From an uncultured bacterium (GTDB lineage: Bacteria > Zixibacteria > MSB-5A5 > CAIYYT01): a stretch of DNA of 64,000 nt. The position numbers and the translations under genes were made by a program. The notes under the pieces are model-generated. The model was not told where the DNA came from. It did no database searches and worked only from the letters and a program-made list of their open reading frames with translations. Positions 1-64,000 of the stretch are shown here, in pieces. The DNA lies in contig CAVSCK010000005.1 in assembly GCA_963726455.1 (NCBI GenBank), positions 384,001-448,000 on the forward strand, given 5' to 3'. Positions within the stretch are counted from its first letter, which is position 1, and each line of letters begins with the position of its first letter.

Positions 1-10
1 ACAAACCTCG

Positions 11-1327
11 TTAGGCCGGGTTCCCTGCACTCGTTGCCTTAAAGATGGCTCTCGGGGCATACAGCGTCAAGGTAATACCGCGAATCGCCATGAAAGTCGT
101 CATCGCCAGCCAGAGACTGTGGTTGCCAAGCCAGCCGTGCGTGAGATAATACACTGGAAGAAAGAACACCAGCGTTGCGAGAACCATCGATATCACCATG
201 GCCTTGGTAGCGGTGGCGCCAATGAATACGCCATCCCAGATGAAAGAGGCCGCATTGACCAGGGGCGCCGCCACGGTCCAGCCGATGAAGGTAAGCGCCG
301 TTACTATGACATCCTGTTTGTCGGTGAATAGGTGAAGAATCGTAGTGCCGAGCAAAAGATATACAAGTGAGGCCGCCACACTTAATCCGCCCGCCCACGC
401 AAACAGATGTTTGACGGCCCGCTTAAGGTTGTCGGGATCGCGGGCACCGAAGTATTTCCCGACCATGCTCTCGGCGGCATAGGCAAAGCCGTCGATGCCA
501 AAAGACAGAAACATCCAGAGCTGCATTAATATTGCATTGGCGGCGAGAATGGTATCGCCACTGGCGGCGGATTTCGCGGTAAAGAAGGAATAGGCGATGA
601 TCAACAGCAGCGTGCGCACAAAGATGTCACGGTTGACGTTGAGAAAACGGCGGAACTCTTTTATTTCCAGCACCCTCTTGCTGATCAGGTGGTGCAGGTA
701 TTCACGATAGGTGCGCGACAACAAGATGACTGCCAACAACACGCCAAGATAATTGGCGATCACCGAACCGAGAGCGACGCCGGCGGTCTTCATGCCGAGA
801 ACTCGCAGCAGGAAGATATCGATAGAGATGGTAATGGCATTCACGGAGATGGCAACGATCATGGGAAAGCGGGCGTTCTGCATACCGAGAAACCAACCCT
901 GAAACGCATAGATAGCCAATACCGCCGGTGCGCTCCAGATGCGAATGTGATAATAGATTTCGGCCTGTGTCCTGACTTCCGGGCTCGCATGCACAATATC
1001 GAATACGATCCGGCTGATCGGACCCTGAAGCGCGACCAACGAAATTCCGGCGACTGCGGCAACCAACAACGCCCGCGCCAAAGTGAGTGCGCCGCCCGAG
1101 TAATCCTTGCGGCCGAATGCCTGCGCGGTTAATCCGGTGGTGCCCATCCGTAGGAATCCGAGTCCCCAAAACAGGATGTCGAAAATCATACCGCCGACGG
1201 CCACACCTCCCAGATAGAAGGTCTGATCCAGATGGCCGACCAGGGCGGTATCGACCGAACTCAGAAGCGGCACCGTGATGTTACTGATGATGCTGGGAAT
1301 GGCGAGTTTGAGGATGTCTTTATTCAC
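11..1327 (-). CDS. MATE family efflux transporter (DinF-like)
   Basis: 438 aa hydrophobic ORF with typical MATE motifs LAIPSIISNITVPLLSSVDTALVGHL, FLRMGTTGLTAQAFG, DGFAYAAE, WDGVFIG. Confidence 0.93.
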   Translation of the reverse strand: MNKDILKLAIPSIISNITVPLLSSVDTALVGHLDQTFYLGGVAVGGMIFDILFWGLGFLRMGTTGLTAQAFGRKDYSGGALTLARALLVAAVAGISLVALQGPISRIVFDIVHASPEVRTQAEIYYHIRIWSAPAVLAIYAFQGWFLGMQNARFPMIVAISVNAITISIDIFLLRVLGMKTAGVALGSVIANYLGVLLAVILLSRTYREYLHHLISKRVLEIKEFRRFLNVNRDIFVRTLLLIIAYSFFTAKSAASGDTILAANAILMQLWMFLSFGIDGFAYAAESMVGKYFGARDPDNLKRAVKHLFAWAGGLSVAASLVYLLLGTTILHLFTDKQDVIVTALTFIGWTVAAPLVNAASFIWDGVFIGATATKAMVISMVLATLVFFLPVYYLTHGWLGNHSLWLAMTTFMAIRGITLTLYAPRAIFKATSAGNPA

Positions 1328-1463
1328 GCATTGAACCCGGAGTCAAATGCCTTTGGAAAGAGCCGCGCATTACCGGCGTCGGCAATTTCTCGATCTGCTA
1401 GTTTACGGATACAGAGAATGCGCGCAACAGAAAATCCTTGGTGGAAATCAGGAGGCCGGAAAC

Positions 1464-1497
1464 AAAACAGCCGCCAGAAGAAACTTCTGACGGCTGA
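1464..1497 (-). terminator. Rho-independent terminator after the secreted dockerin protein
   Basis: Minus strand CAGCCGTCAGAAG-TTT-CTTCTGGCGGCTG hairpin followed by TTTTGTTT, about 35 nt after the stop at 1533. Confidence 0.75.
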
Positions 1498-1532
1498 ATG
1501 TCGGGCAGTAAAAGGGCTTAGCGCCCGTTCTG

Positions 1533-4500
1533 CTACTTACATGCTGCACACGGCGCAGGGCCACCGCTGAAGATGTAGGCAATCAAGTAGACGGCGTCCG
1601 AGATATCGGGAGCGCCGCTGCAATCGGGATCACCTGCCGCCATGGGTTGCGGCGCCGGGCCGCCGGAGAATATGTAAGCGATCAAGTATACTACGTCGGA
1701 GATATCGACACTGCCGCCGGCATCAGCGTCACCACAAACAAAAGCGCCAGCCGTGGTGAAGTGCCAGAGGGCGCCAGCAGTGCTTTCGCCATGCGAATCG
1801 TGCGCTACGATTTTCCAGTAATAGAGAGTGTTCGGAAGCAAGGCGGCACCGGGTGTGTACGACGTTGCTGTTTGTCCCGAACTTACCGACGGCGGCGGAT
1901 CAGTCGTGCCCAGAAGCACGTCGTAAGTTACCACGTCGCCGGCATCAGGATCGCCACCGGTCCAGTTGAGCGAAGTCGTGGTGACTATGCCGGTCGCGGC
2001 ATTAACGGGAGTCGGGTTGGATGGGACATTGGGTGCATGGTTCACTACGGTGTTGATTCCTCCGGAGAGGCAATAGATGTCACCGTAGCGACCGCCTGCC
2101 ACCATTTCCCAGGAATTGTCGCCGACGATGTCGGGGATAGCCGTAATTGCATCAACCGGCTGGCTGAACGGCACTGACTTCACTTCCGTGCCGTCGGTCC
2201 CGCTCAGGAAGTAGCAGAAGTTGCTTTGGTAGAGCGTGCCAATATATGCATCATTAATGCCGTCACCGTTCACGTCACTGCCGCGAGCAACGTTCCATGA
2301 CTTGTCAGCCAAAGGAACGGACCAGATTATCTGTCCGGTCTGGCCACTGATTGCGGCGGCATTCGTGTTCCAATGACCCGGCAGAAGATCGGTATGGCCG
2401 TCGCCGTTGAGATCGTCCATGCGTTGCAGACGCAGGATTGAGCCAAAGCCGGAGGCCGTCCACAAAACAGCGCCGGTTCTGGCGTTGACACCAAAGACAT
2501 TGCCGGTAGTTACCGAGAAGTCTCCCACCGCGATGTCCTTAGTACCGTCGCCGTTGATATCGTCGATTTGCGCCAATGCCCAAACGGAAGATCCGGGGAC
2601 GCTCATCGGCCAGATAACTGCGCCGTTAAGACCGTTGATCGCAAACGCAAAGCCAGCAGTTTCCGCGGAGTTAGAAGCGCCCGCGATCACGTCCGGCTTA
2701 CCGTCGCCGTTGAGGTCTTCGACCCCGAGCACACTGAATACGGCTCCGTCAAGCGGGCATTCCCACAGCGACAGGCCGTTTACGCCATTGAGGCAGTAAA
2801 CGCGTTTGGGGCCGGTATTGTAGGCGTCGTTGCCGGTAGCTGCGAGCACATCCACGATGCCGTCACCATTGTAGTCATAACGCGCATCAACTTGGTATAC
2901 CCAGCCACCCTCGCCATATTCGTGAGTGTCGTGTGTCCAGATTTCGCCGCCGGTCCTGCCGTTAAGCATTCTTATCAGACGTCCGCCCCAGGCGGCGCCC
3001 ACGGCAACATCCTGATAACCGTCGTGGTTAACATCAGCACAGACGGACAAAGCCGTTTGTTGATAGACCGCGCCGGCATAAATGAAGTGCTCCCAAAGAA
3101 TGTCTGCAGTGCCATCGGAATTGCCGTTGACGGCGCGGATGTAGTCATCCTCGGTACAAATGATGACGTCGGGAATTCCGTCGCCGTTGATATCGTTGAT
3201 TGGCGCCATCGCTTTGGGGCTGTTATCCGAAGCGTCGGTAATGTGAAGTTGCCAGAGTGTGTCGCCGATCGGATGGTCTTCTTTGACGCCGGTTCCGCTG
3301 ACAGAGGCGAGAATCGGATCGTGGCCGGCATCATTGCTGAACACCGAGAGCGTGCCAGAATATACCTCGCTGGCAAACGGATGGAACCAGATTCCGATTC
3401 TGGCGGTGTCCATCGGAGCCAGATAGATCGGGAATTCAATGCCTGTCTCAACGCTAAAGTGGGTGTCGGATGAACTGATACTGTTCACGGAAAGGTTGGA
3501 ACTGCCCATATTGACAATCGTCAGAAACCAACGCGTGTAGGCGCCTGCGCGCACCGAGCCATAGTTGTGCAGAGTTTCCGGCAGCGAGATCCAGGGGCCG
3601 GAGTATACGGCGTTGCCGACGATGTTCACGGTGACACCCGGATGAACGGGATCATTGGAATTGATGGTTGCGGTCGCCGATAGAGGGCCAACGCTGGTGG
3701 GTGCATAGACAAACGGCACCTCGACCTGTGTGGATGGCGGAATTGTTATGGGAAAGTCGGCGTTGCAGTAAAATGAAGGCGGCCCGGACACGGACACACC
3801 GTTGATAACGAGATTAGCCGTTCCGGTATTCTGAACCACACAGTTCCAGGTTTGAGTGGTATTGACGGGAACGTTACCGTAATCGAAGCTGTTTACCGGC
3901 AAAGTAATTACCGGCGTGCCTGTGCCTGAGAGATCAATCTTATAGAGGCGGTCATAAGTACCACTGGCGCCGTCATCGCAATACCAGAGATAGGTACCAT
4001 CCCAGACGATACCGGCCGGATCGATACCCTGCGACGGATGACTTTCCACGGAAAGGCCGGTGGTGGTGTCGATCTTGTATAGTGCATTGCCCCAATAGTC
4101 GGCTTGCCACAAGAATCCCCCCTGAAGACACAGGTCCCAGGGCTGATTGTTGGGAGCGTTGAATTGGCGGATGATGCCGCCGGAACTGTTGACTTTGTAG
4201 ATGACGCTGGGATCAGGATAATACTGTGCTACCCAGTAGTTGCCGTTGTCGTAGGCAATGCCGGACACATATTGAGCCGGCAGATTGAATTGTGAAACCA
4301 GCGCCCCCGCCAAGGTGAACTTGATGGCCTTGGCCGGATTAGAAGGGTGATCGGTTGTCACAAGATTCGTGCCGTCAAAAGTCAGGCCATACGAAGTCGA
4401 CTGCGGACCGGTGCATTGAAGCGAATAAACACCGGTTGACGGATTGATTCGATAGATTTGGCCGTTGCCGTAAATACCGCAATACAGCCAGGTGCCATCC

Positions 4501-4643
4501 CAGGCCAATCCGGAAGCGCCTTCCGGAATTTGATAGGTCGCAACGATCGACCACGCTTTAGAACCCTGCCCGTACGTCGCACTGTGCAACGAGAATGCTG
4601 CAAACAGCAGAATCGCCATAAAGAGGACTTTAGCAATTCGCAT
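1533..4643 (-). CDS. Secreted multidomain protein: N-terminal beta-propeller, two choice-of-anchor-D/ASH-like Ig domains, FG-GAP repeat propeller, FN3-like domain, C-terminal dockerin-like domain
   Basis: Signal peptide; GLAWDG/GLTFDG/GIAYDN/GIVWDG blades; NTGTANLVI..SNDP repeats; many DxNGDGxxD motifs; YYWKIVAHD; paired GDADAGGSVDISDVVYLIAYIF repeats; SD GGAGG upstream. Confidence 0.85.
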   Translation of the reverse strand: MRIAKVLFMAILLFAAFSLHSATYGQGSKAWSIVATYQIPEGASGLAWDGTWLYCGIYGNGQIYRINPSTGVYSLQCTGPQSTSYGLTFDGTNLVTTDHPSNPAKAIKFTLAGALVSQFNLPAQYVSGIAYDNGNYWVAQYYPDPSVIYKVNSSGGIIRQFNAPNNQPWDLCLQGGFLWQADYWGNALYKIDTTTGLSVESHPSQGIDPAGIVWDGTYLWYCDDGASGTYDRLYKIDLSGTGTPVITLPVNSFDYGNVPVNTTQTWNCVVQNTGTANLVINGVSVSGPPSFYCNADFPITIPPSTQVEVPFVYAPTSVGPLSATATINSNDPVHPGVTVNIVGNAVYSGPWISLPETLHNYGSVRAGAYTRWFLTIVNMGSSNLSVNSISSSDTHFSVETGIEFPIYLAPMDTARIGIWFHPFASEVYSGTLSVFSNDAGHDPILASVSGTGVKEDHPIGDTLWQLHITDASDNSPKAMAPINDINGDGIPDVIICTEDDYIRAVNGNSDGTADILWEHFIYAGAVYQQTALSVCADVNHDGYQDVAVGAAWGGRLIRMLNGRTGGEIWTHDTHEYGEGGWVYQVDARYDYNGDGIVDVLAATGNDAYNTGPKRVYCLNGVNGLSLWECPLDGAVFSVLGVEDLNGDGKPDVIAGASNSAETAGFAFAINGLNGAVIWPMSVPGSSVWALAQIDDINGDGTKDIAVGDFSVTTGNVFGVNARTGAVLWTASGFGSILRLQRMDDLNGDGHTDLLPGHWNTNAAAISGQTGQIIWSVPLADKSWNVARGSDVNGDGINDAYIGTLYQSNFCYFLSGTDGTEVKSVPFSQPVDAITAIPDIVGDNSWEMVAGGRYGDIYCLSGGINTVVNHAPNVPSNPTPVNAATGIVTTTSLNWTGGDPDAGDVVTYDVLLGTTDPPPSVSSGQTATSYTPGAALLPNTLYYWKIVAHDSHGESTAGALWHFTTAGAFVCGDADAGGSVDISDVVYLIAYIFSGGPAPQPMAAGDPDCSGAPDISDAVYLIAYIFSGGPAPCAACK

Positions 4644-4725
4644 GTTTCTCTAACCTCCATAAGGAAGGAAAAAAATTTTATGTACGAGTCATCGGCGGCT
4701 CGAAGAAGACAGACGTGAACGATCT

Positions 4726-4755
4726 ATAATATAAGACCTTAGCCACGTTTGTCAA
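4726..4755 (-). promoter_or_regulatory. Putative sigma70 promoter of the secreted dockerin protein gene
   Basis: Minus strand TTGACA-N16-TATATT (or N18-TATTAT) about 85 nt upstream of the ATG. Confidence 0.55.
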
Positions 4756-4836
4756 GGAAGTTCATCGAGCGTCGCAGGGACGCAAATACTCGCGAACCGC
4801 CCGGTTATTGGGCAAAATAAGACTGGGGAGATTCTG

Positions 4837-5265
4837 TTATCTTAGGTAGCTGTCAAAGGCACGAGTCAGATCGGCAGCAATTTCTTCGGGCAGTCGCCGT
4901 TCAATTTGGTGGCGTTGAAGCATAAAGACCAGGCCGCCGTCTTTGAACAGGGCCATCGACGGCGAAGACGGCGGATATCCTGTGAGGTAGTCTCTAACTC
5001 TTTGTGTCGGCTCGGGATCCTGCCCCGCAAAGACGGTGACCAGTTTGCTTGGGGCAATACGATGCTTGAGTGCCAACCGCACTGCCGGACGGGCGTTGGC
5101 GGCCGCGCACCCGCAGACAGAGTTAATAACGATAAGCAAACTTCCGGTATTGTCGGCGAAGAGCCGGTCAACCTCAGCTGTCGTCTTGAGTTCCAGAAAT
5201 CCCAGCGAAGTCAGTTCCTGCCGCATGGGAAGGACAAACTCTTCGCGGTAGAGTGTAGTCTGCAT
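4837..5265 (-). CDS. BrxA/BrxB family bacilliredoxin (YphP/YqiW-like)
   Basis: INSVCGCAAANARP, TVFAGQD, PPSSPSMALFKDG and RHQIE motifs; start moved to ATG 5265 after a GGAG SD. Confidence 0.93.
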   Translation of the reverse strand: MQTTLYREEFVLPMRQELTSLGFLELKTTAEVDRLFADNTGSLLIVINSVCGCAAANARPAVRLALKHRIAPSKLVTVFAGQDPEPTQRVRDYLTGYPPSSPSMALFKDGGLVFMLQRHQIERRLPEEIAADLTRAFDSYLR

Positions 5266-5407
5266 TGTCTCCAAGCTCCTTTGTGCCCCATGGTTCTGTC
5301 TGGTGTTACGGAGTTCGCGCACAGAATTGAAGTGGCGGCGAACGTGTCTCGTACTCCAATCTCGTCCGCTCAATGGGGTACAGGAAGCTGCCGAAGAGCA
5401 AGTAAGA

Positions 5408-5812
5408 CTACAAGACTATTTGCCGACCAGGCGGATCCGGCTTATTACGCTTCTTGATCACGTGAACTTCCTTGCAATATTTGCAGTGAATGCCTCTTCC
5501 GACAGCGTAATCGTCTATGGCCAAGCGAACGACTTTGCCGTCTCTGTCGAAGCACTTGGGACATACTGGAGTGTCTACTTGGTTTGCCGTCATTGGATCT
5601 TTCCTAATCCAATAGATACCTTCGGCGAACTCGAGACTGTCCTTTAGATTCAATCTTTCCTGGAGACTCTGGATGGACTCGCGCAGTTCCAGATTCTCCT
5701 TCTTTAGGTCTGCAACTTCCTCCGTCACCTTCAATATCTCTTGGTAAAGGTCCATCCTCTTGAGATCAAGTGCAAGTTTCGCTGCATCCTTTAGGACATC
5801 GTAGAAAGCCAT
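5408..5812 (-). CDS. Hypothetical coiled-coil plus zinc-ribbon protein
   Basis: N-terminal heptads (LKKENLELRESIQSLQERL), then CPKC...CKYC; SD AGGAG before ATG 5812; lower GC than the flanks. Confidence 0.7.
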   Translation of the reverse strand: MAFYDVLKDAAKLALDLKRMDLYQEILKVTEEVADLKKENLELRESIQSLQERLNLKDSLEFAEGIYWIRKDPMTANQVDTPVCPKCFDRDGKVVRLAIDDYAVGRGIHCKYCKEVHVIKKRNKPDPPGRQIVL

Positions 5813-6046
5813 TTGAACTCCTATTTCTATATGCAACATGAAAACTTCAGTCGACCAAGGCAATCACTTTCGTCCGAGTCTACAGCCAGATTCTCAATAG
5901 GCTCCCCCCTCCGTCGGCTCGTTGCTAGGAGAGCAATGTGAGTTAGTTTCGCACAAGTGCACCAGTCTGAGAAATGCTCTGAATTCAGAAACCAGTCAAC
6001 CCGATATTGGGTTGTGTAACATGAAGTTGCGACTCGTAACCACGGT

Positions 6047-6982
6047 TTAGGAATCAACGAATTCAAATTCGATCGTATGGCCGCGATAAGGAAGCTGTCG
6101 CCGCTTAACACCCTCCAGCGAAGCCCATATGTTCCACACCAGGGCTTTTGTCAGGAGCCTCACTTTTGCAGCGCACTGAACGAATTCCCTAATCGTCAAT
6201 TCTTCCGCGGGGTACGGTACATATCTGAGAAGGTTATTCTCTTCGTCCAAATCGGCTAAATGTGACTTTGTGTTCTCGGTCAGGGCCGGAATAACTACCG
6301 TGCCGTGAAACCGTTCAGACTGACTGAAGACAGATCGAATTGACAGATTATCTACGGCGACCAAATGTCCAGAAGCTGGATTCTTTCTCGATCTTTCGAT
6401 TTGCTCATCGCGAAAAATACAGTATGGCCTTAGTGCCACAGTAAGACCGTGTTTATACTGAGCGTAGAAGAAGCTGTGCTTGAGATAGAAATCAACGACT
6501 TCCAAAGTGTGTTGACATAGGGTCTCTACCCCTTCCGCGTACTTCAGGCTCATTTCAGGGGCTGGCCAATCAGTGGCTCGGATAATAGGCACAAGAAATA
6601 GCGACCGCAAATTGTCCTCCCCACAGTCCATTGCTTTCGCAAAATTTGCGATCTTTCCTGCTGAATAGGTTACAACTCTCTGGATAAAATGGTCCAAATC
6701 GGACGTACTTCTTAGAAAAACGAGAAAGTCCTCTACATATTGCGTACATTCAACAAGTGCACTGAATAACAAACCGTTTGTTAACTCTTGCGCAACTGTC
6801 GCATCACCCGTTTGATCGTCAGGTTGCTTAATGTCGTCCTTAATGGTTTCGAAAAACTCAAATTTGCTCTGGAGGATCTTCTCTAGACTGAGGATCTTAG
6901 CGTATCTCCAATCTGGGTAGAAAGAAGCCAAGTACCTCTTGATTTGATCCCTGCTGGCACTCCTAAGATCTTCAGCGTTCAA
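6047..6982 (-). CDS. Hypothetical protein (311 aa), lower-GC islet
   Basis: Long open frame with TTG start after a purine-rich SD; no family recognised. Confidence 0.7.
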   Translation of the reverse strand: MNAEDLRSASRDQIKRYLASFYPDWRYAKILSLEKILQSKFEFFETIKDDIKQPDDQTGDATVAQELTNGLLFSALVECTQYVEDFLVFLRSTSDLDHFIQRVVTYSAGKIANFAKAMDCGEDNLRSLFLVPIIRATDWPAPEMSLKYAEGVETLCQHTLEVVDFYLKHSFFYAQYKHGLTVALRPYCIFRDEQIERSRKNPASGHLVAVDNLSIRSVFSQSERFHGTVVIPALTENTKSHLADLDEENNLLRYVPYPAEELTIREFVQCAAKVRLLTKALVWNIWASLEGVKRRQLPYRGHTIEFEFVDS

Positions 6983-7154
6983 CTGCTTTCCCTTCTCCTA
7001 ATCCACTGAGATTTGAAGCCTATAGGTGTTATTGATCGCTTATGTACTTTCGGAGAATCTCGAGGTTGTCGCCATAATAGAGTGTGTTCATGGTAGCGAC
7101 AGTCTAATCGGTTTTTGGCTACGCGCAATCAACAACAATCGTGGATTTGCAAGA

Positions 7155-7197
7155 GCGTCAGGTCACGCCCGCGGGGCGGGCTAGGACCTGACGCAAC
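7155..7197 (-). repeat. REP-like palindrome (GTTG-headed)
   Basis: GCGTCAGGTC...GACCTGACGC outer stem with an inner GCCCGC-GGG-GCGGGC stem. Confidence 0.55.
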
Positions 7198-7206
7198 AGG
7201 TGAGGA

Positions 7207-7237
7207 CGCGGTGCACGAGGACGTACACCGCGCACAA
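7207..7237 (-). repeat. REP-like palindrome, second copy at 50448-50478
   Basis: CGCGGTGCACG-AGGA-CGTACACCGCG-CACAA; 28/31 identical to 50448-50478. Confidence 0.75.
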
Positions 7238-7269
7238 CAACGTAAGATCACGTTCCGAAGTGTCCTGTT

Positions 7270-7291
7270 GTAGGAGCTGCTTTAGCTGCGA
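7270..7291 (+). repeat. GTAG-type REP singlet
   Basis: GTAGGAGCTGCTTTAGCTGCGA resembles the widespread GTAGGAGCGGCTTTAGCCGCGA REP type. Confidence 0.5.
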
Positions 7292-7314
7292 TGAGCTGGA
7301 AATCGGCGACCGGA

Positions 7315-7351
7315 AACAAAAGACCCACTCGTTGAGAGTCAACGAGTGGAT
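7315..7351 (-). terminator. Rho-independent terminator of sdhCAB
   Basis: CCACTCGTTGA-CTC-TCAACGAGTGG hairpin followed by GTCTTTTGTTT on the minus strand, 40 nt after the sdhB stop. Confidence 0.75.
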
Positions 7352-7390
7352 CGGTGTATCAGATCAAAGGTGACGACTGCCTACGAGCAA

Positions 7391-8163
<773 letters not shown>

Positions 8164-8164
<1 letters not shown>

Positions 8165-10089
8165 TATTTGTAACTCCTCTCCGCCAGGTGCACGATATTC
8201 GAAGCTCCAGTGGTTCTTTGTTCAGGACTCGGTGTGTTGCCGACACCGGTGTATTCCCAGGCGGCGACGTAGCTGATATTCATCGTCGTTACGTAGCGCC
8301 TCGCCTTCTTTGGTCTGACTTTCCTCGCGGAAATGACCGCCGCAAGATTCGCGTGCGCATCAGGGCATCATAAACCAGCAGCTCTGCAAACTCCAGGAAG
8401 TCGGCGACGCGACCGGCGCGTTCCAGGGCCTGATTGATTTCTTCATTGCCACCGGTAACTAGTGGCGTTCTTCCAGAATTCTTCGCGGATCACCGGAATT
8501 TCCGCCAGTGCCTTCTTGAGTCCGGCTTCGTTGCGACCCATGCCACAACCCTCCCAGAGCACCTTGCCGAGTTGACGATGGATATCGACCACCGTGCGCT
8601 TACCTTTGAGTGCCAGCAGCTTCTTTGTCCGCTCGGTTACTTCTGCTTCGACCTTCTTGAATTCTTCGTGATCGGTCGAAATCTTCGATGGACCCGTGCG
8701 GGCATAGTAGTCACCGATCGTGTACGGAATCACGAAATAGCCGTCAGCCAGTCCCTGCATCAGTGCGCTCGCGCCAAGACGATTGGCGCCGTGATCGGAG
8801 AAATTGGCCTCACCCAGCACAAACAGTCCGGGGACGTTGCTCATCAGGTTGTAGTCAACCCAGAGTCCGCCCATCGAGTAGTGAAGCGCGGGATAGATGC
8901 GCATCGGGACTTTGTAAGGATTCTCGCCGGTGATGCGTTCGTACATGTCGAACAGGTTGCCGTAACGTTCGCGAATCGTATCTTCGCCGAGACGGTTGAT
9001 CGCATCCCGGAAATCGAGATAGACGCCCTTGCCGGTTTCGCCGACACCGCGTCCCTCATCGCAGACCTGCTTGGCAGCGCGCGACGAAATATCACGCGGC
9101 GCCAGGTTGCCGTAGCTCGGGTATTTGCGTTCGAGATAGTAATCGCGTTCGGCCTCGGGAATGTCGTTGGCAGCCCGCTTGTCACCTTTGTTCAACGGCA
9201 CCCAGATACGGCCGTCATTGCGGAGTGACTCGGACATCAGCGTCAGCTTCGATTGATGTTCGCCGGTGACCGGAATGCAGGTCGGATGAATTTGCGTGAT
9301 AACAAGGGTTGGCGAACAGCGCGCCGCGCTTGTAGGCGCGATAGGTAGCAGTGACATTGCAGCCGATGGCGTTGGTCGACAGGAAGAAGACGTTGCGAGT
9401 AACCGCCGGTCGCCAGAATTACGGCATCAGCCGCGAACGACTGGACTTTGCCGGTGACCATGTCGCGCGTGACGATACCTTTGGCATGACCGTCGATCAC
9501 GACGAGGTCAAGCATTTCGGTGCGCGAATACATTTTGACGGTGCCAAGCCCAATCTGTCGCGCCAGACGCTGAGTATGCACCCAGCAGAAGCTGCTGACC
9601 CGTTTGTCCTCTGGCATAGAACGTGCGCGACACGAGCGCGCCGCCGAAGGAACGGTTGTCGAGCAGGCCGCCGTAATCGCGCGCAAAGGGAACTCCCTGC
9701 GCCACGCACTGGTCGATGATGTTTCCCGACACTTGCGCCAGACGATAGACGTTGGCTTCACGGGCGCGGAAATCGCCGCCCTTGATTGTGTCGTAGAACA
9801 GGCGCCAGATGCTGTCGCCGTCATTCGGATAATTCTTGGCGGCGTTGATTCCACCCTGCGCGGCAATACTGTGCGCACGGCGGGGGCTGTCCTGATAGCA
9901 GAAGCAGGAAACCTGGTAGCCCATTTCGGCAAGCGACGCGGCTGCCGAGGCACCTGCCAATCCTGATCCGACTACGATCGCCGAGAACTTGCGCTTGTTC
10001 GCCGGATTGACCAGCTTCATATCGAAAATATGCTTATCCCATTTTTCGGCAAGCGGCCCTGAGGGAACTTTGGAGTCGAGCTTTACCAT
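8164..10089 (-). CDS. sdhA: Succinate dehydrogenase/fumarate reductase flavoprotein subunit (multiple frameshifts)
   Basis: [58 protein letters not shown] and C-terminal RSYK*, spread over several frames; stop overlaps the sdhB start. Confidence 0.9.
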
Positions 10090-10819
10090 TATCTCACCCC
10101 CGCGGGAAGTTTGATGATATCGAGCAGGCAGGCAACCGGTATTGAGGTGTAGCCGAGGAACAGAATCCAGGCGACCAGCAACGCTACCTTTCGGAGTCCG
10201 CCGTCGTAAGATCTGATTGTTGATACCCAGTGTCTGAAACATGCTTCGTGACGGCATGGCTCAGATGGAAGCCAAGCGAGGCCATCATGATCATGTAGAA
10301 GATCGAAATGACCGGATTCTTGAAGCCGAGAATCACCATCGAATAAACATCGTGGCGGCGCAGCGAATCCTCAAGTGTCTTGTATTCGGGATGAAAACTC
10401 ATGAATGTGAAATGCAGAAGATGATAGACGACAAACGAAGCGATCAGCAGACCCGTCCAGATCATCGTCCGTGATGAAAACGTCGCCGCGACCGTGTCGT
10501 TACATTCGTAGCGCGTCGGACGAGCAGCCCAGTTCTCCAGTTTCAATTGCACGGCAAACCAGACGTGCAGAATCAAAACCAGCGCCATTACGCCCCGCAG
10601 CAGCCACAGGAGTTCGCCCAAGCCCTGCAAGAAGGCGGCATAACGGTTGAGCGATTCCTGTCCGATGAAAATTTGCAGATTACCTACCATGTGGCCCGTG
10701 ATCCATCCGAGCAGCATGAAGCCGGTGATTGCCACCACCACCTTTTTGCCGATGGATTGCGAGAAATATCTGGCAGGCAAGAAAGCCCAGTTCTTTCTGG
10801 CTATTTCAATGCTAGACAT
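10089..10819 (-). CDS. sdhC: Succinate dehydrogenase cytochrome b subunit (frameshifted near the 3' end)
   Basis: [39 protein letters not shown]; last helix [18 protein letters not shown] in another frame, ending TAA overlapping the sdhA ATG. Confidence 0.88.
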
Positions 10820-10929
10820 TAAACAAACCTACCTTTCCAAGTCCGGGCAAAATAGGTCGTGAGTGGGTGAGAGTCAAACGCTAAATGGGAATTAAGGTAA
10901 ACAATGTTATGTCGATGCGCGATGCGTGG

Positions 10930-11727
10930 TCAGTCCAGCTCCAACCTCAGTGTTGTTTCATTTGACACGCGAATAATCGGATAGAAAAGACCGACGATGA
11001 TCCATGATTTTGGATATCTCTTTATCGTCCCCACAAAGAAGTGAAGATCATATTTTGGTGAACAGAGTTCATTGAATAATCTGTGTCTTACTTTGTCCAG
11101 AGCCTCTTGATCTGTCATGCAGCTGGCTCGACAATTCAAGTATAGGGCGCTCACTTCCCAATCCGAAACCATTGACTCGTGCCCTGTGCAGTTGGGACCA
11201 TTACACTCAAATCTGTATTTGAACTTGTATGGGATCTTCTCTAGTGGGAGGAGCTCCTTGAAAAGGTCTCCCTGAGCCCGTCTGGCGAGATGACTGCTCT
11301 TCCAATCGTGTTCGCTCTCTTCGACCATCAGGTCAAAGACTTTCTTCGGCTTTATTATACCTAGCGACGTGCCGTCCAGAGCCTGCTGCTCGCGCAAGTA
11401 CTCTAGAGATGGTGCAAGCTTCTTGAGGACATACCTCTTCCGTTCCTCCCACCCATTCGCGGTAGTCAGCGGCTTGCTAATCAGACGAATAGTATGCTGA
11501 TCGATCTTGTAGCTCTCCTTACGGTTATCAACGATGTCCTTTGAGATGTCCGCCTCGATCCATTGGTACCTGCGAAACTGCTTCTCGCGAGGTAATTTCC
11601 GGAAACTGATAGGGTACAGTCTTATGAGACTTCCGTCCTCTAATACCCCGCCGGTGCATACTGTTTCTTCGTACTTCTTTGATGGTTGTGGATATGTTTT
11701 TGCGAAAATTAGAATTCGCCTTTTCAT
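10930..11727 (-). CDS. Conserved hypothetical protein, partner of DUF488 protein
   Basis: 265 aa; KTYPxPSxKYxETVCTGG..IRLYP, RKESYK, SLGIIKP, PYKFKYRFEC..C.GH..DWE motifs; SD AGGAG. Confidence 0.75.
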   Translation of the reverse strand: MKRRILIFAKTYPQPSKKYEETVCTGGVLEDGSLIRLYPISFRKLPREKQFRRYQWIEADISKDIVDNRKESYKIDQHTIRLISKPLTTANGWEERKRYVLKKLAPSLEYLREQQALDGTSLGIIKPKKVFDLMVEESEHDWKSSHLARRAQGDLFKELLPLEKIPYKFKYRFECNGPNCTGHESMVSDWEVSALYLNCRASCMTDQEALDKVRHRLFNELCSPKYDLHFFVGTIKRYPKSWIIVGLFYPIIRVSNETTLRLELD

Positions 11728-11754
11728 CCCCGCTCCTTTTCTTTGAATCGTTAA

Positions 11755-12633
11755 CTAACGAAGGTCAATCACAGACAACCCCATTCTCTTGCGCAAGGTG
11801 TTTGCCAATACACCTCGATGACAACGTCTTGGATCCTTTTCTTGACACATAAGGACGGATGGCGTTCTTTCGATCATTCCAGCAATACTATCCAATTCCT
11901 CGGCAGCTTCGGAGAGAATCGACCGTTCATAGGTGATTAAGAGCCTGTTAACATCTTCGACCGAACGCAAATTCTTTCTTAAGTCCCCGGGGATTCCCAC
12001 CTTAGGCCTATGAATGTATCCAATTTTGGCCCGTCCACACCAATCAGCCAGATACTTCTGGTTGAATCCCCAATTTCTCGAAATTGGATTGAACCTAACA
12101 TCGATGACTTGGTAGATGCCACGTTGAATAAGCATGTTCAGAAACCCGTCCAGAGAGGTCTCCTCATAGCCAACTGTATATATTGCTGTTGGAGCCTTTT
12201 TCCGAACAATTCCCTCGCGTCTGTGTTCGCTTAGGACCGTATATTCTGGATACTTGCTGTAAACAAAATCGATGACCTCCCGATCAGATGAGTTCCGATT
12301 CGAGCCGACAATCCGAGTCAAAGCGTGCTTGATTTGAAGAGGAAGCTCTCTCACTTCCTGAAGACTGTCTTGACGCCGGTCAGAGAGTAATTCTACGGGA
12401 TCTGAATCAAACAGGAAGCCGCGCTCCGACAGTTTACTGACGTCTCTAAATGCCTCTATGGAATACGGTCCGAATTTGTAGGGAAAGAAATCATAGGTGA
12501 ACGCGAGTCTTCTCTCAAAATTCTGAGAGCTTAGCAGAAAGAGCTCTTTCGCGAGTCGTATACGTGAGGAGCTGCCGGCGTGTTCTAGAAGCAGGCCAAG
12601 AATGAGGCGTTGGGAGTTGTCAACTTGTGGCAT
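11755..12633 (-). CDS. DUF488 domain protein with N-terminal winged-helix (SocA/YwgA-like) domain
   Basis: C-terminal IYTVGYE, IDVRFNPISRNWGF, GIPGDLR, LMCQEKDPRRCHR; N-terminal KELFLL..YDFFPYKFGPYS..VYSKYP. Confidence 0.82.
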   Translation of the reverse strand: MPQVDNSQRLILGLLLEHAGSSSRIRLAKELFLLSSQNFERRLAFTYDFFPYKFGPYSIEAFRDVSKLSERGFLFDSDPVELLSDRRQDSLQEVRELPLQIKHALTRIVGSNRNSSDREVIDFVYSKYPEYTVLSEHRREGIVRKKAPTAIYTVGYEETSLDGFLNMLIQRGIYQVIDVRFNPISRNWGFNQKYLADWCGRAKIGYIHRPKVGIPGDLRKNLRSVEDVNRLLITYERSILSEAAEELDSIAGMIERTPSVLMCQEKDPRRCHRGVLANTLRKRMGLSVIDLR

Positions 12634-12677
12634 GGTAAACTACTTACGACTGTTGAACGGGTTCCACAATACTCAAG

Positions 12678-13319
12678 TTACAACTTCTTCCCGACCAGAT
12701 CAACGACACCATGCCAGTGCGGAGGGCCGTGCTGGGTGTCGTAGAAGTCGTACTCAGAGTAATGGATGATGCGCAGGTCGGAACAGAGTTTGAGTAATTC
12801 GCCGTAATCGTAGAGCGAATAGAAATTGCCGGACGAATCGAGGAAGACCCCCGGAGCAACTTCTTTGGATTTTTGTTTTCTCATCTTTAAGGAGGGATCG
12901 TCTATCGTAAACGCCGTGCAGACGAACAACCCGCCACGCTTGAGGCCTTGCACGATGCCGGAGATAACGCGTTTGGCCTCATCCTTCTTTATAAACTGAA
13001 ACAGATTGATGGCGGCAATCAGAGCGTAACGGTTCTTCGCGATCTTGTAATCGCGGACATCCTCGCAGACTGCATTCACGGTCAGATGGCGCGCTTCCGC
13101 CAGGCGCTCACATTTGAGCACGCCCGAATCGGCGGATTCGACTCCCGTGGAATCAAAGCCGACCGACGCCAGGTAGAGAACGTCGCGTCCCTCACCCATG
13201 CCAAGATCAAGCGCCTTGCCTTGCGGCGCGAGTTCGGCATAACGTTTGACCAACTCCGACGGCTGATCGCCCCAGTACAGGTCCTTGCTCTGATAAACGC
13301 TTTCGTAGTCCTTCGCCAT
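12678..13319 (-). CDS. Class I SAM-dependent methyltransferase (TehB-like)
   Basis: ALDLGMGEGRDVLYLA motif I, LKRGG, C-terminal HGPPHWH. Confidence 0.85.
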   Translation of the reverse strand: MAKDYESVYQSKDLYWGDQPSELVKRYAELAPQGKALDLGMGEGRDVLYLASVGFDSTGVESADSGVLKCERLAEARHLTVNAVCEDVRDYKIAKNRYALIAAINLFQFIKKDEAKRVISGIVQGLKRGGLFVCTAFTIDDPSLKMRKQKSKEVAPGVFLDSSGNFYSLYDYGELLKLCSDLRIIHYSEYDFYDTQHGPPHWHGVVDLVGKKL

Positions 13320-13438
13320 ACGCGGCAATGTAGCTGGTTTCACAGTACAGGTCAATCACGTTATCGCGAGTGAACCTGCGTCGATCATCCCTGTTGCCAA
13401 ACGCGCTAAGACAAAAGAGATTGAAGGTGAGAGACAAA

Positions 13439-14137
13439 ATGGGTACGCGGATTCTATTTCATTTTCACACCAACTGCTCCTATGACGCCCGCATTACGCC
13501 GGGCGCGGTGGTTGATTTTGCCGTGGCGAACAACATCGGCGTTCTGGCGCCGACCGATCACGACACGATTCGCGGGGCGCTGGAAGTAAGAAAACTGGCG
13601 TTCGATGAGGGAATCCGCACGATCATCGGCGCGGAGTACCTGTCGGATCGCGGGGACATTATCGGACTGTTTCTGGAAGAGGAAGTGATTGCGCGCGACG
13701 CAATTGGGATTATCAGGGAGATCAAGAATCAGGGTGGTTTGGTGATTTTGCCGCATCCGTTTCGTTCTCAAGCGCCGGGCGAGGAACTTCTGGAATACAT
13801 TGACGGAATCGAAGTGTTCAACGCCCGGCTGTCTGACGAACTCAACGAAGACGCGCGCAAGCTGGCGGAGCGCAAGTTGATTCCGCAATTTTACGGCGCC
13901 GACGCCCATTTGGAGCGGGAACTTGGTCTCGTGATCTGCGAGATTGAAGAGCAACCGGGGCGGTCGTTGCGCGAGGCTTTACTTTACGGGATGACTCCGA
14001 TAGTTGCGCAACAAACCAGCGTGGCAAGCATGTATCGCAGCCAGATGATCCGCGCGACGCATTTGCAGCGTCCCTGGCTTTGGTGCACGTCGTTTGCGGG
14101 CATGATCGGTTCGGGCTTGTTGCGAAAGAGACCATGA
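13439..14137 (+). CDS. PHP domain phosphoesterase
   Basis: HFHTNCSYD, TDHDT, GAE, PHPFR, IEVFNAR, GADAH metal-binding motifs. Confidence 0.88.
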   Translation: MGTRILFHFHTNCSYDARITPGAVVDFAVANNIGVLAPTDHDTIRGALEVRKLAFDEGIRTIIGAEYLSDRGDIIGLFLEEEVIARDAIGIIREIKNQGGLVILPHPFRSQAPGEELLEYIDGIEVFNARLSDELNEDARKLAERKLIPQFYGADAHLERELGLVICEIEEQPGRSLREALLYGMTPIVAQQTSVASMYRSQMIRATHLQRPWLWCTSFAGMIGSGLLRKRP

Positions 14138-14194
14138 ACAAGTCGAATTGCAGGCGAAGTGTCTGGGGGACTGTGTAACGGGGAGATTCAGGAT

Positions 14195-14764
14195 TCAGCT
14201 TTCGGGGCGGCGAGCATAAACCTCGTCGAATAATCGTTCAAGCGTGGGGTTTACTCCGCGCAGTCCATCAACAACCGCTCTTGCCCAATCGAAGTATTCC
14301 TGTTTGCGCGTAAGATTCCAACCGGATGGCGGGGTCTCCAAAATGTCACGCAGATTGCAGATCTTGTCGGCGAGTTTGACCAGCCGTGCTTCCAGACTGA
14401 GATTCGGAGCGTGCTCGATTTGCAGGCGTTTGCGATCGATTTTCGGCAGGCGACGATCGTCGGAGACTTCAACCACAATGTCTCTTACTTTCTCGCCGAA
14501 ACGCCGCGCGATGTCGTCGGCGGTAGTGTCGGTATCTTCGAGTGTGTCGTGTAAAATAGCGGCACAGAGAATCGCAGGTTCTGTGATTCCGGCCTCGTTA
14601 TACAACACATTGGCCAACTCAATCGGGTGATTGATATATGGCAAGGCCGAGTCACCTTTGCGCCTTTGATGCCGGTGTTTGTCGGCGGCAAAGACGAAGG
14701 CCTGTAAGATCAGGCCAAGTTCGCTGATGCGTTCGTCGACAAGTTTGATTTCGTGCGCTTTCAT
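14195..14764 (-). CDS. HD-domain (p)ppGpp hydrolase-like protein (small alarmone hydrolase/Mesh1-like)
   Basis: HRHQRRK..PYINHP, LHDTLEDT, VKLADKICNLRD. Confidence 0.9.
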   Translation of the reverse strand: MKAHEIKLVDERISELGLILQAFVFAADKHRHQRRKGDSALPYINHPIELANVLYNEAGITEPAILCAAILHDTLEDTDTTADDIARRFGEKVRDIVVEVSDDRRLPKIDRKRLQIEHAPNLSLEARLVKLADKICNLRDILETPPSGWNLTRKQEYFDWARAVVDGLRGVNPTLERLFDEVYARRPES

Positions 14765-14897
14765 TGCTGCAACAAACTCCCAAGATTCTCCGGGGCTCCG
14801 GCTATTTGGAATACCTCGAAACTGAGACCCGAATCAGTACCGGATGATTCCACGTTCATTACATATACGAAGTTAGAGCTTCCATGCGAAGATTCGA

Positions 14898-15674
14898 TTA
14901 TAGTTTCAGGAACGCCGCCAATTCGCGTTTGAATATCTCGGGCTTCTCCAGGTGAATCATGTGCCCGCAATCGGGTATCTCGAATAATGTTCCGTTGGTC
15001 AGTTGCGCATTGACCAGCTTGGCCAGAGGCAAAAAATCGAGATCCTCCCGGCCGCAAAGCACCAGCACCGGCTGGGTTATCTTGTCCAGCAACTTCAGAT
15101 CGCTTTCATCCATGTAGCGCGCCGCTTCAGGATCAGTCCAGACCTTGCCCGAGAAGTCGCGCAGGCATTCGAGAAACAATTCGCGTTCGGTAGAGCCCTT
15201 GGGCAAGCGTTCAAACAGACGGAAGCTTTCCCACTGAATCTTCGCCTGGTCGATATCGATGGTTCTAGCGGTGCGGTAGACATTGGGCCAGCCGGCATAA
15301 TCACGATAGCCGACCACGTGAGGCGCTTCCAGCACCATTGTCTTGACAAGCTCGGGATGTTGCAGCACAAACTTGACAGCTATAGCGCCACCGGCGGAGT
15401 GCGCGACCAGAGTCACTTTCTTGAATTCAAGTTCTTTGATCAGCCACTTGAGGTCGCTCATGTGATCGCGGTAAGAATATCCGGTGTCGGGTGCGAAACT
15501 TTGTCCGTGACCACGTTGATCGTAGGTGACAACCGCATACTTCGCGCTCAGAAACAGAGGCAGGTCTCCCCAGCAACGGCTGTCTAGCGCCACGCCGTGA
15601 ATCATGATCAGCGGTTCACCGCTGCCCTGTATCTGATAGAATATCTTCTTATCGTCTGCTTCCAGAAATGGCAT
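14898..15674 (-). CDS. Alpha/beta hydrolase
   Basis: IHG, YDQRGHGQS, AHSAGG nucleophile elbow, GREDLD, CGHMIHLEKP. Confidence 0.9.
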   Translation of the reverse strand: MPFLEADDKKIFYQIQGSGEPLIMIHGVALDSRCWGDLPLFLSAKYAVVTYDQRGHGQSFAPDTGYSYRDHMSDLKWLIKELEFKKVTLVAHSAGGAIAVKFVLQHPELVKTMVLEAPHVVGYRDYAGWPNVYRTARTIDIDQAKIQWESFRLFERLPKGSTERELFLECLRDFSGKVWTDPEAARYMDESDLKLLDKITQPVLVLCGREDLDFLPLAKLVNAQLTNGTLFEIPDCGHMIHLEKPEIFKRELAAFLKL

Positions 15675-15675
15675 A

Positions 15676-16830
15676 CTAACTCCGCTGATTGATTACCCGT
15701 CGTTCGAGATGTCCGCCGATGCGAGAAACCACTTCGTAATTGATGGTGTTGGCCCAGCCGGCGACGTCCTCGGCGCGAACTACTTCGTCACCCGACCTGC
15801 CGATTAGGACGACTTCCGATTCCAGATGGACGTCGGGGATATCGGTGACGTCGACCATAAAGATGTCCATACAAATTCTGCCGCGCACCGGCGCACGCAT
15901 GCCGTTGATCAGCACGTGGCCACAGTTTGACAATTGTCGGTCGTAACCGTCGAAGTAGCCGATGGGCAACACCGCAATTTTGAGATTCGCCGTCGCTCGG
16001 TACGTCGTGCCGTAACCGACGTACTCGCCCTTGCGGACGTCCTTGACCTGCGCCACCAAAGTCTTCCAAGTTAGGACCGGTTTGAGTATTTCGTTTTCTT
16101 TGCCCGATAAGCGATAGGACAGGTAGGTCTCTTTGGACGGCCAGAGACCATAAAGCGAAATGCCCACTCGCGCAAGGTTGAAATGCGTATGCGGAAACAA
16201 CAGCGATGCCGCTGATGACGCCATGTGATAATATTTCACCGGCAATTTAGTGGCTTCGATCATTTGCTTCATTTCAGTGTAGCGCTTGAATTGGAATTCC
16301 GCATAGGAGTGATTAGTCGTGTCTTCAATGTTGGCAAAATGGGTTGAGACGCCCACCAACTGCAATTGTGGCTTGTTCATGAAGAGCGAAAGAAACTCCG
16401 GAAGTTTCTCACGCGTGACGCCCTGACGATTGGTTCCGGTTTCGAGCTTGAGGTGGCATTTGGCGGGCGCTTCCGCAGACGCGACCTCGGCCAGCTTGGT
16501 GAGAGTTTCGAGGTTGTAAACCACGAAATCAAATCCGCTTTCGACTGTGGCTCTTAAGTCAGCCAACGGCACATATCCAAGAATCAAGATGTCGGACTTG
16601 ATGCCGCCCGCGCGCAGCAGAAATGCCTCCTCAAGATTGTGAACACCGATATAGGGGAAGCTTTTGCCGTCCAGTAGCCGGCCAATTTCCAGATAGCCGT
16701 GGCCATAGGCGTTCGCCTTGACTACAGGCACCATCGCACATCCGGGAGCCAGGTTTGCTTTGATCGCCGAAATGTTGTGTTCCAACGCGGCAGCGTCGAT
16801 TTCCAGCCAGCTTAGCGCCTTCGTCTTCAT
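15676..16830 (-). CDS. alr: Alanine racemase
   Basis: VVKANAYGHG PLP-lysine motif, HLKLETG, THFA, PIGYFDG, GRICMD, TINYE. Confidence 0.96.
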   Translation of the reverse strand: MKTKALSWLEIDAAALEHNISAIKANLAPGCAMVPVVKANAYGHGYLEIGRLLDGKSFPYIGVHNLEEAFLLRAGGIKSDILILGYVPLADLRATVESGFDFVVYNLETLTKLAEVASAEAPAKCHLKLETGTNRQGVTREKLPEFLSLFMNKPQLQLVGVSTHFANIEDTTNHSYAEFQFKRYTEMKQMIEATKLPVKYYHMASSAASLLFPHTHFNLARVGISLYGLWPSKETYLSYRLSGKENEILKPVLTWKTLVAQVKDVRKGEYVGYGTTYRATANLKIAVLPIGYFDGYDRQLSNCGHVLINGMRAPVRGRICMDIFMVDVTDIPDVHLESEVVLIGRSGDEVVRAEDVAGWANTINYEVVSRIGGHLERRVINQRS

Positions 16831-16900
16831 CGGAAATGATGTTATCACGTGAGACCGGCCAAGTCAACAATAAAGGGAGCAGGCGGCTTCGTAATGCTTG

Positions 16901-16929
16901 TTGACAGAGTTGAGAGAATGCTTTAAGCT
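16901..16929 (+). promoter_or_regulatory. Putative sigma70 promoter directly before nadC
   Basis: TTGACA-N17-TAAGCT ending 6 nt before the ATG at 16936. Confidence 0.55.
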
Positions 16930-16935
16930 GACATT

Positions 16936-17799
16936 ATGGAGGTATCTTCCGAGTATCTGATCGACATCGTCGACCGCGCCATGACCGAGGACGTGGAGGA
17001 AGGCGATATCACGACGATGGCGACAGTGCCCGCTGCCGCCAGAGGCCGCGCCGTGATCGTAGCCAAGCAGGACGGGGTCATATCGGGCCTTGATGTTGCC
17101 GCTCTGGTATTCTATCGCCTTGATCCTGATTCGGAATTTCTGACTGATTTGATTGAGGGTTCGCCGATCACCAAGGGCCAAGAGCTAATTACTATATCAG
17201 GTTTGTTGTCCTCACTGTTGACGGGTGAACGCACGGCACTGAATTTCCTGATGCAACTTTCCGGCATTGCGACGATGACATCGCGATTTGTCAGCGAAGT
17301 CAGCCATACCTCCTGCAAGATTCTCGACACGCGCAAGACCAGCCCCGGCCTGCGATTACTTGAGAAACGTGCCGTATCTTCCGGCGGCGGATTCAACCAT
17401 CGCATCGGGCTGTTTGACATGATACTGATCAAGAACAACCACGTCGATGCGGCCAGTTCTATCGAGCAGGCGATCCAGCGCGCGGTCGATTACAAGTCGA
17501 GGAATAATCTGATCGACATGAAAGTCGAAGTCGAAGCGCGAACACTCGATGAGGTCAAGCAGGCCGTGCATCTGCCCGTGGATCGCATCATGCTCGACAA
17601 CTTCACCATCATGGATTGTGCCAAAGCCGTGCAGGTCATTCGCGGAGTCAAGCCGGAAATGGAAATCGAGGCCTCCGGCAACATGAAGCTCGACAACGTC
17701 CGCGCTTACGCTGAAACCGGTGTGGATTTCGTTTCCGTCGGCGCAATCACACATTCAGCGGAGTGGTTGGATTTGTCGATGAGGATTCAGCCGCAGTAG
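16936..17799 (+). CDS. nadC: Nicotinate-nucleotide diphosphorylase (quinolinate phosphoribosyltransferase)
   Basis: GDITT, ERTALNFL, DTRKTSPG, NHRIGL, EVE, IMLDNF, EASG. Confidence 0.96.
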   Translation: MEVSSEYLIDIVDRAMTEDVEEGDITTMATVPAAARGRAVIVAKQDGVISGLDVAALVFYRLDPDSEFLTDLIEGSPITKGQELITISGLLSSLLTGERTALNFLMQLSGIATMTSRFVSEVSHTSCKILDTRKTSPGLRLLEKRAVSSGGGFNHRIGLFDMILIKNNHVDAASSIEQAIQRAVDYKSRNNLIDMKVEVEARTLDEVKQAVHLPVDRIMLDNFTIMDCAKAVQVIRGVKPEMEIEASGNMKLDNVRAYAETGVDFVSVGAITHSAEWLDLSMRIQPQ

Positions 17800-17837
17800 T
17801 CCGCGACGGAAAATTATCCCCCAGAGTATCGAGAAGG

Positions 17838-17860
17838 ATGCCCCACCACTTGCGGTGGGA
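17838..17860 (+). repeat. REP-like palindrome between convergent genes, second copy at 50517-50539
   Basis: ATGCCCCACCACTTGCGGTGGGA; its reverse complement matches 50517-50539 at 20/23. Confidence 0.65.
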
Positions 17861-17866
17861 AGTCTG

Positions 17867-18283
17867 TCAATGCGCGATCAGCTCGTACGTCAGCGCCTTT
17901 GTCGGGCAAAAATGGGCGCAAGCGGGGTCGCCACCACACAGGTCACATTTGATCACGACATTCTGCTGAGCATCAAACAGCGAGCAGCCGAACGGACAGG
18001 CCGCCACACACGCCATGCAGCGCACGCAGATTTCCGGATTGATTTCGTATGCGCCGGTCGCGTCGTTGAAATGAATCGCGTCGACGAGACATGATTTGAC
18101 GCAGGCGGGGTCTTCGCATTGCAGGCAGACAACGGGCACGAATAGTTCTTTATAGCCGCCGTCGAGCGGATAGATGCGGCTGCGACCGATCTTGCCATCT
18201 TTGGCATGAGTGAACGAGCAGGCCAACTCGCAGGTGCGGCAGCCGGTGCAGAGTGCCGGAGTTACGATGAAGCGCGAATTCAT
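17867..18283 (-). CDS. 4x[4Fe-4S] electron-transfer protein (DmsB/HydN/CooF/AOR small-subunit type)
   Basis: CTGCRTCELAC, CLQCEDPACVKSC, CVRCMACVAACP, KCDLCGGDPACAHFCP. Confidence 0.9.
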   Translation of the reverse strand: MNSRFIVTPALCTGCRTCELACSFTHAKDGKIGRSRIYPLDGGYKELFVPVVCLQCEDPACVKSCLVDAIHFNDATGAYEINPEICVRCMACVAACPFGCSLFDAQQNVVIKCDLCGGDPACAHFCPTKALTYELIAH

Positions 18284-19056
18284 TTCGGCACCTCCCGGCT
18301 CCAGACTGCAATTTTGCCGAGGTTCAACGCGGTTTGCTGGCGATGAGATTCGTCATTCAGCTCGAAATAGTCGGGCAGGACATTGCGATTCTTGCTTAAA
18401 TAAGCTGCGAAGTCTTTGGTGATGGTCGGCTGGCCGGTTCGGGCATCGCGGATTAGTTCGAATTTCTTGCCCCATATTTCGCGCGTGTTGCCGGCATCGG
18501 AATACTTGATGTAATTCGTGGGACAATTCAGCGCACAGGCCAGACAACCCACGCAATCAGCCGGCGGTTGTTTCAGCGGCGGCGCAATTTCCCGGCCGTG
18601 GCCACGACTGACGGCCGATATCGCCCCAAATCCCATGCGGTCACAAATGCGGGTGCAGAGTCCGCAGAGGATGCAGTCATTCGGCTCGGTTACTTCTTCG
18701 AAACTGGTTTTGGTCACGCCGTACTGAGCCGCCAAGTCCTGAATCTCAGGAGTGTTGGGACAGCGCGCGAGATAAAGATCGAGTATCGTTTTGCGAAGAT
18801 CGATCAACTCTGAGGTATGAGTCTGGATGATCAGGCCGTCGGCAACCGGGTAGAGGCAGGACGTGACCATATTCTTCCAGCCGCCCCAATCTGCCTTGGT
18901 AATCTCCACCATACAGAGGCGGCAGGCGCCGTAGGGCTCGACGGCTTCATGATGGCAGAGCGCCGGGATGTCGATCTTTTCGCGCCGCAAGACTGCCAGC
19001 AGCATTTCGCCTTCTTTGGCGCGTACCAATTTACCATTTATGACTACGGTTACCAT
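18280..19056 (-). CDS. NuoG/HydA N-terminal-like Fe-S protein without a catalytic domain
   Basis: IPALCHH..GACRLCMVE..TSC [2Fe-2S] ligands; CILCGLCTRIC and CVGCLACALNCP; only 258 aa. Confidence 0.85.
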   Translation of the reverse strand: MVTVVINGKLVRAKEGEMLLAVLRREKIDIPALCHHEAVEPYGACRLCMVEITKADWGGWKNMVTSCLYPVADGLIIQTHTSELIDLRKTILDLYLARCPNTPEIQDLAAQYGVTKTSFEEVTEPNDCILCGLCTRICDRMGFGAISAVSRGHGREIAPPLKQPPADCVGCLACALNCPTNYIKYSDAGNTREIWGKKFELIRDARTGQPTITKDFAAYLSKNRNVLPDYFELNDESHRQQTALNLGKIAVWSREVPK

Positions 19057-19065
19057 GAGCTTCTC

Positions 19066-20923
19066 CTACGACACCTCGATCGCATCATGCTTGCATACCG
19101 CCACGCAGGCGCCGCATTTTTCGCAGATATCCTGATCGATGTAATGCGGTTCTTTCTTTTTGCCGGTAATGGCATGATAGGCACAGGCGACGATACACGC
19201 CAGACAGCCGGTGCATTTGTCGGGAATGACTTTGAATGATATCAATGGTTTGCAGACCCCCGCCGGGCATTTTTTGTCGCGTATATGTGCAAGATATTCG
19301 TCTCGATAGTAATGCAACGTCGACAACAACGGATTCGGTCCGGACTTGCCCAAACCACAAAGCGAACCGACAACCACCTGTTGCGACAGCTTTTCCATTT
19401 TGTCCAAATCTTCTTCGGCGCCTTCGCCGTCACAAACTTTGACCGTTAGTTTGTGTAACTGATACAATCCCTCACGGCAGGGAACACACTTGCCGCATGA
19501 TTCGTTAACGAGGAACTGCAGGAAGTAGCGAGCGACATCGACCATACAGGTTTTGTCGTCCATCACGATCATGCCGCCAGAACCCATCATCGAACCGGCC
19601 TGGGTCAGCGAATCGAAATCAACCGGCAGATCAAGCTTTGACTCCGGCAAGCAGCCACCAGACGGCCCTCCCGTTTGCACGCCTTTGAAAGGCCGGCCAT
19701 CAATGATCCCGCCGCCGATGTCATAGATAATCTCACGCATCGTGGTTCCCATCGCCACTTCGATCAAGCCGGTGTTGCGTACTTTGCCGACCAGCGAGAA
19801 GACTTTGGTGCCAGTATTCTTGGGGACGCCGATTTGCCTGTACCAGTCGGCGCCGTGATTGATGATGACGGGCACGTTGGCGAAGGTTTCGACGTTGTTC
19901 AGAACCGTTGGTTCGTCGCGGAAACCTTTGACGACCGAGTGGATATACTTGGCGCGTGGTTCACCGACTTCACCGGCAACCGACTTCATCAATGCGGAGG
20001 ATTCGCCGCAGACAAACGCACCGGCGCCGCGGGCAATCCTGATTCTAAACGAGAAACTCAGTGCCGAGAATATTGTCACCCAACAGGCCATTCTTTTCGC
20101 AATCGGCGATCGCTTTTTCCAGATGAATTACTGCCAGCGGATATTCTTCACGAACATAGATGTAGCCCTGTTTGGCGCCGACCGCGAAGGCGCAGATCAT
20201 CATGCCTTCCAAGCACGGAGTGCGGATCGCCTTCCATGATGCTGCGGTCCATAAACGCGCCGGGATCGCCTTCGTCACCGTTGCAGATGACATAGTGCGT
20301 ATCCGATTTGACATTGCGGCAGGTGCGCCATTTCTTGCCGGCCGGAAAACCGCCACCACCCCGGCCGCGAAGTTCCGACTTGCTGATTTCGTCGATCACC
20401 TGATCGGGCGACATCGTGGTCAGCACTTTCGCCAGCGCTTTGTAGCCGTCGACGGCGATGTATTCTCTGATATCAAAGGGTGCGATCTTGCCTAGATTGC
20501 GCAGCGCAATACGCCGCTGATGCGAGAAGAACGGGACATCATGATAGCGTTCGATCTTCTGTTTATCCTTGGGGTTGGTAAAGAGCAGCTCGTTGATGAC
20601 ATCGTTACTTTCAATCGACTTGGCGATGATGTTGTCGACGTCCTTGGGCTTGACCTTGGTGTAGAAAGTGCCCTGCGGTTCGATTACCACCAGCGGACCT
20701 TGTTCGCAGAATCCATGACATCCGGTCTTCTTGACGGCCTCGATTGAGAAGTCCTTGACGGTTCTGCCGTCGAGATTCTTTCTCAAATGCCTCGACAATC
20801 TTCTGTGCGCCGTTGGCAAGACAGCCGGTACCGCAACAGACGATGACCGTCTTCTTGTGTTTGCTTTCGGATCTTCTTGTAGTCCTTCGCAAGCTGCTCA
20901 AGCTGTTGTGGATTGCTTATCAT
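19066..20923 (-). CDS. NuoF/HydB-like FMN/NADH-binding subunit (about four frameshifts)
   Basis: [66 protein letters not shown] and a C-terminal 2x[4Fe-4S] domain, split across frames near 20870, 20780, 20210 and 20052. Confidence 0.88.
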
Positions 20924-20926
20924 TGG

Positions 20927-21379
20927 CTAACCCTTCACCAGCTTGGTCGCCGTGTTGACCTTGACGCCGCCATGATATTTGTCGTTTACGATCACGACCG
21001 GAGCCATCGCACAAGCGCCGACACAGGCAACAACTTCGACGGTGAATTTCATGTCCGCAGACGTCTGCCCGGCCTTGAGTCCCAGTTCATGTTCAATCTG
21101 ATCTTGAATCTGCCGCGCGCCACGGATGTGGCAAGCGGTTCCGACGCAGATACGGACGACCTTTTCACCTTTGGGATTCAAGCTGAAGGCATTGTAGAAG
21201 GTCGCGACCGAAAAGACTTTGCTCAGTTTGACATTGAGCGCCTCGGAGGTCTGAATCAGCGCTTCGCAAGGGAGATAGCGATATTCACGCTGAATGTCCT
21301 GAAGAACCATGATGAGCGAAGAAGGATCTTGCGGATGGCGGGCGAAGATGTCCGGAAGCTTCGTGAAGTCGTGCGTCAA
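20927..21379 (-). CDS. NuoE/HydC-like [2Fe-2S] subunit
   Basis: VATFYNAF, CVGTACHIRGA, ACVGACAMAPV. Confidence 0.92.
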   Translation of the reverse strand: MTHDFTKLPDIFARHPQDPSSLIMVLQDIQREYRYLPCEALIQTSEALNVKLSKVFSVATFYNAFSLNPKGEKVVRICVGTACHIRGARQIQDQIEHELGLKAGQTSADMKFTVEVVACVGACAMAPVVIVNDKYHGGVKVNTATKLVKG

Positions 21380-21942
21380 ACCCGGGTACCCTTTCTCAAT
21401 GCGTCAGCGGCAAACTGAAATCCCTGCTCGAGCACCTTCATATTAATGTCGAGTACGCTCTGCTTCTTACCCAGCTTCTGCTGTAAGACTCTCTTGACGG
21501 TGTCGTAACCGACTACTCCCGACGCGCCGATAAACGCCCCCAGGACGGCGACGTTGGTCGCTTTGACATTTCCGGCCGCAAGCGCCAAATCGTTGGCCGG
21601 GATGCGAATTTCGGTGATATCGGTGCGATCCGTAGTCAGCATGATCAATGCGGAATTCACTATAGCCAGTCCGCCCGGCTTGATTCGGGGAATGAATTTA
21701 TCGTATGACGGCGGATTGAAAACGCATACGGCACGGGGATTGTTGATAATCGGCGAGCCGATACGTTTGTCGGAGATCACGACGGTGCAATAGGCAGTGC
21801 CGCCGCGCATTTCTGGACCGTAGGATGGCAACCAGACGGCGTTCTTGCCCTCTTCAATTCCTGAGTAGGCGAGCAACTGGCCGGCCATCATTACACCCTG
21901 GCCGCCAAAACCGGCGAAAGTGACTTCGTATTGACCCGTCAT
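21376..21942 (-). CDS. 2-oxoacid:ferredoxin oxidoreductase gamma subunit
   Basis: FAGFGGQGV, PSYGPEMRGGTA. Confidence 0.93.
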   Translation of the reverse strand: MTGQYEVTFAGFGGQGVMMAGQLLAYSGIEEGKNAVWLPSYGPEMRGGTAYCTVVISDKRIGSPIINNPRAVCVFNPPSYDKFIPRIKPGGLAIVNSALIMLTTDRTDITEIRIPANDLALAAGNVKATNVAVLGAFIGASGVVGYDTVKRVLQQKLGKKQSVLDINMKVLEQGFQFAADALRKGTRV

Positions 21943-22703
21943 TTCTGCGCCTCAGCTTCCGGCGTCTTGAAAACTCCGAGCGGATAATAGGGAGACATGT
22001 TCTTCTCCAACCAGCCGAGCGACTCGTTGGGGGTAAGTCCCCAGTTGGTCGGACAGGTTGACAGCACTTCCACCAGCGAGAAGCATTTCTTTTCGATTTG
22101 GTATTGGAACGCCCGGCGAATCGCTTTCTTGGCGCGAATGATGTTCTGCGGCGTGTGCACGGCAACGCGCTCGATGTAAGAAGGCGTTCTCAAGGACGAC
22201 AGCAATTCCGCCACCCGAATCGGCCAGCCGACCTCATCGACGTTGCGGCCTCGCGGCGAAGTTGTGGTAATCTGTCCGGGCATCGACGTCGGCGCCATCT
22301 GGCCGCCGGTCATACCGTAAATCGCGTTGTTAACAAAAATCGTCGTAAACTTTTCGCCACGGTTGGCAGCATGCACGATCTCGCCCATACCGATCGACGC
22401 CAGGTCACCATCACCTTGATAGGTAAAGACGATCAATTCCGGGCTGACGCGTTTGAGTCCGGTCGCCAGTGCCGGAGCACGGCCGTGGGGCGCTTCCAGG
22501 AAATCGGTTTGGAAATAGTTGTAGATGAAGACTCCGCAACCGACGGGGCCTACGCCAACCGTGCGTTCGCGAATATTGAATTCGTCGATCACTTCGGCGA
22601 CCAGGCGATGGATAACGCCGTGAGTGCAACCGGGGCAATAGTGGGTGACGACGTCGCGGAACGACTGCGGTCTGGTGAATACGGCATGTGTATTTTCGTT
22701 CAT
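21939..22703 (-). CDS. 2-oxoacid:ferredoxin oxidoreductase beta (TPP-binding) subunit
   Basis: HYCPGCTHG, PVGC, YQGDGDLASIG..NNAIYGMTGGQ, STCPTNW. Confidence 0.93.
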   Translation of the reverse strand: MNENTHAVFTRPQSFRDVVTHYCPGCTHGVIHRLVAEVIDEFNIRERTVGVGPVGCGVFIYNYFQTDFLEAPHGRAPALATGLKRVSPELIVFTYQGDGDLASIGMGEIVHAANRGEKFTTIFVNNAIYGMTGGQMAPTSMPGQITTTSPRGRNVDEVGWPIRVAELLSSLRTPSYIERVAVHTPQNIIRAKKAIRRAFQYQIEKKCFSLVEVLSTCPTNWGLTPNESLGWLEKNMSPYYPLGVFKTPEAEAQK

Positions 22704-22715
22704 ATCCTACTCGCT

Positions 22716-23810
22716 TCAGCCGTTCCAGCTTTTGACGGCGGGTGTCTCTTTCGCCAGAATTTTCTTGATATAGTCAATGACTTCTTCCGGGGTCGGCACA
22801 ACTCCGCCGGTGCGTCCGTAGAACTCCACCGGTTTCTTGTCCCTAACCGCCCAATCAACATCCTCGACCATCTGACCGACGCTCATCTCAACCGTCAGGA
22901 CGGCCTCGACGTTCGGCTTAACCGCCTCGGCAAAAATCTCTTTGCTCGGGAACGGGAACAAAGTGATGGGACGCAACAGCCCGACGCTGATGCCTTCGGG
23001 TTCGAGATCGTCAATGACAGTTTGGCAGATGCGCGCCATCGTGCCGTAAGACACGATCAATATCCGGTTCTTGTTACTAACTTTGTATTTTTCCATCCGG
23101 ACTTCATCGCGCTTCATCAGTCGGTATTTTTCAGCCAACGCGAGATTGTTCTTCTCCAGCGCTATGGGATCCAAGGCCAGTGACTTAATAATGATCGGTG
23201 CGCGGCCTTTCGCGCCGGTGGTTGCCCATGTACGAGGAGGTAACGGCTCTTCTTCGAATTTCTCCGGAAACTCGACCGGCTCCATCATCTGTCCGATCAT
23301 GCCGTCGCCGAGCACCATTACCGGATTGCGATATTTCTCGGCAAGATGAAACGCCATCATGGTGAGATCGACGGCTTCCTGCAACGTGCTGGGCGCCAGA
23401 ACGAGCAAGCGATAATCGCCATGACCACCGCCCTTGGTGGCCTGGAAATAGTCTGACTGCGCCGGCAGAATGCCACCCAGACCCGGACCACCGCGCATAA
23501 TATTGATCAATACAACCGGCAGATGCGCTCCCGCCATGTATGATATCGCTTCCTGCATCAAGCTGATGCCCGGACTGGAGGACGATGTGAACACGCGTTT
23601 GCCGGACGAGGCCGCGCCGAACAGCATGTTGCCGACGGCGACTTCGCTCTCGGCCTGTACGAATGCGCCACCTACTTCAGGGAGGCGACGTGCCATGTAC
23701 TCGCCGACTTCATTTTGCGGTGTGATCGGATAAGCGAAGTAATGAATGCCGCCGGCGCGAATAGCCGCCTCGGCTATCGCTTCATTACCTTTCATCAGTA
23801 TTCGAGTCAT
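22716..23810 (-). CDS. 2-oxoacid:ferredoxin oxidoreductase alpha subunit (2-oxoisovalerate/Vor-like)
   Basis: MKGNEAIAEAA, YPITPQ, QAESE, TSSSSPGISL, RGGPGLG..QSDY..GGGHGDY. Confidence 0.93.
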   Translation of the reverse strand: MTRILMKGNEAIAEAAIRAGGIHYFAYPITPQNEVGEYMARRLPEVGGAFVQAESEVAVGNMLFGAASSGKRVFTSSSSPGISLMQEAISYMAGAHLPVVLINIMRGGPGLGGILPAQSDYFQATKGGGHGDYRLLVLAPSTLQEAVDLTMMAFHLAEKYRNPVMVLGDGMIGQMMEPVEFPEKFEEEPLPPRTWATTGAKGRAPIIIKSLALDPIALEKNNLALAEKYRLMKRDEVRMEKYKVSNKNRILIVSYGTMARICQTVIDDLEPEGISVGLLRPITLFPFPSKEIFAEAVKPNVEAVLTVEMSVGQMVEDVDWAVRDKKPVEFYGRTGGVVPTPEEVIDYIKKILAKETPAVKSWNG

Positions 23811-23827
23811 AGCAATCGACCTAACCT

Positions 23828-24061
23828 CTAATAATCATAAAGCACGTAGCGCTGTCCGTGAGTGACCACCGTAATTGCCGCGTCAGGACATACAAGTGCG
23901 CAAATCTGACATCCGATGCAGCGTGACGGGTCATGCATATAGGAGTAGAAATAACCCCGGTTGGTGATTTCCTTGGACATCGACAATATCTGCTGTGGAC
24001 AGGCCTTGACACAAAGTTCGCAACCCTTGCAGTAACCTTTATCTATGATGACACCGGGCAT
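23828..24061 (-). CDS. 2x[4Fe-4S] ferredoxin-like delta subunit
   Basis: CKGCELCVKACP and CIGCQICALVCPD. Confidence 0.9.
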   Translation of the reverse strand: MPGVIIDKGYCKGCELCVKACPQQILSMSKEITNRGYFYSYMHDPSRCIGCQICALVCPDAAITVVTHGQRYVLYDY

Positions 24062-24067
24062 AATCAG

Positions 24068-24805
24068 CTACCTCTTGAAACTTCGTAACGGGGGGCCAAA
24101 CTTGATCTTCTCTTCCCACGGTTTCAGCATTTGCCGCGACATTTCCAGAATCGGACAGTCGATTTCGTTCTCGTTCATCTTCGCCGCAACTTCGGCAACG
24201 ACGCTGACAAACACAACCGGAATTCCCGCAGCTTTGCCAACTTCCGTCGCCAGGTTATACCCGTCGACGACGGTCTCGACCGTGGTTTCACCGATCAGAT
24301 GCGTGTTGGACACGATGCCGGTGAATTGCAGTCGAGATGATGTTTCGATTTCGCGCATCATCTTGAGCGAGCCGGCGACGTCCGAAGTAAACGGCCGTCT
24401 GGCGTTGAGCACCATCAGGAATTCATAACCATCGGGAGTGAAAGCATCGACCATCGAACTCAGCACGCGCGCGCCCAAATCATCACCGCCGACATCGAGG
24501 ACGACCATGCCATCCGGACGTTCAATTTCGCCGCGAATTTCCGGAAGGATGATCGGCATATCGGCATGGCACATATCGCCGTGTGGCATGATGACGTGCA
24601 CGCCGTAAGTCTCCATCGTTTGGGCAGCTTCGCGCGAACGGAAGTAGGGATTGACAATATCGAGATCGATGATGCTGACCGCCTGGCTGTGATTGGCCTT
24701 GAGTTGCACCACATAGTTGACTGCAACTTCGGTCTTGCCGCTGCCATACGCGCCGGCAAAAATAATCACTCGCTTGTTGGGGGAAGGAAAAGATGCTTGT
24801 CTCAT
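24068..24805 (-). CDS. P-loop NTPase (CobQ/MinD/ParA-like) heading the oxidoreductase operon
   Basis: GAYGSGKTE, DLDIVNPYFRSRE, LDVGGD, NTHL; start uncertain (24805 or 24850). Confidence 0.82.
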   Translation of the reverse strand: MRQASFPSPNKRVIIFAGAYGSGKTEVAVNYVVQLKANHSQAVSIIDLDIVNPYFRSREAAQTMETYGVHVIMPHGDMCHADMPIILPEIRGEIERPDGMVVLDVGGDDLGARVLSSMVDAFTPDGYEFLMVLNARRPFTSDVAGSLKMMREIETSSRLQFTGIVSNTHLIGETTVETVVDGYNLATEVGKAAGIPVVFVSVVAEVAAKMNENEIDCPILEMSRQMLKPWEEKIKFGPPLRSFKR

Positions 24806-25160
24806 AAGCGGCCTGCTGTACGTGTTTACTTTCACGTTCAGCACCGGCAAAGGTAAATGCGACCGACAACATAGTCAAGCAGTTTCGCAGTGATATTGCG
24901 CGTTTGCGGACTGCAATTAGTCCATTGCCGATGTCGCGAAACGATCACTGCATAATGCTTGTGAGTAGTATATTCATGGCCTGGCTGAAGTATTCTGCCT
25001 TTAGACTCGATTCCGCCGAATGACTTGTAATTGGACGGTTTTGGTCAAGTATAGAGAATTCGCGGTCTAAGTCCTGAAAGGTCATAGAGGCAGCCAATTT
25101 CGACGGTTGCGAAACAAAACTGCCAAAGTCCGCGTCTTAACGGGCAAGGAGAGTTCAATT

Positions 25161-26024
25161 ATGAAAGAGATCGTTCTAATGTTTTCGTTGCTGACATTTC
25201 TCGGAGTACATGCCTTTGGCGCGCGCCTGACTACCGTTACTGAGAAGGCGACTGGCCCCGGAGTCAGAATTGTCGACGCTGAGGTTAAGCTGGCCACCGG
25301 CGAGTTCAACCTGTATAAGGAGGCGTTAGCAAAGGACGAAGTTGCCAAGCTTACAGGCGACTATGATGAAAGCGTGTACGAATACGATTACTCTTTTGAC
25401 CCTTCCGGCAAACGCGGTGATCTTTTCTTTAGTTCGGAAATCAGGAGCCGTATCCACACGAACATCGATGGGCACAATAATCGCTGGGATATCGCGTTTT
25501 CTCCCGACGTCGAGTTGCGGCTCAATGCCGACATCGGCGCCGCCAAGGCCGATCTCAATTTCGGTGATCTGGCGTTGTCGGAGTTGAAGCTCAATGTCGG
25601 CGCTGCTGAGGCCAGAGTCGATTTCCCCACTGCCAACAAAACTCCACTGAACTACTTCAAGGTGTCGGCAGGCGCCTGCGAGCTGAAGATCTATGGAATC
25701 GGAAATTCACGTTGCGATGAGTTTGAGTTCGAGGGCGGTGTCGGGAGTTTCCTGTTGGACTTCTCCGGTCAATATGAAGGACGCATGGATACCAAGATTG
25801 ATATTGGCCTTGGATCGGTGGACATCACGATCCCGGCCGATTTGGGAGTCCGCCTGGAAGCAGACGACAATTTTCTAAGTTCGGTGAATTTTCCCAAAGA
25901 CGCATTCAAGCGTGTTCACGAGGGCTCCGACATTTACGAAACGGAAAATTACGACACGGCCAAGGGTCAGATCACGTTAAGACTACACGTCGGCCTGGGC
26001 TCGGCGAATATCAAGATTCGTTGA
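25161..26024 (+). CDS. Exported 'toast-rack'/LiaG-like beta-solenoid protein
   Basis: Signal peptide; repeated GAAK/GAAE/GACE/GVGS/GLGS turns about every 24 aa; SD AAGGAG. Confidence 0.7.
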   Translation: MKEIVLMFSLLTFLGVHAFGARLTTVTEKATGPGVRIVDAEVKLATGEFNLYKEALAKDEVAKLTGDYDESVYEYDYSFDPSGKRGDLFFSSEIRSRIHTNIDGHNNRWDIAFSPDVELRLNADIGAAKADLNFGDLALSELKLNVGAAEARVDFPTANKTPLNYFKVSAGACELKIYGIGNSRCDEFEFEGGVGSFLLDFSGQYEGRMDTKIDIGLGSVDITIPADLGVRLEADDNFLSSVNFPKDAFKRVHEGSDIYETENYDTAKGQITLRLHVGLGSANIKIR

Positions 26025-26051
26025 TTCAGACGAAATTGTCGCGGCAAGAAC

Positions 26052-26987
26052 TTACGAAGCTTTGACGAACATCTGCTGAAAGGTGTCTTCCAACTCCGGA
26101 TATTGAAATTGATATCCCGATTCCAGCAGCTTTTGCGGCACCACTCGCGCCCCCGAGAGCAGCAATTCATCCGCCATTTCTCCAAATGCCAGCTTGGCGC
26201 CAACCTTTGGCAGCGCGAATATCGAAGGCCGCGACAGCGCCCTGGCCAATAATTTCGCGAAATCAGCATTAGTCACGGGATTCGGCGAGACGACATTGAC
26301 CGGTCCCGTCAGATTCGGATGCTGGACGATGTGAGTCAGCACGGCGGGGATTTCCTCAAGGGCAATCCAGCTCATTACCTGATCGCCGCGACCAATCTTG
26401 CCACCAAGTCCGAGTTTGAAAAACGGCATCATTTTGGCGACCGTGCCGCCGGATGGACTGAGCACCAGGCCAAAACGCATGTTTACGACTCGAATGGTCG
26501 CCTCCTGAGCCGGTAACGTTGCGTCCTCCCATTGGCGGCAAACGTCAGCCATAAATCCATCGCCGGTGGCGCACGTTTCGTCGAGTACCTCGCTGGCAGG
26601 GCGATTTCCATAGAAACCGATGGCTGAGGCCGCCAGCATCAATTTCGGCGGTTGCTTGAGTTTCGCGAGGGTTCTACTCAGCAGATCGGTCGAGCGCGTG
26701 CGGCTTTCAAGGATGGCTCGCTTGTGGCTATCACTCCAGTGCAAGGCATCGAGGTTCTTGCCGGCGAGATGAATTACAATGTCCTGATTCTCGATCTCGC
26801 TTGGGTAGATCATATCCTTGTCGGGATTCCACAGCGAGATTTTGTGGGCGCGGTCGGTGGGAAAGGGCTTGCGCACCAGTAGAGTCAGTTGATTGCCATT
26901 GCCGGAAAACGCGGCAGTAACGTGCCTGCCGATCATTCCGTTGGCGCCGGTAATTGCGATTCGTAGACCTTTCGTATTCTTCACCAC
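26052..26987 (-). CDS. TIGR01777/YfcH family NAD-dependent epimerase
   Basis: ITGANGMIG, HLAG, SASAIGFYG, CRQWE, GPVNVVSP, RVVPQKL. Confidence 0.92.
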   Translation of the reverse strand: MVKNTKGLRIAITGANGMIGRHVTAAFSGNGNQLTLLVRKPFPTDRAHKISLWNPDKDMIYPSEIENQDIVIHLAGKNLDALHWSDSHKRAILESRTRSTDLLSRTLAKLKQPPKLMLAASAIGFYGNRPASEVLDETCATGDGFMADVCRQWEDATLPAQEATIRVVNMRFGLVLSPSGGTVAKMMPFFKLGLGGKIGRGDQVMSWIALEEIPAVLTHIVQHPNLTGPVNVVSPNPVTNADFAKLLARALSRPSIFALPKVGAKLAFGEMADELLLSGARVVPQKLLESGYQFQYPELEDTFQQMFVKAS

Positions 26988-27094
26988 GCAATATACGCAG
27001 CAAGGCGCCCCCGCGTTCGATTGGGAATATAAAACAGCTTAAGCCGTTGTGGCGGATAACGTTGCCGAAGCAGAACTGCCTTCCGGCTCAGGAA

Positions 27095-27349
27095 TCATCG
27101 ATATTTTAGTTTGAGTAACAGGATGGCAAGGGCGATAACGAGTGAGGCAGCATTGGCGACGATGATCGGCGGGTCTTTTTTCAGCAGGCCGTAGATGAGC
27201 CAGAGGAAAATGCCGGTGCTGATCACGATATACATCGCCAGCGAGATGTCGTGAGTCGATCGCGTCTTCCAGACTTTGATGAATTGAGGCACGAAGGCAA
27301 GCGTGGTACAGGTGGCGGCAATCAGGCCGAGTACAAGGAGATAGTCCAT
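27095..27349 (-). CDS. SemiSWEET/PQ-loop transporter
   Basis: TTLAFVPQFIKVWKTRSTHDISL, WLIYG, PIIVAN; three TM helices. Confidence 0.92.
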   Translation of the reverse strand: MDYLLVLGLIAATCTTLAFVPQFIKVWKTRSTHDISLAMYIVISTGIFLWLIYGLLKKDPPIIVANAASLVIALAILLLKLKYR

Positions 27350-27547
27350 AGGAGTGACATAGTATGCCTGACACGATGTGCCGACAAGGGAAATCACCGA
27401 ACAATATCAAAATCCAAGGGAATGGCTACCGAGCACGAACACTCACACGTATCGCGCTTGACTACTCGGCAACTTAGAGCTTTATTGTTTATGATATGTC
27501 CCCTCGACCACCTGTCAGGGGTGAGGTTCAAGATTGGAGCACTCTTG

Positions 27548-28045
27548 ATGGCAAAAGCCACAGCAAAACCGTTGGTAGCAATAGTCATGGGCAGCGATTC
27601 CGACCTTGCCGTCATGAAGCAGGCAGGCGAAGCCCTCGGCAAATTCAGTATTCCTTTTCAAATGAAAGTTATCTCGGCCCATCGCACTCCAGCCGAGGCA
27701 GCCAAGTTTGCCCAGTCTGCCCGCAAGCGCGGTATCCGAGTGATCATCGCCGGCGCCGGAATGGCGGCGCATCTTGCTGGCGCTATGGCCGCCCAAACCG
27801 AGTTGCCAATCATCGGAGTGCCCCTTGCCGGTGGCGCACTGCAAGGTCAGGATGCCCTATTGGCTACCGTGCAAATGCCCAAAGGCGTTCCGGTGGCGAC
27901 GGTCGCCGTCGGTGGGGCATTTAACGCCGGTCTGCTGGCGGTGCAAATTCTTGGCGCGGCATCCGGTCAGGGCGACAAACTCCTCGACAAATTCAAAGCG
28001 TACAAAGATCAGATGCGCAAGGATGTCCTTGCCAAGAAAGTGTAG
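27548..28045 (+). CDS. purE: N5-carboxyaminoimidazole ribonucleotide mutase
   Basis: [32 protein letters not shown]. Confidence 0.97.
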
Positions 28046-28183
28046 ACGCTACGCACTTGTTTTCTCGCCTCATAGGTGGTCCTAATTGACAAACCACCCA
28101 ATCGACAAAATTCGTAGTCTAGCCCCTCGTGGGCGTCCTCGAAATATCATTCCACCGTTCGATAAATGTTCAAGGAGCACCTC

Positions 28184-29617
28184 GTGAAAACCGCAACCAT
28201 TATCACTGTATTGGTCACGCTGCTTGCGACAGTTTTTCCGCTCGCGACAATCGTGGCCGCCGATCAGGGAGCCGGACTGAGTGCCGACCTGATCGATAGA
28301 TTGCGCGCTGAATATCAAAAGGATGGCAAGGATCAGGCGATGTTCAATGCCCTGACTGCAAATGATATCAACAGTCTGGCGATCAACCGCGACAAACTGA
28401 ACAAGTACAACACCATGTTCAGTAAGGAAATCAAAGCCGGCGACATAATGAATCAACAATCGACCGGACGCTGCTGGATGTTTGCCGGACTAAATACACT
28501 GCGCCCGACGGTAGTGAACAAGTACAACCTCGGCACCTTCAAGTTGTCACCCAACTACTTGTTCTTCTGGGATAAACTGGAAAAGGCGAACACCTTTCTG
28601 GAAAATATGATTGCGTTGCGCGATCGCGACATCAACGATCGCGAACTGGTGGTGCTGCTGGGCGATCCCTGCCCTGATGGCGGTTGGTGGTCCTATGTGG
28701 TCGATCTGGTCAACAAGTATGGTGTCGTACCGGAAGAGATCATGCCGGAAACGTACGCGAGTTCCAACACCGGCAGTTTCAACAGCGTCCTTAATCGCAA
28801 ATTGCGCCAGGACGCCTCAGCAATTCGCACGATGGCGAAATCAGGCAAGACCGTTGACCAGTTGCGATCTGAGAAAGGCAAGATGCTCGGTGAGGTTTAC
28901 AAAATCGTAGCGATGAATTTCGGCGAACCGCCGCAGAAATTCACCTGGCGCTATCCCGGCAAGGATTCAATCCCGACCCCGCCGCAAGAATACACGCCGC
29001 TGCAATTCTACAAGGACGTCATCGGTGTGCCGATGTCCGACATGGTCTGCTTCTTCAATTATCCGGGACAGCCGTATGGCAAACTGTACCAGATCGAAGA
29101 CAGCCGCAATCTGTTCGACCGCCAGAATATCACCTTCATCAACTTGCCGATTGACAGTCTCAAGCGTTTCGCGCTTACATCAGTGCTGGCTGATGATCCG
29201 GTCTGGTTCGCCTGCGATGTCGGCAAAAGCCAGTACGGCGCGAGTGGCAAGGGAATTATGGCGGAAGGGATTTACGACTTCAATTCGGTCTACGGCATGA
29301 ACGTCGGCCTGACCAAAGAAGAGCGCATCAAGTATCGTGACAGCGCGCCGAATCATGCGATGGTATTCACCGGAGTCGACACGACCAACGGCCAGCCGAC
29401 AAAATGGAAAGTCGAAAATAGCTGGGGCACGACGCGCGGCGACCAGGGCTGGTGGACCTTGTACGACGACTGGTTCAATGAATATATTTACATCGTCATC
29501 GTCGACAAGAAGTACCTGCCGAAGGAAGTCACCAACATTCTCGACACCAAACCGACGGTGCTCCCTGCGTGGGATCCGATGTATGATTTCGCGAGAGGAT
29601 TGACGATCGGGGAGTAG
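28184..29617 (+). CDS. pepC: Aminopeptidase C / bleomycin hydrolase (C1B), with signal peptide
   Basis: NQQSTGRCWMFA, FWDKLEKAN, DGGWW, NHAM, VENSWG, WDPM; GTG start after AAGGAG. Confidence 0.92.
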   Translation: MKTATIITVLVTLLATVFPLATIVAADQGAGLSADLIDRLRAEYQKDGKDQAMFNALTANDINSLAINRDKLNKYNTMFSKEIKAGDIMNQQSTGRCWMFAGLNTLRPTVVNKYNLGTFKLSPNYLFFWDKLEKANTFLENMIALRDRDINDRELVVLLGDPCPDGGWWSYVVDLVNKYGVVPEEIMPETYASSNTGSFNSVLNRKLRQDASAIRTMAKSGKTVDQLRSEKGKMLGEVYKIVAMNFGEPPQKFTWRYPGKDSIPTPPQEYTPLQFYKDVIGVPMSDMVCFFNYPGQPYGKLYQIEDSRNLFDRQNITFINLPIDSLKRFALTSVLADDPVWFACDVGKSQYGASGKGIMAEGIYDFNSVYGMNVGLTKEERIKYRDSAPNHAMVFTGVDTTNGQPTKWKVENSWGTTRGDQGWWTLYDDWFNEYIYIVIVDKKYLPKEVTNILDTKPTVLPAWDPMYDFARGLTIGE

Positions 29618-29654
29618 GCGCCGCGACAATCGCCGGCCCAAGTGTCGGTAATTC

Positions 29655-29891
29655 GTAGGTCGGGTTCCGAACGGTTCCCAATTCTTTCTATCGCGCTGGC
29701 GTGGCGAGTGCATTCATCAATGCATATACAAGTGAAAGATAAGTGAGTGAGAAACCCGACATTTGACTGCAACTCATGAGAGAGCGTCGGGTTTCTCGTT
29801 CCATTTTCACATAGACGTTTATCCGCAGTCAAGGGCAGGCGACTTAGCTAAGGCGGATCATGAACAAACGTGGAATCGGAACCCTACCTAC
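29655..29891 (-). mobile_element. Orphan 237-bp long-loop REP doublet (REPIN-like), inverted relative to the copies flanking the RAYT
   Basis: GTAGGTCGGGTTCCGA-78nt-GAGAAACCCGAC-25nt-GTCGGGTTTCTC-78nt-TCGGAACCCTACCTAC, between convergent genes. Confidence 0.85.
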
Positions 29892-29905
29892 TTGGCTATT
29901 ACTTT

Positions 29906-30397
29906 TTACTTTCCGCTCCGATCAATAACATAAAGCGTCAGGTAGGCAGCGATGATGTGATAGGGATTGATATTCTTGTACTTCGGGAGATAGATGCCGT
30001 GAACGGCCAACGCTCGGTAGCGAAGCGACACAATCGGAAACAGTCCGATGACCGACTCGCTGATCGACTTGCTGGAATATTGAGCCAGATGAAACCCCGC
30101 GCTCACATAACGACAGATGGGAAACTTGTACCCAACTGAGAAGTACCTGGCCGTATTTTTGAAGCTGTCTTCAAAGAAACCTCCTTCAAGAAGGAAGATC
30201 GCATACTTCTCATGAATAATGTTCATCGTCATTCCCAAACCGGGATTCGTTTCATTCAGCATCGGTTGATAGATCATCTTCTTCGCATTAAGATGTTTGC
30301 AGACGCCATAGAGATTTAACCCTAGTTCGATAGCTCGCGATTGCGACGCGAGAAACAGCAGAATAAGAACGGTTGCAATTGAACTTCGCGCAAGCAT
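29906..30397 (-). CDS. Exported beta-strand protein, possibly a PagP-like small beta-barrel
   Basis: Signal peptide (SRA/IE); H..NETNPGLG..GFFEDS pattern; alternating hydrophobic strands; SD GGAGG. Confidence 0.55.
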   Translation of the reverse strand: MLARSSIATVLILLFLASQSRAIELGLNLYGVCKHLNAKKMIYQPMLNETNPGLGMTMNIIHEKYAIFLLEGGFFEDSFKNTARYFSVGYKFPICRYVSAGFHLAQYSSKSISESVIGLFPIVSLRYRALAVHGIYLPKYKNINPYHIIAAYLTLYVIDRSGK

Positions 30398-30511
30398 TTC
30401 AGTAACCTCCCCTACGCCAAAATGATTTAAAGTCATTGCGAGCATACACAAGACACTCGATTTATGCAAGCATTAATCGGCATCTCGCGGCGGGAAGTCG
30501 GAGAATTCCCC

Positions 30512-30853
30512 CTACCCCACATTCGGGTTTACCCGGAAATCCTTTTCTTCCTTCAGGGTAAAGCGGATGACCGTTCGCAGGCCGACACGGATCAGGTCGT
30601 TGTCCTTGAGGAGGGATTGTTCGGCCTTGACGCCGTTGATGGTCGAACCGTTGCGGGAAAGGTTGGAGAACAGAAAGGTGTCGCCGCGCCGAATGACGGC
30701 AAAATGCTCCCGGCTGATCGCAGAATCTTCGTCGGAGAGGATAAAATCGCATTTTTCCTCAGAGCGGCCGACCCGAATCTGTACGGCATCAGTAGTAAAC
30801 TGGCGTCCCTTGTCCGGGCCTTCCTCGACTATCAGTAACGGCTTGAGCGACAT
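30512..30853 (-). CDS. Stand-alone FHA domain protein
   Basis: VGR..ISREH..SRNGSTING..LKDNDLIRVG. Confidence 0.88.
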   Translation of the reverse strand: MSLKPLLIVEEGPDKGRQFTTDAVQIRVGRSEEKCDFILSDEDSAISREHFAVIRRGDTFLFSNLSRNGSTINGVKAEQSLLKDNDLIRVGLRTVIRFTLKEEKDFRVNPNVG

Positions 30854-31005
30854 ACGCGCGTATGGTAATCAGGTTGCGGCTGGAAATCAACGGATTTGTG
30901 CCGCAATCGCTGAGGTTGGGTATCGGCTGCCCGCAAAAGCTTGACGGCGTCTTTGCCGATCTATGGTATGGACACGATATTGACGTTGAAGGGAGGTTCC
31001 GACAG

Positions 31006-31317
31006 GTGCATCCAGGACTGATAGGGGGCATCATCGGCAGCGTGATCGGTATTGCCGGCGGTGCCATCGGGACGTATTACAGCATCAAGCATACCAATGG
31101 ACCACTCGAACGGGCGTTCATGGTACGCTGCACGGTGATCATCTGGATCGCCGTAATCGCTTTTCTGGGATTGCTTCTGCTGTTGCCGGTCCCCTATCGC
31201 TATTTCCTCTGGATTCCCTATGTGATTCTGTTGCCCTGGGGAATCACCAGAATCAATCGCCGCCAGAGCGCTATTCGCGAATCGGAAAAAACCCAGCATC
31301 TCGCCGAAAGTAGTTGA
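31006..31317 (+). CDS. Small membrane protein
   Basis: GTG after GGAGG; glycine-rich helix GGIIGSVIGIAGGAIG plus two more hydrophobic helices. Confidence 0.7.
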   Translation: MHPGLIGGIIGSVIGIAGGAIGTYYSIKHTNGPLERAFMVRCTVIIWIAVIAFLGLLLLLPVPYRYFLWIPYVILLPWGITRINRRQSAIRESEKTQHLAESS

Positions 31318-31421
31318 CATACTCCGCCAAAATCGCAACTCTCACTGTCGTCCGTGGCTGCCCGGGGCAGCACTTCTGATATTGTATTGCTGGTAATGCT
31401 CTGAGTTCAAGCTCGTTTTCT

Positions 31422-32654
31422 ATGTTGCGATTTGCCGTCCTGCTGCTCGTTGTTCTCACACTTCTATTGTGCGCAACCGCGCGTTCACAGGATATTTCGA
31501 TCCCAAGCAAAGAGAAAATCTGCCAGACGCCGGCGCGGCTGATTTACGTCGGCGACGACCGCCTTTACCTCTGGGTTGATGCGCCATTTGCTGTTAATTC
31601 TGATTTCCGAGTACAGTACCGCAATTCGCGCGGTGATACAGTTGAATGCCCCATTGCCACTTGTGTCGGTCAAATGGCTGTGTCAGAACGCATCGAAAAA
31701 GATCAGGCCTCGCGCCCTGACAAAGGCGATTCCTCTATGATCGTCTTTCTCGACACCACTCGGGCTGTCAGCGGCATTGTACGCGTGGGGCAACTGGAGG
31801 CATTCAATTCGGACGGTTCGGATGCGCGGAATCAGAGATATAGTTTCTCCCGCGCGCCGTTAGCTGCCAACATGCTGCCGATAGTTGCTGAACAACGGTA
31901 CTATTCCAAGGTGCGCGACGCCGAGATCGACCTGGCATTGGGCAAAATTGATATGCTGATTCTGCCTAAGAATGAAGCGCCTGAAGACGCAAGCTGCAAG
32001 TATCGAATTATTCCCACCGGCGCGCATGTCGAATGGTACCTGATAGCCAACTTGCCCGACAATGATCTTTCACCGTGCGCATTGAATTACTGCCTTAAAT
32101 ATGAATTCGGCTGTGATTCTGTTCAGTTGCCGTCGCTTTTGCTGGACACGGCACAGATCAATCGTGGTTTCTCGCGTGACACCGAGAAAGCGCGCGCCCT
32201 GTTTGCCCAGATCAAGCCGGGACATGATGCTCGCTGGTGTCTTCCCGATGCCGCTATGTTTCCGCAAACTGCCAGCCGAATTTCGAAACGAGTTCAGGAA
32301 TGCGGAGGCCGAATTGATTGCCGTTCAGAGCGTTTGCCTTCCAACGTCGGCATCACACTGCGGTGGAGTCTGCAGCCCGACGCCGACAGTATCGGGTTGG
32401 CCTTAGCCGATGAACACATGATCTTGATGCAAGATGGCTACAAGCTGCTCAGCACGGCTGCCGGTTATCCTGATTCGTGCAAGAATCAGAGTTGGGCCGC
32501 GTGCGAGAAACCGTTCGGTGAATGGATTTCACGCGAATGCCGATTTGTACCGCTGGGTAGAATTGAAATGATCGCACTCGTGCGGCAGGACATGCAGCAA
32601 ATCGCCGATCGGGCGGGACATTTTTCGGCAACCTATTTCTACAGGTCCAAATGA
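31422..32654 (+). CDS. Exported hypothetical protein coupled to the two-component system
   Basis: Signal peptide; Cys-rich 410 aa; stop overlaps the kinase ATG (ATGA). Confidence 0.65.
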   Translation: MLRFAVLLLVVLTLLLCATARSQDISIPSKEKICQTPARLIYVGDDRLYLWVDAPFAVNSDFRVQYRNSRGDTVECPIATCVGQMAVSERIEKDQASRPDKGDSSMIVFLDTTRAVSGIVRVGQLEAFNSDGSDARNQRYSFSRAPLAANMLPIVAEQRYYSKVRDAEIDLALGKIDMLILPKNEAPEDASCKYRIIPTGAHVEWYLIANLPDNDLSPCALNYCLKYEFGCDSVQLPSLLLDTAQINRGFSRDTEKARALFAQIKPGHDARWCLPDAAMFPQTASRISKRVQECGGRIDCRSERLPSNVGITLRWSLQPDADSIGLALADEHMILMQDGYKLLSTAAGYPDSCKNQSWAACEKPFGEWISRECRFVPLGRIEMIALVRQDMQQIADRAGHFSATYFYRSK

Positions 32655-34381
32655 ATATGAAGCTTGCTACTAAGTTGATTTCCGGTTTTCTGCTTGTCTC
32701 GCTCGTGCCGCTGTTAATCATGTCGCTGCTGCTTTATCTCTTTGTCGATCGCAACACCGAATCGGAGTTCGCTGACAAGTCTGACATCGGTGTGTCGACC
32801 TTCCGCAGCTACATGGGGGATCAGCTCACGTCACTGGAGAAAGCGGCGAATGGCCTGTCACAGGACAAAGATTTTCTGATTGACGTGCTCGACTTGTCGA
32901 AGCGTGAAGCCGACCTGACCGGCTATCTGGAAAATAGGATTGGCGCCGGCGATTTCCAATTTGCGCTGATACGTCTGAAAAATTCGCAGGGTGTGTTCAA
33001 ATCCTATGAGGACGGTCTGGCGGATATCATTGGCGGCTACCAATTCCCCGAAAGCAAAGACGGCTTGCAGAGCGGCAGTACCGGACTGGTCAAATTATCT
33101 TCCGATCGCAACAACTCGGTCGCAGCAATTGCCACGCTGCCGGTATTCTATCAGGACCAGCCGGTCTGCGAACTGATGATCGGCCGTATGTTGACGACGA
33201 TGGCAGCCAACTATCGCCTTGAACGTTCAGGATTGGCCGCATTGCTGGTGACCGGCGGTGATAGAATCCTATTTGCTAATGCTGACTCACTGCTGCTCCC
33301 GGAGATCAGCAGGTTCAAGGTTCCGGCCTCTGACGAGACGGCCTGGAAGGCAACCCTTGCCGACCATGACTACTACGTCCGCCAGACCCAAATTCTGGGA
33401 CTCGATGGGAAACCAGTAGCGGCAATCGTCTACCTGTTCGATCAAAGTGAACTTGTGTCCAGTAAGGCGCATCTGTTGCGAATTTTCGGTCTGTTGGTGG
33501 TCCTGGCACTGCTGATGTCGCTGGCGCTCGGGTATTTCTATTCGCGCTCGATCTCAAGGCCGATATTGGACATGTCGCGCGCAGCCAGGCAAATCGCGTC
33601 GGGCGCCGTTCCTGAGAAGATCATTTATTTCTCCGGGGACGAGATCAGCGATCTGGCGGCGGGGATTAATCGGCTCACGGAAGATCTCAAGACTACGGAA
33701 ATCAAATTGCGCCGCTCCGAACAAGTCGCGGCCTGGCAAATGTTCGCGCGCCAGACAGCGCATGAGATCAAGAATTTCCTGATGCCGGTTACAACCACGG
33801 TCGGCGCACTGCAACGCGCCGCCGATGCCGGGCAACTTGACAAGGCGCGGATCGACGATGCCGTGCGCAACATCCAGGTGGAAGTAATGCGTATGAAGCA
33901 ACTGCTGGGCGCGTTTGTCGAGTTCGCGAAATTGCCGGCGCCGACCTTCGAGCATTTGCGCGCCTCCATTATTGTGGGTGACTTGAAAGATACGTTCGCG
34001 GAGCAACTGCGAAACGGCACACTGCATATCAGTGTGGGCGATCAGTTGCCCCGGCTCGAATACGACCGCAATCAGATTCGGCAAGTACTTCTGAATTTGG
34101 TCAGCAACAGCTTCGAAGCGAACGCTTCGGTAGTTGAAGTGAAAATCTCCACCAACGGTGAAAAGATCAATTTCGAAATCGTCGATGACGGCGAGGGATT
34201 CAAACTCGCGCCCGGAATTGATCCGTTCACGCCGTTGTACACCACCAAGAGCGGTGGCAGCGGTTTGGGGCTGGCGATCTGCCGACGCATCATTGTCGAT
34301 CATGGCGGTGACATCACTTATCAGCCCAATCCGACCGGTGGCACCGCGTTCCACTTCCATCTGCCGATGGAGAAGGGTTAG
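32651..34381 (+). CDS. Membrane HAMP histidine kinase (NtrY-like)
   Basis: Two TM segments, HAMP, AAWQMFARQTAHEIKN H-box, NLVSNS, DDGEG, TTKSGGSGLGL. Confidence 0.92.
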   Translation: MNMKLATKLISGFLLVSLVPLLIMSLLLYLFVDRNTESEFADKSDIGVSTFRSYMGDQLTSLEKAANGLSQDKDFLIDVLDLSKREADLTGYLENRIGAGDFQFALIRLKNSQGVFKSYEDGLADIIGGYQFPESKDGLQSGSTGLVKLSSDRNNSVAAIATLPVFYQDQPVCELMIGRMLTTMAANYRLERSGLAALLVTGGDRILFANADSLLLPEISRFKVPASDETAWKATLADHDYYVRQTQILGLDGKPVAAIVYLFDQSELVSSKAHLLRIFGLLVVLALLMSLALGYFYSRSISRPILDMSRAARQIASGAVPEKIIYFSGDEISDLAAGINRLTEDLKTTEIKLRRSEQVAAWQMFARQTAHEIKNFLMPVTTTVGALQRAADAGQLDKARIDDAVRNIQVEVMRMKQLLGAFVEFAKLPAPTFEHLRASIIVGDLKDTFAEQLRNGTLHISVGDQLPRLEYDRNQIRQVLLNLVSNSFEANASVVEVKISTNGEKINFEIVDDGEGFKLAPGIDPFTPLYTTKSGGSGLGLAICRRIIVDHGGDITYQPNPTGGTAFHFHLPMEKG

Positions 34382-34382
34382 T

Positions 34383-35726
34383 ATGGCAAAGGTGCGACTG
34401 TTGCTCGTTGACGATGATATTCGAATTCGCACCACATTATCGAGTTACCTGCGCGACAGCGGCTTTAATGTGGTAACCGCAGGCAGCGTTGCCGAGGCGC
34501 GCAAGCTCAACAATGGCAATATCGACTTGGCGCTGCTCGATCTGGTATTGCCTGATGCAACCGGTATTGACCTGCTGGCGGAAATCCGACAGGCATTTCC
34601 CAACCAGGCAGTGGTGATGATATCAGGCGAGGCGACTCTTTCTGATGCCGTTAAAGCGATCAAACTGGGCGCGGTGGATTTCCTCGAAAAACCGGTGAGC
34701 CCCGAAAAAGTTGAAATCACAATCAACAACGCGCTACGTCTGATATCACTCGATCGCAAGTTACAGATCGACCAGCAGAATCTTCTGGACAGGCATTCGC
34801 TGATCGGTGACTCACCGGCGATTCAGGAAGTGCGGGCACAAATTGGCGCAGTCAGCAGAACTGATTCCGCGGTGCTGTTGTTGGGCGAATCAGGAACCGG
34901 CAAGGAGGTCGCAGCCAATCTGATTCATCTCAAGAGCGATCGCCATGACCAACCATTTGTGGCCGTAAATGCCGCGGCCGTTCCACAGGAATTGCTCGAA
35001 TCGGAAATGTTCGGCCATGAAAAGGGCGCTTTCACCGGCGCCACTCAACGACGAATCGGCAGGTTCGAACAGGCGGCCGGAGGAACGCTATTTCTCGACG
35101 AGATCGCCGAGATGCCGCCGGCATTGCAGGCAAAATTGCTGCGCGTGTTGGAGGAGCGGAAGATTGAGCGCGTCGGCAGCGATCATTCCATCGATGTAAA
35201 CTTCCGCTTGATCTGCGCCACAAACCGCAACCTGCAGGAAGAAATCAAGCGCGGACGTTTCCGCAATGATCTGTTCTTCCGCATCAATGTTTTCGCAATT
35301 ACGCTGCCGCCGCTGCGCGAAATCCCGCAGGATATTGAGATGATCGCTCGACATCACTTGCAGCGCCTTTGCGTAAAGATGGGTATTCAGGGTGTCTCGC
35401 TCAGTAAGGAGACAATCGCAGAACTCAAAGGTTACAGTTTTCCAGGCAATGTGCGTGAGTTACGAAATATCATAGAGCACTTGCTGATTACGCGCAAGTC
35501 GGGAGAATTGACTGCGACGAATCTGTCGCAGTTACTGCAGAGAGTCGGTGCATCGAAGAATGATCTGAGCTTGAAAGATGCCGTTGCCCAGTTCGAAAGT
35601 GAATACATCACTTCTATTCTCGAGCGTTCCCAAGGCAACGTTACCAAAGCCGCAGAAATTCTCGGGCTCGATCGGAGCTATCTATATCGTAAGATGCGTT
35701 CTCTTGGATTCGATGAGGAGCCCTAG
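34383..35726 (+). CDS. Sigma54-dependent response regulator (NtrC/NtrX family)
   Basis: Receiver LLVDDD..LLD..EKP; GESGTGKE, GAFTGA, FLDEI, PGNVREL; Fis-type HTH. Confidence 0.95.
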   Translation: MAKVRLLLVDDDIRIRTTLSSYLRDSGFNVVTAGSVAEARKLNNGNIDLALLDLVLPDATGIDLLAEIRQAFPNQAVVMISGEATLSDAVKAIKLGAVDFLEKPVSPEKVEITINNALRLISLDRKLQIDQQNLLDRHSLIGDSPAIQEVRAQIGAVSRTDSAVLLLGESGTGKEVAANLIHLKSDRHDQPFVAVNAAAVPQELLESEMFGHEKGAFTGATQRRIGRFEQAAGGTLFLDEIAEMPPALQAKLLRVLEERKIERVGSDHSIDVNFRLICATNRNLQEEIKRGRFRNDLFFRINVFAITLPPLREIPQDIEMIARHHLQRLCVKMGIQGVSLSKETIAELKGYSFPGNVRELRNIIEHLLITRKSGELTATNLSQLLQRVGASKNDLSLKDAVAQFESEYITSILERSQGNVTKAAEILGLDRSYLYRKMRSLGFDEEP

Positions 35727-35770
35727 CCGCAAATCGTTCGAATCAGTTCGAAAATACAAATCAGAGGATT

Positions 35771-35796
35771 GTCGTTCTGCAAAAGCGGGAATCCAG
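35771..35796 (+). repeat. Degenerate GTCATTCCCGCGAAAGCGGGAATC-type palindromic repeat
   Basis: GTCGTTCTGCAAAAGCGGGAATCCAG between convergent genes. Confidence 0.4.
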
Positions 35797-36939
35797 TTAC
35801 TTACCCCCCACTACCTCACGATAGAGTCCGATCATTTTCGCAGCGGTCTTGTCGTCGCGGAAACGCTGAACGTAAGCATAGCCATCTTCCCGCATCTTCT
35901 GATTCAGCGCGTGGTCTTCCAGCACGCGAGTGATCGCTTCAGCCAATTCGCGTTCGTCCTGTGGATCAATATAAATGCTGGTCGGTCCGCCCGCTTCGGC
36001 AAAACATGATCCAACCGAAGTTATCACCGGGCACTTGCTCCAGAGCGCTTCTGTAATGGGAATACCAAAACCTTCGAACAGCGACGGCAGCACAAATGCG
36101 GATGCCATTTGATAAATTGCCGGGAAATCCACAAAGGCAACGTCAGTTAAGAATTGCACGCGGTCAGTCAACTTCTTAGCCTGGATGAAGTCGAGCACTT
36201 CCTGCTTATAGCCACGGCCGCGACCGATCACCACCAGATGCGATTCAAGCCCCTTTTCCAATGAAGTCAACGCCTGTACCAGCCCCAGCAGATTCTTGCG
36301 GCGTTCAATCGTGCCGACGTAAAGCAGATAATGACGGGGAAGCTTATACTTTTCGCGTACTTGTTTCTTGAGGGTATCGTCTGCGGGTGTGTAGAAGATC
36401 GGATCGCAACTTTGATAGACAACGCTGATGCGTGCGGCATCCACATTCAAAAGGCCGATCAAATCCTGCCGGGTCTGTTCACTGACGGCCACAATCTTGT
36501 CGGCCACACGGCAGGCGTATTCAACTTTCGAGCGATAGATGCGCCGGTCGATCCGCGAGTAGAGTTCGGGGTAGCGCAGGAAAATCAAGTCGTGAATCGT
36601 AACCACTGACTTCGCGCCTGAACCGACAACGGCATACGGTAGTTCATTACTCAAGCCATGAAAAAGTTCAATCCCATCATTGCGCAGACTGCGATTTACT
36701 AAATAAGACCTCCAGAGCGGTTTGAAAGTGCGCGACATTATGCCTTTCGGCGTTCGCACGGTGATGTTCCTGGATTTCTCGATGAATTCCAGGCGCGGGT
36801 GTTGTTGATAACCGGGAGAGTAAAGCAGGTATTGATTGTCGGGATAGAAGCGGCTCAACGACTGCAACAACGTCCGGCTGTAATTGCCCAGACCGGTCAT
36901 ATTGAAGACCGCCCTCTTGCCGTCAAATCCGATTTTCAT
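35797..36939 (-). CDS. Glycosyltransferase family 4 (GT-B)
   Basis: TGLGNY, VTIHDL, VGTIERRKN, PSLFEGFGIPITEA. Confidence 0.93.
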   Translation of the reverse strand: MKIGFDGKRAVFNMTGLGNYSRTLLQSLSRFYPDNQYLLYSPGYQQHPRLEFIEKSRNITVRTPKGIMSRTFKPLWRSYLVNRSLRNDGIELFHGLSNELPYAVVGSGAKSVVTIHDLIFLRYPELYSRIDRRIYRSKVEYACRVADKIVAVSEQTRQDLIGLLNVDAARISVVYQSCDPIFYTPADDTLKKQVREKYKLPRHYLLYVGTIERRKNLLGLVQALTSLEKGLESHLVVIGRGRGYKQEVLDFIQAKKLTDRVQFLTDVAFVDFPAIYQMASAFVLPSLFEGFGIPITEALWSKCPVITSVGSCFAEAGGPTSIYIDPQDERELAEAITRVLEDHALNQKMREDGYAYVQRFRDDKTAAKMIGLYREVVGGK

Positions 36940-37041
36940 GCGCCGTCAGGATAACCTTCAGCAACGTCGATGTCAACAATCTCCGGTCCAGCCGCCTCGT
37001 TCCTTGTTGCTTTGAGCGGCGTCAAGCGATTACTTGAGCAA

Positions 37042-37979
37042 ATGCCGAAAGCGTCAGAGCATATCCGCAAAGTTGCCGTGATAGGTACTATCAATCGTGA
37101 CACCGTCATTCGCGCGGATGGAACGCGACATGAAGGTTATGGCGGTATCCTATACAATCTTGCTGCGCTTTCGGCACTGGCTCCGGAAAATGCCGTTATC
37201 TTCCCGGTCGTCAATATTGGCACCGATTGCGCCAAACAAATTCTGAGGCAATTGCACAGTCTGCGGCGCCTTAACCTTGAAGCAGCGCGTCTAGTCGACC
37301 GACCCAACAACCACTGCTTGCTCCGATATTCGGACGCGACCAACAAGACAGAAATGCTCACAGGTTGGGTCGGGGGTGTCAGTCGAGCGCAACTGAAGAC
37401 TGTCACCGACTCCGACTTAATCCACGTCAATTTCATTTCCGGTGCTGATATCAGCGGCAATAACCTGCGCTGGCTTAGGGGTCAGGCGCGCGGAATTATC
37501 ATGATGGATTTTCATTCCCGCACGTTGGGGAGGCATCGCGACGGACGACGCTATTTGCGACGCCCGCCCGACTGGCGAGATTATCTGGCGTGCGCGGATA
37601 TCGTCCAGATGAATGAAATCGAATTCCAATTATTGAGCGGCCTTCAAGTTGGTGAAACCGCTTGCCGTGAGTTCATGGCGCGCGCGCTGCAAGATTCGCA
37701 ATGTCTGATTGTCACTTGCGGCGTGACGGTTGCCTGTTGACCTGGCGCGAGAGGAGGCAACTGATTACTCGTTATATCGGTGCGCCAAAATCGAAGAGAG
37801 TTGTTGATACTACCGGCTGCGGCGATATCTTTTCCGGCGGCTTTATTGCCAATTATCTGAAAACCGGTGATATTTCCAAGGCCGCACAGTATGCAACTGA
37901 GCTTGCGAATTGGCGTACCGGCTTCCCGGACTTCTTTACGGCGGATATTGCAGCTTTTTCTCGGCGAAATCGGCCGTAG
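37042..37979 (+). CDS. PfkB family carbohydrate kinase (one frameshift near 37723)
   Basis: GG near the N-terminus, QMNEIE, IVTCG, then DTTGCGDIFSGGF in the next frame. Confidence 0.82.
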
Positions 37980-38037
37980 CGAAACTTCTCGGCAGGAGCC
38001 ACGTACTTAAGAAGGAAGCTAGGAGCATAATCGACGC

Positions 38038-39855
38038 ATGTTGACAGCCAGAGAACAGAAACGGCTCTATTCACTGATCCTCGCCACAATTACATTCCTT
38101 TCGTCATCAATCGCGACCGCGGGCAGCGAACGTATCTTCAGAATCGATGCTTTCCGCAACGGCGAATTGTTTTGCCGCGGCCTCAAGATACCCAAGCAGA
38201 CGACTATCGATATCCACGCCATCGGCGCCGGCTCCGTGTTTCAGAAAGACCGGATGGCCGCCTATGGCTGGATCATTCGCTCGGGATCGCTGGAGCCGTT
38301 CTGGGAAATGTCGATTGACAATACCGAACAATATCATCATGACAAGTATCTGCGCGAATACAAGAGTTCACTGGAGTTGGAACCGGGCGATTATGAATTC
38401 TACTACTATGCCGGTTCGCCTTCGATGCTGTCAGGATTTACCCTGAATCTCGACGACATCGAAAAGGCACTGGAAAAGATCAAGGAGAAAGTCTCCGGCA
38501 GCGGCAAGGGCTATGAAGGCAAGATCATAATCAACGGTGATGATTTTGATCTGGGAGATAAGAATCGCGTAGAGGACAAGATCGTAGACGAATATTCCTT
38601 CGAGGTCACCAGCGACACCAAAGACATTTCCCGGATTGAGTGCGCTTACCGTTCGGACCGCGTCGTGGCCGAAATTCTTCAACCGCGAAACGAGTTGTAT
38701 GCATCGGTCGGTTTTACACTGCTGCAACCGCTGGAACTTGAAATTGCCGCGCTTGGCGAGAACGCCGGTGGCTCGGAGGATTTCGCTGACTACGGCTGGA
38801 TTATCAATGCCGAAACCCGCAAACGGGTCTGGTCAATGACCGAAGAGACCACGGATCCCGCCGGCGGCGCTGAAAAGAACCGGAAGGTCGTCGATCGCGT
38901 CAATCTTCCCAAGGGAAATTATCTTCTATATTACGTCACCGATGATTCCCACACCTTCGACGACTGGAACGCCGCACCGCCTTACAATCCGCAGGCATAC
39001 GGCATACGCCTTAACGCTCCGCGCAAAGAGGACCTCAAGAACGTCAAACCGTATCAGGATGCTTATTCGCAGGCGTCGTTGATTGCGATAACGCGCGCGG
39101 GTGATGATTTCTTCGAGACCAAGCCATTCAAAGTGAGCAAGGATTGCGATGTGCGAGTTTATTCGATCGGAGAATACTCGGAGGGAAGCGATGCTTTTGT
39201 TGATTATGGTTGGATCGAGCGCGAAGGCGATGAGGAACCGTTCTGGCAGATGAGCAGGGTGAACACTGAGCATGCCGGCGGCGCCAGCAAGAACCGCTTG
39301 TTTGACGGTGTCGTACACTTGACGGCAGGCAGTTACGTGCTGGGATACGTCACCGATGATTCGCACGCCTATGGCGATTGGAATAGCTCGCCTCCGTACG
39401 ATCAGAAGAACTACGGCGTCAGTGTCTTCGCAGTCGGCAAGTCATTTGATCCCGCTATCGTCAAGGAGCTACCGGCAGAAACGGCGTCCGGAAACGTACT
39501 GGCCAAGATCGCTTACGTTGGTGACGACGCCGACGAGGAAAAGAGTTTTGTCCTCGACAAGCCTACCCGCGTGCACATTGTTGCGCTCGGTGAAGGAGTC
39601 GGCGGCGATATGGCTGATTACGGCTGGATTGAGACGATGCCGGGGGAAGATATCGTTTGGGAGATGACTTATCGCAAGACTAAGTGGGCGGGCGGCGCCG
39701 ACAAGAACCGTATAGTTGACACGATCATTATGCTGGATGCCGGCAAGTACCGCGCGCGGTATGTCTCCGACGGCAGCCACTCTTTCGGCAGTTGGAATGC
39801 CGAGCCCCCACGCAATCCCCAAAAATGGGGAATCACCGTCACCAAAGCAGAATAA
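38038..39855 (+). CDS. Exported protein with four tandem ~120-aa repeated domains
   Basis: Signal-like N-terminus; repeats of GE..DYGWI..WxM..T..AGGAxKNR..LxxGxY..YVTDDSH..WN..PP..YGI. Confidence 0.85.
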   Translation: MLTAREQKRLYSLILATITFLSSSIATAGSERIFRIDAFRNGELFCRGLKIPKQTTIDIHAIGAGSVFQKDRMAAYGWIIRSGSLEPFWEMSIDNTEQYHHDKYLREYKSSLELEPGDYEFYYYAGSPSMLSGFTLNLDDIEKALEKIKEKVSGSGKGYEGKIIINGDDFDLGDKNRVEDKIVDEYSFEVTSDTKDISRIECAYRSDRVVAEILQPRNELYASVGFTLLQPLELEIAALGENAGGSEDFADYGWIINAETRKRVWSMTEETTDPAGGAEKNRKVVDRVNLPKGNYLLYYVTDDSHTFDDWNAAPPYNPQAYGIRLNAPRKEDLKNVKPYQDAYSQASLIAITRAGDDFFETKPFKVSKDCDVRVYSIGEYSEGSDAFVDYGWIEREGDEEPFWQMSRVNTEHAGGASKNRLFDGVVHLTAGSYVLGYVTDDSHAYGDWNSSPPYDQKNYGVSVFAVGKSFDPAIVKELPAETASGNVLAKIAYVGDDADEEKSFVLDKPTRVHIVALGEGVGGDMADYGWIETMPGEDIVWEMTYRKTKWAGGADKNRIVDTIIMLDAGKYRARYVSDGSHSFGSWNAEPPRNPQKWGITVTKAE

Positions 39856-39950
39856 CACCACCTGCCTTACGTTCTTGATTGCCGAATACAATCAAGATTA
39901 TGTTTATCCGCATTCTCATCGATTAGAACCACGTAAGTTAAAGCTATATA

Positions 39951-39978
39951 TTGACAAATCCGAAAAATTCGGCATATT
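39951..39978 (+). promoter_or_regulatory. Putative sigma70 promoter of the C25 peptidase gene
   Basis: TTGACA-N16-CATATT in an AT-rich intergenic region. Confidence 0.45.
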
Positions 39979-40143
39979 GTCGTTCAGAATAGGACAACAC
40001 GCTTCGCGATTGGTACTGCACCGTATGCCATCGAGCACGCACGTTTGTACATTTTTTCATTCCTGCGAAAAGCGCCGTTCTACAAAAACATCCCGAAAAA
40101 AAATAACGAGCATAATCTCTGCCACCCGAGCGAAAGGATCACA

Positions 40144-43100
40144 ATGCGTCTTCGATCTTTGCTAACGCTTATATTGTTACTGCGTTTGGCCGCCGGCGCC
40201 AATGCTGAGCGGGTAGTTCTGAACGGAAACGCCGACGATGTCAGCGTGCAGGTTCAGGAATCCAACGCCATGCGAACCGTAATTCGGTTCGAAGTCAACG
40301 CCTTCGATCGAAACGCGTTGAACGTCAACGGGGGAATCTACTATTCGATTACTTGCGGCAAAGAGGCGCTATTCCTCAATGCCGGAGAACCGGCACTGCC
40401 GCATGTTAACCGCAGTATCGTTATTCCCAATGACGCGCAGATGGCGGTCAGGGTGATATCGTCCGAATACCGCGATTTTGAGGCGACGCCCGTGGAACCG
40501 TCGAAAGGCAACCTGCTGCGCACGGTCGATCCCAAAGACGTGCCCTACACCTTTGGAAACGTCTATACTTCCGCAAATCCATATCCGTCCGAGCAGGCCA
40601 CCGGCGGTGATCCATATATTATGAGAGACTATCGCGCGATGGTAGTCGAGGCCAATCCTTTCCAATACCTGCCCGACACCAAGACACTGAGAGTCTATAC
40701 CTCACTGGTAGTCGAGGTCACGAATGTCGGCGTGAGCAATGTCAACGTGCTGACCCGTAACCGGACTGAACATGGGCTGGTACCGGAATTCGAACAAATC
40801 TATCAGCGCCGTTTCATTAACTACGATTACCAGACCGACCGCTATGTGCCACTGCAGGAAAGCGGCGACATGCTGATCATCACCTATGATGCCTTCGCAG
40901 GTACGATGCAGCCCTTTGTGGACTGGAAACGTCAAAAAGGCATCAAGACCCGCATGGTCAACGTGTCGACGATCGGCAATACCTCAACCGCAATCAAAGC
41001 GTTCGTGCAGGCCTATTTCGACACGACCGATCTGGCCTGGCTATTATTGGTCGGCGACAACGTTCAAATTGCCACTCCGTTCGCTTCCGGAGGCGCCTCC
41101 GATCCGTCGTATGCCAAACTTGTCGGCAGCGACAATTATCCTGACATCTTCGTGGGACGTTTCTCCGCAGAGACAGCCCCACAGGCGCAAACTCAGGTTC
41201 AGCGCACGATCACGTATGAACAAGGTCCACCGACAGGTGATTGGCTCAATAAGGGAATGGGTGTGGCCTCGGATCAGGGACCGGGACATGCGGGTGGTGA
41301 GTACGACTACCAGCACATGAATAATATCCGTACCGATCTGCTGGCTCACGGTTACACGACAGTAGATCAAGTATACGATCCGGGTGCTAATGCCACAATG
41401 GTGGCGACTGGAGTCAATTCGGGACGAAGTTTCATTAACTATACCGGCCACGGTGCGACGACTAGTTGGACAACTTCCGGTTTCTCGAACAGCAACGTTG
41501 CTTCTCTTACCAATGTCAACAAGCTGCCTTTCATTATCAGCGTTGCTTGCGTCAATGGTGAGTTCGACGGACTGACCTGTTTTGCTGAGGCCTGGCTGCG
41601 CGCCACCAGCGGCGGCAATCCGACCGGCGCATTGGCCTGCTACATGTCCTCGATCAACCAGTCATGGAATCCGCCAATGGACGCGCAGGATGAGGCGACG
41701 GACCTGCTGATAAACAACTTAATGAATACCTTTGGCGGCATCTGCTTCAATAGCTCGTCGAAGATGATCGACCTGAACGGGGCCGGTGGCGTGGAAATGT
41801 ACGACACCTGGCACATCTTTGGTGATCCGTCAGTCCAATTGCGTACTCAGCCGCCGACGCCGATGACGATTGATCACGCTCCAGCGATCTTCTTCGCGTC
41901 GCCGTCCTACCAATTGTCGATACCGGGCGTTCCGAAAGCGTTGTGCGCTTTGTATACGAACGGCGTGCTCTACGGCGCCGCTTATACCGATGCGCAGGGA
42001 AATGCAACCATCAATATCAGTCCGATGTTGCCGGTGGGAGGCCAGATATTCCTCACCGTCACGGCTTATAACAAGGTCACTTTCATTGACACACTGGACA
42101 TAACCGCCGATCTGGCGATCTTGCACACGCCACTTTCTGACACCAAGAACGCCATCACTCCATACAGGGTGGATGCCACGATATACTCCAGCGCCCCGCT
42201 GAAAGCGGAATCACTGCTGGTCTATTATCAAGTGGGCAGCACCTGGTATCAGGACACTCTGGAAACAACGACGCCGGAGAATCATTTTGTCGGTTACATC
42301 CCGCCGCAAGCGGCCGGTTCGACTATCAATTATTACCTGTTCGGCGCCAATACCGCCGGCAAGGCCGACACCACGGATGTTTACACGTTCCACGTGATTG
42401 ACTACGCTCTGGTGCTTGATCCCCTCGCTGCACATGAGACAGCTCCGGTAAATGACACGGTATGGTATTCGCTCAATGTAAAGAACGACGGTGCACTGAC
42501 TGACAGCTATGATCTTGCGACTCTGAGTTCCAGTTGGAACACGTCCATCTGGGATTCGGGTATCACGTCGGTAATCAGTTCGATTGGACCGTTGATCTCA
42601 GGACTGGAAAGCAATTTCAAGGTTCGAGTCATTGTACCGCAAGTGCCCAACGGCGCCTCGGATATTGCCCAGATCAAAGTGACTTCACAGGGCAAGCCGA
42701 CCGTTTCGGCTCAGGCAACCTTGCAGACCTTCTCTGCCGGTCAACCGCTCGCCATACCGTTCACGGACGAATTCGCGAGCACGACCGTCGATACGGTGAA
42801 ATGGGAGAAGATAGCCGGTGTGACCGTCGATACGCGCTCGATCGGTGCGCCGTCAGCGCCGTATGCGCTTAATCTCAACGGATCACCGAGCGGCGCCGAC
42901 ACGCTGGAATCCGACCAGATCAATCTCCGCAATTACTCCGGCGTGCTGGTAACCTATTATTACGAGAAGAAGGGCAGTGGCAGTGCTCCCGGACCCGGCA
43001 ACGATTTGTTTGTCGAGTATCTCAACAACGTCGGTACCTGGCGACTGCTGCGGCAACATCTCGGCTCCGAAGCCGACATGACGGCCTTCACGAGAGTTCA

Positions 43101-44514
43101 GGCGGGCATTCCGCCTGACGGATACCATGCCGGTTTCAAAATCCGCTTCCGCAATACGGCTGATGTCGGCAATTACGACGACTGGTTCGTGGATAATATT
43201 CGCATCGACTACGGTCCGGAAATAGTCGTAAACCCGCCGACATTTCATGTCACGACGGTAATCGACGACTCGTTGATCACTCCGTTGAGGATCGACAATA
43301 CCGGTCTGGGCCAACTGGATTACACTTTGATGGTGCTTCCCGATTTCTCGAAATCCTCGGGCCTCTTCGGGCGCTTGCTGTCAGAGGGACACGTTCAGCC
43401 GGCGACTACTCCTCTGGGCTCCGAATGGCAGGATTTCGTCGAGACCAAGGGTGCTGCGACAACTCTGCGTGGCCCTGATGTGATATACAACGCCGGCGGT
43501 CCCGATGCGTTCGGCTACACCTGGATTGATTCTGACGAACCGGGTGGACCGACGTTTGGCTGGATTGACATTGAAGCGACCGGCACGAGTGTCGGCTCGG
43601 CTCTGGTGGACGACAACTTTATCGGACCGTATGATATTGGTTTTGGCTTCCCCTATTACGATTCGATGTATACGAAATTCTACATCACCGGCAACGGAAC
43701 CATCGGACTAGGGCCGACCGATTCCTACGGTTCGTTCTCCAACGGATCGCTGCCGAGCACCAGCGCGCCCAACAACATGATTTATTGGTGCTGGGATGAC
43801 CTCAACATCCTCAATCCCAGCAACCCGGGTGGCAAAGTGTTGTATCAAATCGTCGGCGGGAATTTGGTGATACAATTCGAAAAGTATCCCCGGATCAGCG
43901 CCCCTGCGGGCGGCACGATCACGGCAGAAGTGATTCTTTCGCCGAACGGCAACATTCTGGTGCAATACGAGACCCTCGGGGCGTCCTTCGACTCCCAGAG
44001 CAACACGGTGGGAATTGAAAATAAGAACGGCACAATGGGACTGCAAGTGGCGTTGAATACCGCGTATCTCCACAACGGCCTGGCAATTCAATTCACCAAG
44101 CCCGCTCAGTGGCTGTACCTGGCGAGCACCTACGGCTCAGTACTGCCGGGTGAATACAACAGCATCGACATGAAGTTCAGTGCCGTCGGCCTGGACACCG
44201 GTCTTTACAAATCTTTCCTAACGATATTTAGCAATGACCCGGATTCAGCGCACAATCCCAAGACGCTTTCGGTGCAAATGACGGTGACTCCGCCGGCCCC
44301 GCCGTACACCATTGGTGATGCCAGCGGCGACGGCCTAGTCGATATCAGCGACGCGGTATACCTAATCGCTTATATCTTCAGCGGCGGTCCGGCTCCGAAT
44401 CCCCCGGCTGCCGGAGATGCAAGTTGCGATACGCAGGTGGACATCTCTGACGCGGTTTACCTGATCGCATACATTTTCTCGGGAGGTCCAGCGCCGGGAG
44501 TGGGATGTAAGTAA
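40144..44514 (+). CDS. Gingipain-like C25 cysteine peptidase with propeptide, accessory Ig/beta-sandwich domains and C-terminal dockerin-like domain
   Basis: Signal peptide; propeptide GEPALP..PSKG; catalytic domain LLVGD, VGRFSA, NYTGHG (His), SVAC (Cys), IFGDPS; GGPDAFGYTWIDSD module; paired dockerin repeats. Confidence 0.9.
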   Translation: MRLRSLLTLILLLRLAAGANAERVVLNGNADDVSVQVQESNAMRTVIRFEVNAFDRNALNVNGGIYYSITCGKEALFLNAGEPALPHVNRSIVIPNDAQMAVRVISSEYRDFEATPVEPSKGNLLRTVDPKDVPYTFGNVYTSANPYPSEQATGGDPYIMRDYRAMVVEANPFQYLPDTKTLRVYTSLVVEVTNVGVSNVNVLTRNRTEHGLVPEFEQIYQRRFINYDYQTDRYVPLQESGDMLIITYDAFAGTMQPFVDWKRQKGIKTRMVNVSTIGNTSTAIKAFVQAYFDTTDLAWLLLVGDNVQIATPFASGGASDPSYAKLVGSDNYPDIFVGRFSAETAPQAQTQVQRTITYEQGPPTGDWLNKGMGVASDQGPGHAGGEYDYQHMNNIRTDLLAHGYTTVDQVYDPGANATMVATGVNSGRSFINYTGHGATTSWTTSGFSNSNVASLTNVNKLPFIISVACVNGEFDGLTCFAEAWLRATSGGNPTGALACYMSSINQSWNPPMDAQDEATDLLINNLMNTFGGICFNSSSKMIDLNGAGGVEMYDTWHIFGDPSVQLRTQPPTPMTIDHAPAIFFASPSYQLSIPGVPKALCALYTNGVLYGAAYTDAQGNATINISPMLPVGGQIFLTVTAYNKVTFIDTLDITADLAILHTPLSDTKNAITPYRVDATIYSSAPLKAESLLVYYQVGSTWYQDTLETTTPENHFVGYIPPQAAGSTINYYLFGANTAGKADTTDVYTFHVIDYALVLDPLAAHETAPVNDTVWYSLNVKNDGALTDSYDLATLSSSWNTSIWDSGITSVISSIGPLISGLESNFKVRVIVPQVPNGASDIAQIKVTSQGKPTVSAQATLQTFSAGQPLAIPFTDEFASTTVDTVKWEKIAGVTVDTRSIGAPSAPYALNLNGSPSGADTLESDQINLRNYSGVLVTYYYEKKGSGSAPGPGNDLFVEYLNNVGTWRLLRQHLGSEADMTAFTRVQAGIPPDGYHAGFKIRFRNTADVGNYDDWFVDNIRIDYGPEIVVNPPTFHVTTVIDDSLITPLRIDNTGLGQLDYTLMVLPDFSKSSGLFGRLLSEGHVQPATTPLGSEWQDFVETKGAATTLRGPDVIYNAGGPDAFGYTWIDSDEPGGPTFGWIDIEATGTSVGSALVDDNFIGPYDIGFGFPYYDSMYTKFYITGNGTIGLGPTDSYGSFSNGSLPSTSAPNNMIYWCWDDLNILNPSNPGGKVLYQIVGGNLVIQFEKYPRISAPAGGTITAEVILSPNGNILVQYETLGASFDSQSNTVGIENKNGTMGLQVALNTAYLHNGLAIQFTKPAQWLYLASTYGSVLPGEYNSIDMKFSAVGLDTGLYKSFLTIFSNDPDSAHNPKTLSVQMTVTPPAPPYTIGDASGDGLVDISDAVYLIAYIFSGGPAPNPPAAGDASCDTQVDISDAVYLIAYIFSGGPAPGVGCK

Positions 44515-44570
44515 ATGCGAGTATGGCCGTCGCGCTACAACGACGGCGTATCAAAGGAGTGCGATTCAAC

Positions 44571-44605
44571 CGGGGTAGCCAGCAATGGCTGCCCCGTGTT
44601 ATTTT
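44571..44605 (+). terminator. Rho-independent terminator
   Basis: CGGGGTAGCCA-GCAA-TGGCTGCCCCG followed by TGTTATTTT. Confidence 0.7.
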
Positions 44606-44686
44606 ACCGGCATAATACGTATAGAGCCGACAACGTGATACACGACGCCGAGGACGTCAGAAAGACAGTGATGTGAGGTCTGTCGG

Positions 44687-45379
44687 TTAGATTGTGTGGA
44701 ACAGGCGATCCCACTGGATGCGGCTCGGGAAATGCGTCGAATTGTAGATCAGCGAAGCAAACAGATCGAAAATGTAGGGCGACTCAATCGTGGGAGCGCC
44801 TGGATCCGGCGCCCAACTGAAGTAGATAAATACCGCCTTGCCCTTGATGTAGCTGCGATCAAGAAATCCCCAAAAACGTGAATCCTGGCTGTCGTCGCGA
44901 TTGTCACCAAGAACGAAATACTGGTTCGCAGGCACTTGCATTGGCCCGAAAAAGTCACGCTGGGAATATATTTCAGGTAATTCCTGTGAATCCTTGTGGA
45001 ACACGCCACCCGCATCGGCGACCAACTGGCTGTCGACATACAATTGCTTGTTGCGAATCTCGACTGTCTGACCGGGCAACGCTATGATACGCTTAATATA
45101 GTCTTTCGTGGTATTCATCGGAAATTCGAATACGATGATGTCATTGATTTGCGGTTCCGCGAAACGGTAGCAGAACTTGTTGACGAAAACGAAGTCGCCT
45201 TCCTTCAGGGTGCTTTCCATTGACCCCGAGGAGACACGATATGCCTGCACCACGAACATGCGCAGGATTACGGCAATAACGATGGCGACAAGAATCGCCT
45301 CGACATATTCCTTGACCTTGCGCTCGTGTTTACGCCGCGCTAGACGCGCCGCACCAATCGTCGTTACACTTGTTGGCAT
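44687..45379 (-). CDS. lepB: Signal peptidase I
   Basis: SGSMESTL, DYIKRII, GDNRDDSQDSRFWG. Confidence 0.95.
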   Translation of the reverse strand: MPTSVTTIGAARLARRKHERKVKEYVEAILVAIVIAVILRMFVVQAYRVSSGSMESTLKEGDFVFVNKFCYRFAEPQINDIIVFEFPMNTTKDYIKRIIALPGQTVEIRNKQLYVDSQLVADAGGVFHKDSQELPEIYSQRDFFGPMQVPANQYFVLGDNRDDSQDSRFWGFLDRSYIKGKAVFIYFSWAPDPGAPTIESPYIFDLFASLIYNSTHFPSRIQWDRLFHTI

Positions 45380-45562
45380 CTGCTAAGAATATTATCGGCT
45401 GGTCACCCCGATTTAATTACCGCTTTTCAGCTAAGCTATTGTGTGACAGAATGAAACAGTGCCGGAAAAGCCCGAAAATGCCATGTCCCTTGGCGGATCT
45501 TGCGCTGCCGAGCCATCTAATCGACTAAGCAGAACAACGTGGGAGACTGTTTGGTAGTCGGT

Positions 45563-46069
45563 CTACTTGTGCGTCAGGAAGTAGTTGAGCATTTCAATAT
45601 TGCCCGGATTCTTACCGTTTCTTCGGATGGCGGCAATTATCTGTGCACGCGTGTGTGTGCCGTGGTTGGCGACGTGGAAGATCATTTTCCAGAGCGGCAA
45701 GGATGCAGAGAAACCGTTGGGAAGGGTGAACGACCAATCTTCCAGCAGACGTTGTTCTGAAATATTGTCTACGAGATCTCGCGCCTGCTTGTCGACCGAT
45801 CGCCATCTTTCCCGCGCCAGGGCGATCGTAGCCGTGTCTTCCGGTTTGACTTTTACGGAAATCGATTGCTGCACCGTCATGCTGCCGTCGAACCAGCAAA
45901 ACCATCCCCACTGAGTAGTGAGGAAATGCCCCAGCGTGTCGCGGATCGAGCCATGTCCGCTGCAACCGGGCGCATTGTATTCATCCGGCGAAAGCTGCTC
46001 CAGCGATTGCAGCAATTGCTCGGTGGCCCAGGTGTTGTACTGATAGAATAACCGTATCAGATCTCGCAT
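45563..46069 (-). CDS. DinB family protein
   Basis: YNTWAT, SIRDTLGH, HVANHGTHTRAQ. Confidence 0.9.
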   Translation of the reverse strand: MRDLIRLFYQYNTWATEQLLQSLEQLSPDEYNAPGCSGHGSIRDTLGHFLTTQWGWFCWFDGSMTVQQSISVKVKPEDTATIALARERWRSVDKQARDLVDNISEQRLLEDWSFTLPNGFSASLPLWKMIFHVANHGTHTRAQIIAAIRRNGKNPGNIEMLNYFLTHK

Positions 46070-46128
46070 GCCTTTCCTCCCTTGGAATGCGCCGGATATA
46101 TTCGGGACGAGTCCAGGTGGCCTGATGC

Positions 46129-46716
46129 CTATTGGAGTTGTTTTTCCACCTGCGCTACCAGATCAGCATTCATCGGGTCAATTTCCGAAGGGTAACGCGC
46201 TACCAGGCGGCCCTGCTTATCGAGCAGGAACTTGCTGAAATTCCATTTGATCGGACCCGGCAGACCCGATTGTTCGGTTAGATAAGCAAACAATGGATGT
46301 ATATCCTTGCCGGTGACACTGATCTTGGACATCATCGGAAACGTGACACTGTACGTTGATGTGCAAAATTGCTTGATTTCCTGGTCGGTTCCCGGTTCCT
46401 GACCGCCGAAGTTATTGGCTGGAAATCCGATGATGACAAAGCCGCGATCTTTGTACTTCTCGTAAAGTTGTTCCAGACCTTTGTATTGCGGCGTGAATCC
46501 GCATTTGCTTGCCACGTTAACAACCAGCACCACGTCTCCCTTATAGGCACTGAGGTTGGTTTCCTTGCCGTCGATTGTCTTGAATGGAATCTGCAGATGA
46601 TCGACCACGACGGACGGGTCGCTCTTCTTCGCCGATTCACTGGGGGCACCGGTCGCACCAAATACCATGGCCGTTCCCAGAGCCAGTGTTGTCAGTAATA
46701 TCCATGGTGATTGCAT
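46129..46716 (-). CDS. Glutathione peroxidase family protein (Cys type), with signal peptide
   Basis: VNVASKCGFTPQY, GFPANNFGGQEPG, IKWNFSKFL. Confidence 0.94.
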   Translation of the reverse strand: MQSPWILLTTLALGTAMVFGATGAPSESAKKSDPSVVVDHLQIPFKTIDGKETNLSAYKGDVVLVVNVASKCGFTPQYKGLEQLYEKYKDRGFVIIGFPANNFGGQEPGTDQEIKQFCTSTYSVTFPMMSKISVTGKDIHPLFAYLTEQSGLPGPIKWNFSKFLLDKQGRLVARYPSEIDPMNADLVAQVEKQLQ

Positions 46717-46926
46717 CGCGTGTATCCTCCTGATTGTTATCTGCTACGCTGTTCTACGGATCGAGAAGTGCGGTAGATGGAAGAGTTTGTGCCGCCGCAG
46801 GTCTGTTCGAGCGACTAGGGAGGGATGGCGGGATTGGCCAAAAGCGATTGCGTCGGATATACTAACGGATATCTTCGGCAAGGTAGGAATTTCCAGGTCG
46901 GACAACCATGGAATGAAACGGCAGGT

Positions 46927-48027
46927 ATGTACTTAACTTCGCTCAAGCTCACTAACTTCCGGAATATCGGCGAGCTGCAAATCGCTCCGAATCCGAACCT
47001 GAATTTGATAGTTGGGCCAAACGGCGCCGGCAAAACATCGGTGCTGGAGGCAATCTTCTACGGTTGCACGGCACGGTCGTTTCGCGGCGCAGGCGATGAC
47101 ATTCTCTTGCGTCAGGGGAGCGATGTCTGCCGCATCGAAATGGAAGGTTTGATCGGCGACAACCGCATATTAATTGAGATCGCCTGGGGCAGTGCGCACA
47201 AGCGGCAGATCAAGGTGGACGGCGTCAAGATGTCGCGCGTGGCCGACCTGTTCGAATACTTCCATGCCGTCAGCTTTATTCCGGAAGACACTGAGTTGAT
47301 CTTTGGTTCGCCTGCGGTTCGGCGCCGCATGCTCGACCTGTATCTTGCACAGGCCGACCGCAGTTATTTGTCAGACCTGCTCGAATACAACCGCATAATT
47401 GCCCAACGAAACGCGCTATTGAAGGAATTCACCATCGACGAGGAAGCGGCATCGCCACTCGAATTGCTCGAAGTCTGGGATGGCCAGCTTGCCGGCGTCG
47501 GCGCGAAGATTCTGGCCAAACGTCAGTCGATGATTGCGGAGACGTCCGAGAGGATCGCGTACTACTATCGCGCAGTGGAATCAGGTAATAGCATTCTGCG
47601 ATGGTCATATCAATCAACCGTCGGTGATTCCGACGCTACCAGAGAGGCATTTCTGGAGAAGTTGACGCAATCTCGCAGACGCGATTTCTATCTCGGATCA
47701 ACAACCGTCGGTCCGCACCGTGACGACCTCGAGATTGTGTTGAACGATATGGCGACACGCGACTTTGCCAGCCAGGGAGAAGCCAAGTCAATAACGCTGG
47801 CGATCAAGTTTGCCATCTTCGACTATCTGTCCGAGCGTTTGCACGAGCCGCCGATCTTACTTCTGGACGAACTGTCCTCCGATCTGGACTATACGCGACT
47901 GGGTGCCCTGACCGCGCTCCTGCCCAAGCTGGGACAGGTTTTCCTGACAACCACTAAACCGGCGGAGTTGCTGCAAGGCGCATCAATACAGGGTGAAATC
48001 AAAATCGTCGACGGAAAGCTCGCGTAG
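46927..48027 (+). CDS. recF: DNA replication/repair protein RecF
   Basis: NFRN, GPNGAGKTSVLEAI, RSFR, GPHRDD, SQGE, LLLDE. Confidence 0.95.
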   Translation: MYLTSLKLTNFRNIGELQIAPNPNLNLIVGPNGAGKTSVLEAIFYGCTARSFRGAGDDILLRQGSDVCRIEMEGLIGDNRILIEIAWGSAHKRQIKVDGVKMSRVADLFEYFHAVSFIPEDTELIFGSPAVRRRMLDLYLAQADRSYLSDLLEYNRIIAQRNALLKEFTIDEEAASPLELLEVWDGQLAGVGAKILAKRQSMIAETSERIAYYYRAVESGNSILRWSYQSTVGDSDATREAFLEKLTQSRRRDFYLGSTTVGPHRDDLEIVLNDMATRDFASQGEAKSITLAIKFAIFDYLSERLHEPPILLLDELSSDLDYTRLGALTALLPKLGQVFLTTTKPAELLQGASIQGEIKIVDGKLA

Positions 48028-48190
48028 AATAAAACTTATACCGCTCTAACATAGAGTGTTACTCACGTATTTATAACATATTGTACAATATAACGTTAGA
48101 GACCGAAAAAACACCAAAAAGCGTGAGTTTTTAGTTGCCGAAAAGGTTTGTTTAATCGTATATTGTGAACAAGCCGGATGAGGAATTAGA

Positions 48191-48478
48191 GTGCGTCGCG
48201 CAGAGAAAATTCAGGGCATAATTGGTCGCACTTTAGAGCAACTTGGCCTCACCGAGCGAATGAAGGAAGCCGATGTCGTTCGGCGATTTAGCGAAATTGT
48301 GGGCGACAAAATTGCGGCCCGGGCAGAGGCCGTTAGTATAAATCAGGGCCGGCTGGTGGTCAGTGTTTCATCCCCGGTCTGGCGTCAGGAGTTGAATTAC
48401 TCCAAACAGGAAATCATTGACACGCTGAACAAGGCGTTGGGCAATGATGTGGTTAAGGATATTTATTTTTCAGCATAA
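48191..48478 (+). CDS. DUF721/DciA family protein
   Basis: 95 aa between recF and gyrB; IVG..IA..LVVSVSSPVWRQEL..IIDTLN. Confidence 0.85.
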   Translation: MRRAEKIQGIIGRTLEQLGLTERMKEADVVRRFSEIVGDKIAARAEAVSINQGRLVVSVSSPVWRQELNYSKQEIIDTLNKALGNDVVKDIYFSA

Positions 48479-48487
48479 GGTGACTTG

Positions 48488-50441
<1,954 letters not shown>

Positions 50442-50447
50442 ATTTGT

Positions 50448-50478
50448 CGCGGCGCACGAGGACGTACGCCGGGCACAA
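50448..50478 (-). repeat. REP-like palindrome (copy of 7207-7237)
   Basis: CGCGGCGCACG-AGGA-CGTACGCCGGG-CACAA. Confidence 0.75.
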
Positions 50479-50516
50479 TGTTGATCGGGCCGAATGCGAG
50501 CGCGGGTAAGTCGAAA

Positions 50517-50539
50517 ACCCACCGCAAGCGGTGGGGCAC
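50517..50539 (-). repeat. REP-like palindrome (copy of 17838-17860)
   Basis: ACCCACCGC-AA-GCGGTGGGGCAC. Confidence 0.65.
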
Positions 50540-50580
50540 CGGTGACAGCGATAAGAACAATGAGAGGATTGAGATAAAGC

Positions 50581-53115
50581 ATGTCCATTAGCAGAGAAAA
50601 TTTGGTTACGGTGTATCTCGAGGAGGAGATGAAGTCGTCTTACCTCGACTATTCGATGTCGGTCATTACCGCGCGCGCGTTGCCTGATGTGCGCGACGGC
50701 ATGAAACCCTCCAACCGGCGCATCCTGATCGCCATGAACGACCTGAATCTGTCGCCCGATCGGGCCCATCGTAAATGCGCCAAGATTTGCGGCGACACGT
50801 CGGGTAACTACCATCCGCACGGCGAACAGGTGGTATATCCCACGCTGGTGCGTATGGCGCAGGATTTCAATATGCGCTACCCGCTGGTCGATGGCCAGGG
50901 CAACTTCGGATCGGTCGACGGCGACGAAGCCGCGGCGATGCGTTATACGGAAGCGCGCCTGACGCCGATTGCGATGGAGATGCTGGCCGATCTCGAAAAA
51001 GACACCGTCGCATTTATGCCGAATTACGACGAAACGTTGCAGGAACCGCGCGTTCTGCCGAGCAAGTTCCCGAATCTCCTCTGCAATGGCTCCTCCGGTA
51101 TCGCCGTCGGTATGGCGACGAACATTCCGCCGCACAACCTGCGCGAAGTCGTCGATGCGCTGACGCTGATCATCGACAATCCCGAAACCAGTGAACTCGA
51201 ACTGTTGATGGCGGTATCGGGTCCCGATTTTCCGACCGGCGGCATAATCTATGGCCGCAAAGGAATCCGTGACGCCTATCTGACCGGTCGCGGCAAGTTG
51301 ATCGTGCGCGCCAAGGCCAATATCGAGCGGATGAAGAACGGCAAAGAGAACATCGTGATCTCGGAGATTCCGTACCAGGTCAACAAGTCGAATCTGATCC
51401 AGAACATCGCCGAACTGGTAAAGAACAAAGTAGTCGAAGACATTTCCGATCTGCGCGACGAATCCGACCGCGATGGCATGCGCATCGTGATCGAACTCAA
51501 GCGCGAAGTGCCGCCGCAAGTCGTGTTGAACCAACTGTTCAAGCACACGCAGATGCAGACGACGTTCGGCATCATTATGATCTCGCTGGTCGACGGCGCG
51601 CCACGAGTTATGCCATTGCGCGGGATGCTCGATGAATTCATCAAGCACCGCCATGAAGTTGTCGTTCGCCGCGCCAAATTCGAATTGAAGAAGGCCGAAG
51701 CGCGGGCGCATATCCTCGAAGGTCTTCGCATTGCGCTGGATAACATCGACGCCGTTATCACGCTGATTCGCAGTTCCAAAACCGTGCCGGAAGCCAAAGA
51801 GGGCTTGATGAAAAACTTCAAGCTATCGGAATTACAGGCGCAGGCGATTTTGGATATGCGGTTGCAGCGGCTGACCGGTCTCGAACGCCAGAAGATCGAG
51901 GACGAATACGCCGAACTGCTCAAGCAGATCGACTACCTCAAGAACGTGCTCGCCAGCAAAGAAATGCGGATGGCGATCATCAAGCAGGAGCTGGTCGAGC
52001 TGAAAGAGAAATATGGCGACGAGCGCCGCACCGAAATCGTCGACGAGACCGAAGAAATGACGATGGAAGATCTGATCGCCGAGGAAGACATGGTGATCAC
52101 GATCAGCCATCAGGGTTATATCAAGCGGCTGTCGACATCGGCCTACAGAAGGCAAAATCGCGGCGGCAAGGGCGTGATCGGAATCAACGTCAAGGACGAA
52201 GATTTCGTCGAGCACCTGTTTATCGCCTCGACGCATGATTATATCCTCTTCTTCACCACCAAGGGCAAGGCGTTCTGGATTAAGGTCCACGAAGTTCCGG
52301 TCGGCGGCAAATTGGCCAAGGGCAAACCGGTGGTCAATATGGTTGAGCTGCAAGAAGGCGAACTCGTGTGCGCATTCCTGCCGGTGCGCAATTTCGAGGA
52401 CGGCAAGTTCATCGTGATGGCGACCCGCAACGGCGTGATCAAGAAGACTGAGCTGTCGCAATTCTCGAATCCGCGCCGTGATGGTATCCGCGCCATCGGC
52501 ATTCCGGATGACGACTCGCTGATCGATGTGAATACTTCCGACGGCACCAACGATATTATTCTGGCCACGCATCTGGGCCAGGCGATCCGCTTCCCCGAGG
52601 ACAAAGTCCGCGCCATGGGACGCACGGCGTACGGCGTCAACGGCATCTCTCTTGAAGAAGGCGACTATGTCGTCAGCATGGTAGTGGTGAAACGCCAGAC
52701 GTCGCTGTTGTCGGTCACCGTAAAGGGCTTCGGCAAACGATCGGAAATTTCCGAGTATCGCGTCACCAACCGTGGCGGCAAGGGTGTGATCAACATGAAG
52801 ACCACCGACCGCGTCGGCAACGTGCTCGCGGTAAAGGAAGTGGTCGATCAGGACGGCCTGATGATCATCACCCAAAAAGGGATCGTGATCCGGCAGGATA
52901 TCAAGTCGATCAAGATCATCGGCCGCAACACGCAGGGTGTCAAACTGATCTCGCTCGATGAAGGCGACCAGGTCACCGACGTTGCCCGCATTGTCGGCGA
53001 AAACGGTAATGGTGAGGGTAATGGAAATGGCAACGGCAATGGTGATAATGGTGAGGGCGAAGAGCCGGAGGTTGAGGGGAATGGCGAAACAGTGCCGGAA
53101 GCTCCAGAGGCGTGA
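50581..53115 (+). CDS. gyrA: DNA gyrase subunit A
   Basis: [21 protein letters not shown], GyrA-box QNRGGKG, pinwheel blades, acidic GN-repeat tail. Confidence 0.97.
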
Positions 53116-53119
53116 TTTC

Positions 53120-53358
53120 GTAGGTCGGGTTCCGAGTCCTTTCTTGACTCGTCGTAGTGCATCCGAGTGAAATAGTCGCTTTCGACGAACATATAGTTTG
53201 ACGGCATCACGGGACGAGAAACCCGACATTCGATCATCGGGCAAGTGGAAATGTCGGGTTTCTCACTTGCGGCTCATTCTGCGACGGGTGACAAAGTTAA
53301 TGACTGTGATGTTTCGAATGCACAGCCACTTCAAGGCACCGTTCGGAACCCGACCTAC
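53120..53358 (+). mobile_element. 239-bp long-loop REP doublet, left flank of the RAYT
   Basis: GTAGGTCGGGTTCCGA-80nt-GAGAAACCCGAC-25nt-GTCGGGTTTCTC-78nt-TCGGAACCCGACCTAC. Confidence 0.9.
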
Positions 53359-53385
53359 GACTGACGCCTAGTCTATGATGGCACG

Positions 53386-53865
53386 ATGAAGACTTTAAGA
53401 CGTTACGAATTGCGCGACCGATTGTACTTTGTCACTGTCGTGACACATCACCGTGAGTCACTGCTCTTGATTGATCCGAGTCTATTTCGCTTATCGTGGG
53501 GAAGAGTGGAGCTTGTCGCGTGGGTATTGCTTCCAGATCATTTCCATGCGATCATCGAAGTTGGCGTGGACTCGATTTCCGATATGTTGCACGCATTCAA
53601 GATCAAGTATTCACGCAGATTTCGGGACAGCTTTCGCCCAGGCAGGGTCTGGCAGAATCGCTTCTGGGAGCATGTCATCCGTGACGAAGGTGATTTGAAC
53701 CGGCATACAGACTACATCCACTACAATCCGGTAAAGCATGAGATTTCACGGAGCCCGTTCGATTATCGACTTTCATCACTTGACGATTATTTTCGATGCG
53801 GACTCTATGAAAGAGACTGGGGAGTCAAAGAGCTGGTAACTTTCGAGGGAGAATTTGGCGAATGA
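53386..53865 (+). CDS. REP-associated tyrosine transposase (RAYT, Y1 HUH; E. coli YafM/TnpA-REP-like)
   Basis: YFVTVVT, AWVLLPDHFHAI (HUH), WQNRFWEHVIRD, DYIHYNPVKH (catalytic Tyr), GLYERDWG tail; flanked by GTAG repeats. Confidence 0.93.
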   Translation: MKTLRRYELRDRLYFVTVVTHHRESLLLIDPSLFRLSWGRVELVAWVLLPDHFHAIIEVGVDSISDMLHAFKIKYSRRFRDSFRPGRVWQNRFWEHVIRDEGDLNRHTDYIHYNPVKHEISRSPFDYRLSSLDDYFRCGLYERDWGVKELVTFEGEFGE

Positions 53866-53869
53866 TATC

Positions 53870-54108
53870 GTAGGTCGGGTTCCGAGTCCTTTGCTGACTC
53901 GTCGTAGTGCATCCGAGTGAAATGGTCGCTTTCGACGAACATATAGTTTGACGGCATCACGGGACGAGAAACCCGACATTCGATCATCGGGCAAGTGGAA
54001 ATGTCGGGTTTCTCACTTGCGGCTCATATAACCGGTGGTCCCAATGTTAATCTAATTGACCTTTCGTTCGCACTGGCACGGCAGACCACCGTTCAGAACC
54101 CGACCTAC
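53870..54108 (+). mobile_element. 239-bp long-loop REP doublet, right flank of the RAYT
   Basis: Direct repeat of 53120-53358 exactly 750 bp downstream; first ~158 nt nearly identical, second loop strongly diverged. Confidence 0.9.
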
Positions 54109-54134
54109 GTTTCGCAGCTCAGGAGACAGACTCA

Positions 54135-54986
54135 ATGACATCACCTGATTATTCCCCCAACGTCACCGCCTTTCGTGCCCTCCACCAATCCGGTTGCTTT
54201 GTATTGCCGAATCCGTGGGATATCGGGTCTGCGAAGATGCTGCAGCATCTGGGATTCAAGGCGCTGGCGACAACTTCGGCGGGATTCGCGTTTTCGCGCG
54301 GGTTGCCCGACTCGATGGCGGCTTTGTCGCTGGCGGACGTGCTGGCGCATATCAGGGAGATTGTCGCAGCAACACCGCTGCCGGTTAATGCCGATTTTCA
54401 GGCGGGATACGCAACTGATCTCGACGGCGTGGCAAAGAATGTGACGTCGTGTGTACAGACCGGTGTTGCCGGACTGTCAATCGAGGATGCTTCGGGAAAT
54501 CCGCAGAATCCTCTCTTCGATCGCGCCGTTGCAATCGAGCGTGTCCGCGCTACACGAAAGGCAATTGATGCTACTGGAACAGGTGTTGTTCTGACCGCGC
54601 GCTGCGAGGTGTATCTGTTCGGCAATCCTGATGCCAGACAAATTGCTCTTGATCGGTTGACCGCGTTTGCCGAAGCCGGCGCTGATTGCCTGTATGCACC
54701 CGGAGTGCGGGATATCAAAGTGATCGAAGAAATCGTCAAGGCTGTCGCGCCCAAACCGGTGAACGTGATTGCCTCGACGGCGCATCCAGATTTGACGGTG
54801 GCGAAACTTGCCGACGTCGGAGTACGTCGTATATCTGTGGGCTCGGCGCTGGCGCGGGTGGCCTGGAGCGCGTTTATCAGAGCTGCAGAAAGCATCGCCA
54901 GCACGGGAACGTTTGAGGCGTTTGCGGACATCACGCCGATTAAGACCCTCAACGAAATCTTTGACAGAAATTCGCGTAACCAATAG
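54135..54986 (+). CDS. Isocitrate lyase/PEP mutase family protein
   Basis: LPNPWD, LATTSAG, VNADFQAGY, GLSIED, AGADCLYAPG, RRISVG. Confidence 0.92.
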   Translation: MTSPDYSPNVTAFRALHQSGCFVLPNPWDIGSAKMLQHLGFKALATTSAGFAFSRGLPDSMAALSLADVLAHIREIVAATPLPVNADFQAGYATDLDGVAKNVTSCVQTGVAGLSIEDASGNPQNPLFDRAVAIERVRATRKAIDATGTGVVLTARCEVYLFGNPDARQIALDRLTAFAEAGADCLYAPGVRDIKVIEEIVKAVAPKPVNVIASTAHPDLTVAKLADVGVRRISVGSALARVAWSAFIRAAESIASTGTFEAFADITPIKTLNEIFDRNSRNQ

Positions 54987-54994
54987 GCAGGAAT

Positions 54995-55522
54995 ATGATC
55001 CAGCATCTCAAATGGAGCGAGCGCAAGTTCGTTCTTGATTTTCCGGTCGGGCTGATGCCGCAGTTTATCGAACGGCTGCGCGGCACACCGGCGCGAGTCG
55101 AGGAACTCTGCCGTGGACTTCAACCGGCGGTACTGACGCGACGCCTTGACGGCAAGTGGTCGATTCAGGAAAACATCGGGCATCTGATTCAAGTCGAGCG
55201 GTTGCACGACGGCCGCATTGATGATTTTCGCAAACGGGCTTCGACTTTGGGTGCCGCCAACTTGCAGAATCCCGCCACTGAAGCCGCAGATTACAACGCA
55301 CAATCCATTGCCTCGATTATGGCCGAATTCCGGAAAGCGCGAACGAACTTCATACGGCGCATCGAGGAGTTTCCCGACGACCTCGTCGGGCACGTCGCCA
55401 TGCACCCGCGGCTCAATGTGCCGATGCGATTGGTGGATATGCTCTATTTCGTCGGGGAGCACGACGACTTCCATTTTGCCGTGGCTGTCGAGCTGTTGCG
55501 CCGCCAGGGCGGAACGATCTGA
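54995..55522 (+). CDS. DinB_2/YfiT-like metal-dependent protein
   Basis: ERLRGTP, KWSIQENIGHL, HPRL, EHDDFH. Confidence 0.85.
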   Translation: MIQHLKWSERKFVLDFPVGLMPQFIERLRGTPARVEELCRGLQPAVLTRRLDGKWSIQENIGHLIQVERLHDGRIDDFRKRASTLGAANLQNPATEAADYNAQSIASIMAEFRKARTNFIRRIEEFPDDLVGHVAMHPRLNVPMRLVDMLYFVGEHDDFHFAVAVELLRRQGGTI

Positions 55523-55661
55523 ATTCCGGCAATTGGCTGCCAACAATCGCCATTTACGTCAAGTATCACTATCGCAGCAGGAAACCCAGCGCAAAGATTA
55601 TCGGACCGGAGAACGGGGAAAATTGTATATTGGAGAGTAACATTGCCCAAGACCGGCGCGC

Positions 55662-55700
55662 TCCCTCACCCCCGACCCCTCTCCCAATGGGCGAGGGGAG
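55662..55700 (+). repeat. CCCTCACCCC..CCCTCTCCC..GGGAGAGGG-type intergenic palindromic repeat
   Basis: CCCTCACCCCCGACCCCTCTCCC-AAT-GGGCGAGGGGA. Confidence 0.65.
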
Positions 55701-55705
55701 GAACG

Positions 55706-55773
55706 GTGGAATAAGCATTCCTGCTTGTCCGGGTGGTCAGGCGTATTGAGTCAGACAAGAATGTCTAACCTAC
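55706..55773. repeat. Inverted REP pair (REPIN-like) of the ACATTCYTGT type
   Basis: GTGGAATAAGCATTCCTGCTTGTCC facing GTCAGACAAGAATGTCTAACCTAC (minus strand GTAGGTTAGACATTCTTGTCTGAC). Confidence 0.6.
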
Positions 55774-55909
55774 TGAATCGTAGATGATACGGCGAGTAGG
55801 CAGCGGTCAAGGCCGAGTAGGGCTTTGACGATACCAAAGATGAAGGCAGAACAAAGCTTAGGGTAACCGACGACAAGCCATTGGAAGCGACAACAAAGAG
55901 GTTTACGAA

Positions 55910-56860
55910 ATGAATTACTTGGTAACAGGCGGAGCGGGATTTATCGGCTCCAATTTGGTCAGGGAACTTCTCAGCCGGGGCGAACAGGTTCGTATCCTCG
56001 ACAACTTCTCCACCGGACGCCGCCAGAATATCAAGGAATATCTGGACGACATCGAAGTCGTCGAGGGAGACATCCGCGATTTCTGGGTGACTTTCGATGC
56101 CTGCAAGGGTATTGACATTGTCCTGCATCAAGCAGCGTTGCCATCAGTCAACCGCTCGGTCGAAAATCCGCTGACCTCCAACGATGTTAACATTACCGGC
56201 ACGTTAACCGTGCTCGAATGCGCGCGCCGCCAGGGAGCCAAGAAGCTGTTCTTTGCGTCGTCATCGTCGGTTTATGGCGATACGCCGACTTTGCCGAAGC
56301 ATGAAGGCATGATACCGAGTCCGTTGTCACCGTACGCGATTTCGAAGTTAACAGGTGAACACTATTGCCGTGTCTACTCGAATCTCTATGGCATGCCGGC
56401 CATCGCGTTCCGTTACTTCAATGTGTTCGGGCCGAACCAAAACCCTGACAGCCAGTATGCGGCGGTCATACCCAAATTCATCAAGTCGATTCTCAGCGAC
56501 GAATCGCCGGTGTTCTTCGGTGACGGCCTGCAGTCGCGCGATTTTACCTACATCGACAACCTGACCAATGCCGTGCTGACCGCCTGCGAACAGGACGACG
56601 TCACACAGGGCGAGTACAACCTTGCCTGCGGCGGACAATACACACTGCGCGACCTCGTGGAGCAGCTTAATCTGCTTACGGGGAAGAATATCGAGCCCAA
56701 GATGGCGCCGGCACGTCCGGGCGATATCAAGCATTCGTTTGCGGATGTCAGTAAGATCGAAAAAGCGTTTGGGATCAAGCCGATAGTGAGTTTCAGCGAG
56801 GGGCTGGAAAAGACTATTGCGTTCTACAAACGCGAGGCGTTACTTACCAGTCGTGTCTGA
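55910..56860 (+). CDS. NAD-dependent nucleotide-sugar epimerase (WbpP/TviC-like extended SDR)
   Basis: TGGAGFIGS, HQAALPSV, SSSSVYG, YAISK, RYFNVFGP, RDFTY. Confidence 0.93.
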   Translation: MNYLVTGGAGFIGSNLVRELLSRGEQVRILDNFSTGRRQNIKEYLDDIEVVEGDIRDFWVTFDACKGIDIVLHQAALPSVNRSVENPLTSNDVNITGTLTVLECARRQGAKKLFFASSSSVYGDTPTLPKHEGMIPSPLSPYAISKLTGEHYCRVYSNLYGMPAIAFRYFNVFGPNQNPDSQYAAVIPKFIKSILSDESPVFFGDGLQSRDFTYIDNLTNAVLTACEQDDVTQGEYNLACGGQYTLRDLVEQLNLLTGKNIEPKMAPARPGDIKHSFADVSKIEKAFGIKPIVSFSEGLEKTIAFYKREALLTSRV

Positions 56861-57731
56861 TATACCCCGCAACACTACGGCCAACGGCGCATTGGCACCA
56901 GAGGTTTCGGCCTCAATTCCGCTTTGGCAAATTGGCGCGCTGGCCGCTGCGTTCCTGCTTCTGTATTTCCCGATCATCATCGATCTGGTCTACGACTGGT
57001 ACACCGATCCCAATTACGGTCACGGATTTCTGATCATACCGGTTGTCGCCTGGGTTATCTGGCGCAAGCGCGAAGTGCTCAAAACTATTCCCTTGGAAAC
57101 CAGCAAATGGGGCCTGCCGGTTATCGGGGCATCCCTGCTGTTGTTCATCGCCGGTACTGCCGGAGCGGAATTTTTCACCACTCGCGTCTCGATGGTGGGG
57201 CTGCTACTGGGAATCACGCTTTACATGGCCGGCCAGCGTTTCGTGCGGGAGATCTGGTTTGCGTTTTTCTTCCTGTTGTTCATGATTCCGGTGCCATACA
57301 TCATCTACTATAGCGCCACATTCCCGCTGCAATTGCTAGGTTCGAAAATCGCGTCCGGCGTGCTCACGGTCGCGGGAATTCCGCATTTACGACAGGGCAA
57401 CATCATTCACCTGCCCGACAATTATTCGCTTGAGGTCGCAGAGGCCTGTTCGGGCTTACGGTCACTGGTGTCATTGCTGGCGCTGGGGGCGTTGCTGGGA
57501 TATTTGACGCTCAAGACGAAATGGAAAGCCATCACACTCTTTGTCGCGACGGTACCGATTGCGATCGCCGCCAATATTTTCCGCATCTCGATCACCGCGA
57601 TCGGCGCTTACGGCATCTCGCGCGCGATCGCCGAGGATTTTCTGCATGAACTATCGGGAACGATCGTGTTTATGTTCAGCTTGATTTGCCTGCTGATCTT
57701 AAGCTCGATCCTGCGCATGGGGAAGAAATGA
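56853..57731 (+). CDS. Exosortase (EpsH family)
   Basis: W..DPNYGHG, FMIPVP, PLQ, VAEACSGLRS (Cys), NIFRI (Arg), FLHELSG (His). Confidence 0.93.
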   Translation: MSDIPRNTTANGALAPEVSASIPLWQIGALAAAFLLLYFPIIIDLVYDWYTDPNYGHGFLIIPVVAWVIWRKREVLKTIPLETSKWGLPVIGASLLLFIAGTAGAEFFTTRVSMVGLLLGITLYMAGQRFVREIWFAFFFLLFMIPVPYIIYYSATFPLQLLGSKIASGVLTVAGIPHLRQGNIIHLPDNYSLEVAEACSGLRSLVSLLALGALLGYLTLKTKWKAITLFVATVPIAIAANIFRISITAIGAYGISRAIAEDFLHELSGTIVFMFSLICLLILSSILRMGKK

Positions 57732-58366
57732 AGAAATTCGGCATGGTGATGGCATTGTTAATACCGTTCGGTTTGCTGGCGATCGTTCTCCGGTATATGG
57801 AAATCGAGCCCAAGCAACCGTCGCAGTTGGCATCCATGCCGCTCTTGATCGGCAACTGGACCGGCGAGGAATTCCCTATTAATGATGCCACAGCGTCGGT
57901 GCTGAAGGCATCTGATGCGGTGGTGCGTAACTACACCGACTCTACCGGCAATAACATCGGGCTGTTCGTCGCCTACTTCCGCGACCAGAAATACGGTTCG
58001 CAGATACACTCGCCACGCCATTGCCTGCCGGGCGGTGGTTGGGTGGTTTCCGGGCTGGAGCGGGTCCCGTTCGACCTGGGGACGCGCCAGATTACCGTGA
58101 ACCGCATGACGATCACCCACAAGGCGCAAGTTGACCAGATGTTTTACTGGTTCCACACGCGTTCCGGCGACCTGACCTCCGAGTATGCCCTCAAATTCGA
58201 CCTGGTCAAGAATTCCCTCTTGTTCTCGCCCACCGATGCGGTTATCATTCGCCTGACCGTGCCGCAGGGAAAACGAACCCCGGCGGAATGTCAGCAAGTG
58301 GCGGAGAAATTCATGCAGGGCGTCCTGGGCGATATTCGCAAGGCGCTCCCATTTACCACGATTTAA
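57728..58366 (+). CDS. EpsI family exosortase-associated protein
   Basis: N-terminal TM; P..IGNWTG, RNY, IHSPRHCLPGGGW, YWF. Confidence 0.9.
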   Translation: MKKFGMVMALLIPFGLLAIVLRYMEIEPKQPSQLASMPLLIGNWTGEEFPINDATASVLKASDAVVRNYTDSTGNNIGLFVAYFRDQKYGSQIHSPRHCLPGGGWVVSGLERVPFDLGTRQITVNRMTITHKAQVDQMFYWFHTRSGDLTSEYALKFDLVKNSLLFSPTDAVIIRLTVPQGKRTPAECQQVAEKFMQGVLGDIRKALPFTTI

Positions 58367-59248
58367 ATGCCATTACGAGCCGTAATCAAGCTGCTTCGCC
58401 CCAGCCAATGGGTGAAAAACCTTGTCGTTTTCGGCGCGCTGATTTTCGCTCGCGAATTCACTGACAGCGCCAAGATCGGCAAAGCCGTATTCGCATTCGT
58501 AATCTTCTGCCTGTTGTCCTCCACGATCTATATCATCAACGACATCATCGATCGTGAGTCGGATCGCTCCCACCCCCTCAAGAAAAATCGACCCCTGGCT
58601 TCAGGTGTGATCAAACCCGCGACGGCGTGGATCATGGCGTTCGTCATCGGGGGAGTTGCCGTCGGATTGACTCTGACCATGCCGGATCTGTTCATGCTGA
58701 CGGTAATCGTCTTCCTGATTTTCAATATCCTTTACTCGCTGCTGCTGAAGAAGATCGTCATCATAGATGTGATGGCAATTGCTGCCTCATTCGTCATCCG
58801 CGCCACGGCCGGGTCATTCGCGATCGGCGTGCCCAATTCATCCTGGTTGGTGGCCTGCACGTTCCTGTTGGCATTGTTCATCGGCTTCGGCAAACGGCGA
58901 CATGAAATTGTGACGCTCGGCCAGGAAGCCGCCAGCCACCGTATCGCTCTGAAAAGCTATTCCGCGTACTTTCTGGATCAGCTAATCGGGGTGGTTACAG
59001 CGTCGACGGTTGTGGCTTACACGTTCTATACGCTTTCTCCAGAGATCCAGCAGAAGCTGGGGGTCAGCCATCTGGAATTGACGATTCCGTTCGTCCTGTA
59101 TGGTATCTTCCGCTACCTGTATCTGATTCATCAGGAGGAAAAGGGTGGTTCGCCGACTGAGCTGCTGCTGTCGGACATACCGATTCTGATAAACGTCGTC
59201 CTCTGGTTCCTGGCGGTGATGGCGATTTTCTCGCTTTCCGGGAACTGA
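58367..59248 (+). CDS. UbiA family decaprenyl-phosphate phosphoribosyltransferase-like protein
   Basis: RPSQWVKN, YIINDIIDRESDRSHPLKKNRPLASG, KRRHE, YGIFRYL, GSPT. Confidence 0.92.
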   Translation: MPLRAVIKLLRPSQWVKNLVVFGALIFAREFTDSAKIGKAVFAFVIFCLLSSTIYIINDIIDRESDRSHPLKKNRPLASGVIKPATAWIMAFVIGGVAVGLTLTMPDLFMLTVIVFLIFNILYSLLLKKIVIIDVMAIAASFVIRATAGSFAIGVPNSSWLVACTFLLALFIGFGKRRHEIVTLGQEAASHRIALKSYSAYFLDQLIGVVTASTVVAYTFYTLSPEIQQKLGVSHLELTIPFVLYGIFRYLYLIHQEEKGGSPTELLLSDIPILINVVLWFLAVMAIFSLSGN

Positions 59249-59362
59249 AGAGGATTTGGTGCATAACATGGCAATAAGAGCGGCTGTTGGCCGATTGTGC
59301 GATAACCTTGTAGAACCTGTATGATTACAGTACCGAAGGATTTTGTGATGAAAGCTGATCTA

Positions 59363-60256
59363 ATGCGATACGTCATTGCCCTGTTGCTGCTGTCTTTGAC
59401 CGCATCTTGCAGCAGCGATAATACCAAGACCGCCGATAATAATTCCGGCCCGTCGATACCTGCGGGGGCCGAGTTCACCGGCTTCAGCGTGTCCGGCACC
59501 CCCAAGGCCTTTGACAGGGGCGGCGCCTGGGATAACCTTGGCGACAAGGCCGACAAATTCCTTTACAACGGTTTCGAGAAGGGCATGTCGACCCAGTACG
59601 TATCCGATGACAAAGCTCGCAATCTGAAAATCGATGTCATGAAGTTCTCCGAACCGGAGCGCGCCTACGGATTGTATTTGTATCTGCGCCCGGCAAAATC
59701 TCATCCCGTTGACGTGCAACCGCTGGGATGTTTTGGTAAAGATACATTGTTGTTTGTGAAGGGCTCATACCTGGGCAGAGCGGTCGGTTCCTACTCCAAT
59801 TCGGAAACGGATCTGATCCTGGCATCCAGGATGGCGTTGTCGAAGATTACGGATTCGGTAATGTTGCCGGTTCAAGTGCAGTACTATCCAGCCGAGGGGA
59901 TGATACCTAATTCGCAGACCGTCCTGCTTGATGACATCGGCGGCATGAGCGTCCAAAGCAATTTGTTCGGCGCTTCCTATCTGGTTGACGGAGACACTGT
60001 TCACGTCTATGTCCAAGCGAATCCAGGAGCCGGACCGACAATGGCGGTGAGCAAGTTTATTGGTAAAGAGGGTCGCGTAAAAGATTATCTCATGGATTCC
60101 GATACGCAGGCGCTTACCGGCACGGACGGCCAGGGAAGATATGTTTACTGCGCGGTAAGGAATAATGTTCTCTGTGCCATCGTCGGCAGGATCGACTTGA
60201 AAGCCGAGCAGGAGTTGGCCGACAAGTGTTTTGCGCTGGCGGCTAAGTCGCAGTAA
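59363..60256 (+). CDS. Putative lipoprotein
   Basis: Lipobox LTAS-C; G.A..FL.NGF..Y..DVM.F..AYGLY pattern (DUF6599-like, tentative). Confidence 0.7.
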   Translation: MRYVIALLLLSLTASCSSDNTKTADNNSGPSIPAGAEFTGFSVSGTPKAFDRGGAWDNLGDKADKFLYNGFEKGMSTQYVSDDKARNLKIDVMKFSEPERAYGLYLYLRPAKSHPVDVQPLGCFGKDTLLFVKGSYLGRAVGSYSNSETDLILASRMALSKITDSVMLPVQVQYYPAEGMIPNSQTVLLDDIGGMSVQSNLFGASYLVDGDTVHVYVQANPGAGPTMAVSKFIGKEGRVKDYLMDSDTQALTGTDGQGRYVYCAVRNNVLCAIVGRIDLKAEQELADKCFALAAKSQ

Positions 60257-60482
60257 TTTCGAGGCGCCCTGCATTCTGTGGCAACCTGGAGAGCCGATCT
60301 GATTGTCGGCAACTGCTTAGCCGAATCTCTGACAGGCAACATCTCGACGCAACTCAAACTTCGCCTGATTATACCCGTAAGCTCTCGTGAGTCACGATGG
60401 GGACACCCTTTATTAGCTTGCTACGCCTGCGCAACCGGATTATCTTGCCGCCGTATAACAGCTAAGGAACTGGAATTGGGAA

Positions 60483-63400
60483 ATGTCATTTAGTTCAATA
60501 ATAACCAGGATTTTTGGCAGCAAATACGACCGTGACGTCAAGTCGATGACGCCGATCGTAGCCGAGATCAACGAAATCTTCGAAACTCTCAAAGACTGGC
60601 CGGACGAGAAATTCGTCACCCGCACCAACGAGTTCAAAGCGGAACTTGTCGAACTCAAAGAAGAAATCAACAAGCAAGCCGAGTTGGAAGAGTGGGACAA
60701 GGACACCTTCAAGAAGAACTTCCGCACTGAGATTGACAACTATCTGAATGAAATTCTGCCGGAGGCATTCGCGATGGCCAAGGAGGCCTGCCGGCGTTTG
60801 TGCGGAACCTCCTGGAACGTCTGCGGGCTGGATACAACCTGGGACATGGTGCCCTACGACGTGCAGCTTATCGGCGGAATCGCGCTGCATATGGGCAAGA
60901 TCGCCGAAATGGCAACCGGTGAAGGCAAAACGCTAGTAGCTACCATGCCAATTTACCTTAACGCGCTGGTCGGCGAGGGTGTGCATCTGGTGACTGTCAA
61001 CGACTACCTGGCGCTCCGCGACTCTGAATGGATGGGCGAGGTCTACAAGTTCCTTGGACTGACCATCGGCTGTATCCAGCACGATATGGATTTCGGCGAA
61101 CGTCGCGCCCAGTATGCCTGTGATATAACTTACGGAACAAATAACGAATTCGGTTTCGATTACCTGCGCGACAACATGGCAATTGCGCCGGAGTATCGCG
61201 TGCAACGGCGGCATTTCTATGCCATCGTCGACGAAGTGGACAGCGTGCTGATCGACGAAGCGCGCACGCCCTTGATCATCTCCGGCCCGGTCGAAAGTGA
61301 TTCGCAACGTTATCAGGAAATGCAGCCCCTGGTCGACCGACTGGTGCGCAAGCAGACCGAGTTAGCCAACCGAATGATGACCGAAGCCGAGAAGATGATG
61401 GAAGAGGACGAGGATAAGGAAGATGAAGCGGCCTTCCGTCTTCTGGCAGTGCAGCGCGGCATGCCGAAAAACAAACGGCTGCTGCGGCTTTACAAGGAAG
61501 GCGGCGCGCGCCGTCTGGCACAAACTCTGGAACTGAATCTCCTGCGCGAAAAGCGCATGCACACGCTCGACGAGGAGTTGTATTTCGTTATCGACGAAAA
61601 AGAGCATACGATCAATCTGACCGATAAGGGGCGCGACCTGCTCTCGCCCGAGGACAAAGCATTATTCATTCTGCCCGACATCACCGAGGGTTTGCATCAG
61701 ATCGACACAGACGAAAAACTCACCGAAGAACAGAAGCAGGTGGAGAAGGAGCGGCTCTACAAAGTTCACGCCGAACGCGCCGACAAGAACCACGCGATAA
61801 ATCAGCTTCTCAAGGCCTATTCGCTATACGAAAAGGACGTCGAATACGTCTTGCAGGAAGGCAAGGTTCTGATCGTTGACGAGTTCACCGGGCGACTCAT
61901 GCCGGGACGTCGGTATTCTGATGGCCTTCATCAGGCGATCGAAGCCAAAGAGAAAGTCCGGGTTGAAGGTGAGACCCAGACCGTCGCGACTATCACGCTG
62001 CAGAACTACTTCCGCATGTATTTCAAGCTTGCCGGCATGACCGGTACCGCCGAAACCGAAGCGGGCGAATTGTGGGAAATCTACAAGCTCGATGTCATGG
62101 TCATCCCGACCAATAAGCCGGTGCGCCGTCTCGATTACGAAGACCAGATCTTCCGCACCCGACGCGAAAAATACAACGCCATCATCGATGAAATCGAGGC
62201 GCTGCATACCAAGGGTTTGCCGGCGCTGGTCGGTACCATCTCGGTCGAAGTATCGGAGACTCTGTCGCGCATGCTGAAAAGAAAAGGCATCCCCCACAAC
62301 GTGCTGAATGCCAAGTATCACCAGCAGGAAGCAGAAATTGTCCGCGACGCGGGACGCGCCAATGCGGTAACCATTGCCACCAACATGGCAGGCCGTGGTA
62401 CCGACATCAAGCTGGAAAAGAAATCGATCCAGCGCGACCAACTCGATGACGAGATCAAGGACGCGCTCAAGCATATTCCCGAACCGGAAGGCCTCGGGCT
62501 GGGCGAAAACGAGGAGCCGTTCGGGCTTTACATCATCGGTACCGAGCGCCATGAATCGCGGCGCATCGATCGCCAGTTGCGCGGTCGTGCCGGCCGTCAG
62601 GGTGACTTTGGCGCCTCGCGGTTCTTCCTCTCTCTTGAAGATGATCTGATGCGCTTATTCGGCAGCGACCGTATCGCCGCGGTGATGGATCGACTCGGCG
62701 TCAAGGAAGGCGAAGTGATTACTCATCCGATGGTAACCAAGGCCATCGAACGTGCCCAAAAACGAATCGAAATTCAAAACTTCTCCATCCGCAAACATAC
62801 CGTGCAGTACGACGACGTCATGAACAACCAGCGCACCGCCATCTATGACCGCCGCAACGCGCTGATAGATAAACCGAGCCACAAGGATGAAGTGCTACGG
62901 CTGATCGGCGAAGTGGCCGAGCGTATGGTCGATGAATTCGTTCCCGATGACGGTTCGGAGGGCGAGCCGGACTATGGTTCGCTGGCGCAGTCCTGTTTCA
63001 ATACCTTCCTGCTCAATATCAATTTCAAATCCGACGAATGGTCGGGATTGACAAAGTTCGGCCTGGCCGAAAAACTGCAGGAAGCCACGCTTGAGCATTA
63101 CCGCCGCAAGGAACTGTTCCTGGGCGAGGAAGTGATGCGGCATCTGGAGCGTTTTGCGCTGCTGACCACGATCGACACCGAGTGGAAAGAACATCTGTAC
63201 GAGATGGATCAGATGAAAGAAGGCATCGGCCTGCGCGCCTATGGCCAGCGCGATCCTTTGATCGAGTACAAGAAAGAGGCCTACAACATGTTCAACGGCC
63301 TGGTCGATCGCATCGACAAAACGGCCATCAGCCTGGTTTTCAAATTGCAGCCCGTCGATCAGAGCCAGGTTCAGCAACGCCGCCAGCAATCGCAGGCGCG

Positions 63401-63584
63401 TCTGCGCTCGGTGCATGAAAGTATCAGTGGTATGTCGAAAGTTCTTCCTGAAGCCGAACAACCGGACGAGACGATGCCGGAAAAACACAAACCGATTGTC
63501 CGCGATCTTCCCAAAGTTGGCCGCAATGACCCCTGCCCCTGCGGCTCCGGCAAGAAATACAAAAAGTGCCACGGAATGGAATAG
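60483..63584 (+). CDS. secA: Preprotein translocase subunit SecA
   Basis: [65 protein letters not shown]. Confidence 0.98.
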
Positions 63585-63644
63585 GCATTACCTGGATCTT
63601 CTTTGCTACGGCATCCGGAGCGCAATCCTTTCCCGATTTTGGTC

Positions 63645-63673
63645 TTGCTAAAAGGGACTTCACTCCTTACATT
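63645..63673 (+). promoter_or_regulatory. Putative sigma70 promoter downstream of secA
   Basis: TTGCTA-N17-TACATT. Confidence 0.4.
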
Positions 63674-63956
63674 AGTAACGACACAATTCAAGATGTTGGC
63701 AATGGCAGCCCAATGACGAAACAGCGAGGGGCAGACTGACTGCTTCTCCACAGGAGACGCGCAAGTGCACCGGCGCGGCCTCCGGATGAATTCGATCAGC
63801 CAACTGGCGCAAGTTCCACACATGCAAATAGGGAGGACGAATGAACCTACGGTTTATGCTGTTGAGAATGTGTCTGTATGCACGTACTCGGACTTCGAGG
63901 CCCGATAAGGATTCCTTTACTATCGAATGTTCCTTTCACTCTGAAAGGAGCAAAAT

Positions 63957-64000
63957 ATGACACCAAGACTCTCGGGGCTGTTTCTGTTCTTACTCATCGC
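63957..64000 (+). CDS. 5' end of a probable exported protein (runs off the window)
   Basis: SD AAGGAG then MTPRLSGLFLFLLI, signal-peptide-like. Confidence 0.55.
   Translation, partial: MTPRLSGLFLFLLI

Follow-up and report, generated by a model that had tools for sequence, protein, structure and literature searches.

A single-copy RAYT gene flanked by REP elements with long, free-sequence tips: a probable REPtron in a genome of the Zixibacteria

The 64,000-nt stretch of DNA analysed here (the window) contains a RAYT (TnpA_REP) gene at 53386..53865 on the + strand, encoding 159 aa and lying between two 239-nt repeats (53120-53358 and 53870-54108). The assignment is based on matches to Pfam PF01797 (E = 4.6e-7), to the NCBIfam model NF047646 for REP-associated tyrosine transposases (109.7 bits, cut-off 80) and to PDB 4ER8 (E = 8.2e-18, residues 2-146), while the IS200 model, whose cut-off is 55, gives no more than 19.5 bits. 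In the alignment to E. coli TnpA_REP, whose residue roles are given in PMC3479197, the HUH motif H52-F53-H54 falls on H59-M60-H61, Tyr110 on the catalytic Y115, and N114 and H118 on the metal ligands N119 and H123; the HUH, Tyr and metal-ligand residues are invariant or nearly so among 21 homologs. Judged from its sequence, the protein is a TnpA_REP homolog with intact catalytic motifs, in agreement with the YafM-like HUH Y1 nuclease proposed in an earlier note on this DNA. The same note gave a deficit of about 10 aa relative to YafM before the HUH strand. The protein is indeed shorter there, but by 7 residues in the 4ER8 alignment, its 159 aa comparing with the 165-aa chain of PDB 4ER8. A tblastn search finds one full copy of the gene in the genome, paralogs reaching at most 30% identity.

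Each 239-nt repeat starts with GTAG and a 12-nt head box, followed after 80 nt by a 12-nt tail box and a 25-nt linker, and continues as a mirror half composed of the inverted tail box, 78 nt, the inverted head box and CTAC. Its outer inverted repeat is perfect over 18 nt and its inner one over 15 nt, with 19 nt between the inner arms. Two units joined tail to tail make up each repeat, and the gene is bracketed by four units in all. Within a unit, the 8-nt stem halves are separated by 88 nt in one case and 86 nt in the other, as had been noticed from the letters alone (86-88 nt). In the left dimer, the type-1 unit (53120..53227, + strand, 108 nt), delineated from its sequence, the family census and covariation, is composed of GTAG (53120-53123), the basal stem arms (53124-53131 and 53220-53227), an internal loop formed by CCGA (53132-53135) and GAGA (53216-53219), a second stem formed by GTCC (53136-53139) and GGAC (53212-53215), and a variable interior (53140-53211). 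Folded alone, it is predicted to form its basal stem with a probability of 0.99. The 25-nt linker between the tails (53228..53252) makes up a 15-bp inner hairpin together with them and is followed by a type-2 unit (53253..53358, - strand, 106 nt), recognised from sequence and census, whose own strand has ..CCGAACG in the head and ..AGTGAGAAACCCGAC in the tail. The right dimer comprises a type-1 unit (53870..53977, + strand, 108 nt) with 98% identity to 53120-53227, a 25-nt linker (53978..54002) marked by the inverted repeat, and a type-2 unit (54003..54108, - strand, 106 nt) whose interior has diverged from that of 53253-53358 (about 71% identity over the 73 nt compared).

The two repeats are unevenly alike: their left 165 nt (53113-53277 against 53863-54027) share 98% identity and their right 73 nt only 71%, and the TCAGAAC reported for the right copy is present. 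Sequence and repeat analysis agree on the layout first described, with the RAYT gene between repeats whose starts are 750 nt apart. Taken as a feature of the system, however, "exactly 750 bp" does not survive comparison, being a local duplication or conversion found in this genome only; in a related genome (G002), the homolog is accompanied by single units in another arrangement and at another locus. The 750-nt geometry is simply one dimer on either side of the gene, partly homogenised recently.

A third tail-to-tail dimer in the window lies between convergent genes and is composed of a type-2 unit (29655..29760, + strand, 106 nt) and a type-1 unit (29786..29891, - strand, 106 nt) whose second stem is altered on both sides (TTCCA/TGGAA). 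Linkers in other dimers measure 20-27 nt. The 12-nt head, with at most one mismatch, occurs 6 times in the 64-kb window against 0.10 expected, a count reached in 0 of 100 shuffles, and the head-gap-tail pattern has 12 matches genome-wide, against 0 for a reversed control pattern. With a pattern that allows a gap of 10-120 nt, 22 of 22 matches in this genome (G000) are 103-107 nt long, in line with the fixed-length internal segment inferred in the earlier note. The census retained 30 of 36 candidates, five being a tail only and one judged spurious. The genome thus holds at least 30 units of 104-109 nt, a small copy number for a REP family. Of these units, 22 are singlets and 8 stand in dimers; the dimers joined tail to tail number four, and hybrids with a 35-nt REP occur besides. 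Counting these units, three long-loop families coexist in the genome, the other two measuring 61-64 nt (12 copies) and 98-100 nt (3 copies).

All 30 units lie between predicted genes, save three partial overlaps with crude ORF calls. Most are found at gene 3' ends and few between divergent genes; one lies 4 nt after the gyrA stop codon and another 4 nt after that of the RAYT gene. Such intergenic positions, often just past stop codons, would suit elements that the host keeps as transcribed, stem-clamped 3' UTR structures for mRNA stabilisation or termination, the RAYT being a historical disperser only, and this reading also gains from the single G-T pair in the second stem and from the conservation of the foot in a genome without a close RAYT (G003). 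It nevertheless appears very unlikely. Orientation relative to the nearest upstream gene end shows no usable bias (14 same, 9 opposite, 7 with none within 200 nt), a promoter and terminator consensus scan found no site inside the elements, the Rfam scan of 52900-54300 returned no family but three chance-level matches (E >= 1.4, far below gathering scores), and the interior lacks a fold of its own. Orientation relative to the GC-skew strand is evenly split as well (15 and 15). A -35/-10 pair, or a ribosome-binding site plus ATG, had been seen by eye within units but was rejected, being unconserved among copies and absent from the consensus scan.

The units are about 107 nt long because a stretch of free sequence and fixed length is added at the tip of the hairpin. 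What is conserved is the foot, composed of GTAG, an 8-bp basal stem whose first arm follows GTAG and whose complementary arm closes the unit, a 4x4 CCGA/GAGA internal loop and a second stem of 4-5 bp. Pairing of the second stem holds in 149 of 160 cells, whereas sliding the partner leaves no more than 88 of 160 paired; compensatory changes on both sides occur at three positions, and G-T stands in a pair once. This covariation backs the pairing of boxes 1 and 2 within a unit, one of two arrangements envisaged in the earlier note. The basal stem shows no covariation at all and hence provides no evidence either way. The description of the units as GTAG-headed REPs of a RAYT is supported.

By contrast with the ends, the interior of the units is not conserved. 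Unit alignments are nearly gap-free, lengths are 107.8 +/- 1.0 nt for type 1 and 105.5 +/- 0.7 nt for type 2, and about 62 nt of the interior are near-random (identity 0.30-0.35, against 0.26 by chance). When single units were compared with versions carrying shuffled interiors, no interior fold was found, z-scores ranging from -2.2 to +1.3 and centring on 0, and a structured "cargo" RNA or DNA was dropped on this ground. A BLAST search of the 30 interiors against the genome matched only five paralogous unit pairs, whose interiors are 88-98% identical and thus point to recent copying; the idea of a guide or captured segment was dropped in turn. The cargo or guide role once suggested for the interior therefore finds nothing to rest on in conserved sequence, in a fold or in genome matches beyond these five pairs.

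For the same elements, a reading as miniature transposons in which only short terminal inverted repeats are functional, or as ends enclosing captured or guide-like foreign or genomic DNA, is hardly credible. Conserved ends around a free interior are what it predicts, and a length of about 107 nt falls within the MITE range of 70-300 bp given in PMC3733652. The two ends are not equivalent, however, GTAG standing at one end only, and their complementarity amounts to 8 bp plus 4-5 bp interrupted by the 4x4 loop, whereas the same text gives MITE repeats of 15-30 bp; terminal inverted repeats of that length are absent from the units. Moreover, these ends make up an ordinary 45-nt REP in other places. 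Beyond the five paralogous pairs the interiors have no match in the rest of the genome, and at orthologous sites they are passed on by descent.

Folding predictions differ between the dimer and its parts. At equilibrium, the full single-stranded dimer is predicted to adopt a nested fold in which boxes 1-4 and 2-3 are paired (P 0.79-1.0) and the pairing of boxes 1-2 and 3-4 is close to 0; this fold would bury GTAG in duplex. Among isolated units, the basal stem is predicted at a probability below 0.5 in 13 of 30, including all units of a subfamily with a bulged C or T.

Searched for with the exact pattern, the units are present in each of the three same-genus genomes and in none of 37 further genomes from the family or class. 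In metagenomes, 117 heads with a tail were collected, of which 42 measure exactly 45 nt, 71 fall at 40-49 nt, 26 at 50-58 nt and only 4 at 106-109 nt, one of the latter being seemingly unrelated. Their lengths form discrete classes, and one metagenome locus (L172) holds a 45-nt counterpart of the type-2 unit. The closest RAYT relatives are bracketed by 45-54-nt REPs with the same stem, and in the RAYT tree the gene belongs to a clade of eight (support 98/99); all REPs located in this clade have the stem in question, those of the other members measuring 35-54 nt. Because the same foot carries an ordinary 45-nt REP in most metagenome matches and near the RAYT relatives, the unit is to be seen as an apically expanded REP, not as a new class; as far as sequence comparison goes, the tip is expanded by about 61-63 nt over the widespread 45-nt form. 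The new RAYT/REP class inferred in the earlier note is thus not upheld, the RAYT itself passing NF047646.

Orthologous sites allow the drift of the interior to be followed. Between G002 and G003, orthologous units have ends that are 100% identical and interiors of about 65-75% identity in which indels are almost absent, a single interior reaching 97%; in orthologous type-2 units, two 1-nt indels cancel and both units stay at 106 nt. At one orthologous site, a 109-nt unit in G002 corresponds to a 54-nt REP in G001. G003, whose genome is 100% complete, retains units and has no close RAYT (best E = 2.9e-7), and conservation of the foot may therefore not depend on the RAYT. With only 65% identity and separate loci, the RAYTs of G000 and G002 are perhaps not orthologous.

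These lengths raise the question of a ruler, i.e., an interior whose length is functionally measured and whose altered-length copies are lost, for instance because it sets the distance between head and tail boxes for a RAYT multimer or for a host protein that binds or wraps duplex DNA. A standard deviation of 1.0 and 0.7 nt despite a near-random interior, multiple alignments almost free of gaps, the cancelling indels that hold the G002 and G003 units at 106 nt, the tight length proper to each of three families in one genome (61-64, 98-100 and 104-109 nt) and the discrete classes in metagenomes would all be expected of it. Yet the same foot is common in shorter, presumably functional forms (35, 45-58 and 77 nt), one of which, the 54-nt REP of G001, replaces a 109-nt unit at an orthologous site; common descent with few indels may fit the lengths too. 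We consider a ruler rather unlikely. A related and equally tentative idea is that of "clamped spacers", RAYT-served REPs whose foot holds a single-stranded segment selected for its length and not its sequence; it would cover three independent families in one genome, with about 38, 72 and 62-66 nt inside, and we doubt that it holds. If it did, a length-measuring step would have to be sought, either in the action of the RAYT or in some process of the host that makes use of the elements. A helical phase behind the length classes was also considered and rejected: it is post hoc, and the observed 47, 51, 58 and 68 nt do not fit.

The reading that we favour, and regard as likely, is that the locus is a REPtron of known kind, with a single-copy RAYT whose cognate REPs have become tip-expanded in this genus and which would work by reading the foot. 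In E. coli, TnpA_REP recognises GTAG together with the lower stem and the mismatched bulge. By analogy, the RAYT would recognise GTAG and the foot on single-stranded DNA and would cleave and rejoin beside the foot; now and then a single unit, or a tail-to-tail heterodimer similar to a BIME or REPIN, would be copied. The expanded tip, directed away from the protein, would then be a passenger that is tolerated and whose sequence drifts freely, its length being presumably inherited from a founder and probably also held by selection on the element or the host. Several results weigh against this reading: the nested fold predicted for the dimer, the low predicted probability of the basal stem in 13 of 30 isolated units, the small number of copies, the surplus of singlets, the units kept by G003 and the divergence between the RAYTs of G000 and G002.

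Among known systems, the E. coli REP/BIME elements with TnpA_REP are one of the nearest. There too, the HUH/Y1 gene is present once and stands between imperfect hairpins of its own that are headed by GTAG, and in both cases the hairpin is built of a lower and an upper stem separated by a mismatched internal loop; BIMEs are inverted heterodimers of two REP subtypes, as in the Y and Z REPs, and dispersal is intergenic in both. The E. coli enzyme has 7 more residues before the HUH strand, E. coli carries hundreds of REP copies against about 30 here, and the upper part of its REPs is made of a few pairs and a small loop, where about 62 nt are free and unfolded here. REPs are usually palindromes of 20-45 nt, and the classical definition asks for 20-40 nt with a short loop. 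The present units have GTAG at the foot of the stem-loop and are extragenic, dispersed, multi-copy (in low number) and found in inverted dimers, but 86-88 nt separate their basal arms. E. coli REPs measure 29-37 nt according to PMC8266576, compared with 104-109 nt here.

The GTAG REP super-family of Di Nocera et al. 2013 (PMC3733652), as far as its available text describes it, shares with the units the GTAG at the foot, the association with a tyrosine transposase, a stem length (8 bp here) within the catalogued 5-13 bp, and tail-to-tail and head-to-head dimers, heterodimers included. Catalogued loops there are of 2-20 nt, and up to 27 nt in Bradyrhizobium. The unusual REP length pointed out in the earlier note therefore stands (units of 104-109 nt with 86-88 nt between the basal arms, against catalogued loops of at most 20-27 nt), and in the accessible portions of the published catalogues the long-loop architecture is not found, loops ending at about 27 nt. 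The search model of Quentin et al. 2018 (PMC6006769) admits a loop of 2-5 nt or else a second stem measuring 1-10 nt; with 88 and 86 nt between their basal arms, the units would escape searches of this type. Models now used to search for REPs, with loops limited to 2-5 nt or to about 27 nt, would miss whole families in poorly studied phyla, and intergenic repeats of 100-240 nt such as these could easily be mistaken for MITEs or small RNA genes during annotation.

A parallel in size is offered by the REPINs of Pseudomonas fluorescens SBW25 (Bertels and Rainey 2011, PMC3116915), RAYT-served elements of about 100 nt overall whose conserved ends stand at a fixed distance (71 or 110 bp), with a spacer between them that is conserved less well. 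The 239-nt dimer, predicted as one long nested hairpin, resembles them in its fold. A REPIN, however, comprises two complete inverted REPs, with a GTAG per strand, and folds over its full length, whereas the 107-nt unit carries GTAG once and is closed by a single foot made of its two ends. No more than 8 of 30 units sit in 239-nt dimers, so that singlets predominate, unlike in classical REPINs. The interiors are unpaired, unconserved and near-random.

The same RAYT-type foot thus carries a tip that extends from a tetraloop in the 45-nt form to about 62-66 free nucleotides in the 107-nt form, a natural experiment which suggests that recognition by the enzyme is confined to GTAG and the foot. 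Tight length combined with free sequence provides a testable handle on the constraints that bear on REP architecture. Integron attC sites, taken here as an analogy only and mentioned in PMC8266576, are recombination sites folded from a single strand, whose recognition relies on paired conserved ends plus unpaired bases and whose centre is free in sequence. The units differ from them in having no linkage to gene cassettes and a length that is fixed within the family. Sites of the attC type are acted on by the tyrosine recombinase IntI, lack GTAG and vary in length between cassettes.

The element in the window is a REPtron, a RAYT gene bracketed by its own REPs, and these REPs are apically expanded and of fixed length. 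The layout claimed in the earlier note is borne out by the sequence and by a repeat search: a 159-aa ORF on the + strand (53386..53865) lies between two 239-nt blocks (left, 53120-53358; right, 53870-54108) spaced 750 nt apart. Upstream, gyrA (50581-53115) ends 4 nt before the element, and a gene of the PEP-mutase family (54135-54986) lies downstream. Each block opens with GTAG and a 12-nt head box, which 80 nt separate from a 12-nt tail box; after a 25-nt linker come the inverted tail box, 78 nt and, last, the inverted head box with CTAC (boxes 1 to 4 in this order). The outer inverted repeat (18 nt) and the inner one (15 nt, arms 19 nt apart) are both perfect, and the head motif is matched six times in the window, far over the 0.10 expected by chance. 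Identity between the two blocks is uneven, 98% over the left 165 nt and only 71% over the right 73 nt, which points to recent duplication or conversion of a tract that takes in the first unit, the linker and the second unit's tail. As a separate observation, the C-terminal tail of GyrA (~40 residues; window 52995-53112) is rich in Gly-Asn and Gly-Glu repeats and is coded by short direct repeats; similar tails occur in relatives.

Judged from its sequence, the 159-aa ORF is a genuine RAYT. It is matched by Pfam Y1_Tnp and reaches 109.7 bits with the NCBIfam equivalog 'REP-associated tyrosine transposase' (cut-off 80), and it does not pass the IS200 model. E. coli TnpA_REP (PDB 4ER8) aligns over nearly its full length (E = 8.2e-18). 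In the E. coli enzyme the HUH motif is described together with Y115 as catalytic residue and N119 and H123 as metal ligands (PMC3479197), and the residues that align with them are H52-F53-H54, Y110, N114 and H118. These residues are invariant or nearly so in 21 homologs. The protein had been remarked to be shorter than YafM; it does lack 7 residues ahead of the HUH strand relative to 4ER8, but this marks only a subclade, since 167-aa members of the wider RAYT family have 6 extra residues there. The source genome, G000 (3.64 Mb, 5 contigs, ~53.6% G+C; the window is C5:384001-448000), carries one full copy, its other Y1-like genes being at most 30% identical. Homologs comprise 292 of 310 candidates at E <= 0.001, and the named ones come mostly from Zixibacteria metagenome-assembled genomes.

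Genome-wide scans show that the basic repeat is each half of the 239-nt block, not the whole block. This unit measures 104-109 nt, with a GTAG head and a tail ..AACCCGAC. G000 holds 36 candidates (30 with both ends, 5 tail-only and 1 judged spurious), and at least three further units, with a tail one base longer, occur in hybrids with a short REP. Type 1 has the head ..TTCCGAGTCC(C), the tail ..(G)GGACGAGAAACCCGAC and a length of 107.8 +/- 1.0 nt (n = 20), and type 2 has the head ..TTCCGAACG, the tail ..AGTGAGAAACCCGAC and a length of 105.5 +/- 0.7 nt (n = 10). The 239-nt blocks are tail-to-tail heterodimers of one type-1 and one type-2 unit; four such dimers are found in G000, with linkers of 20-27 nt, and 22 units are single. 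When the head/tail pattern was searched in G000 with any gap from 10 to 120 nt, all 22 matches measured 103-107 nt, and the reversed control gave none. Every unit is located between predicted genes, in most cases at the 3′ end of a gene, and three partly overlap crude ORF calls. A 165-nt hybrid, in which an inverted long unit is joined to a short REP (35 nt, same stem), occurs in two copies 933 nt apart (G000:C4:889649-890746; positions 1150-2247 of the extracted locus L009). What this pair brackets is no RAYT but a small membrane protein that has a zinc-ribbon motif, so paired REP dimers around a gene are not special to RAYT.

Within the units, the ends and the interior behave very differently. 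When 34 type-1 and 17 type-2 units of four genomes are aligned (one type-2 unit within the type-1 set was dropped later), the alignments are nearly gap-free; 80-100% of sequences agree over ~22 nt at either end, and the ~62 nt between them stand near random level, with an ungapped pairwise identity of 0.30-0.35 vs 0.26 expected. The conserved part is a two-tier foot: GTAG is followed by a basal stem of 8 bp, in which one subfamily has a bulged C or T, then by a 4x4 internal loop (CCGA facing GAGA) and a second stem of 4-5 bp. Across 32 type-1 units, 149 of 160 second-stem cells are paired, against at most 88 of 160 with the partner slid by 1-3 positions, and at three positions both sides change together (T-A to C-G; C-G to G-C; C-G to G-C, T-A or A-T), although the independent covariation events are few, ~4 or 5. 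The basal stem is uninformative in this respect because it never varies.

The internal segment had been proposed as a cargo or a guide, a role that was not borne out. Interiors show no fold of their own (z-scores of -2.2 to +1.3 vs interior shuffles), match no Rfam family, and have no matches in the rest of G000 beyond five paralogous unit pairs. In these pairs the interiors are 88-98% identical, which shows recent copying of units. Composition differs between subfamilies: bulged type-1 units (17, in four genomes) have C-rich, G-poor interiors on the GTAG strand (C 39%, G 16.5%), and unbulged ones have 24% of each. A recurrent motif of ~10-14 nt (CGACACGC[CT]T, in many cases with CTCC after it) is found 10-25 nt ahead of the 3′ arm in bulged type-1 units and directly ahead of the 3′ arm in a 61-64-nt REP family. 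About 9-10 of its 75 genome matches fall within REP units; sites include G000:C5:511494, C3:22131, C3:446214, C4:35837, C4:36967 and C5:588529.

The four boxes of a dimer can pair in two ways. With DNA parameters, units folded singly have a predicted basal-stem probability of at least 0.5 in 17 of 30 cases (~0.98 in most unbulged units, 0-0.45 in bulged ones). For the whole dimer at equilibrium, the nested fold is predicted on both strands of all four dimers: P is 0.79-1.0 for the pairing of box 1 with 4 and of box 2 with 3, and ~0 for that of box 1 with 2 and of box 3 with 4. Nested complementarity is not independent evidence, because two similar inverted units give it automatically. Second-stem covariation and the many singlets speak for the pairing of boxes 1 and 2 as the selected structure; in dimers, these two boxes would need to pair while the partner unit is still wound.

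Comparison with relatives places the long units in a series of REP lengths. Searched for in its exact form, the head-gap-tail pattern turned up in G000 and all three same-genus genomes, and in none of 37 further genomes from the family and class. Among 80 RAYT loci from public genomes, 64 have two or more GTAG hairpins with a common stem, and the shortest hairpin class is <=38 nt in 52 of these; three loci at an apparent >=140 nt may be pairs of separate elements. RAYTs of loci L013 and L014 (58-60% aa identity) are flanked by REPs with the same 8-nt stem but only 45-49 nt long, the L017 RAYT by REPs of 51-54 nt, and a Lyngbya RAYT locus has REPs of 60-61 nt. In the same-genus genome G002, a second RAYT (51% identity) has a 35-nt REP with the same stem beside a long unit. 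An exact 16-nt head search of metagenome contigs gave, among the matches listed, at least 125 stretches with 134 heads; for 117 of these heads a tail lies within 260 nt. Among these listed heads, one REP measures 27 nt, 12 are in the 30s (8 at 35 nt), 71 in the 40s (42 at exactly 45 nt) and 26 in the 50s, followed by one of 68 nt, two of 77 nt and four of 106-109 nt, one of which is probably unrelated. In the 45-nt form the foot is identical (CCGA, GTCCGCC, a tetraloop, GGCGGAC, GAGA), and metagenome locus L172 provides the 45-nt counterpart of type 2; both types are thus ~61-63 nt longer in the genus of G000. In a maximum-likelihood tree of 39 RAYTs (two translated rows with stop codons excluded), the window RAYT falls in a clade of 8 (support 98/99) in which every detected REP has the same stem, with lengths from 35 to 109 nt. 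Medium or long classes also arise on several other branches (43-51, 62-64, 76, 55-59 and 60-61 nt), so tip expansion is recurrent, with the 107-nt class as its extreme, confined to this genus.

Between the same-genus genomes G002 and G003, unit ends are 100% conserved, interiors ~65-75% identical (one 97%) and flanks 85-90% identical; indels are essentially absent, or two 1-nt indels cancel out. The G002 RAYT homolog (65% aa identity) occupies a different locus from that of G000, in a 2.1-kb segment with a hydratase-like gene on one side and a biotin-carboxylase gene on the other (L101, G002:C21, 1717-3813), ordered as type-1 unit, 362-aa gene, type-2 unit, RAYT and type-1 unit. The bounding type-1 units are direct, and the 362-aa gene matches the N-terminal domain of type I restriction R proteins only weakly, at a score under the cut-off. 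In G003 this site lacks a RAYT and consists of only 57 nt, which include a head-like relic (L241, G003:C113), and in G001, the third same-genus genome, it holds a 54-nt REP with the same tail (L240, G001:C234); one and the same site can thus differ in REP length class. The region downstream of gyrA in the three relatives has different genes and different GTAG REPs. Directly after gyrA, in place of the RAYT locus, G003, G002 and G001 (L246, L247, L248) have a classical short GTAG REP with stem GGGCGCAC or GGGCGACC. On these comparisons, the REPtron does not hold a fixed place within the genus, and the 750-nt spacing, earlier taken as a fixed geometry of the system, is not borne out as such; the G002 arrangement differs, and the spacing is local to G000.

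The identity of the protein, the foot anatomy, the second-stem covariation, the unit distribution and the comparative length series are observed directly; the activity of the RAYT is modelled on the E. coli enzyme. It would bind GTAG and the foot on single-stranded DNA, then cleave and rejoin nearby. E. coli TnpA_REP is reported to need GTAG and a mismatched bulge, the upper half of the REP contributing only structurally and without specificity (PMC8266576, PMC3479197). The foot of G000 units (8 bp, 4x4 loop, 4-5 bp) is about the size of the whole E. coli REP hairpin, and the added tip would then be a tolerated passenger. Its length is held within ~1 nt, which may reflect descent from a single founder that gained few indels, selection for transposability or a genuine need for that length, in which case the interior would act as a length ruler. 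In a catalogue of GTAG REPs, stem lengths are 5-13 bp and loop lengths 2-20 nt, with a maximum of 27 nt (PMC3733652), and the search model of a 2018 survey admitted either a loop of 2-5 nt or 1-10 nt of second stem (PMC6006769). The conserved ends of REPINs are set 71 or 110 bp apart around a less conserved spacer but, unlike G000 units, REPINs consist of two complete inverted REPs (PMC3116915). In the text consulted of the papers cited here, and in the REPtron, TnpAREP and Zixibacteria literature listed, neither a REP with a loop this large nor a REP study of Zixibacteria was found. The earlier note had raised a possibly undescribed RAYT/REP class; the kind, REPtron, is known, and what is new is the apical expansion of its REPs with a fixed length.

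A general scan of G000 for GTAG plus a 7-nt stem, in which the control tetranucleotide GATG yielded only two families of 3 copies, revealed other families: stem GTCGAAACCCC (61-64 nt, 12 copies), stem GTCAGGAGCCC (98-100 nt, 3 copies) and stem GTCAAAACC (27 nt, 4 copies, one beside another Y1 gene). The GTCGAAACCCC and GTCAGGAGCCC stems are those of 26-28-nt REPs beside RAYTs of other Zixibacteria, and no close RAYT for either family was found in G000. The GTCGAAACCCC family has an 11-nt stem and variable interiors (G000:C4:35800-37081, G000:C5:588413-588567 and 8 other places), and two paralogous ORFs of ~150-185 aa lie between two of its tail-to-tail dimers, which are 1130 nt apart. Members of the GTCAGGAGCCC family (G000:C3:445962, G000:C5:458251 and G000:C5:607286) have GTAG, an 11-bp stem and unrelated interiors; the short REPs of other Zixibacteria with this stem measure 26-27 nt. 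Finally, an element of ~83 nt that starts with GTGGGAGAGGG and ends with the complementary CCCTCTC occurs in three tandem copies at G000:C3:64753-64919 and in a fourth at C4:683140.
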